Sequence record: NZ_CP087609.1
From: a plasmid
DNA length: 10,062 bases
Direction: 5' to 3' (one strand)
Shown: positions 1 through 10,062 of the stretch, piece by piece
Numbering within the stretch: the first letter of the stretch is position 1
Layout of the letters: every line of letters begins with the position of its first letter
Program-made: the position numbers and the translations under genes
The notes under the pieces: generated by a model
The model's database searches: none
What the model saw: only the letters and a program-made list of their open reading frames with translations
What the model was told of the DNA's origin: nothing

Positions 1-214
1 GATGTTTGAACCAGAGGCCTATGCGGGAAAAATGTGCACCGTGCGGATATCCATACAACGTGATGGCACTCTGAACAGCGCCATTGCTGAAGGAGGAGAT
101 CCGAAACTCTGTAAAGCAGCAATATCAGCCGTTACCCACGCCAAAATTCCGCCGGCACCGGATGAAAATACCTGGCAAATATTCAAAAACGCCCCTCTGG
201 ATTTCAGACCATGA
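1..214 (+). CDS. 3' portion of a TolA C-terminal (domain III)-like protein. It is partial at the window edge and is probably the continuation of the lipoprotein ORF at 9905-10062 across a circular junction.
   Basis: The frame-2 ORF ends ...YAGKMCTVRISIQRDGTLNSAIAEGGDPKLCKAAISAVTHAKIPPAPDENTWQIFKNAPLDFRP*. This aligns residue-for-residue with my recollection of the E. coli TolA C-terminus (SSYAGKTCTLRIKLAPDGMLLDIKPEGGDPALCQAALAAAKLAKIPKPP...VFKNAPLDFKP), including both cysteines. The stop TGA at 212-214 overlaps the ATG of the next gene (ATGA). Confidence 0.7.
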   Translation, partial: MFEPEAYAGKMCTVRISIQRDGTLNSAIAEGGDPKLCKAAISAVTHAKIPPAPDENTWQIFKNAPLDFRP

Positions 215-576
215 AAGCTTTTACTCTGACAGTGCTGGCGGCCATGTTCCTCACTCCGGTACATGCGATACCACTAAAACCCGTAACCACACTGCAGCCA
301 ACCTACCCGGTACAGGCCGCAGCAAAACGCATCGAAGGTCAGGTGACCGCCACGTTTGATATTCTGGACGATGGACGAGTGGACAACGTGTCGCTTACCG
401 GCTGTCACCTTTTTTTTCGGGAAACGCTGACGGCAATGAGGCACTGGCTATATCCCGCAGGGCACCCGGCAATGCGACAGGTTATAAATTTTGAATTCAG
501 TCTGAAAAATGACGGCTTACAGGATCCGCGACCAGTCACCACCCAAAAGCTCAATGATGATGGTTGCCGCCAGTAA
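211..576 (+). CDS. Exported stand-alone TonB C-terminal-domain protein (121 aa). It has a signal peptide and lacks a TonB-like N-terminal anchor and proline-rich spacer.
   Basis: The N-terminus MKAFTLTVLAAMFLTPVHA looks like a Sec signal peptide. The core YPVQAAAKRIEGQVTATFDILDDGRVDNVSLTGCHLFFRETLTAMRHWLYP matches the TonB CTD signature ([32 protein letters not shown]...FEREVKNAMRRWRYEP) as I recall it. It is translationally coupled to the upstream TolA-like ORF. Confidence 0.7.
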   Translation: MKAFTLTVLAAMFLTPVHAIPLKPVTTLQPTYPVQAAAKRIEGQVTATFDILDDGRVDNVSLTGCHLFFRETLTAMRHWLYPAGHPAMRQVINFEFSLKNDGLQDPRPVTTQKLNDDGCRQ

Positions 577-711
577 CAGGTCCTTTAACCCGCAGGCTGC
601 AATAGTCCTGGATGATGAGTGAGCCTGTAGCAGCCCTGATTAGTGGAAGCGAAGCTGAAAAATGGGCAGCAAAAGCCGTATTTCTGGCAAATAGCGCCGC
701 CACGGATTAAA

Positions 712-738
712 GTAGTCATGTGTAATACATATGACTAC
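712..738. promoter_or_regulatory. Imperfect 27-bp palindrome immediately upstream of the antitoxin RBS. It is a candidate autoregulatory operator and promoter for the toxin-antitoxin operon.
   Basis: GTAGTCATgtgtaatacatATGACTAC has perfect outer 8-bp arms and a partly symmetric core. An embedded TAATAC hexamer and an upstream cTGgCA at about 684-689 could serve as -10 and -35. An RBS AAAGGGG follows at 741-747. Confidence 0.4.
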
Positions 739-750
739 AAAGGGGCTTTT

Positions 751-1029
751 ATGTCATCAGCAACATCCATCAGGCTCGATGAAGAACTTAAGGACCGGCT
801 GAAAACGCTGGCCGATGACCGGCACCGCTCAGCGCACGCGCTAATGCTGGAGGCAATCACCGAATACATCGACCGGGAAGAGAAGCGCAGCCAGTACCTG
901 CGGGACGGACAGGCCGCATGGCAGCACTATCAGGAAACGGGTCTGCACCTTACTGCGGAAGAAGCGGAAGCCTGGATAAGTACCTGGGGAACTGAGAACG
1001 AGCAGGATGCTCCGCCATGCCACAGGTAA
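751..1029 (+). CDS. Ribbon-helix-helix (CopG/ParD-like) antitoxin of a type II toxin-antitoxin pair (92 aa from the ATG at 751).
   Basis: MSSATSIRLDEELKDRLKTLADDRHRSAHALMLEAITEYI has the beta-strand/helix pattern of RHH antitoxins. A good RBS precedes the ATG at 751. The ORF-track start at 643 lacks an RBS, so I prefer 751. Its 3' end overlaps the toxin start, giving a stop/start overlap. Confidence 0.7.
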   Translation: MSSATSIRLDEELKDRLKTLADDRHRSAHALMLEAITEYIDREEKRSQYLRDGQAAWQHYQETGLHLTAEEAEAWISTWGTENEQDAPPCHR

Positions 1030-1331
1030 CGATTTCCGCGCTGGCACAGCGCGATTTACAACGCCTTCAGGACTTTCTCAAAACCAAAAATCGGCTGGCA
1101 GCCAGAAAAGGAGGTGAGGTGATCGTCCGGGCTATCCAGCAACTGAAAACATTGCCAGACATTGGCCGCCCGGTGCCGTTTCTGCCGCTGGAATATAAGG
1201 AACTGGTGATCGGGTTTGGCGACAGTGGCTATGTGATGCTCTACCGCCACGACCGGGAAATGGACCAGATTGTGATCGTCACCGTCAGGCATCAGAAAGA
1301 ATCCGGGTATCCGGGGGCAGACAGCCTCTAA
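1017..1331 (+). CDS. ParE/RelE-family toxin (104 aa).
   Basis: The size, position immediately after and overlapping a RHH antitoxin gene, and a sequence pattern (…KELVIGFGDSGYVMLYRHDREMDQIVIVTVRHQKE) typical of RelE/ParE-fold toxins support the call. The ATG at 1017 overlaps the antitoxin 3' end. Confidence 0.75.
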   Translation: MPQVTISALAQRDLQRLQDFLKTKNRLAARKGGEVIVRAIQQLKTLPDIGRPVPFLPLEYKELVIGFGDSGYVMLYRHDREMDQIVIVTVRHQKESGYPGADSL

Positions 1332-1494
1332 TAACCGATGACGGGGGCGCAATTCATTGCGTGGCCGTCGCCGGTTTGACAAGCGCAGCGCGTCAGAAAA
1401 CCACATCCTGAACGGAAAAACGGGTAAAATTCAGCGATACATTTACCGTGAGAAATTACACACCTTTCACACCCGATAAAATCAGGGGTATACA

Positions 1495-1923
1495 GTGGCG
1501 AAAACATTGCTCAACCTTTCACAGGCAGCACAAGCCGCGGGCATTACCAGAAGAACGCTATACAATCATGTAAAACAGGGAAAGGTTACCGTGTCACGTG
1601 ACGGGAAAAACAACCCTGTCGTGGATGTGTCAGAACTGATCCGTGTATACGGAAATGTGAATATCCCTGAGAAACAAATTCCCGGCATTTCACACCGTGA
1701 AAATACACAAAAAAATTTCCCACAGGAACAGCTTCTGGCAATGCAAAAGGAACTGGCCGATCTCCGGCAGGCTGTCACCCTGATGCTGGAAGATAAAACA
1801 TCCCGGGAAGAAGAACGCCGCCAGCACGATGATGAGCGCCGGAAACTCCAGGCCGAAGTGGACAGATTGACAACAGAACTGACACAGAAGAAAAAACGCT
1901 TCTGGTCCGGCTGGTTTAGCTGA
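1495..1923 (+). CDS. HTH (excisionase/MerR-like, HTH_17-type) DNA-binding protein with a C-terminal charged coiled coil (142 aa, GTG start).
   Basis: The N-terminus LLNLSQAAQAAGITRRTLYNHVKQGKV is a classic HTH_17 motif. The C-terminal half is rich in E, R and K and in heptad-like repeats. An RBS AGGGGTA lies 6 nt upstream of the GTG at 1495. Confidence 0.55.
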   Translation: MAKTLLNLSQAAQAAGITRRTLYNHVKQGKVTVSRDGKNNPVVDVSELIRVYGNVNIPEKQIPGISHRENTQKNFPQEQLLAMQKELADLRQAVTLMLEDKTSREEERRQHDDERRKLQAEVDRLTTELTQKKKRFWSGWFS

Positions 1924-1948
1924 GAACTTACCGAAGGGAATGGAGAAC

Positions 1949-2128
1949 ATGACGAAGCAGGAAAAAACTGCCCTCAATATGGCTAAATTCATTAAGGATC
2001 AGTCGCTGCTGTTGCTGGAAAAGCTGAACGAGCTGGACATGGATACCCCGGCCGACATGTGCGAACGGCTTCACGAGGATGCGGAAACACTCTGGCAGGT
2101 GATGCGGGATAAGCTCGGGGAAGAATAA
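1949..2128 (+). CDS. rop: Rom/Rop RNA-one-modulator protein (59 aa from the second ATG).
   Basis: MTKQEKTALNMAKFIKDQSLLLLEKLNELD... closely matches my recollection of pMB1/ColE1 Rop (MTKQEKTALNMARFIRSQTLTLLEKLNELDADEQADICESLHDHADELY...). The ATG at 1949 gives the canonical N-terminus. The ORF-track start at 1940 would add MEN. Confidence 0.85.
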   Translation: MTKQEKTALNMAKFIKDQSLLLLEKLNELDMDTPADMCERLHEDAETLWQVMRDKLGEE

Positions 2129-2163
2129 CAGCACCGGCCATGCCGGTGCTGGCGTTATTTTTT
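2129..2163. terminator. Bidirectional rho-independent terminator between the convergent rop and mob operons.
   Basis: A 9-bp stem CAGCACCGG/CCGGTGCTG (2129-2137 and 2143-2151) with loop CCATG is followed on the plus strand by TTATTTTTT. On the minus strand the same hairpin follows the stop of the 176-aa ORF and is followed by a U-rich tract, UUAUUCUUCC. Confidence 0.6.
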
Positions 2164-2685
2164 GCCGAACGGCCACCACCGGCGGGCGGGTTTGTCCTCC
2201 GGCAGTTCAGGCACCGGCACGTTAAAATAGCGGCTGTTATATTCCCGCATCAGCTCCGCTTTCAGCTTCTCGTTCACCGCGCTTTCCCCGTGCCGCTCGC
2301 TGACCACCTCAATCATCGCGTTAATCTGCTCCGGTGAGCACTTCCCGGCATCAACCACCTGCACACCGTTCTCGATGGCGAACCGCTCCACCTTTCGATA
2401 GAGGTAATCACACAGCTTCATTCCTGTGGGTTTGTCCCGTTCCCATTGCGGATTTTCACCGGTGAAAAAGTACGTGGCTTTTTCGTCGCTGTTGAGCCGC
2501 TCGTCATACATCCCGATGGATTTCATCATCGCCAGATGCTGGGCCCGGTCGACAAAACAGAAAACATACGCCCCGGTCTGCCAGGCGAGCACCACCATGT
2601 CTTCCAGATGCTCGCTGGTTGGCATAATGCAGCGCTCGCCGTCTTTGTCTTCCACGTCCTCAATAAATACCATGTACAGCGCCAT
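2155..2685 (-). CDS. Hypothetical 176-aa protein, the last gene of the mobB-mobC operon. Its function is unknown.
   Basis: The ORF has GGAG 10 nt upstream of its ATG and starts 6 nt after the mobC stop. Its GC content and codon usage match the upstream mob genes. I recognise no family motif. Confidence 0.55.
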   Translation of the reverse strand: MALYMVFIEDVEDKDGERCIMPTSEHLEDMVVLAWQTGAYVFCFVDRAQHLAMMKSIGMYDERLNSDEKATYFFTGENPQWERDKPTGMKLCDYLYRKVERFAIENGVQVVDAGKCSPEQINAMIEVVSERHGESAVNEKLKAELMREYNSRYFNVPVPELPEDKPARRWWPFGKK

Positions 2686-2691
2686 AATCCC

Positions 2692-3423
2692 TCACTCCGT
2701 TGTCATAAATTTAAAGCACGCGAACAGCCTCTCCCGGTCCAGCTCCACCGTTTTGCGGGCCTCGCCGGTCTGTGGATTCACGATTTCATCCACCGCCAGA
2801 ATCGCCCGCTGTACCCGGACAAGCGTCGGCCGGTCAGGGCAGATGTACCAGATTTCATCGATGCCGTTCGCCCGGCGGTTGAACAGATACCCGGACACCA
2901 CTTCCTGATACCGCCTGCGGCTCTTGACGGTGCGCTCTACCTCAAATGCCACCGTTCTGCCGTCCAGCTCCGCCAGCGCGTCCGGCACTTTCATCCCTTT
3001 CAGGGCCATACGGTGCAGGTACCGCCAGCCGGTGGCCCCCCGGCCCTCCATGGAGAGGCGCAGGGACTGCACGGCCAGCCGGTGCGGCAGCTGCGCCGCC
3101 GACACCCTTGACGGCTGAAACGGAATAACGTCCGTCAGCGGCTCGTCCTCGTCGAACGAGAACGCCACCCCGTGCGGCGTCAGCCCCCACACGCTGACCT
3201 GACGGCCGTCAACCGGGTATTTCGCCCGGACCAGCAGCCCTTTCGCCACCAGACTGTCCAGGAAGCGGTAAACCGGCTGTACCGCCGCAATCCCCAGCCG
3301 TCGCGCAACCAGCTCCGCCGTGGAACACAGCTCTTCCCGCAGCCAGCGCAGGGTCAGCCGTGTTTTCTCCGCGTTCCGCGCCTGCCGCTTCGCGTGGCTG
3401 ACGTTGTACTGCTCCAGTGTCAT
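2692..3423 (-). CDS. mobC: MobC-like MOBC-family relaxase with an N-terminal winged-helix (243 aa).
   Basis: The 243-aa ORF has its ATG overlapping the stop of the upstream coupling-protein gene (TGATG). It carries a winged-HTH-like segment (ELVARRLGIAAVQPVYRFLDSLVAKGLLVR) and a D...E-x-K-like acidic/basic cluster (ELDGRTVAFEVERTVK). The gene order and the sizes 654 and 243 aa match my recollection of the CloDF13 mobB-mobC arrangement. The family assignment comes from memory, not from a search. Confidence 0.6.
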   Translation of the reverse strand: MTLEQYNVSHAKRQARNAEKTRLTLRWLREELCSTAELVARRLGIAAVQPVYRFLDSLVAKGLLVRAKYPVDGRQVSVWGLTPHGVAFSFDEDEPLTDVIPFQPSRVSAAQLPHRLAVQSLRLSMEGRGATGWRYLHRMALKGMKVPDALAELDGRTVAFEVERTVKSRRRYQEVVSGYLFNRRANGIDEIWYICPDRPTLVRVQRAILAVDEIVNPQTGEARKTVELDRERLFACFKFMTTE

Positions 3424-5387
3424 CAGTAAAGCCCCGCAAAATCATCATCCGCTTTTGGTCCGCCGCCGTCGGCCGGAGGCAGGTACTCCGCCAGCGGGTC
3501 CGTTTTCGCCAGCACCGGGAAGGTTTTCAGCGAAATTTCCCGGCGCTCAACCCGCAGCGGGCTGCTGAACGCCAGCCGCGCCACGCCCAGCCCGGTCATC
3601 ACCGCGAACCCGTCAGGCAGGTGTTGCAGGGTGTTCACGTCAAACAGCGGCCGCGCCTCCTTCTGGATGAAGCTGTCGCCGCTGATGTGCTCCACGTTCC
3701 CCGCCTCCCGGCTGGCCCGGCGGCGCTCCACGTCCACCCGGATCTCCCCGGTCTGGCCCGCCGCCCACTGCGCGGACTCCTGGCTGGCCGCGCGATAGAA
3801 CCAGCGGATCGGCGTGTTATCCAGTACCGTGGTTTTCACAAAATCAGCGGGCAGATCCTGCCCGCACTGACCGAAGTCGCCCAGCGACTGGTGCGCGAGC
3901 AGCAGGTTGCAGTCCCGGCTGCGCAGCGTCCCCAGCGCGTTCAGCACGTACTTCGACAGCAGATATTTAATCTCATCGAGCATGATGCTCGCGTGCGGCC
4001 ACCTCCGGAACTCATCCCGCGCAATGATGATTTGCGCGCAGCGGGCAAACAGCATCTTCTGCACCCGGATCACCGCCTCATCGTCCATCGAGCCGATGAC
4101 GTACAGGCAGCCGCCGCCGTTGATTATCCCCGCCACATCGATACCGCTGTCCGTCTGCAGGACGCTCAGGTCGGCCACGTTCTCCAGCTTGGTGATCAGC
4201 CCCTTCACGTCCTTTTTCAGGGCCTCCGGCAACGCGTACGCCGCCGCCAGCACCTGCTGAATGTTTGCCCCCTGCGGGAACTGCTCCGCAATCAGCTTCG
4301 CCGCTTTCTGCTCGCTGATGCGGTAGTGGTCCGCCACGTCGCCGGTCTCACTCAGGTTAAACCCGGCAACCAGCAGATTCTTCAGGGCGTACTGGTCGAG
4401 ATCGCGGAACAGATTCAGCTGCGCCGGTTTCCCCGGCCGCAGATCCAGCAGGGTGAAGTCCGGGCAGTGCGCCCGGAAGACGTGCGGCGCCCACGCGTCC
4501 CCTTTGGGGTCGAAGTACACCACAGCGTCCCCGAAATCGCGTACGCAGCGAATGAGCGCGTTGGTGGCCATCGCGCTCTTGCCGCTCCCGGGCAGGCCGA
4601 GGATCTGAATATTGGTCTTGCGCCAGGTATCACGAGGGACCAGCACCGGCTGGCCCTGCTCATCCTTACCCAGAAACACCGCCTGCTGTTTCCGGGCCTG
4701 CTCCGTGGAAAAATCGGCCAGCGCGTTAACCGGTACCGGCTCCCCGAAATGCAGGTGGCGGACGTCTGTCATTTCTCCGGTCCGCTGGCTGCTGCGCCGG
4801 CTCTCCTGATTCAGTTTCGCGTTCACCGCCTCGTCAGCGGCCGCAAAATGACCATCAAGCAGCAGGAACGCCAGCAGCCGCGCCAGAAGGACGCCGGCGA
4901 CAAGCCCTCCGGCACACCAGGCTATCCCGAACAGGTTAGCCGGCTGCAGCAGGTAATAATCTGCGTTCGCATAGAGGTCCGGGCGCAGGACGGTTTCTCC
5001 CCAGCTCTCGATAAACACGGCGACAACCAGCCCCCCCAGAAGGGCCAGACCGGCAGCGCCGGTCAGCCAGTACGCGTAGTTCCAGACATGTCGCCGTGCC
5101 CTGACCATCCGCCCGGGTGAATCCAGCGAGGCCAGCACCGAAAATGGCACAGTCCGGTTATTATCGCGCTTATAGCGATCGGCATACTCCCGCCGCGCCT
5201 TATGGCTCAGCCCCACAAAACGCATTCGGCCGGCCCAGAGTTCAGCCAGACCGAAAAACAGGCCGATAACCAGAAAAAAACCGGCCAGACTGTAATACTC
5301 CCGGTACAGCCAGCTGACCCACGGGTAAATCTGCCGGGCCAGCTCCGGGATATGCCACTGCCAGGCAAGCGAATCCGTATTAAACAT
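3423..5387 (-). CDS. mobB: Type IV coupling protein (VirD4/TraG/TraD-like, CloDF13 MobB-like), 654 aa with N-terminal transmembrane segments.
   Basis: The N-terminal 150 aa contain at least two long hydrophobic segments. A Walker A motif ILGLPGSGKS sits within a T4CP-like core (VLVPRDTWRKTNIQILGLPGSGKSAMATNALI...). A strong RBS AAGGAGAGAG precedes the ATG at 5387. Confidence 0.8.
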   Translation of the reverse strand: MFNTDSLAWQWHIPELARQIYPWVSWLYREYYSLAGFFLVIGLFFGLAELWAGRMRFVGLSHKARREYADRYKRDNNRTVPFSVLASLDSPGRMVRARRHVWNYAYWLTGAAGLALLGGLVVAVFIESWGETVLRPDLYANADYYLLQPANLFGIAWCAGGLVAGVLLARLLAFLLLDGHFAAADEAVNAKLNQESRRSSQRTGEMTDVRHLHFGEPVPVNALADFSTEQARKQQAVFLGKDEQGQPVLVPRDTWRKTNIQILGLPGSGKSAMATNALIRCVRDFGDAVVYFDPKGDAWAPHVFRAHCPDFTLLDLRPGKPAQLNLFRDLDQYALKNLLVAGFNLSETGDVADHYRISEQKAAKLIAEQFPQGANIQQVLAAAYALPEALKKDVKGLITKLENVADLSVLQTDSGIDVAGIINGGGCLYVIGSMDDEAVIRVQKMLFARCAQIIIARDEFRRWPHASIMLDEIKYLLSKYVLNALGTLRSRDCNLLLAHQSLGDFGQCGQDLPADFVKTTVLDNTPIRWFYRAASQESAQWAAGQTGEIRVDVERRRASREAGNVEHISGDSFIQKEARPLFDVNTLQHLPDGFAVMTGLGVARLAFSSPLRVERREISLKTFPVLAKTDPLAEYLPPADGGGPKADDDFAGLY

Positions 5388-5399
5388 GCAATCTCTCTC

Positions 5400-5940
5400 C
5401 TTCAGACGACGGGTTTACCGGCGTGATGCGCAGCCCCCGCTGCACAAGCCGCGGACATGCCCCAAGGCATGGCGGCGGCGGTCACGTCCGTGGTGATTGC
5501 GTTCAGCTTTCACCGCGGAGGCCAGCCTCTTTCCGCCCCATGCGGAAAAGGCGCAGCCCCGGAGGAACAACGAGCACGCCCCAGCGTGTGAGAGGAAAAG
5601 GCGGCACCCCAGTGCGGTCTTTTCCGGTGTTCCGGCCCCCGTCAGAGTTCGCCATAGCGAGCGGCTGACCACCCGCAAAATCAGGAGCAGCTTTGCTGCT
5701 TCGTCAGGTGCGTCCAGCACCGTGGATTTTTGTGGGTGGTCAGGCGTGAGCCTGACGGGGGCCGGGTGAATTTCTGGCGTGGCCGGCGTCCAGCCGGACA
5801 GAGCCAGAAAGAGGGGAAAAGACCGTGCGTCGGTGGCGTCCAGCCAGCGTAAGCAAGGTCTTTTCCCCTGAAGTCAGCCACGCCCCAGCGGGGATGACTT
5901 GCATTTCTCCGCAAGGAGAAAAAAGCAACAGAGATAGGTT
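5400..5940. other. GC-rich non-coding block upstream of mobB carrying hairpins and short direct repeats. It is a candidate oriT and leader of the mob operon.
   Basis: I find no protein-like ORF here. A hairpin at 5528-5550 reads CTTTCCGC-cccat-GCGGAAAAG. A direct repeat GAAAAGGCG(C/G)CA(G/C)CCCC occurs at about 5545 and 5596. GCGTCCAGC occurs three times, at 5710, 5786 and 5836. A hairpin GTCAGGC-gtga-GCCTGAC at 5739-5756 is preceded by TGTGGGTG. A 12-bp inverted repeat GGGGAAAAGACC/GGTCTTTTCCCC (5813-5824 and 5858-5869) encloses one GCGTCCAGCC copy. Confidence 0.4.
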
Positions 5941-6673
5941 AACGTAAAATGTTCAGCGAAAAACCGACATGGTTCACCTATCCTGATAATTGATCGTCAG
6001 GGAATAGAAAGACTTAATCAGGGGACAATATCCCACATCAGCGCGTCCGGTGACCGTCTTGCAGGTGCCGGGGAAATTGCGCCTCCTCGCTCACTCGGTC
6101 GCTACGCTCCGGGCGTGAGACTGCGGCGGGCGCTGCGGACACATACAAAGTTACCCACAGATTCCGTGGATAAGCAGGGGACTAACATGTGAGGCAAAAC
6201 GGCAGGGCCGCGCCGGTGGCGTTTTTCCATAGGCTCCGCCCTCCTGCCAGAGTTCACATAAACAGACGCTTTTTCGGTGCATCTGTGGGAGCCGTGAGGC
6301 TCAACCATGAATCTGACAGTACGGGCGAAACCCGACAGGACTTAAAGATCCCCACCGTTTCCGGTAGGTCGCTCCCTCTTGCGCTCTCCTGTTCCGACCC
6401 TGCCGTTTACCGGATACCTGTTCCGCCGTTCTCCCTTGCGGGAAGTGTGGCGCTTTCTCATAGCTCACACTACTGGTATCTCGGCTCGGTGTAGGTCGTT
6501 CGCTCCAAGCTGGGCTGTAAGCAAGAACTCCCCGTTCAGCCCGACTGCTGCGCCTTATCCGGTAACTTTCATCTTGAGTCCAACCCGGAAAGACACGCAA
6601 AAACGCCACTGGCAGCAGCCATTGGTAACTGGGAGTTCGCAGAGGATTTGTTTAGCTAAACACGCGGTTGCTC

Positions 6674-6703
6674 TTGAAGTGTGCGCCAAAGTCCGGCTAC
6701 ACT
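6674..6703 (+). promoter_or_regulatory. RNA I promoter (-35 TTGAAG, -10 TACACT).
   Basis: TTGAAG at 6674-6679 and CTACACT at 6697-6703 are positionally equivalent to the pMB1 RNA I promoter. The start is near 6710. Confidence 0.55.
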
Positions 6704-6709
6704 GGAAGG

Positions 6710-6815
6710 ACAGATTTGGTTGCTGTGCTCTGCGAAAGCCAGTTACCCGGTTAAGCAGTTCCCCAACTGACTTAACCTTCGATCAAACCACCTCCCCAGG
6801 TGGTTTTTTCGTTTA
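6710..6815 (+). ncRNA. RNAI: RNA I antisense copy-number regulator.
   Basis: ACAGATTTGGTTGCTGTGCTCTGCGAAAGCCAGTTACC...CACCTCCCCAGGTGGTTTTTTCGTTT parallels pMB1 RNA I (ACAGTATTTGGTATCTGCGCTCTGCTGAAGCCAGTTACC...GGTGGTTTTTTTGTTT). It ends in a stem plus U-run terminator. The loop regions differ from pMB1. Confidence 0.8.
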
Positions 6816-6824
6816 CAGGGCAAA

Positions 6825-6853
6825 AGATTACGCGCAGAAAAAAAGGATCTCAA
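6825..6853 (-). promoter_or_regulatory. RNA II promoter (-35 TTGAGA at 6848-6853, -10 TAATCT at 6825-6830, read on the minus strand).
   Basis: The minus strand reads TTGAGAtcctttttttctgcgcgTAATCT with a 17-bp spacer, as in pMB1. Confidence 0.6.
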
Positions 6854-6862
6854 GAAGATCCT
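6837..6862 (-). terminator. Hairpin plus U7 on the minus strand immediately after the lysis gene. It is the likely terminator of the bacteriocin operon and overlaps the RNA II -35.
   Basis: The minus strand reads AGGATCTtcttgAGATCCT followed by TTTTTTT (complement of A6837-6843). The lysis gene stop is at 6873-6875. Confidence 0.45.
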
Positions 6863-6872
6863 TTGATCTTTT

Positions 6873-7022
6873 CTACTGAACCGCGATCCCCGTCAGTTCA
6901 GAGGAGGACGATGGTGCCACCGTTCCGCCCTGAACATCCCGGATATAATTTGCCTGACATGCGGCCAGAAGAAAGCCAGCAACAATCAATATAAAAAGAA
7001 AAATAGTCTTTACCTTTTTCAT
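6873..7022 (-). CDS. Bacteriocin release (lysis) lipoprotein, 49-aa precursor. It is not in the supplied ORF track.
   Basis: My minus-strand translation is [49 protein letters not shown]. The lipobox LLAAC, the mature 28-aa peptide and the overall sequence match colicin and cloacin BRP/lysis proteins as I recall them. An RBS AGGGAAAG precedes the ATG. Confidence 0.85.
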
Positions 7023-7042
7023 ATACTTTCCCTGTATTTAAA

Positions 7043-7075
7043 GACTCCGGCATTCATCCCTGAACACCGGAAGTC
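7043..7075 (-). terminator. Imperfect hairpin between the immunity and lysis genes. It is a possible partial terminator or attenuator limiting lysis-gene expression.
   Basis: The minus-strand RNA reads GACUUCCGG-(16 nt)-CCGGAGUC followed by UUUAAAU. The stem has one bulge and the U-tract is weak. Confidence 0.25.
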
Positions 7076-7106
7076 AGTATTTCAAATCATCCTTGATAAT
7101 TTTTTG

Positions 7107-7364
7107 TTACCAGTTACCGTCCCGATAATCAAAAGCTATATAACAATTATCCACATCAGGTTTTATTTGATTTTTAAAAAATGGCTGTAGTAAAGGAACC
7201 CATTCTTTCTTCAAATCAAACTCACCATTATTAATATTATCCTTTAAAGGCATTCCCAAGCTTTCAATGACAGAACCATCGTCACCAAAGTCTTTAGAAT
7301 ACTCTTCCCCTTTAAACTCTTCAGTTTTCTTATCAAACCATGTCAAACGTAATTTAAGCCCCAT
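7107..7364 (-). CDS. Immunity protein of the colicin E3/cloacin DF13 (rRNase) type, 85 aa.
   Basis: [43 protein letters not shown]...WVPLLQPFF...FDYRDGNW closely parallels my recollection of ImmE3 ([43 protein letters not shown]...FDYRDGDW). An RBS GAGAGG lies 9 nt after the bacteriocin stop. The gene is AT-rich. Confidence 0.9.
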
Positions 7365-7373
7365 ATTTACCTC

Positions 7374-9059
7374 TCAAAGATATTTTTTAATGTTCCGTTT
7401 TGGATCTGGCCCTTTAACCTGCTTACCCGTTTTGGGATCAAATGCGCCTAGGTGTTCGCCATCACTGGCACGATACCCTTCAAGCTCACCGTGCTGGGAA
7501 TCCCATTCATAAATTTTACGTTTTTTATCGCCATACCATCGGGCCCGCTTACCACCACCACCTTGTTTAGGTGTTTTAGGATCACCTCGCTTTAACTCTC
7601 CAAGTCCCTTTATGTCTTCTGTTTTAGGTACTGGATGATAATCATGGCCGTAGTCTTTAGTCCCCTTGCGAGGCTTGTTCTTTTCCTCATTTAACTTATT
7701 TTCTGCATCCTTCGCTTTTTTCTCCTTTTGTTTCCGGCTCTCCATCGCCCCGGTAAGTGCAGCCTTATCTCTGGATAAGGATTCATTCATTGCGTTTAAA
7801 GATGCCTGAGCCGCTTTTAATTTCTCATTCTGATTCTGAATATCCTTATCAAGATAGCGAACCTGATCCTGCCACCCGGAGCCATATTCATGAGGCGGGT
7901 TATAAGTCACAAAATCATCTTTATTTGCCTCTGCCTCTTTTACCTTTTTATCGGCTTCCTGAACAGCAGCCCTTGCACCGGGGAGCGCCTTCTCTGTCGA
8001 TGCAATGCGGCTGTTTAAGGTCGCAATATTTTTATCTTCGGCATCCAGCTCAGCTTTCGCTTTATCATAGTCTCTTTTCAGCCCCTCTTCCGGATGAGCG
8101 GCGTCCCATGCCTGCTGGCGACGCTTTTCTTCCTCCTGACGCTGTTTTACCTGTGCCGGGGTAAGAACATCTGTCACCGACACATAAACCGGCTTCTGTC
8201 CGGTCTCTTTCGGGAAACGAATAACGGCCTCACGGGAGTTACCACCGGCTGTAAAACCAGCCGGACGTGAATCACCTTTTTCAGCAACAATGCCTTTTGG
8301 CGGGGCTTTCGCTGTCGGAACACCTTTCGGTACGCTCACCTGCAGAGACGGGAGACCCGGAATCGACACACTGAATACCCCCGGACGTTTTGTCGGTTTC
8401 GCATCCACCACAGGGACACTCATTGGCCGACCTGCGACAACCGCAATATGCTGCCGCTCATCCTTCACCACATCCACAACCCGTTGTCTGACACGAACCG
8501 TCGCCTGGTCCAGTGGTAAAGTACTTGCCGGAGTCTCCGTCACCGCATCGGCCGGTAATGACGTCATAATTTTTGACATCATTTTCGGATCATCTTTTGC
8601 AATCTCAGAAGGCAGCACACCGTAGATCGCAATCCCCCACAGACCAAACTTAAACGGCCCCTTCAGGGCAGCCAGCACATCAGCAACGGCGGCCGACAAC
8701 GCATCGCCGGAAACTGATAAAGCCAGTCCTTCAGCCCCCGGAGTAGCCAGGGCAGGCAGACCGAAGGCCATCGCAGTGGCCGAAGACTGTCCGCCACCAG
8801 AGCTACCGCTATGATTGCCGCTGTTACCACCATTACCACCGGGTTTACTCCCGCCGTTACCAAACTCCCCCGGATTATAGTTATGAATATCTCCATTCGG
8901 CGTATGCGTCGTACCCCAGCCCGGCCCGCTGTTTGGATCCGTACCACCACCTGATGAAGGGCCACCTTTACCAGACGTACCGTTCACATTCCCACTGGCC
9001 TGACCACCATTATGTCCCAGACCTGAATTACCCGGACCTCGACCGTCTCCACCACTCAT
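7374..9059 (-). CDS. Cloacin DF13-like bacteriocin, 561 aa. It has a glycine-rich N-terminal translocation domain, a central receptor-binding region and a C-terminal 16S-rRNase domain.
   Basis: The N-terminal roughly 100 aa are rich in G, S and N (MSGGDGRGPGNSGLGHNGGQASG...). The C-terminus ...DYGHDYHPVPKTEDIKGLGELKRGDPKTPKQGGGGKRARWYGDKKRKIYEWDSQHGELEGYRASDGEHLGAFDPKTGKQVKGPDPKRNIKKYL matches my recollection of the colicin E3 rRNase domain (...DYGHDYHPAPKTENIKGLGDLKPGIPKTPKQNGGGKRKRWTGDKGRKIYEWDSQHGELEGYRASDGQHLGSFDPKTGNQLKGPDPKRNIKKYL). The length equals that recalled for cloacin DF13. Confidence 0.9.
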   Translation of the reverse strand: MSGGDGRGPGNSGLGHNGGQASGNVNGTSGKGGPSSGGGTDPNSGPGWGTTHTPNGDIHNYNPGEFGNGGSKPGGNGGNSGNHSGSSGGGQSSATAMAFGLPALATPGAEGLALSVSGDALSAAVADVLAALKGPFKFGLWGIAIYGVLPSEIAKDDPKMMSKIMTSLPADAVTETPASTLPLDQATVRVRQRVVDVVKDERQHIAVVAGRPMSVPVVDAKPTKRPGVFSVSIPGLPSLQVSVPKGVPTAKAPPKGIVAEKGDSRPAGFTAGGNSREAVIRFPKETGQKPVYVSVTDVLTPAQVKQRQEEEKRRQQAWDAAHPEEGLKRDYDKAKAELDAEDKNIATLNSRIASTEKALPGARAAVQEADKKVKEAEANKDDFVTYNPPHEYGSGWQDQVRYLDKDIQNQNEKLKAAQASLNAMNESLSRDKAALTGAMESRKQKEKKAKDAENKLNEEKNKPRKGTKDYGHDYHPVPKTEDIKGLGELKRGDPKTPKQGGGGKRARWYGDKKRKIYEWDSQHGELEGYRASDGEHLGAFDPKTGKQVKGPDPKRNIKKYL

Positions 9060-9099
9060 ACCGTTTTCCTCTTTGACATTTAAAACAATAAATTAAAGC

Positions 9100-9165
9100 C
9101 AACATACTGTACATATACACAGTATAATTATTACCTTACTCCTCCCGTTTTCAGGTGTCAATATA
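9100..9165 (-). promoter_or_regulatory. SOS-regulated bacteriocin promoter. A LexA box lies at 9107-9122 inside a 20-bp palindrome, with a candidate -35 TTGACA at 9157-9162 on the minus strand.
   Basis: TACTGTacatatacACAGTA (9105-9124) contains CTGT-N8-ACAG and is a perfect 20-bp palindrome. On the minus strand TTGACA lies upstream and an AT-rich TAATAATTATACT region could provide the -10. The exact -10 cannot be fixed by eye. Confidence 0.6.
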
Positions 9166-9290
9166 TGAGATTAGTTCTCATCTTCAGGCACAAAAAAGCG
9201 CCCGGAGCCACCTGTAAGCAGATCGCGTCTTTTCCCGAAAATTTCTCATGGCAACAAATTTTATTATTTAAGACATTCATCACACTTACA

Positions 9291-9317
9291 TTTCAGATGG
9301 TATAGACACATCTGAAA
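9291..9317. promoter_or_regulatory. A 9-bp inverted repeat with a 9-nt loop in the intergenic region between the bacteriocin promoter and the 81-aa ORF. It is a candidate operator or RNA hairpin.
   Basis: The sequence is TTTCAGATG-gtatagaca-CATCTGAAA. The loop contains a TATAGA hexamer. Confidence 0.3.
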
Positions 9318-9385
9318 GCTAACTGGCATGAGGAGAGGACCTGCGGTTAAACTGTTCGGGAAACCTGAGACGCCCGGAGGCCACT

Positions 9386-9631
9386 ATGACGCACCTGAAA
9401 CTGACTCCCGCTGAAGAAAAGCGCCTGGCGGACGCCTTTGTCGCTCAGGCACTGGCCATGGGCCTGAAAGGGAACAAAACGCTGCCAAAGGCGGTAAAAC
9501 AACAGGTGCGGGAAAGGGTGCTTCGTGCCATTCAGGACGAACGTGAAGCCAGGCGGGCGCAGGAAATGCGTCGGGAGAAATACGAGGCTACGGAAACCAC
9601 CTTCACCTGGCAGCCACAGCGCCGCCGGTAA
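9386..9631 (+). CDS. Hypothetical 81-aa basic, helical protein of unknown function.
   Basis: GGAGG lies 7 nt upstream of the ATG. The sequence is rich in A, K, R and E and predicted helical (…VLRAIQDEREARRAQEMRREKYE…). It ends 5 nt before the Xer-site core. I recognise no family. Confidence 0.5.
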   Translation: MTHLKLTPAEEKRLADAFVAQALAMGLKGNKTLPKAVKQQVRERVLRAIQDEREARRAQEMRREKYEATETTFTWQPQRRR

Positions 9632-9636
9632 GGGGT

Positions 9637-9665
9637 ATTTACCATAACGTCGCATTGCCCGCACC
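9637..9665 (-). other. cer-like XerC/XerD plasmid multimer-resolution core site. Candidate accessory sequences, including an ARG-box-like TGCAT-N4-ATGCA at 9767-9780, lie at about 9666-9850.
   Basis: The minus strand reads GGTGCGGGCAA-TGCGACG-TTATGGTAAAT. The XerD arm is identical to ColE1 cer (TTATGGTAAAT). The XerC arm GGTGCGGGCAA can be compared with cer GGTGCGTACAA. By my count the central region is 7 bp. TGCATgcctATGCA about 100 bp to the XerC side resembles an ArgR box. Confidence 0.55.
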
Positions 9666-9904
9666 GCTCAGACGGTCTGAGGGCGTTTCCGGCGGCTACG
9701 GGATAAAACAGGCAACAAACCACCCGGAAAACCGCCGGAAACGCGCCCGGTAAATTGTAACCCGCTGCATGCCTATGCACGCAACTGCATGGCGGGCCGT
9801 TTGGTGTAAAAACGATACGATAAGCCGTGTTTATGTAAATGAACGTGGCCGTAAAGAGTGACAAATATACATGTAACATTTTTTACTGACAGGTCATCAA
9901 CCCG

Positions 9905-10062
9905 ATGCGTTTAATACCCTTTATCCTGCTGGCATTGTGCAGCCCCTTACTCCTGACGGCCTGTAAGCATTCCACCACCCAGCCGCCGAAAATTTATACT
10001 CTGGATAAGTCATCTAAAATCAGTAGCTACGCTGCGGCCATCAAGACCGCTGTTGAAATGCA
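9905..10062 (+). CDS. N-terminal part of a lipoprotein (signal peptide plus lipobox LLTAC). The ORF runs off the window end and continues in-frame into the TolA-III-like ORF at positions 2-214 if the ends are joined.
   Basis: The translation is MRLIPFILLALCSPLLLTACKHSTTQPPKIYTLDKSSKISSYAAAIKTAVEM.. with an open frame to the last base. 'SSYAAAIKTAVE' aligns with TolA '…NNYAGQIKSAIES…', which lies just upstream of the TolA segment matched by the ORF at the window start. The upstream RBS is weak. Confidence 0.6.
   Translation, partial: MRLIPFILLALCSPLLLTACKHSTTQPPKIYTLDKSSKISSYAAAIKTAVEM

What the first reader, a model, noticed from the sequence alone, without database searches (positions are those of the whole stretch)
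1..576. Plasmid-borne TolA-III-like lipoprotein plus signal-peptide TonB-CTD mini-protein: candidate import-decoy or exclusion pair
This is established knowledge, recalled from the literature. Periplasmic over-expression of isolated TolA domain III or of the TonB C-terminal domain is known to block Tol-dependent (group A) and TonB-dependent (group B) colicins and phages. The effect comes from titrating TolA/TonB boxes and partners. Here a translationally coupled pair encodes exactly these two domains in isolation. The first, about 123 aa when joined with 9905-10062, carries a lipoprotein signal with LLTAC and lysine at +2, suggesting outer-membrane retention. The second has a cleavable Sec signal and no TM anchor or proline-rich spacer, so it cannot couple to ExbBD. 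On a bacteriocin plasmid this looks like a built-in defence or exclusion module against competitors' colicins and Tol/Ton-dependent phages. Alternatively it could be a device that perturbs envelope integrity to aid cloacin release. I cannot tell from the sequence whether this pair is already characterised.
Basis: partly seen in the sequence, partly recalled or inferred. Interest (0 to 1): 0.8.

Follow-up and report, generated by a model that had tools for sequence, protein, structure and literature searches.

The report
Exported TolA and TonB domain decoys
A common Klebsiella bacteriocin plasmid encodes exported copies of only the outer-membrane-facing tips of the TolA and TonB import motors, which probably act as uncoupled decoys that blunt uptake of colicins and some phages, though this function has not been tested.

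Summary
The window is a whole circular CloDF13-like cloacin plasmid of Klebsiella pneumoniae.

- **ORF-A** (9905..10062 joined to 1..214, 123 aa) has a lipoprotein signal (LLTAC, Lys at +2). It carries a TolA domain III about 48% identical to E. coli TolA-III. The model superposes on a solved structure at 0.6 Å.
- **ORF-B** (211..576, 121 aa) overlaps ORF-A by ATGA. It has a Sec signal and a TonB C-terminal domain that keeps the TonB-box-binding residues.
- **Neither protein has a membrane anchor or a spacer**, so the database names "TolA" and "TonB" over-annotate them.

ORF-A belongs to a large family of exported TolA-III-only proteins under purifying selection (dN/dS about 0.15-0.26). Members sit on colicin and microcin plasmids, F-like conjugative plasmids and temperate phages.

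ORF-B is a lineage-specific insertion of about 490 bp. It is absent from the eight other ORF-A-family loci checked. A frameshift truncates it in one plasmid sub-lineage.

The decoy or exclusion mechanism fits known effects of engineered periplasmic TonB fragments (papers read here) and TolA-III (recalled). It is untested for these natural genes. I found only annotation-level mentions in the literature.

I rate it a new variant of a known kind, with moderate to high interest.

The parts
9905..10062 (+). ORF-A, 5' part. Codons 1-52 plus two bases of codon 53. Includes the lipoprotein signal peptide (aa 1-19), lipobox LLTAC at 9950..9964 with Cys20 at 9962..9964, a linker of about 16 residues, and the start of the TolA-III domain at 10013.
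   Evidence: Lipobox read directly from the sequence. The same architecture is seen across homologues.
1..214 (+). ORF-A, 3' part. Contains the rest of the TolA-III domain through Pro123 and the stop TGA at 212..214. Includes the conserved Cys65/Cys90 pair and the C-terminal strand APLDFRP.
   Evidence: Pfam PF06519 at 2.4e-24. PDB sequence hits to TolA-III. AF2 model. Foldseek TM 0.96 and 0.6 Å to 2x9a_B.
211..576 (+). ORF-B, 121 aa, with stop at 574..576. Sec signal peptide at 211..267 (aa 1-19, VHA|I). TonB C-terminal domain at about 295..501 (aa 29-97). Unmatched C-terminal tail at 508..573. Its start overlaps the ORF-A stop (ATGA).
   Evidence: Pfam PF03544 at 8.9e-11. NCBIfam tonB_Cterm 32.9 bits against a 27.1 cut-off. 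PDB sequence hits 1xx3 and 1u07 at about 1e-15.
408..417 (+). CC followed by a run of eight T inside ORF-B. Loss of one C here truncates ORF-B to 72 aa in the 10,077-bp plasmid sub-lineage.
   Evidence: Alignment of the window with NZ_CP125092.1. The 219-nt CDS is annotated there. The 72-aa product is on 332 contigs. The intact form is on at least 1000 contigs, in 5192 index blocks.
751..1331 (+). CopG/RHH antitoxin and ParE toxin genes, directly downstream. The tolA-like, copG, parE order is also found on an Enterobacter bugandensis colicin plasmid, without ORF-B.
   Evidence: PMC6807383 notes that tolA and copG occur only on the ParE2 subgroup of these plasmids.
6873..9059 (-). Cloacin DF13-like operon. 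Cloacin 7374..9059, immunity 7107..7364, lysis protein 6873..7022. A LexA box lies at 9105..9124. This is context only and is not co-transcribed with ORF-A or ORF-B.

Best explanation
ORF-A and ORF-B are exported copies of only the outer-membrane-facing partner-binding domains of the two envelope energy transducers.

**Proposed placement (inferred).**
- ORF-A is lipidated and sorted to the inner leaflet of the outer membrane. It carries a TolA domain III on a tether of about 16 residues.
- ORF-B is a soluble periplasmic TonB C-terminal domain.

**Proposed action (inferred).**
- Neither protein can receive proton-motive force, because each lacks the membrane anchor and spacer.
- Each should therefore bind the epitopes that the real TolA or TonB would bind. 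For TolA these are TolA-binding segments of group A bacteriocins such as cloacin DF13 and colicins A, N and E1, filamentous-phage g3p, and the TolB N-terminus. For TonB these are the TonB boxes of outer-membrane transporters and of group B bacteriocins.
- Binding would hold these epitopes in a dead-end complex.
- The predicted result is partial tolerance of the plasmid-bearing cell to Tol- and Ton-dependent bacteriocins and phages. That makes it an exclusion or defence cargo.

**Status of each step.**
- Shown here: domain identity, the fold of ORF-A, export signals, absence of coupling domains, conservation of binding-edge residues, purifying selection on ORF-A, and distribution on mobile elements.
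- Inferred: localisation, binding partners, expression level and the protective phenotype.
- ORF-A is the core, widely conserved element. ORF-B is a lineage-specific, dispensable addition.
For: **Domain identity and fold.**

**Export signals with no coupling parts.**
- The lipobox and Sec signal are read from the sequence.
- NCBIfam full-length models match only positions 275-362 of 362 for TolA and 146-234 of 240 for TonB.

**Binding edges are kept.**
- The ORF-A C-terminal strand is LDFRP, against LDFKP in E. coli. D418 and K420 of that strand lie in the TolB, ColN and g3p site (PMC4339652). Asp120 is invariant in the nine-sequence family alignment.
- ORF-B keeps the positions aligned with E. 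coli TonB Q160, Y163, P164, F180, G186, F202, W213, Y215 and F230 (alignment; numbering from my own knowledge).

**Selection and family size.**
- dN/dS is 0.15-0.26 in the unsaturated pairwise comparisons of the ORF-A domain.
- Of the 150 best 50%-identity representatives, 98 are 165 aa or shorter. At least 54 of those have a lipobox, and none has Asp at +2.

**Genomic contexts typical of competition or exclusion cargo.**
- Pore-former colicin plasmids (L003, L016).
- A Salmonella microcin V plasmid. There a 17/19 Fur box overlaps a predicted promoter facing the gene (L006).
- An IncFII plasmid that also carries a tRNase bacteriocin gene (L045).
- F-like conjugative plasmids (L001, L011, L039).
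- Lambdoid phage mEp460, between the Q antiterminator and the lysis genes (L026).
- A phage contig (L042).
- A full-length match to PHROG 5772, function unknown.

**Same architecture for TonB-CTD.** Exported TonB-CTD-only proteins occur on prophages and plasmids.

**Mechanistic precedent.**
- Exported TonB periplasmic fragments inhibit the TonB system (bioRxiv 10.1101/2020.01.05.895219).
- From my own knowledge: periplasmic TolA-III gives colicin tolerance (Levengood-Freyermuth et al. 1993). TonB C-terminal fragments protect against phage phi80 (Koedding et al. 2004).

**Relevance to this host.**
- Cloacin DF13 uses TolAQR (PMC4033612).
- Of the six klebicins characterised in PMC6817936, five use TonB.
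Against: - **No experiment.** None exists for these genes. PADLOC has no matching defence family.
- **Weak expression signals.** No promoter was found at the scan threshold, and the Shine-Dalgarno sequence before ORF-A is weak. A stoichiometric decoy needs adequate copy number.
- **Expected cost.** Sequestering the TolB N-terminus or transporter TonB boxes should produce leaky-envelope and iron-starvation phenotypes.
- **ORF-B is dispensable.** It is frameshifted in a sub-lineage and absent next to every other ORF-A relative examined.
- **One binding site has diverged.** The beta2 edge of TolA-III, used by colicin A, differs from E. coli in ORF-A (TLNSAIAEGGD against MLLDIKPEGGD). Not every TolA ligand need be bound.
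- **Some relatives are not on recognisable mobile elements.** One family member lies in a chromosome with no evident mobile context (L043).
Confidence: 0.5

Rival explanations
1. Auxiliary self-immunity. The TolA-III lipoprotein mainly limits re-import of the plasmid's own TolA-dependent bacteriocin into sister cells. It would supplement the cognate immunity protein rather than defend against foreign agents.
For: - Cloacin DF13 is TolAQR-dependent (PMC4033612).
- The E. hormaechei plasmid L003 pairs a TolA-III lipoprotein with a colicin whose T-domain is homologous to the colicin A TolB-box and TolA-binding segments (3iax_B at 1.4e-15, 3qdr_B at 7e-6).
- Five of the contexts examined carry a bacteriocin gene (window, L003, L016, L006, L045).
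Against: - The Salmonella relative sits beside microcin V, which from my own knowledge is TonB- and Cir-dependent, not Tol-dependent.
- Many relatives are on conjugative plasmids and phages with no bacteriocin gene in the fetched region (L001, L011, L026, L039, L042).
- CloDF13 itself and most cloacin plasmids lack the gene (PMC10269471, PMC6807383).
- ORF-B is irrelevant to a Tol-dependent toxin.
Confidence: 0.17
2. Envelope modulation for release. The decoys partly disable Tol-Pal or Ton. This loosens the outer membrane or raises vesiculation and so aids cloacin release or plasmid spread.
For: - From my own knowledge, tol mutants and cells over-producing TolA-III leak periplasmic proteins.
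- PMC7391070 notes that modulating TolB interactions with Pal or TolA could regulate vesicle production.
Against: - ORF-A is divergent from the cloacin operon and about 850 bp away from it.
- It has no LexA box. The only strong one (18/20) is at 9105, before the cloacin gene.
- The pair is absent from CloDF13, which releases cloacin through its lysis protein.
- Relatives occur on elements with no bacteriocin gene.
Confidence: 0.1
3. A role in conjugation or mobilisation. The proteins would act as an entry or surface exclusion factor, or would protect pilus-bearing hosts specifically from filamentous pilus phages, which use TolA-III as co-receptor.
For: - Relatives lie near the tra end or the repA region of F-like plasmids (L001, L011, L039).
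- One lies next to psiA in a leading region (L044).
- In L002 ORF-A follows exc1 and exc2. In L003 the gene sits where exc2 sits in L002.
- g3p-N1 binds the conserved beta3 edge (PMC7391070).
Against: - To my knowledge Tol-Pal is not required in recipients for conjugation.
- The anti-filamentous-phage version is really a special case of the decoy model.
- There is no sequence similarity to TraT, TraS or Exc2.
Confidence: 0.13
4. Non-functional captured fragments of tolA and tonB that persist by hitch-hiking on a successful plasmid.
For: - ORF-B is confined to one plasmid backbone.
- It is frameshifted in a sub-lineage and decayed in L002.
- Expression signals are weak.
Against: - ORF-A shows purifying selection across genera, a conserved lipobox and a conserved disulfide pair.
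- Both proteins are only about 40-50% identical to enterobacterial TolA and TonB. They are therefore old, independently maintained paralogues with acquired signal peptides, not recent debris.
- Intact ORF-B is identical on thousands of contigs.
Confidence: 0.1

Closest known systems
Engineered periplasmic TolA domain III and TonB C-terminal fragments. For TolA: Levengood-Freyermuth et al. 1993, from my own knowledge. For TonB: Howard et al. 2001 and Koedding et al. 2004, from my own knowledge, and the dominant-negative effect as described in bioRxiv 10.1101/2020.01.05.895219.
   Same: The same domains are exported without the membrane anchor. In the laboratory they titrate partners and give colicin or phage tolerance and block TonB-dependent transport. 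The mature ORF-B corresponds to roughly the last 90 residues of TonB, within the fragment size range I recall as active.
   Different: Those are artificial over-expression constructs of the host's own protein. Here the genes are natural, diverged paralogues (about 40-50% identity) carried by mobile elements. ORF-A is anchored as an outer-membrane lipoprotein rather than being soluble.
Phage-encoded receptor-blocking lipoproteins Llp (T5) and Cor (phi80, N15, HK022). From my own knowledge.
   Same: They are small outer-membrane lipoproteins encoded by mobile elements. They block import through a TonB-dependent transporter from the periplasmic side and exclude phages and colicin M.
   Different: There is no sequence or fold relationship. 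PADLOC, Pfam and NCBIfam give no such hit. Llp and Cor target one receptor, FhuA. A TolA-III or TonB-CTD mimic would act on the shared energy-coupling step.
Filamentous-phage g3p expressed in the host, which makes cells colicin-tolerant by occupying TolA. From my own knowledge; binding-site data in PMC4339652 and PMC7391070.
   Same: It blocks the same TolA-III interface and gives cross-tolerance to group A colicins and filamentous phages.
   Different: g3p occupies the host TolA. ORF-A would instead mimic TolA and occupy the incoming ligand or TolB.
Full-length TolA and TonB, and plasmid-borne full-length TonB paralogues such as CjrB (from my own knowledge).
   Same: Homologous C-terminal domains.
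   Different: ORF-A and ORF-B lack the N-terminal transmembrane helix and the long helical or Pro-rich spacer. They cannot transduce energy, so the database names 'cell envelope integrity protein TolA' and 'TonB family protein' are misleading.

Membership tests
TolA C-terminal domain (Pfam PF06519; TolA-III fold) | Profile score above the gathering threshold | tested here: met
   85.8 bits against a cut-off of 25, E 2.4e-24, residues 35-121.
TolA C-terminal domain (Pfam PF06519; TolA-III fold) | Alpha/beta fold of TolA-III with the conserved disulfide pair | tested here: met
   AF2 pLDDT above 90 for residues 31-123. Foldseek against 2x9a_B gives TMt 0.96 and rmsd 0.6 Å. Cys65 and Cys90 are invariant in the family and align with the E. 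coli TolA cysteines.
Full-length TolA (Tol-Pal energy transducer) | N-terminal transmembrane anchor that couples to TolQR, plus the long helical domain II | tested here: not met
   The protein has 123 aa. It matches only positions 275-362 of 362 in TIGR02794 and 299-386 of 387 in NF007065. The N-terminus is a lipoprotein signal. TIGR02794 nevertheless passes its cut-off (72.9 against 59.45), which explains the PGAP name.
TonB C-terminal domain (Pfam PF03544; TIGR01352) | Profile score above the curated cut-off | tested here: met
   PF03544 scores 42.5 against 24.6. TIGR01352 scores 32.9 against 27.1. E. coli TonB-CTD structures match at E 1e-15.
TonB C-terminal domain (Pfam PF03544; TIGR01352) | Predicted fold matches the TonB-CTD | tested here: inconclusive
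   Single-sequence AF2 gave pLDDT 39. No diverse homologues were available to build an alignment.
TonB C-terminal domain (Pfam PF03544; TIGR01352) | Residues implicated in TonB-box recognition (Q160, YP motif, and the aromatics F180, F202, W213, Y215, F230) | tested here: met
   All are conserved at the aligned positions in the alignment. Numbering and functional assignment come from my own knowledge.
Full-length TonB energy transducer | N-terminal transmembrane helix and Pro-rich spacer | tested here: not met
   The NF008081-84 equivalog models score 55-59 bits against cut-offs of 265-448 and match only about positions 146-243. The N-terminus is a cleavable Sec signal.
Outer-membrane (Lol-sorted) bacterial lipoprotein | Lipobox [LVI][ASTVI][GAS]C after a hydrophobic stretch, with a +2 residue that is not Asp | tested here: met
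   ORF-A has LLTAC with Lys at +2, read from the sequence. The same holds in homologues. Among 54 short representatives the +2 residues never include Asp.
Outer-membrane (Lol-sorted) bacterial lipoprotein | Actual lipidation and outer-membrane localisation | not testable with these tools
   Needs globomycin or palmitate labelling and membrane fractionation.
Known anti-phage defence or exclusion protein families (PADLOC; Cor, Llp, TraT, Exc2) | Sequence similarity to a described family | tested here: not met
   PADLOC gave no hit. Pfam and NCBIfam return only TolA and TonB models. The Exc2 model hits a different neighbouring gene in L002.
Import-decoy or tolerance function (works like periplasmic TolA-III or TonB-CTD) | Reduced sensitivity to Tol- or Ton-dependent bacteriocins or phages when expressed | not testable with these tools
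   Requires cloning and killing or plating assays.

The most novel reading that the evidence does not exclude
Plasmids and temperate phages of Enterobacterales widely deploy exported, uncoupled copies of the TolA and TonB C-terminal domains, either as outer-membrane lipoproteins or as soluble periplasmic proteins. Together these would form a general and so far unrecognised class of 'import-motor decoys'. The class would confer broad tolerance to colicins, klebicins, microcins, filamentous pilus phages and TonB-dependent phages. Because the 10-kb plasmid is very common in clinical Klebsiella, the decoys might also affect bacteriocin or phage therapy and the uptake of siderophore-conjugated antibiotics.
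Probability: 0.35. Interest if true: 0.8.

Novelty: new variant of a known kind. Interest (0 to 1): 0.62.

Why it matters
**A new kind of natural defence, if true.** This would be a mobile-element-encoded defence that works by molecular mimicry of the host's own import motors. It would not work by receptor modification or by nucleic-acid sensing. It is absent from current defence catalogues, since PADLOC gave no hit.

**It would give a function to a large family.** These exported TolA-III-only and TonB-CTD-only proteins are currently mis-named TolA or TonB in thousands of genomes.

**It may explain patchy sensitivity.** It could account for part of the uneven bacteriocin and phage sensitivity of clinical Klebsiella. 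That matters for klebicin and phage therapeutics. As an inference only, it may also matter for siderophore-cephalosporin uptake, which depends on TonB (PMC13436387).

**It is easy to test.** The genes are small, and reagents and structures already exist for every candidate ligand.

Tried and rejected
- **ORF-B structure.** Single-sequence AlphaFold2 failed (pLDDT 39). No fold comparison was possible, so the ORF-B assignment rests on profile and PDB-sequence matches.
- **First ORF-A structure job.** I used the 99%-identical P0001 instead.
- **Fold search of viral structures (BFVD).** Nothing below E 0.09.
- **Genome-collection scan with ORF-A.** It returned only near-identical copies. These included apparent contamination in Arthrobacter, Streptomyces and Syntrophomonadaceae assemblies.
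- **Promoter and terminator scan around ORF-A and ORF-B.** No plus-strand promoter was found at threshold.
- **Fur and LexA box scan.** Nothing lies near ORF-A in the window. The Fur box exists only in the Salmonella relative.
- **PADLOC.** No hit.
- **Literature.** Two papers mention the genes at annotation level (PMC10269471, PMC6807383). No functional study was found. Subscription-only papers are not covered, so prior characterisation cannot be excluded.
- **SOS-coupled release helper.** Rejected because there is no LexA box, the genes are not in the cloacin operon, and they are absent from CloDF13.
- **Recent capture of host tolA or tonB.** Rejected because identity to enterobacterial TolA and TonB is only about 40-50%.
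- **dN/dS for ORF-B.** Could not be computed because no diverged orthologue with DNA was found.
Full report
**1. What the window is**

The 10,062-bp window is a complete circular plasmid. It aligns over 100% of its length, in two pieces as expected for a permuted circle, with K. pneumoniae plasmids of 10.0-10.1 kb at up to 99.6% identity. These are ColRNAI-type, MOBC, mobilizable plasmids.

Its gene content is as follows:
- A cloacin DF13-like operon on the minus strand: cloacin 7374..9059, immunity 7107..7364, lysis protein 6873..7022.
- mobB- and mobC-like genes.
- RNAI at 6711..6812.
- rop.
- A CopG/ParE toxin-antitoxin pair at 751..1331.

An 18/20 LexA box lies at 9105..9124, upstream of the cloacin gene.

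**2. Checking the observation**

*The join.* Joining 9905..10062 to 1..214 gives an uninterrupted 123-aa ORF. In cointegrates, where the plasmid is linearised elsewhere, the same 123-aa gene is contiguous and directly precedes ORF-B. The join is therefore real.

*ORF-A signal.* ORF-A begins MRLIPFILLALCSPLLLTAC|KHS. This is a positively charged N-region, a hydrophobic core, the lipobox LLTAC, and Lys at +2. By the +2 rule (established knowledge), Lys predicts Lol-dependent sorting to the outer membrane.

*ORF-A domain.* Residues 35-121 match Pfam TolA C-terminal at E 2.4e-24. Residues 37-123 align without gaps to E. coli TolA 335-421.

*ORF-A fold.* An AlphaFold2 model was built on nine family members, with the 99%-identical P0001 as query. 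It has pLDDT above 90 from residue 31 to the end. It superposes on E. coli TolA-III from the IF1 g3p complex, chain 2x9a_B. The target-normalised TM-score is 0.96, rmsd is 0.6 Å and identity is 48%. The next hits are 3qdp, 3qdr and 1tol.

*ORF-B.* ORF-B (211..576) starts at an ATG that overlaps the ORF-A TGA. It begins MKAFTLTVLAAMFLTPVHA|IPLKP, a Sec signal. It matches TonB_C at E 8.9e-11, above the cut-off. It also matches E. coli TonB-CTD structures at E about 1e-15.

Only roughly the last 90 residues of TonB are represented. ORF-B then has a 22-residue tail with no match. In the alignment, the positions corresponding to E. coli TonB Q160, Y163-P164, F180, G186, F202, W213, Y215 and F230 are all conserved. 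The numbering and their role in TonB-box recognition come from my own knowledge.

The ORF-B fold could not be modelled from a single sequence.

**3. Neither protein is TolA or TonB**

The NCBIfam full-length models match only their C-terminal ends. These are positions 275-362 of 362 for tolA_full and about 146-243 for the TonB equivalogs.

The TonB equivalog models score far below their cut-offs. tolA_full happens to pass (72.9 bits against 59.45). This explains the RefSeq name "cell envelope integrity protein TolA".

Both proteins lack the N-terminal transmembrane helix and the spacer that connect the real proteins to TolQR or ExbBD. They therefore cannot transduce energy.

**4. ORF-A belongs to a large, selected family on mobile elements**

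*Close relatives.* Close relatives (46-92% identity, 123-129 aa) all carry a lipobox.

*Wider family.* I ran a profile search of 1.84 billion cluster representatives.
- It found 210 hits at E up to 1e-10.
- Of the best 150 hits, 98 are 165 aa or shorter, and most match the profile from its first residues.
- At least 54 of these have a strict lipobox, and more do by eye. Several have Sec signals instead.
- None has Asp at +2.

*Selection.* Pairwise dN/dS over the TolA-III domain is 0.15-0.26 wherever synonymous sites are not saturated. The two cysteines that align with the E. coli TolA-III cysteines are invariant. So is the C-terminal segment IPPAPD..W(Q)..F(K)...DF.P.

*Binding edge.* That C-terminal strand (beta3) is the beta-augmentation site for the TolB N-terminus, colicin N and phage g3p (PMC7391070). 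E. coli D418 and K420 in this strand are required for TolB binding (PMC4339652). They correspond to Asp120, which is invariant in the nine-sequence alignment of close relatives, and Arg122 in ORF-A.

By contrast, the beta2 edge used by colicin A has diverged from E. coli.

*Genomic contexts of ORF-A relatives:*
- Small pore-former colicin plasmids of Enterobacter (L003, L016).
- A Salmonella plasmid next to a microcin V export and immunity cluster (L006).
- An IncFII plasmid that also carries a tRNase bacteriocin gene (L045).
- F-like conjugative plasmids, near traI, traX or repA and often beside a DsbA/ScsC-like gene (L001, L011, L039). A 145-aa lipoprotein version occurs in about 300 large Klebsiella plasmids.
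- A leading-region position beside psiA. This copy has a Sec signal (L044).
- Lambdoid phage mEp460, between the Q antiterminator and the lysis genes. This is a classic accessory (moron) slot (L026).
- A 42-kb phage contig (L042).
- One chromosomal locus with no obvious mobile context (L043).

ORF-A matches PHROG 5772 over its full length. That PHROG has no known function.

*Regulation in one relative.* In the Salmonella relative, a 17/19 match to the Fur box overlaps a predicted promoter facing the gene. No such box exists in the window.

**5. ORF-B is a lineage-specific, dispensable addition**

*Restricted distribution.* The exact ORF-B sequence is extremely common. It occurs in 5192 index blocks, mostly on 10-20 kb contigs. 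In all ten contexts read it sits in this same plasmid backbone. In nine of them it directly follows ORF-A. In the tenth no ORF-A gene was called (L035).

*An indel.* Compared with the E. bugandensis plasmid, which has the same tolA-like, copG, parE order, homology stops at the end of ORF-A. It resumes just before copG. ORF-B is therefore an indel of about 490 bp. None of eight other ORF-A-family loci has a TonB-CTD gene in the fetched flanks.

*A frameshift sub-lineage.* In the 10,077-bp sub-lineage, about 97% identical to the window, one C is lost before a run of eight T (window 408..417). This truncates ORF-B to 72 aa while ORF-A stays intact.
- The 72-aa product is seen on 332 contigs.
- Among complete plasmids in PLSDB, the frameshifted type is the majority of the near-identical hits.
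- A decayed copy exists in L002.

*The architecture recurs.* Exported TonB-CTD-only proteins, either lipoprotein or Sec-type, are found in several places:
- An IncF Klebsiella plasmid (L002).
- Pantoea megaplasmids.
- An Atlantibacter plasmid.
- A K. variicola plasmid, next to CDI-like orphan toxin and immunity modules.
- Klebsiella prophages.
- E. coli phage JLK-2012 and Stx1a phages.

ORF-B also matches PHROGs 36291 and 34172.

**6. Mechanism**

*Best-supported reading.* The two proteins are uncoupled mimics of the partner-binding tips of the import motors.

*Precedent.* Exporting the TonB periplasmic domain or shorter fragments inhibits the TonB system (bioRxiv 10.1101/2020.01.05.895219). 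From my own knowledge, TonB C-terminal fragments of 86-126 residues protect against phage phi80. Periplasmic TolA-III gives colicin tolerance along with a leaky envelope.

*Predicted action of each protein (inference).*
- An outer-membrane-tethered TolA-III would sit exactly where bacteriocin translocation domains and the TolB N-terminus appear. It could capture them without any pulling force.
- A soluble TonB-CTD would occupy exposed TonB boxes.

*Relevance to this host.* Cloacin DF13 uses TolAQR (PMC4033612). Of the six klebicins characterised in PMC6817936, five are TonB-dependent.

*Points against.*
- No experiment exists.
- Expression signals are weak.
- There is an expected fitness cost.
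- ORF-B is dispensable.

I put the decoy or exclusion model at about 0.5.

*Rivals.*
- Self-protection against the plasmid's own TolA-dependent toxin. In support, L003 pairs the gene with a colicin whose T-domain is homologous to the colicin A TolB-box and TolA-binding segments. Against it, the microcin V context and the bacteriocin-free contexts do not fit.
- Envelope loosening to aid release. This is disfavoured because there is no SOS control, the genes are not in the cloacin operon, and they are absent from CloDF13 (PMC10269471).
- A conjugation-related or anti-pilus-phage role. This partly overlaps with the decoy model.
- Non-functional debris. This is excluded for ORF-A by selection. It remains conceivable for ORF-B.

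**7. Comparison with what is known, and novelty**

*Functional analogues.*
- The closest are the laboratory TolA-III and TonB-CTD constructs.
- The receptor-blocking phage lipoproteins Llp and Cor work similarly but are unrelated in sequence and fold.
- Phage g3p blocks the same interface from the other side.

*Membership.* The proteins belong to the TolA_C and TonB_C domain families. They do not belong to the TolA or TonB protein families.

*Prior literature.* I found only two annotation-level mentions. PMC10269471 notes that "TolA" and "TolB [sic] family" genes are present in one cloacin plasmid type and absent from CloDF13. PMC6807383 notes that tolA and copG occur only on the ParE2 subgroup of CloDF13-like plasmids.

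No functional work turned up in ten full-text searches. The library lacks most subscription journals, so prior characterisation cannot be excluded.

*Rating.* I rate this a new variant of a known kind: import blockade as exclusion, achieved here by domain mimicry. Interest is 0.62.

Noticed in passing
L002 8323-8658; L046 3914-4312; L047 3911-4234; L048 3827-4267; L027 2884-3216; L028 2929-3255: Exported proteins consisting only of a TonB C-terminal domain recur on other plasmids and on temperate phages. Some have a lipobox (L002, Pantoea, Atlantibacter, phage JLK-2012). Others have a Sec signal (K. variicola plasmid, Klebsiella prophage phi5.1). The K. variicola copy directly follows CDI-like DUF637/DUF596 orphan toxin and immunity modules.
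   Followed up: partly
L003 1930-3255 (colicin) and 4406-4828 (TolA-III lipoprotein): A 6.4-kb Enterobacter hormaechei plasmid combines a TolA-III lipoprotein with a pore-forming colicin. The colicin's N-terminal domain is homologous to the colicin A TolB box and TolA-binding segment (3iax_B at 1.4e-15; 3qdr_B at 7e-6). This raises the possibility that the decoy targets the plasmid's own toxin.
   Followed up: partly
L006 5903-5945: A near-perfect Fur box (17/19) overlaps a predicted promoter (TTATCA-17-TAAAAT). It faces the TolA-III lipoprotein gene of a Salmonella microcin V plasmid, which suggests iron-regulated expression in that relative. The window has no equivalent.
   Followed up: partly
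window 408-417: A CC plus T8 tract lies inside ORF-B. Loss of one C defines a widespread plasmid sub-lineage (10,077 bp) with ORF-B truncated to 72 aa. Three further substitutions lie downstream of the frameshift, and none lie in ORF-A or in the upstream part of ORF-B.
   Followed up: yes
L021, L022, L023, L024: Identical or near-identical copies of ORF-A, and of the plasmid, appear in assemblies labelled Arthrobacter mobilis, Syntrophomonadaceae MAG, Streptomyces luteosporeus and Streptomyces axinellae. This is most likely contamination with the Klebsiella plasmid.
   Followed up: no
window 9905-10062 joined to 1-214: The NCBIfam equivalog TIGR02794 (tolA_full) passes its cut-off on this 123-aa domain-only protein. 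RefSeq therefore names it, and hundreds of relatives, 'cell envelope integrity protein TolA' with gene symbol tolA. This is a systematic over-annotation.
   Followed up: yes
L001 5187-5735 and L011 6847-7635: On F-like conjugative plasmids the TolA-III lipoprotein gene lies next to a DsbA/ScsC-like thioredoxin-fold gene. The TolA-III domain has a conserved disulfide pair. Whether the adjacency is functional is unknown.
   Followed up: no
window 1495-1923; L002 818-1746; L003 3542-4000: The window ORF at 1495..1923 resembles the 'entry exclusion protein 1'-like genes of L002 and L003 by eye. It has a below-threshold NCBIfam hit to a plasmid replication DNA-binding protein. In L002, ORF-A follows exc1 and exc2. 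In L003, the TolA-III lipoprotein gene follows an Exc1-like gene, which is where exc2 sits in L002.
   Followed up: partly
window 9386-9631 and 2155-2685 (minus strand): Two conserved hypothetical genes of the plasmid backbone (81 aa and 176 aa) have no NCBIfam match.
   Followed up: no

Follow-up and report, generated by a model that had tools for sequence, protein, structure and literature searches.

A probable CloDF13-type transfer origin with conserved hairpin loops between mobB and the replication origin of a small plasmid

What is the function of the repeat-dense, GC-rich stretch that separates mobB from the replication origin in plasmid record NZ_CP087609.1? In the 10,062 nt analysed here (the window), positions 5400–5940 had been taken, in a reading of the sequence only, for a likely oriT. 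The homology evidence makes it very likely that about 5490–5900 is the oriT of a mobilisable, ColE1-type cloacin plasmid of the CloDF13 family. The alignment to CloDF13 (NC_002119) that had been proposed matches 5400–5940 to positions 9418–9957 at 96.3% identity and places nic at 5734–5744, and this homology, together with a nick sequence at the homologous position, bears out the earlier suggestion. As an identification it is nothing new, since the CloDF13 nick site was mapped in 2001; the accompanying remark that MOBC nic sites are poorly characterised does not apply to that of CloDF13, mapped 25 years ago. The region is 100% identical in Klebsiella and E. coli plasmids typed as MOBC, and about 500 PLSDB records carry it, near-identical small plasmids that come mostly from Klebsiella. 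Across hundreds of such plasmids RefSeq annotates nothing in the region.

The region is adjoined by mobB and mobC (Table 1). In CloDF13, MobB is an accessory protein and coupling protein (T4CP) that is also needed for relaxation (PMC7431656). Residues 22–121 of the window's MobC show a weak MarR-like match (E 0.013). On the other side, the sole Rfam match of the window is RNAI (6711–6812, + strand), so that RNAII runs leftwards, and the ColE1-type origin presumably lies near 6222–6226, by reference to the pBR322 ori sequence. Similarity to ColE1 is confined to 6077–6960 (blastn, word size 7). A bom/oriT of the ColE1 type was rejected because this similarity stops at 6077, outside the region, and a known structured RNA because no Rfam family matched within it. 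A mechanical list gives ORFs of 62–101 aa that overlap the region; the five internal ones had no Pfam match at E ≤ 0.1, in agreement with the earlier view that it holds no credible ORF.

Table 1. Mobilisation genes and predicted elements of the candidate oriT (window coordinates)
Feature	Position	Strand	Basis or remark
mobC, MOBC relaxase (Replic_Relax, restriction-endonuclease-like)	2692–3423	-	Pfam PF13814, E 6e-22; NCBIfam MobC_subf, 247.6 bits (cutoff 200 bits)
mobB, coupling protein (T4CP)	3423–5387	-	ORF list; Pfam TraG-D_C, E 9e-6; annotated as mobB/TraM-recognition-domain protein in identical plasmids
GTTCA-loop hairpin	5491–5515	+	Degenerate fourth 9-mer, one-mismatch GCGTTCAGC at 5499–5507
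CCCAT-loop hairpin	5525–5552	+	3' arm is the first GGAAAAGGCG repeat
CGC-CCCA-GCG hairpin	5574–5589	+	Box CGCCCCAGCG at 5577–5586
14-bp CCCA-loop hairpin	5594–5625	+	5' arm is the second GGAAAAGGCG repeat
Outer left arm, composite inverted repeat	5632–5645	.	Pairs with 5752–5765; 14 nt, 100% complementary
Inner left arm	5662–5680	-	Second nick-motif copy GGGTGGTCAGC, 5664–5674, - strand
Spacer hairpin GGAGCAGC-TTT-GCTGCTTC	5684–5702	.	Terminator-like on - strand; CloDF13 clade only
Spacer hairpin GGTGC-GTCCA-GCACC	5705–5724	+	9-mer copy 1 (5710–5718), 21–29 nt 5' of nick
Inner right arm	5728–5746	+	Contains nick site
nic, GGGTG/GTCAGG	5734–5744	+	10/11 bases of published CloDF13 nic; predicted nick 5738/5739
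Nick-proximal hairpin GTCAGGC-GTGA-GCCTGAC, 7 bp	5739–5756	+	Begins at first base 3' of nick; TGTGGGTG at 5731–5738 precedes
Outer right arm, composite inverted repeat	5752–5765	.	Pairs with 5632–5645
Hairpin A, TTTCTGG...CCAGAAA stem, apex CCGGC-GTCCA-GCCGG	5771–5810	+	Box A GGCGTCCAGCC at 5785–5795, +47 to +57 from nick
Hairpin B, apex GGC-GTCCA-GCC	5812–5869	+	Box B GGCGTCCAGCC at 5835–5845, +97 to +107 from nick
Hairpin AAGTCA...TGACTT, apex CGC-CCCA-GCG	5871–5900	+	Second copy of CACGCCCCAGCG, 5879–5890

The nick sequence of CloDF13 has been mapped experimentally as 5'-GGGTG/GTCGGG-3' (Nunez & de la Cruz 2001, quoted in PMC5935869), and this 11-mer has a single exact occurrence in CloDF13, at 9752–9762, the homologous position. 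The window differs from it by one base, G to A at 5742 (the fourth base 3' of the nick), and homology would put the nick of the present plasmid between 5738 and 5739. Within the window the pattern is found only here and in the opposite arm of an inverted repeat. The 17 relatives examined from enterobacteria and Aeromonas have its core, GG(N)TGGTC; a Vibrio plasmid has GGCTTGGTC in its place. The 7-bp GTCAGGC/GCCTGAC hairpin preceded by TGTGGGTG, to which the sequence-only reading had drawn attention, coincides with the mapped CloDF13 nick sequence. Compensatory variants of it occur in other relatives (GTCACGC/GCGTGAC in L004, GTCGCGC/GCGCGAC in L126, CAGTCG/CGACTG in L131), while CloDF13 itself has a variant with a G.T pair, pairing on the + strand only, which the A at 5742 turns into A:T in the window.

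Nic lies inside the right arm of a composite inverted repeat of about 134 bp (5632–5680/5728–5765). The equivalent outer arms read CACACCGTC/GACGGTGTG in the pCRY-clade rows of the alignment and CCGAAAACCG/CGGTTTTCGG in Vibrio, and the inner arms covary, both changing together in every clade. The near-identical motif on the other strand of the left arm leaves room for a second nick site there; two putative nic sites inside 'IR2' have been proposed for pMET1 and HPI-ECOR31 (PMC2262945).

The repeats noticed in the sequence-only reading are present. The 9-mer GCGTCCAGC occurs exactly three times in the whole window, as had been stated, always on the + strand (5710–5718, 5786–5794 and 5836–5844), against 0.16 copies expected from shuffles, and three copies were reached in 0 of 200 shuffles. 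The two repeats of the GGAAAAGGCG type, now written GGAAAAGGCG(CA/GC)(G/A)CCCC, lie at 5544–5560 and 5594–5610 with a spacing of 50 nt. Three hairpins had been counted, and these exist, but the number was an underestimate, the MFE fold of 5490–5910 having ten. Similarly, the 12-bp stem described earlier (GGGGAAAAGACC/GGTCTTTTCCCC, 5813–5824 and 5857–5868, in hairpin B) is correct, but its loop measures 32 nt, not 33, and is not open: it refolds to the apex GGC-GTCCA-GCC, which in the form GGGC-GTCCA-GCCC is invariant in 11 sequences. At the position homologous to the GTTCA-loop hairpin, the loop of a hairpin in L004 contains GCGTCCAGC without mismatch. As single-stranded DNA, 5520–5900 folds at -138.3 kcal/mol, with z = -14.1 relative to dinucleotide shuffles for the + strand vs -10.8 for the - strand. 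The GC-richness of the spacer and the overlapping mechanical ORFs might suggest chance repeats or part of an unannotated coding sequence, the latter having been named as a finding that would overturn the oriT proposal. This explanation has practically no chance of being right: it is refuted by the count of exact 9-mers, the alignment, a folding z-score of -14 and the Pfam result, and it fits neither the fixed loops and covarying stems nor the indels in the relatives, which appear (by eye, from the alignment) not to keep a reading frame.

How far this organization extends was judged from 17 relatives with MobC down to 26% identity, including pCRY-type plasmids, chromosomal elements and a Vibrio plasmid. 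They share a common order of CCCA hairpins, an inverted repeat whose two arms each carry the nick motif, the nick-proximal hairpin and two GTCCA boxes, the last in the form of two GGC-GTCCA-GCC hairpins 47–107 nt 3' of the nick. This layout was found in L004, in pCRY, IncY and IncFIB plasmids, in chromosomal elements of Brenneria and Rahnella, in Aeromonas and Arsenophonus, and in the Vibrio plasmid, with MobC proteins that are 26–31% identical. Two of the three GCGTCCAGC copies are conserved down to 26–30% MobC identity, and the box CGCCCCAGCG is kept in nearly all of 14 aligned relatives as well as in the Vibrio and IncFIB plasmids. The GTCCA spacer hairpin at 5705–5724 is limited to the CloDF13 clade and L004 (there as GCGTTCAGC) and is absent from the pCRY clade. 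The 14-bp CCCA hairpin keeps its loop, with a different stem sequence in L004 and the pCRY clade, and the hairpin at 5871–5900 has a homologue in L004. The spacing of the boxes is fixed within a clade, at 50 nt in the CloDF13 clade and L004 and at 42 nt in the pCRY clade. A scan of genome contigs for GGCGTCCAGC-N30-50-GGCGTCCAGC proved too unspecific: nearly all of its 120 matches were chance occurrences in high-GC genomes, the only true relatives being Brenneria L012 and Rahnella L048. The matches in L044, L056 and L066 were rejected, as they lie within coding sequence with no MobB/MobC nearby.

The relatives also differ in the orientation of the cassette. In the CloDF13, L004 and L131/L135 clades the nick strand is antisense to the mob genes. 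The pCRY, ICE and Vibrio clades have it as the sense strand, and their boxes are, with respect to the genes, on the opposite side of nic. The CCCA and GTCCA loops stay on the nick strand even where the cassette is inverted. This bears directly on the idea, implied by the earlier label of a mobB leader, that the region is chiefly a structured 5' leader or regulatory region of the mobB-mobC mRNA, its hairpins acting in RNA by attenuation, stability or translation control. The region does lie directly upstream of the mobB start (5387) without an ORF, a mobB promoter must be upstream of that point, and the spacer of the inverted repeat holds two hairpins that resemble terminators and are followed by T-runs. 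An mRNA element would be lost on inversion, however, so the inverted clades disfavour a leader role; moreover, a promoter scan and a relaxed-threshold scan of 5300–6100 found no sigma-70-like promoter on either strand, and the region lacks an Rfam match. We therefore consider an mRNA leader very improbable, and the label unsupported.

Across the relatives the loops are fixed while the stems covary. A census of 14 oriTs gives 32 CCCA loops and 27 GTCCA/GTTCA loops. Compensatory changes affect 6 of 11 consensus pairs in hairpin A and 9 of 13 in hairpin B, counts that overstate the number of events because they derive from about 4–5 clades and thus few independent lineages. In the window the lower stem of hairpin B pairs perfectly over 13 bp, whereas in CloDF13, L133 and L132 it is shorter and otherwise paired. 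The nick strand is more stable than the other strand in 14 of 14 relatives, by 6–27 kcal/mol, although loop and base composition, and not selection, could account for part of this asymmetry. Because each box tops a covarying stem and better folding of the nicked strand is common to all the relatives, we lean towards the view that the boxes are recognised as extruded or single-stranded hairpins rather than plain duplex. A real, if smaller, chance belongs to ordinary iteron-like direct repeats, bound as duplex by a winged-helix protein, with the hairpin potential incidental or derived from palindromic half-sites: GGC-N5-GCC is itself a short palindrome, the constant spacing within each clade would suit such repeats, and TraX, the MOBC relaxase of pAD1, binds direct repeats that are presumably double-stranded. 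Harder to reconcile with duplex sites are the stems, which reach 7–13 bp past the conserved box with sequences that vary between clades while pairing is kept, the asymmetric central GTCCA, whose orientation is always the same, and the uniformly better folding of the nick strand.

Another reading takes the hairpins for single-strand initiation signals (n'-pas or G4-type ssi) and not for relaxosome sites; the template on which they prime complementary-strand synthesis would be the transferred strand or else the lagging strand of the ColE1-type replicon. In the direction of replication, the region follows closely on the ColE1-type origin, its ssDNA folding is exceptional and better on the strand that would be transferred, and van der Ende et al. 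are said to have placed complementary-strand initiation signals near the CloDF13 origin in 1983. Nevertheless, the homology to ColE1, in which the pas-type region of ColE1 should be contained, ends outside it, and the hairpins accompany mobB/mobC on non-ColE1 replicons, ICE-like chromosomal elements and Vibrio plasmids. Since they travel with these genes and not with the ColE1 replicon, they are part of the transfer module. Identical loops repeated two to four times are typical of a specific binding protein and are not known from pas/ssi sites. An ssi function in place of relaxosome binding is thus improbable; the two roles are not mutually exclusive.

The preferred reading, relaxosome sites presented as hairpins, may be put together as follows. 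The nick made by MobC, aided by MobB, would fall between G5738 and G5739 of the + strand. This is the foot of the GTCAGGC/GCCTGAC hairpin in the right arm, the left arm having the same motif on the other strand. The GGCGTCCAGCC boxes 47–107 nt 3' of the nick would be sequence-specific binding sites of the relaxosome, as their conservation suggests, from which the nuclease domain could be positioned on the nick. TraX of pAD1, with an N-terminal winged HTH, binds five direct repeats 70–120 bp downstream of nic (PMC12857230), and because the layout here matches, the 9-mers are probably MobC/MobB binding sites. The earlier suggestion of protein-binding sites near nic thus gains support from this precedent and from the two copies kept at low MobC identity. 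The likeliest binder would be MobC, through a putative winged helix in its N-terminal part, and the second candidate MobB; invariance of the boxes despite MobC divergence to 26% could equally point to MobB or a host factor. The CCCA-loop hairpins 5' of the inverted repeat would form a second class of conserved site, possibly with MobB as partner or with a role in termination and recircularisation. If the polarity of transfer is the usual 5' to 3', the GTCCA hairpins and then oriV would enter the recipient first, and mobB/mobC last.

No covalent relaxase–DNA intermediate has been detected for pAD1 TraX or the CloDF13-type system (PMC12857230; PMC6736028). As MOBC relaxases leave a free 5' end, a more speculative and on balance unlikely extension is that the MobC-relaxase oriTs of this proteobacterial clade, from Vibrio to Klebsiella, carry a strand-specific 'hairpin-loop code' on the nicked strand, in which CCCA tetraloops precede the nick on its 5' side and GTCCA pentaloops follow within the first ~110 nt on its 3' side. 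Placed at the leading 5' end, the GTCCA hairpins would be a non-covalent handle with which MobC or MobB holds the transferred strand, guides it into the secretion channel and later recovers it for re-ligation, replacing the phosphotyrosyl link of classical relaxases. The conserved hairpin set may show how this odd relaxase family recognises DNA, and the residual interest of the locus, which is modest, lies in this code. For the question of how MOBC enzymes recognise, hold and re-join DNA without a covalent intermediate, the comparison gives concrete targets for mutation: GTCCA and CCCA loops that do not vary, carried by covarying stems and always found on the nick strand, whatever the orientation of the mob genes. 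Annotation pipelines gain exact coordinates of oriT and nic for a very common family of clinical plasmids, where this stretch has been left unannotated.

Among known systems, the closest is the oriT of CloDF13 itself, the MOBC1 prototype, at the same site between mobB and a ColE1-type oriV. It has the same inverted repeat, the three 9-mers, the nick motif in place and the mobB/mobC genes, and differs from the window by about 19 substitutions or indels. The bom of ColE1/pBR322 likewise belongs to a small ColE1-type colicin plasmid and is reached by replication a few hundred bp after oriV, but its sequence is unrelated, and the CloDF13 nick sequence has been explicitly noted as different from that of ColE1 (PMC5935869). 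The ColE1 relaxase MbeA, of the MOBP/HEN class, forms a covalent 5' link, and in this it differs from MOBC. The oriTs of pCRY, pMET1, HPI-ECOR31 and ICEKp1 (MOBC conjugative plasmids and ICEs) share CGCCCCAGCG and the CCCA hairpins, the inverted repeat with its outer and inner parts and GGGTGGTC in each arm, the nick-proximal hairpin and the two GGCGTCCAGCC hairpins. In contrast to the window, this group has a MobC only ~30% identical, 42 instead of 50 nt between boxes, no GTCCA hairpin between the arms of the inverted repeat, and a cassette inverted relative to the mob genes, with the boxes between nic and the T4CP gene on the coding strand; its members are self-transmissible (MPF_T), whereas the present plasmid is mobilisable. 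A further comparison is with oriT2 of the enterococcal pAD1, whose TraX is a relaxase of the same restriction-endonuclease-like family. Work by Francia and Clewell in 2002 is said to place its nic within or next to a large inverted repeat. The window shares this TraX-like MOBC architecture, with nic in a large inverted repeat and direct repeats tens of bp downstream (+47 to +107, vs 70–120 bp in pAD1), MobC being the presumed ligand here. The repeats differ in kind, five short ones in pAD1 vs two to four hairpin-embedded boxes here, the host of pAD1 is Gram-positive, and no similarity of sequence is expected. The architecture, described at first as unusual, is so only relative to the oriTs of HUH relaxases; within this MOBC clade it is the norm.

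The 10,062-bp window is collinear with CloDF13 (NC_002119) at 93–94% identity and, judged by its sequence, is a CloDF13-family plasmid, complete or almost so. Its 5300–6000 segment recurs at 100% identity in small plasmids of Klebsiella and E. coli, for example pH39-4 (10,058 bp; replicon ColRNAI, relaxase type MOBC), and is contained in about 500 PLSDB records at an identity of at least 90%. Similarity to ColE1 is confined to 6077–6960, so that the oriT region sits between the mob operon on one side and a ColE1-type replicon on the other. The ~175 bp that separate the final oriT hairpin from the ColE1-like sequence (5900–6076) are AT-richer, and conserved in CloDF13. Directly downstream of mobC is an ORF of 176 aa (2155–2685, − strand), labelled 'hypothetical' in related plasmids and without a match in Pfam or NCBIfam, that may be a third mob-operon gene. 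In the CloDF13 record, NC_002119.1, the mob region lacks mobB/mobC annotations and is instead labelled piecemeal ('Mobilization protein A', short hypotheticals), presumably due to mistakes in the 1980s sequence, and its MOB-suite type is 'non-mobilizable'; anyone relying on this record would overlook the CloDF13 relaxase.

The 5400–5940 region, proposed as an oriT in the sequence-only reading, aligns with CloDF13 9418–9957 at 96.3% identity. The CloDF13 nick, 5'-GGGTG/GTCGGG-3', was mapped by Nunez & de la Cruz (2001), as quoted in PMC5935869, and this 11-mer occurs once in CloDF13 (9752–9762, + strand). By homology with the quoted site, the nick is placed between 5738 and 5739, precisely at the junction of TGTGGGTG and a 7-bp hairpin (5739–5756). 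The alignment decides in favour of the oriT proposal: on sequence similarity to the site so quoted, the region is identified as the CloDF13-type oriT. Both element and nick are already known, and the window's copy differs little from the prototype.

Features of the oriT cassette and neighbouring genes (window coordinates)
Feature	Position	Strand	Remarks
mobC	2692-3423	-	Pfam Replic_Relax; NCBIfam MobC_subf, score above cutoff
mobB	3423-5387	-	Pfam TraG-D_C
CCCA/CCCAT-loop hairpins	5525-5552; 5574-5589; 5594-5625	+	5' of inverted repeat
Outer inverted-repeat arms	5632-5645 / 5752-5765		14 nt, perfect
Inner inverted repeat, left arm	5662-5680		19 nt; GGGTGGTCAGC on other strand
9-mer copy 1	5710-5718		apex of small hairpin between inverted-repeat arms
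Inner inverted repeat, right arm	5728-5746		19 nt; contains nick motif
Putative nic site, GGGTG/GTCAGG	5734-5744	+	position homologous to quoted CloDF13 nick sequence
Box A	5785-5795		+47..+57 from nick
Box B	5835-5845		+97..+107 from nick
Last CCCA hairpin	5871-5900		after box B hairpin
RNAI	6711-6812	+	

The inner and outer arm pairs together form a composite inverted repeat spanning ~134 bp. Two long hairpins follow on the 3' side of the nick, both with the apex GGC-GTCCA-GCC (boxes A and B). The repeats reported earlier are all present: the window as a whole has three copies of GCGTCCAGC, always on the + strand (5710, 5786, 5836), the paired GGAAAAGGCG..CCCC repeat lies at 5544–5560 and 5594–5610, and the 12-bp stem has its arms at 5813–5824 and 5857–5868. 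Since the three 9-mers lie at hairpin apices, each is a stem-loop with a GTCCA pentaloop. The hairpins described exist, but three was too low a number, as the MFE fold of 5490–5910 has ten in a row. Chance origin of the repeats is excluded by the GCGTCCAGC count (0.16 expected; three copies in 0/200 shuffles) and by the folding of 5520–5900 as single-stranded DNA (−138.3 kcal/mol, z = −14.1). A coding-sequence explanation is likewise excluded; as had been noted, credible ORFs are lacking, internal ORFs giving no Pfam match, and the region is unannotated in RefSeq. In the inverted-repeat spacer (5684–5724), and only in the CloDF13 clade, are two terminator-like hairpins back to back (5700–5686 plus T-run on the − strand, 5707–5721 plus T-run on the + strand), whose T-runs are formed by the inverted-repeat arm ends; this pair could shield mobB from RNAII read-through.

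The window was compared with 17 related oriT regions. The alignment (n=14, including the window) comprises CloDF13, two divergent CloDF13-family plasmids, E. coli pSTEC2018_166-d (another replicon), Brenneria and Rahnella chromosomal elements, Y. pestis pCRY, an IncY E. coli plasmid, and Aeromonas, Arsenophonus, Enterobacter/Citrobacter and K. aerogenes plasmids; four more were covered by motif scan only (a second K. aerogenes-type Enterobacter plasmid, IncFIB and 727-kb Klebsiella plasmids, and a V. parahaemolyticus plasmid). Outside the CloDF13 clade, MobC identity to the window falls to 26–31%. All relatives share a common order: one or more CGCCCCAGCG/CCCA hairpins, outer and inner inverted repeats with a GG(N)TGGTC motif in both arms, a hairpin beginning at the nick, and two GGCGT(C/T)CAGCC hairpins. 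Boxes A and B are deeply conserved, while 9-mer copy 1 is found only in the CloDF13 clade and pSTEC2018_166-d.

Several individual relatives show further features. The 69-kb V. parahaemolyticus plasmid pVa (NZ_CP043423.1), from a shrimp pond, has the same grammar at 1780–2180 (CGCCCCAGCG twice, CCCA loops, an inverted repeat with GGCTTGGTC, GTCCA/GTTCA hairpins; MobC identity 26%), followed by a large, perfect 23-nt palindrome (2183–2231). In the CloDF13-family plasmid pDD02357-4 (NZ_CP096237.1, 772–1135), an exact 50-bp deletion relative to window 5785–5845 merges boxes A and B into one GGCGTCCAGCC hairpin; from its sequence it looks like recombination between direct repeats, and the mobilisability of such a one-box oriT would be informative. 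The pCRY-clade oriTs (L012 from Brenneria, L048 from Rahnella, and L125–L130) carry four conserved G5–G6 runs on the nick strand (GGGGGGAGCC, TGGGGGGC, GGGGGTGGTC, TTGGGGGTTTTGG), which are far weaker in the window. Some coupling proteins (TrwB) favour G-quadruplex DNA, and a connection with these runs is speculative.

Changes among the relatives indicate that selection acts on oriT structure. The inverted-repeat arms co-vary (for example, TTTTGTGGGTGGTCAGG, TCAAAGGGGGTGGTCGCG and TTTTGTAGGTTGGTCACG are each matched in the facing arm), the nick hairpin has compensatory variants, and hairpins A and B combine invariant apices with double changes at 6/11 and 9/13 consensus pairs, respectively. 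This covariation evidence is good but not overwhelming, the independent lineages being few, perhaps five. Across 14 oriTs there are 32 CCCA and 27 GTCCA/GTTCA loops, and in 14/14 the strand with the nick motif is more stable than its complement, by 6–27 kcal/mol (in the window, the complement reaches −114.3 kcal/mol).

In the window, CloDF13, pSTEC2018_166-d and the K. aerogenes/E. cloacae plasmids (L131/L135), the mob operon is on the opposite strand and runs away from the CCCA side. The pCRY, IncY, ICE-like and Vibrio elements have their T4CP-mobC operon on the nick strand, downstream of the GTCCA boxes; in the pCRY clade the boxes adjoin the mob genes and are co-directional with them. Relative to this operon the cassette (window 5630–5870 versus L012, L125–L128 and pVa of the pCRY/ICE/Vibrio clade) is therefore inverted between clades, and transfer would deliver the mob genes to the recipient last with one arrangement but first with the other. 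The loop code follows the nick strand, whichever way the mob genes are transcribed. Scans of both strands of 5300–6100 detected no sigma-70-like promoter for mobB, also with a relaxed threshold; a Shine-Dalgarno-like GGAGAGAG precedes the mobB ATG (5387). Strand and promoter results argue against reading the region as an mRNA 'leader', and for a cis-acting cassette at the DNA level. A strand-specific, conserved hairpin-loop code of this MOBC clade, independent of mob-gene orientation, is possibly under-described. The hairpins might also be priming signals (ssi/pas), which is possible as a secondary function but disfavoured as the main one, because they accompany mobB/mobC on unrelated replicons and ColE1 homology stops at 6077.

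Relaxation of CloDF13 requires MobC and MobB, the latter also being the coupling protein (PMC7431656), and the nicked DNA has a free 5' end, no covalent intermediate being detectable (PMC6736028; PMC9299015). TraX, the related pAD1 relaxase, carries a winged HTH at its N-terminus and binds five direct repeats 70–120 bp downstream of nic (PMC12857230). Boxes A and B (+47 to +107) have the same relative position and are the most conserved sequence of the cassette, so they are likely a sequence-specific anchor for MobC, or alternatively for MobB; MobC residues 22–121 give a weak MarR-like match. The covarying stems and strand asymmetry make it fairly probable that recognition of the boxes is in hairpin form, extruded or single-stranded, with plain-duplex iterons a serious rival. 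Anchored at the boxes, MobC would use its nuclease domain to cleave the + strand in the right arm, at the base of the nick hairpin, and, given an assumed 5'->3' polarity, the GTCCA hairpins would be first into the recipient. The mirrored left arm may be the site for a second protomer, or it may be a second nick site, as has been suggested for pMET1 and HPI-ECOR31 (PMC2262945).

Follow-up and report, generated by a model that had tools for sequence, protein, structure and literature searches.

CloDF13, ColE1 and the plasmid under study

The bacteriocin plasmids ColE1 and CloDF13, the closest described systems to the locus reported here, were sequenced in the 1980s, and the ColE1 promoter for the replication primer, RNA II, has been mapped experimentally. 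Studies of CloDF13 and of ColE1 vectors from the same decade are said to have found that copy number is raised when upstream transcription enters the primer region. The CloDF13 work reportedly yielded copy-number mutants arising from transcription reading into this region and the cop-1(Ts) mutation near the primer promoter, while work on ColE1 reportedly examined the GATC sites of that promoter. A search of open-access texts, among which the classical CloDF13 papers were not included, returned none on an overlap between a terminator and the RNA II promoter or on induction-dependent copy number.

The window analyzed here, by which we mean the entire 10,062-nt stretch of plasmid DNA (NZ_CP087609.1), belongs to the CloDF13 family of ColE1-type bacteriocin plasmids, with all the testable defining features of that family being present. 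It shares with CloDF13 (NC_002119): the gene order (cloacin, immunity, gene H, RNA II promoter); the MOBC-type mobilization genes (Replic_Relax and TraG-D_C); and the ColRNAI replicon. The record is about 100 bp longer than that of CloDF13. With an 801-nt query across the region, identities of 99.8-99.9% were obtained to plasmids of Klebsiella and E. coli measuring 8.8-10.1 kb; the closest relatives, within the same range of identity, are Klebsiella plasmids of about 8.8-10.1 kb, and MOB-suite typing of the relatives gave ColRNAI_rep_cluster_1857 and MOBC. ColE1 (NC_001371) differs in having a pore-forming colicin, an oppositely oriented immunity gene (cea-imm-kil) and a divergent RNA II body.

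A complete bacteriocin operon, with a ColE1-type replication control region behind it, occupies the minus strand from ~9160 to ~6800. The operon promoter region (~9161-9121, minus strand), in which the promoter scan places a promoter-like site at 9154-9127, contains a LexA (SOS) box, CTGTACATATACACAG (9107-9122, minus strand), an exact CTGT-N8-ACAG palindrome just upstream of the cloacin gene. Three genes follow, all on one strand: a 561-aa cloacin-type bacteriocin gene (7374-9059) with the Pfam Cloacin (E=2.8e-103), E2R135 and Cytotoxic domains; an 85-aa cloacin immunity gene (7107-7364; Pfam Cloacin_immun, E=3.4e-39); and, as the last gene of this LexA-box cloacin-immunity-lysis operon, a 49-aa bacteriocin release (lysis) lipoprotein gene (6873-7022; Pfam PF02402, Lysis_col). 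Elsewhere on the minus strand (2692-5387) are the mobilization genes typical of CloDF13, which encode a 243-aa relaxase-like protein with a Replic_Relax domain and a 654-aa coupling-type protein with a TraG-D_C domain. On the opposite strand a 567-aa ORF (3417-5120) overlaps the 654-aa gene almost fully and is probably a shadow ORF. A 121-aa ORF at 211-573 (plus strand) contains a TonB C-terminal domain (PF03544, E=8.9e-11); the toxin of this plasmid uses Ton/Tol-type import routes.

The lysis gene and the hairpin that precedes it

The minus-strand ORF at 6873-7022 had been proposed as a bacteriocin release gene from its translation, and both the translation and the assignment hold. The Lysis_col profile matches it with 123.6 bits against a cutoff of 27 (E=2.7e-36), with residues 1-49 aligned to profile positions 1-49, which rules out a chance ORF. 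The lipobox LAAC occupies residues 19-22, with the cysteine at position 22, and leaves a mature part of 28 aa. The product is identical to that of CloDF13 gene H at 45 of 49 residues (92%), and all four substitutions lie in the signal peptide: the mature peptide is that of the CloDF13 bacteriocin release protein (BRP), an identity from which lipid modification and quasi-lysis/bacteriocin release activity are predicted. The sequence-only reading had, however, presented the gene as unlisted. It is CloDF13 gene H, the ORF is present in the mechanically generated ORF list, and RefSeq labels it ‘colicin release lysis protein’ not only in CloDF13 and ColE1 but also in all of the close relatives; its apparent absence stemmed from the ORF track used in that reading and is no property of the sequence. 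A tblastn search detected the lysis protein in 1106 PLSDB plasmids. In practice, this toxic gene escapes any ORF track whose minimum length exceeds 49 aa.

Between the immunity and lysis genes lies a strong hairpin (7043-7075, minus strand), a candidate partial terminator or attenuator that we call T1. A single bulge interrupts its 14 bp, and its U-tract, CUUUAAAU, is weak; the segment 7023-7110 folds at -24.7 kcal/mol (z = -4.7). Relative to CloDF13 its stem has undergone a compensatory A-U to G-C change. This compensation (GACU/AGUC versus GGCU/AGCC) suggests that the structure is conserved and gates expression of the lysis gene, as an attenuator or through processing. We considered this hairpin as the final terminator of the operon and rejected it, as it sits upstream of the lysis gene and can only attenuate.

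The predicted operon terminator lies within the RNA II promoter

Downstream of the lysis gene, the terminator scan, folding and conservation together define a predicted intrinsic terminator of the operon, T2, at 6838-6864 (minus strand). The scan reports AAAGGATCTTCTTGAGATCCTTT followed by TTTTCTGCGC for minus-strand positions 6864-6842. The hairpin begins 8 nt past the lysis stop codon (6873-6875) and consists of a stem of 10 pairs, including one U-G, with arms at 6864-6855 and 6851-6842, and a CUU loop (6854-6852); a T7 run occupies 6844-6838. A hairpin followed by U7 had earlier been placed at 6837-6862: the structure is there, but its stem-loop runs from 6864 to 6842. A 51-nt segment (6880-6830) folds at -18.2 kcal/mol (z = -3.9), a stability that no sequence among 200 shuffles reached, and the hairpin alone at -10.1 kcal/mol. 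Such an AU-rich stem (approximately -10 kcal/mol) makes some read-through likely. Three GATC (Dam) sites (6868-6865, 6860-6857 and 6849-6846) fall within 23 nt, the last two forming the core of the hairpin arms.

The same DNA contributes to the RNA II (primer) promoter, which is predicted at 6825-6853 (minus strand) with a -35 element TTGAGA (6853-6848), a 17-nt spacer and a -10 element TAATCT (6830-6825). The earlier description of the -35 hexamer as lying in the loop of the hairpin is right as to the overlap itself, though not as to the placement, as the hexamer spans two loop bases and four bases of the 3' arm. The promoter assignment rests on identity with ColE1 and CloDF13 and on the position of RNA I; it is absent from the list produced by a sigma-70 scan of the window, because TAATCT matches TATAAT at only 3 of 6 positions. 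RNA I, the antisense copy-number regulator with three stem-loops, was located on the plus strand at 6711-6812 by a full-length match to Rfam RF00106 (model positions 1-102; 75.3 bits against a gathering score of 47; E=8.5e-13). RNA II must therefore run on the minus strand, co-directional with the operon, just as the sequence-only reading had it. The predicted RNA II start (~6816) is on the opposite strand, a few nucleotides past the 3' end of RNA I (6812).

No second hairpin occurs between the lysis stop codon and the RNA II start, in line with the earlier claim that the lysis gene has a single hairpin-plus-U7 downstream. A transcript released 7-9 nt past the stem would end at about 6838-6835, that is, within the spacer between the -35 and -10 elements of the RNA II promoter. 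As the only terminator overlaps this promoter, operon transcripts are predicted either to end in the spacer or to enter the primer region, which bears out the earlier prediction that they terminate at, or read through, the primer promoter.

The inverted repeat at 6842-6864 is terminator-like on the plus strand as well, with AAAGGATCTCAAGAAGATCCTTT followed by GATCTTTTCT; it lies 30 nt beyond the RNA I terminator and could act as a bidirectional back-up that keeps RNA I transcripts from running on into the lysis gene. We regard it as highly improbable that this is the main role of the element, with the plus-strand structure shielding the lysis gene from antisense transcription. The symmetry of an A-tract and a T-tract is indeed typical of bidirectional terminators; against this, RNA I has a strong terminator of its own at 6785-6806, the T7 of the minus strand makes a better U-tract than the plus-strand tail GATCTTTTCT, and such a role would be compatible with termination of the operon.

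Conservation of the junction in CloDF13, ColE1 and related plasmids

The window and CloDF13 are identical at 85 of 85 nt over a segment that starts in the final codons of the lysis gene and takes in the hairpin, the T7 run and the RNA II promoter. The kil stop of ColE1 (CAGTAG) is followed by AAAAGATTAAAGGATCTTCTTGAGATCCTTTTTTTCTGCGCGTAATCT, with no difference from the window in hairpin, T7, -35, -10 or their spacing; one of the three GATC sites has been lost (GATT). The 85-nt junction was found in 986 PLSDB records, 678 of them at a minimum of 99% identity, and these include plasmids for the colicins E1, K, D, 10 and R. Judged from these comparisons, the predicted terminator-in-promoter layout is real but ordinary: it is already known, unchanged in CloDF13 and ColE1, and routinely annotated.

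For a broader view of primer promoters we collected variants from genome, metagenome and viral collections and from fetched plasmids with the pattern TCTTCTTGAGAT-N9-CTGCGCGTAATC, which fixes 24 of ~50 bases: the two hexamers are fixed, while the 5' arm and a 9-nt stretch covering the end of the 3' arm and the T-tract are free. This yielded 63 distinct variants. A scan of the genome collection with the 14-mer TCTGCGCGTAATCT gave 120 matches, most of them due to chance or cloning-vector contamination and a handful informative. All 19 lysis-bearing variants, those with an intact lysis gene upstream, retain GGATC/GATCC, AAA/TTT and T7, and their stop codon invariably lies 14 nt from the search pattern. 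Compared with the window, this set shows 99.3% identity at the 23 pattern-free positions and 64% at third codon positions of the region coding for the mature peptide. Of the 39 variants that lack a lysis gene, 14 have the full hairpin and T7, and 33 have both GATC sites. The association of hairpin plus T7 with the lysis gene (19/19 versus 14/39) has a Fisher p of 1.5e-6, with the caveat that the variants are related and the pattern itself dictates 24 of the ~50 bases, which makes this non-independent evidence.

These counts bear on an alternative in which the inverted repeat would be a by-product of promoter architecture, namely two Dam GATC sites flanking the -35 element and a T-rich spacer, and no terminator at all, the operon ending elsewhere or by means of Rho. 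As GATC is self-complementary, two sites 7 nt apart automatically give a 4-bp stem, and such a by-product would be consistent with the retention of both sites in 33 of 39 lysis-free origins and with the occurrence of the full hairpin and T7 in 14 of 39. However, TTGAGA and TAATCT persist in p15A-like and other origins that lack the T-run and the extended stem, and the promoter evidently works without these. The extra G-C pair, the AAA/TTT pairs and the T7 run are hence dispensable for the promoter and nevertheless invariant beside the lysis gene, which points to a separate constraint, termination. Given further the lack of any other terminator between the lysis stop codon and RNA II, and the plasmid described below that has kept the stem while losing the promoter, we consider the by-product explanation improbable. 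T2 termination and its efficiency are predictions, and the conservation supports a real terminator.

The full hairpin shows no association with a co-directional upstream ORF in the lysis-free origins (3/14 with the hairpin versus 12/25 without it), leaving a general model, in which the element is an insulator wherever one is needed, unsupported. In such origins the full hairpin may instead be a relic of colicinogenic ancestors. ColE1-like plasmids have been described as evolving away from bacteriocin production and towards antimicrobial resistance (PMC8683028), a trend with which a relic would agree.

Lysis operons on other replicons

Colicin E2/E-type operons on ColE2/Col156-type plasmids, which replicate by means of a Rep protein, have a stand-alone strong terminator ~25 nt past the lysis stop codon. 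It shares with T2 its place at the end of an SOS operon, but the hairpin, AAAGCGTGTCAGGCTGATTCTGATGCGCTTTTTTTT, is unrelated and GC-richer, and overlaps no replication promoter. The existence of this separate terminator indicates that the operon needs one whatever the replicon.

A homologous element is seen in a 26-kb Salmonella IncFII plasmid (L247; NZ_CP075136.1), where a tRNase-type colicin operon resides on a non-ColE1 replicon. Here the lysis gene is followed by a hairpin and T6, AAAAGGATCTCAGTGAGATCCTTTTTT. The hairpin, AAAAGGATCTCAGTGAGATCCTTTTTTCTGCGC (848-885), has a perfect 11-bp stem; the TTG of the RNA II -35 element and the -10 element are lost, so that the terminator is present without the promoter. 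This configuration speaks against the by-product explanation, as the stem and T-run have been kept, and the stem even perfected, in the absence of the promoter hexamers. The plasmid looks like the recipient of a transplanted operon that has kept the terminator half of the module.

A counter-example comes from a 6.3-kb ColE1-like plasmid of Edwardsiella tarda (L257; NZ_CP084509.1, 824-890), in which a divergent lysis gene (50% identity) adjoins a ColE1-like RNA II promoter, TTGAGAT...GTCGTAATCT. The T-run is absent, and the stem comprises no more than the 4 bp of GATC/GATC. In this natural case one would expect transcripts to run on into RNA II, contrary to insulation. No colicin gene is annotated upstream of this lysis gene.

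Two large conjugative plasmids show the module cut. In one (L258, 794-830) unrelated sequence after TTGAGAT interrupts the hairpin; in the other (L255, 785-830) the sequence after the lysis stop codon, GGAACGAAAACGTACGTTAG, is similar to a terminal repeat of the Tn3 family. Insertion or recombination appears to recur at this site.

Probable insulation of the replication control region and possible coupling to the SOS response

We interpret the locus as the classical CloDF13/ColE1 layout, in which the Rho-independent terminator of an SOS operon overlaps the RNA II promoter and has insulation as its main job, a reading to which we assign a probability of about 0.8. Under this proposal, SOS-derepressed transcription from the cloacin promoter would be partly attenuated at the hairpin 7075-7043; the remaining transcription would allow translation of the lysis gene and then terminate at 6838-6835 in the promoter spacer. 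The T2 hairpin would in this way keep heavy transcription, induced from a very strong promoter, out of the RNA I/RNA II control region, and the same DNA would double as the -35 region and include two or three Dam sites. It is this double duty, as terminator and as -35/Dam-site region, that would account for the frozen sequence of the module. Three lines of evidence, viz. the invariant hairpin and T7 beside the lysis gene, the IncFII hairpin without a promoter and the independent terminator of the ColE2-type operons, indicate selection that keeps termination efficient, in other words insulation.

The sequence-only reading had favored the converse, a coupling by which SOS induction perturbs plasmid replication via promoter occlusion or extra pre-primer. 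In an adaptive coupling of this kind RNA II output would change by promoter occlusion, a 5'-extended pre-primer or interference with convergent RNA I transcription, and copy number would shift in cells committed to bacteriocin release. Some interaction is unavoidable, given that the predicted release point falls inside the promoter spacer, and a T2 stem of only about -10 kcal/mol makes leakage plausible. Minimum free energy folds of 5'-extended RNA II, which are model-dependent, lend weak further support: stem-loops I and II persist in all extensions tested and stem-loop III in one, so that a read-through RNA might still act as a primer precursor. Nothing in the sequence itself separates coupling from insulation. 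Yet the perfect U7 and the invariant stem in every lysis-bearing variant suggest that efficient termination has been selected for, on non-ColE1 replicons the terminators of lysis operons come without a replication promoter, and, as induced cells lyse, the selective value of a change in copy number is uncertain. The comparative evidence as a whole better fits insulation of the replication control region than its perturbation by the SOS response, and coupling appears unlikely to us.

A more specific version of coupling would have the overlap tuned, such that leakage or stalling at the AU-rich hairpin upon SOS induction changes the synthesis of both primer and RNA I, and copy number and bacteriocin gene dosage rise or fall in the subpopulation committed to lysis. 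We hold this to be similarly doubtful. Were it true, the invariance of the 50-nt module would reflect a triple constraint: terminator, promoter and Dam sites.

Persistence of the operon terminator in vector origins

The origins of the pMB1/pBR322/pUC and CloDF13-derived vectors have the identical hairpin, T7 and RNA II promoter and lack the lysis gene. In pMB1/pBR322-type origins (e.g. L052, ~2480-2560) homology to the lysis-bearing plasmids starts exactly at GTAGAAAAGATC, the old lysis stop codon, and in the vector-type loci this is preceded by ...GAGCGTCAGACCCC, which we take to be a Tn3-type inverted-repeat end. A TEM bla gene is co-directional, with its stop codon 165 nt upstream, in 28 of 42 vector-type loci, and the old operon terminator may now serve bla in these.

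An identical pMB1/pUC-type origin was also recovered from assemblies labelled Mesorhizobium, Lacinutrix, Runella, Faecalibacterium and Thiohalocapsa. The loci with this type of origin comprise L011, L049, L052, L063, L069, L105, L117 and L120, along with ~40 metagenome loci (e.g. L172 and L238); these matches almost certainly represent cloning-vector contamination of public assemblies.

The common pMB1, CloDF13 and related vector origins retain, inside their primer promoter, what is predicted to be the old terminator of a bacteriocin operon.

Follow-up and report, generated by a model that had tools for sequence, protein, structure and literature searches.

The cloacin plasmid CloDF13 (NC_002119.1 / X04466, 9,957 bp) has been compared with two Klebsiella cloacin plasmids, including the MS5538 plasmid (Microbiol Spectr 2023; PMC10269471). 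TolA and "TolB family" genes, carried by the Klebsiella cloacin plasmid variant, were absent from CloDF13 in that comparison (PMC10269471), and we believe this "TolB" to be the gene annotated as "TonB family" in the plasmids considered here. Plasmids of this type have thus been described before, and both the variant and its contrast with CloDF13 are published.

We analysed a stretch of plasmid DNA of 10,062 nucleotides (record NZ_CP087609.1; the window). It appears to be one complete copy of a circular, mobilizable ColE1-type plasmid from Klebsiella pneumoniae, about 10.06 kb in size and encoding a bacteriocin, that was linearised at an arbitrary base within codon 53 of a gene, and from the comparisons given below we place the probability of this reading at roughly 93%. 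The whole window was covered at 100% by approximately 25 to 30 circular plasmid records, and 31 records contained a single place covering at least 80% of it. The unit-length relatives were circular plasmids of 10,013-10,141 bp from clinical K. pneumoniae (in one case from K. aerogenes), typed as ColRNAI_rep_cluster_1857, MOBC and mobilizable (PLSDB relaxase type MOBC). The same gene content and order were found over 100% of the window in pH39-4 (NZ_CP096233.1, 10,058 bp), NZ_CP066893.1 (10,013 bp) and NZ_CP097671.1 (10,033 bp), at 97-99.6% identity. These cloacin plasmids of about 10 kb, of the ColRNAI/MOBC type, differed from the window only by point differences and small indels, and their records start at other arbitrary bases. 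The identity of pH39-4 to the window was 97.9%, with most of the divergence in positions 1-7605 and 99.9% identity in positions 7606-10062. Longer relatives were either versions of this plasmid into which Tn3/blaTEM-1, IS1, ISKpn21 or a group II intron had inserted, or a head-to-tail dimer of 20,110 bp.

CloDF13 itself aligned with 76% of the window at 93-94% nucleotide identity. The aligned part (positions 1943-9629) comprised rop, the gene for a 176-aa protein, the mobilisation genes, the origin, the cloacin operon and an 81-aa ORF; a further 70-bp block at positions 1328-1396 aligned at 97%. The cloacin of the window was 96.3% identical to cloacin DF13, whereas the immunity protein was only 72.9% identical to its counterpart, and rop, intact in the window, is disrupted in the deposited CloDF13 sequence. 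In place of the accessory genes of the window, CloDF13 carries its genes K and L, for which a Pfam search returned nothing useful. We could not find tblastn matches in CloDF13 for the tolA-like, tonB-like, copG and parE genes, or for the gene of a 142-aa protein. The description of the window as CloDF13-like, made in the first-pass annotation, thus holds for the backbone (93-94% identity over 1943-9629) but not for the gene that spans the window ends, the TonB_C gene next to it, the CopG/ParE pair or the 142-aa HTH gene. As judged from these alignments, the junction-spanning gene sits in a variable accessory segment adjoining the Xer site, on a backbone of the CloDF13 type.

We investigated how the two ends of the window relate to each other. 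An ORF on the plus strand opens at ATG 9905, downstream of an in-frame stop read at 9887, and is still open at the last base, its 158 nt giving 52 codons (ending TAVEM) and the two bases CA. Base 1 of the window, a G, completes the codon CAG (Gln53), and the frame then continues as MFEPEAYAGK to a TGA stop at 212-214. The joined ends accordingly encode a product of 123 aa. A single stretch of this product (aa 35-121) matched the Pfam family TolA_C (PF06519, profile positions 9-96 of 96, E=2.4e-24) across the join, and aa 37-123 aligned to E. coli TolA domain III structures (1S62, 3QDP, 1TOL and 2X9A) with no gaps (E from ~6e-24 to ~1e-23). Identity to TolA domain III was 48% (42/87), with 7/16 identical positions before the junction codon and 35/70 after it.

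The joined DNA was also present as a contiguous sequence in other records. An artificial junction query of 1000 nt (9563-10062 followed by 1-500), searched against 72,556 plasmid records, was found contiguous and at 100% identity in 6 K. pneumoniae plasmids, and at a coverage of at least 80% in 29 records; each of the junction matches listed contained an intact CDS annotated "tolA", followed by one annotated "TonB family protein". The same 372-nt CDS (WP_001237044.1) is uninterrupted in the annotation of the relatives. In a pairwise alignment with pH39-4, window positions 1-7605 mapped to 2458-10058 of that plasmid and positions 7606-10062 to 1-2457, placing window bases 10062 and 1 on its adjacent bases 2457 and 2458; the sole break in the alignment is the arbitrary origin of pH39-4 itself. 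We found no terminal overlap of 5-199 nt between the window ends and no internal direct repeat of at least 25 nt in the window, and both ends were alike in composition (GC 0.52, GC skew about -0.09). Together with the adjacent mapping in pH39-4, this indicates that nothing is missing or duplicated at the junction. The first-pass annotation had proposed that the ORF from 9905 runs past the end into the frame-2 ORF at the start through CAG, that the merged protein aligns continuously with TolA domain III, and that the window is a linearised circular replicon of about 10.06 kb. The first two proposals are borne out by the translation of the joined ends and by the Pfam and ungapped structural matches, and the TolA string that it quoted is exactly the string in the PDB alignment. 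The third proposal agrees with a junction contiguous in the relatives and with their unit lengths, although the circularity of this particular molecule is deduced from those relatives.

Two other accounts of the window ends were weighed against that of a complete plasmid. The in-frame join could be a coincidence between two unrelated partial ORFs on a linear fragment, since compatibility of phase alone has a chance of 1 in 3. However, the two halves make up one TolA_C domain that is ungapped at the junction, and the joined DNA is contiguous at 100% identity in independent records; on the junction match, the PDB alignment and the pH39-4 mapping we regard coincidence as already refuted, with practically no probability left to it. 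Alternatively, the window could represent a single repeat unit, cut precisely out of a tandem multimer or a larger co-integrate, rather than a free 10-kb monomer. Such forms do occur: the deposited head-to-tail dimer is one, other records hold 2-3 copies or places (for example a record of 27,281 bp with 3 places), and a 45-kb IncFIA/IncFII plasmid (CP032837.1) contains most of the element, from cloacin to rop. A unit excised from either would look identical to the window. Yet the 10-kb unit explains the entire window, which contains no foreign DNA and has a junction exact to the base, and a chance cut at exactly one unit length is improbable. We therefore consider this origin very unlikely, and even if it applied, the underlying element would be the same circular plasmid.

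We accordingly retain the reading as one complete circular plasmid. The two ends meet exactly, and the length of the window is that of one unit of the circular relatives; that this molecule is circular is concluded from those relatives, approximately 30 deposited circular plasmids being circular permutations of the window. That the sequence begins within a gene is probably to be expected, because ColE1-type replicons have no rep gene to which assembly software could rotate the sequence. The split gene is an artefact of the linearisation of the record, in a common and already described plasmid. The window hence needs no special explanation: it is the whole of a well-known plasmid in which the position of the split was set by the start of the numbering. 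The annotation of the record should join the ends, as the tolA-like gene would otherwise be overlooked or annotated as two separate fragments.

The replication functions conformed to those of ColE1-type (ColRNAI) replicons. We identified a full-length antisense regulator RNAI (positions 1-102 of Rfam RF00106) at 6711-6812 on the plus strand, scoring 75.3 bits against a gathering score of 47, as the only Rfam match in the window. RNAII would lie on the minus strand, and the ColE1-type origin roughly 0.5 kb to the left of RNAI. The modulator of RNAI-RNAII pairing, Rop (59 aa; PF01815, E=3.6e-37), is encoded at 1949-2128 on the plus strand; another plus-strand ORF, at 2140-2337, had been considered as rop and was rejected when the annotation of pH39-4 was mapped onto the window. 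None of the 13 main ORFs matched a Rep initiator family above cutoff, the sole hit being a sub-threshold one of the 142-aa HTH protein to NF038291, and the replicon thus combines a single-copy RNAI and Rop with no plasmid Rep initiator. By homology to ColE1 and CloDF13, RNAII would serve as the replication primer, held in check by antisense RNAI and Rop. The 94% identity of the origin to that of CloDF13, and the ColRNAI typing of near-identical records, additionally suggest RNase H processing of RNAII and initiation dependent on Pol I.

The mobilisation genes lie on the minus strand, and correspond to a CloDF13-type (MOBC) module of MobC with a TraG-like MobB. The product of mobC (2692-3423, 243 aa) is a MOBC-type replication-relaxation protein (NF041423, 247.6 bits against a cutoff of 200; PF13814), and that of mobB (3423-5387, 654 aa) a coupling-type protein with a C-terminal domain of the TraG/TraD type (PF12696, 26 bits against a cutoff of 22). 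The region upstream of mobB was 93% identical to CloDF13. Mobilisation would, by homology, proceed through MobC as the relaxase and MobB as the coupling-type protein. Downstream of mobC, an ORF of 176 aa (2155-2685, minus strand) is conserved in CloDF13, and gave no family match in searches of Pfam and other profiles.

We additionally identified genes and sites with predicted roles in stability. A CopG/ribbon-helix-helix antitoxin (751-1029, plus strand, 92 aa; PF01402; WP_000093040.1 in pH39-4) precedes a toxin of the RelE/ParE family (1017-1331, plus strand, 104 aa; PF05016, E=1.8e-12), and by homology this pair may stabilise the plasmid. The gene at 1495-1923 (plus strand) encodes a protein of 142 aa with an HTH and a coiled coil, which matched NF038291 below threshold (61 bits against a cutoff of 85) and HTH_17 weakly. 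The 81-aa ORF at 9386-9631 (plus strand) is 98.8% identical to a CloDF13 ORF and gave no family match in profile searches.

A cer-like recombination site contains an 11-bp XerC arm, a centre of 6-8 bp, an 11-bp XerD arm and, flanking the XerC arm, accessory sequence of approximately 180 bp. Reading of the minus strand identified a single full core of this kind at 9665..9637, consisting of GGTGCGGGCAA (XerC arm), the centre TGCGACG and TTATGGTAAAT (XerD arm), the latter an exact match to the cer arm. A search with a 28-nt Xer pattern that assumes a 6-bp centre gave no match in the window, because the spacer here is 7 bp long; the XerD arm and direct reading led us to the site. Putative accessory sequences lie on the XerC-arm side (9666-9832, minus strand), and positions 9636-9832 are 81% identical to CloDF13 4772-4968, starting at the Xer core of CloDF13. 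That core differs from the one found here, reading GGTACCGATAA-GGGATG-TTATGGTAAAT. With two arms, a 7-bp centre and accessory sequence on the XerC side, the site is cer-like, its function in resolution being putative; multimers would be resolved at it by XerCD, by homology to ColE1 and CloDF13.

The bacteriocin genes, also on the minus strand, form an operon of the cloacin DF13/colicin E3 rRNase type. The cloacin-type bacteriocin (7374-9059, 561 aa) has translocation, receptor-binding and rRNase cytotoxic domains (PF03515, PF11570 and PF09000; Cloacin, E2R135 and E3-type domains), and is accompanied by a cloacin immunity protein (7107-7364, 85 aa; PF03513, E=3.4e-39) and a bacteriocin release (lysis) lipoprotein (6873-7022, 49 aa) that is 92% identical to the CloDF13 lysis protein and is annotated as such in pH39-4. 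Mapping of the pH39-4 annotation led us to reject a second minus-strand ORF, at 6898-7053, as the lysis gene. Upstream of the cloacin gene, at 9105-9124 on the minus strand, we read TACTGTGTATATGTACAGTA, a near-consensus LexA (SOS) box. The cloacin, a bacteriocin cleaving 16S rRNA, would be SOS-induced and made with its immunity and release proteins, by homology. The inventory in the first-pass annotation (one ColE1-type oriV, rop, one mob module, one bacteriocin operon, one Xer site and a toxin-antitoxin pair) was recovered in full. Its list lacked the TonB_C gene that overlaps the stop of the junction gene, and the ORFs of 142, 176 and 81 aa.

We examined the domain architecture of the junction gene (9905-10062 and 1-214, plus strand; PF06519, with matches to TolA domain III in the PDB), annotated as "TolA" in the relatives. 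Its 5' part, at 9905-10062, contains codons 1-52 and two nucleotides of codon 53, and encodes a signal peptide, a lipobox, a short linker and the start of TolA domain III; its 3' part, at 1-214, completes codon 53 with one base and continues with codons 54-123 and the stop. The N-terminus reads MRLIPFILLALCSPLLLTAC-K, with a lipobox L-T-A-C at residues 17-20 and a lysine after Cys20. Under the standard sorting rule, a lipoprotein whose cysteine is followed by lysine goes to the outer membrane, and the junction product is thus predicted to be an outer-membrane lipoprotein.

The resemblance to TolA was confined to domain III. The product passed the profile TIGR02794 ("TolA"; 72.9 bits against a cutoff of 59.45) and failed the equivalog for full-length TolA, NF007065 (101.9 bits against a cutoff of 213), aligning only to positions 299-386 of its 387; the match to both models was limited to the last 88 positions. 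Its public name, "cell envelope integrity protein TolA", follows from the looser cutoff of TIGR02794. Of E. coli TolA domain III, the product keeps both cysteines and the FKNAPLDF(K/R)P motif at the C-terminus, whereas the inner-membrane anchor (domain I) and the long helical domain II of E. coli TolA are missing, with a lipoprotein signal peptide in their stead. With this architecture, the protein would be unable to couple to TolQR or to act as an energised TolA. The junction gene is, on its predicted protein, not the envelope protein TolA, and instead encodes a predicted lipoprotein with TolA domain III only. A promoter scan gave no convincing sigma-70 promoter on the plus strand directly upstream of ATG 9905, the plus-strand match lying inside the gene, and direct reading gave no convincing Shine-Dalgarno sequence there. 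The protein was 100% conserved in 39 records, in which the DNA backbones differ by up to 3%.

The neighbouring gene (211-576, plus strand) encodes a predicted secreted protein of 121 aa, with a signal-like N-terminus and a TonB C-terminal domain (PF03544, E=8.9e-11; TIGR01352 above cutoff). It matched TonB C-terminal domain structures in the PDB (1XX3/1U07, E ~1e-15), and keeps the YP and RIEGQV...DGRVDNV motifs. The membrane anchor and Pro-rich spacer of TonB are absent; only the C-terminal ~80 model positions were matched, and scores against full-length TonB equivalogs were 55-59 bits against cutoffs of 265-448. The start codon of this gene and the stop codon of the junction gene overlap as ATGA (211-214), suggesting that the two genes are probably co-translated. 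From these architectures, neither protein could be an energised TolA or TonB, and each would free a partner-binding domain in the periplasm.

Lipoproteins of the same architecture as the junction product were identified on other mobile elements, including approximately 300 large IncF(K) plasmids of Klebsiella. The IncF(K) protein WP_001567367.1 (144 aa) has a lipobox at residues 17-20, a linker and TolA domain III, at 64% identity; its neighbour differs, being a secreted thioredoxin-fold gene, with no adjacent TonB_C gene. A "TolA protein" (142 aa, 36% identity) of the lambdoid phage mEp460_ev081 likewise shares the architecture, and its gene occupies an accessory position between Q and the lysis genes, in the late region, also with no adjacent TonB_C gene. 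PHROG 5772 matched the junction protein over its full length (E=1.9e-23). PADLOC gave no match, and our literature search found nothing specific on a function for the pair of a TolA-III and a TonB C-terminal-domain protein, or for plasmid TolA-like genes.

Several group A colicins (through their translocation domains), filamentous-phage g3p (through its N1 domain) and TolB (through its N-terminus) bind TolA domain III. The TonB C-terminal domain, in turn, recognises the TonB box present in outer-membrane transporters and in group B colicins. Solved complexes were among our PDB matches, namely 1TOL, 2X9A and 3QDR in the TolA search, and 2GSK and 2GRX in the TonB search. Periplasmic over-production of TolA domain III in E. 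coli reportedly led to colicin tolerance and some leakiness, in the work of Levengood-Freyermuth, Click and Webster (J Bacteriol, 1993). The simplest interpretation of the pair, which we offer tentatively, is that of a decoy module that alters the susceptibility of the host to imported bacteriocins or phages. A TolA domain III anchored in the outer membrane and a soluble TonB C-terminal domain in the periplasm would bind the Tol- or Ton-binding epitopes of incoming bacteriocins and phage proteins, or those of the host's own partners, and might so capture incoming group A and group B bacteriocins, as well as Tol- or Ton-dependent phages, by their TolA-binding and TonB-box epitopes. The features that we counted for a decoy were the LTAC lipobox with Cys20-Lys, the presence of domain III only, the signal-like N-terminus of the TonB_C partner, and the recurrence on IncF(K) plasmids and a phage. 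For a selected function we counted the complete conservation of the protein, the diverged homologues of the same architecture and the full-length PHROG match; the want of a recognisable promoter or Shine-Dalgarno sequence near the ATG, of a PADLOC match and of a published paper was counted against function.

The same domains could serve the plasmid's own bacteriocin. By titrating partners on the TolB/Pal side, the pair might loosen the outer membrane, as in the leaky "tol" phenotype, and aid the release of cloacin; the leakiness reported for over-produced TolA domain III and the carriage of the pair on a bacteriocin plasmid are in keeping with this. We think it unlikely, as the pair has a transcription of its own, divergent from that of the SOS-controlled cloacin operon, CloDF13 releases cloacin with neither gene, and the homologous TolA-III lipoproteins of IncF(K) plasmids and phage have no bacteriocin nearby. 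More doubtful still is that the junction gene is a non-functional relic of a captured fragment of chromosomal tolA. Its identity of only 48% to E. coli TolA domain III, the loss of domains I and II, and the lack of a clear promoter or ribosome-binding site would all suit a relic, but the ORF is intact, the protein is invariant in the 39 records despite the divergence of the backbone DNA, and it has gained a lipoprotein signal peptide, which chromosomal TolA lacks. Other mobile elements moreover encode divergent homologues (64% and 36% identical) that combine a signal with domain III in the same way. The function of the pair could, alternatively, be something other than a decoy, an aid to release or a relic.

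Within an otherwise well-known plasmid, the pair of a TolA-III lipoprotein and a TonB C-terminal-domain protein is the one lead worth noting, its lipoprotein architecture being shared by proteins of many Klebsiella plasmids and of a phage. If the decoy reading is true, the pair would give the host a broad tolerance that is independent of specific immunity proteins, and the TolA-III lipoproteins of the approximately 300 IncF(K) plasmids and of the lambdoid phage would act likewise.

Short lipoproteins that consist of TolA domain III alone recur on mobile elements and are present in about 300 other plasmid records. We identified such proteins on the large IncF(K) Klebsiella plasmid pCuAs (NZ_CP006663.1, 3782-4216), and in the lambdoid phage mEp460_ev081 (2297-2725), where the gene lies between Q and the lysis genes. 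The mobile-element proteins carry their lipobox at residues 17-20, are matched over their full length by PHROG 5772, and are all annotated as 'TolA'. On large IncF(K) Klebsiella plasmids, the lipoprotein gene is adjoined by a gene for a secreted thioredoxin-fold protein.

In the window, the TolA-III gene is followed on the + strand by a gene for a secreted TonB C-terminal-domain protein of 121 amino acids (211-576), the start codon of which overlaps the TolA-III stop codon (ATGA). No published function for this protein and its TolA-III partner was found in the literature. Together, the two free-standing domains, TolA-III and TonB C-terminal, imitate the ends by which the two envelope import machines bind their partners.

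Two public relatives, NZ_CP097671.1 and CloDF13 (NC_002119.1), look error-laden. NZ_CP097671.1 contains many small CDSs in place of intact mobB and cloacin genes, and a truncated tolA-like gene. The mobB and mobC translations of the 1986 CloDF13 sequence align with the window proteins in several pieces at just 52-58% identity, despite 93% DNA identity, consistent with frameshifts in the old sequence. A 176-aa ORF immediately 3' of mobC (2155-2685, - strand), for which searches of Pfam, NCBIfam, PHROGs and PADLOC gave no match, is kept in CloDF13 at 92-97%, where it is split by a frameshift in the 1986 sequence. The gene for a 142-aa HTH plus coiled-coil protein with a GTG start (1495-1923, + strand) is absent from CloDF13; its product gave sub-threshold matches to NF038291 ('plasmid replication DNA-binding protein'; 61 versus 85 bits) and PADLOC mad1 (E=1.7e-6).

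The window is a strong compositional mosaic (2800-5800 versus 6800-7600), with a GC content of 60-69% in the mob region and 33-41% where the bacteriocin operon ends with the immunity and lysis genes. A 567-aa antisense ORF within the high-GC mob region (3417-5120, + strand) is almost certainly spurious. The cloacin (7374-9059, - strand) is 96.3% identical to cloacin DF13, whereas the immunity protein (7107-7364, - strand) is just 72.9% identical to its CloDF13 counterpart, which fits a divergence of toxin-immunity specificity that is concentrated in the C-terminal domain.

Finally, the variable accessory segment, from the tolA-like gene to parE, is flanked by the Xer site (core 9637-9665, - strand) and a conserved 70-bp block (1328-1396). 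The full Xer site of CloDF13 (4773-4801) differs from the window core, although the accessory sequences of the two sites resemble each other, and an orphan half-site directly after CloDF13 gene K (4383-4400) matches the window core exactly in its XerD arm and central region. Together, these arrangements suggest that modules are exchanged at Xer sites.
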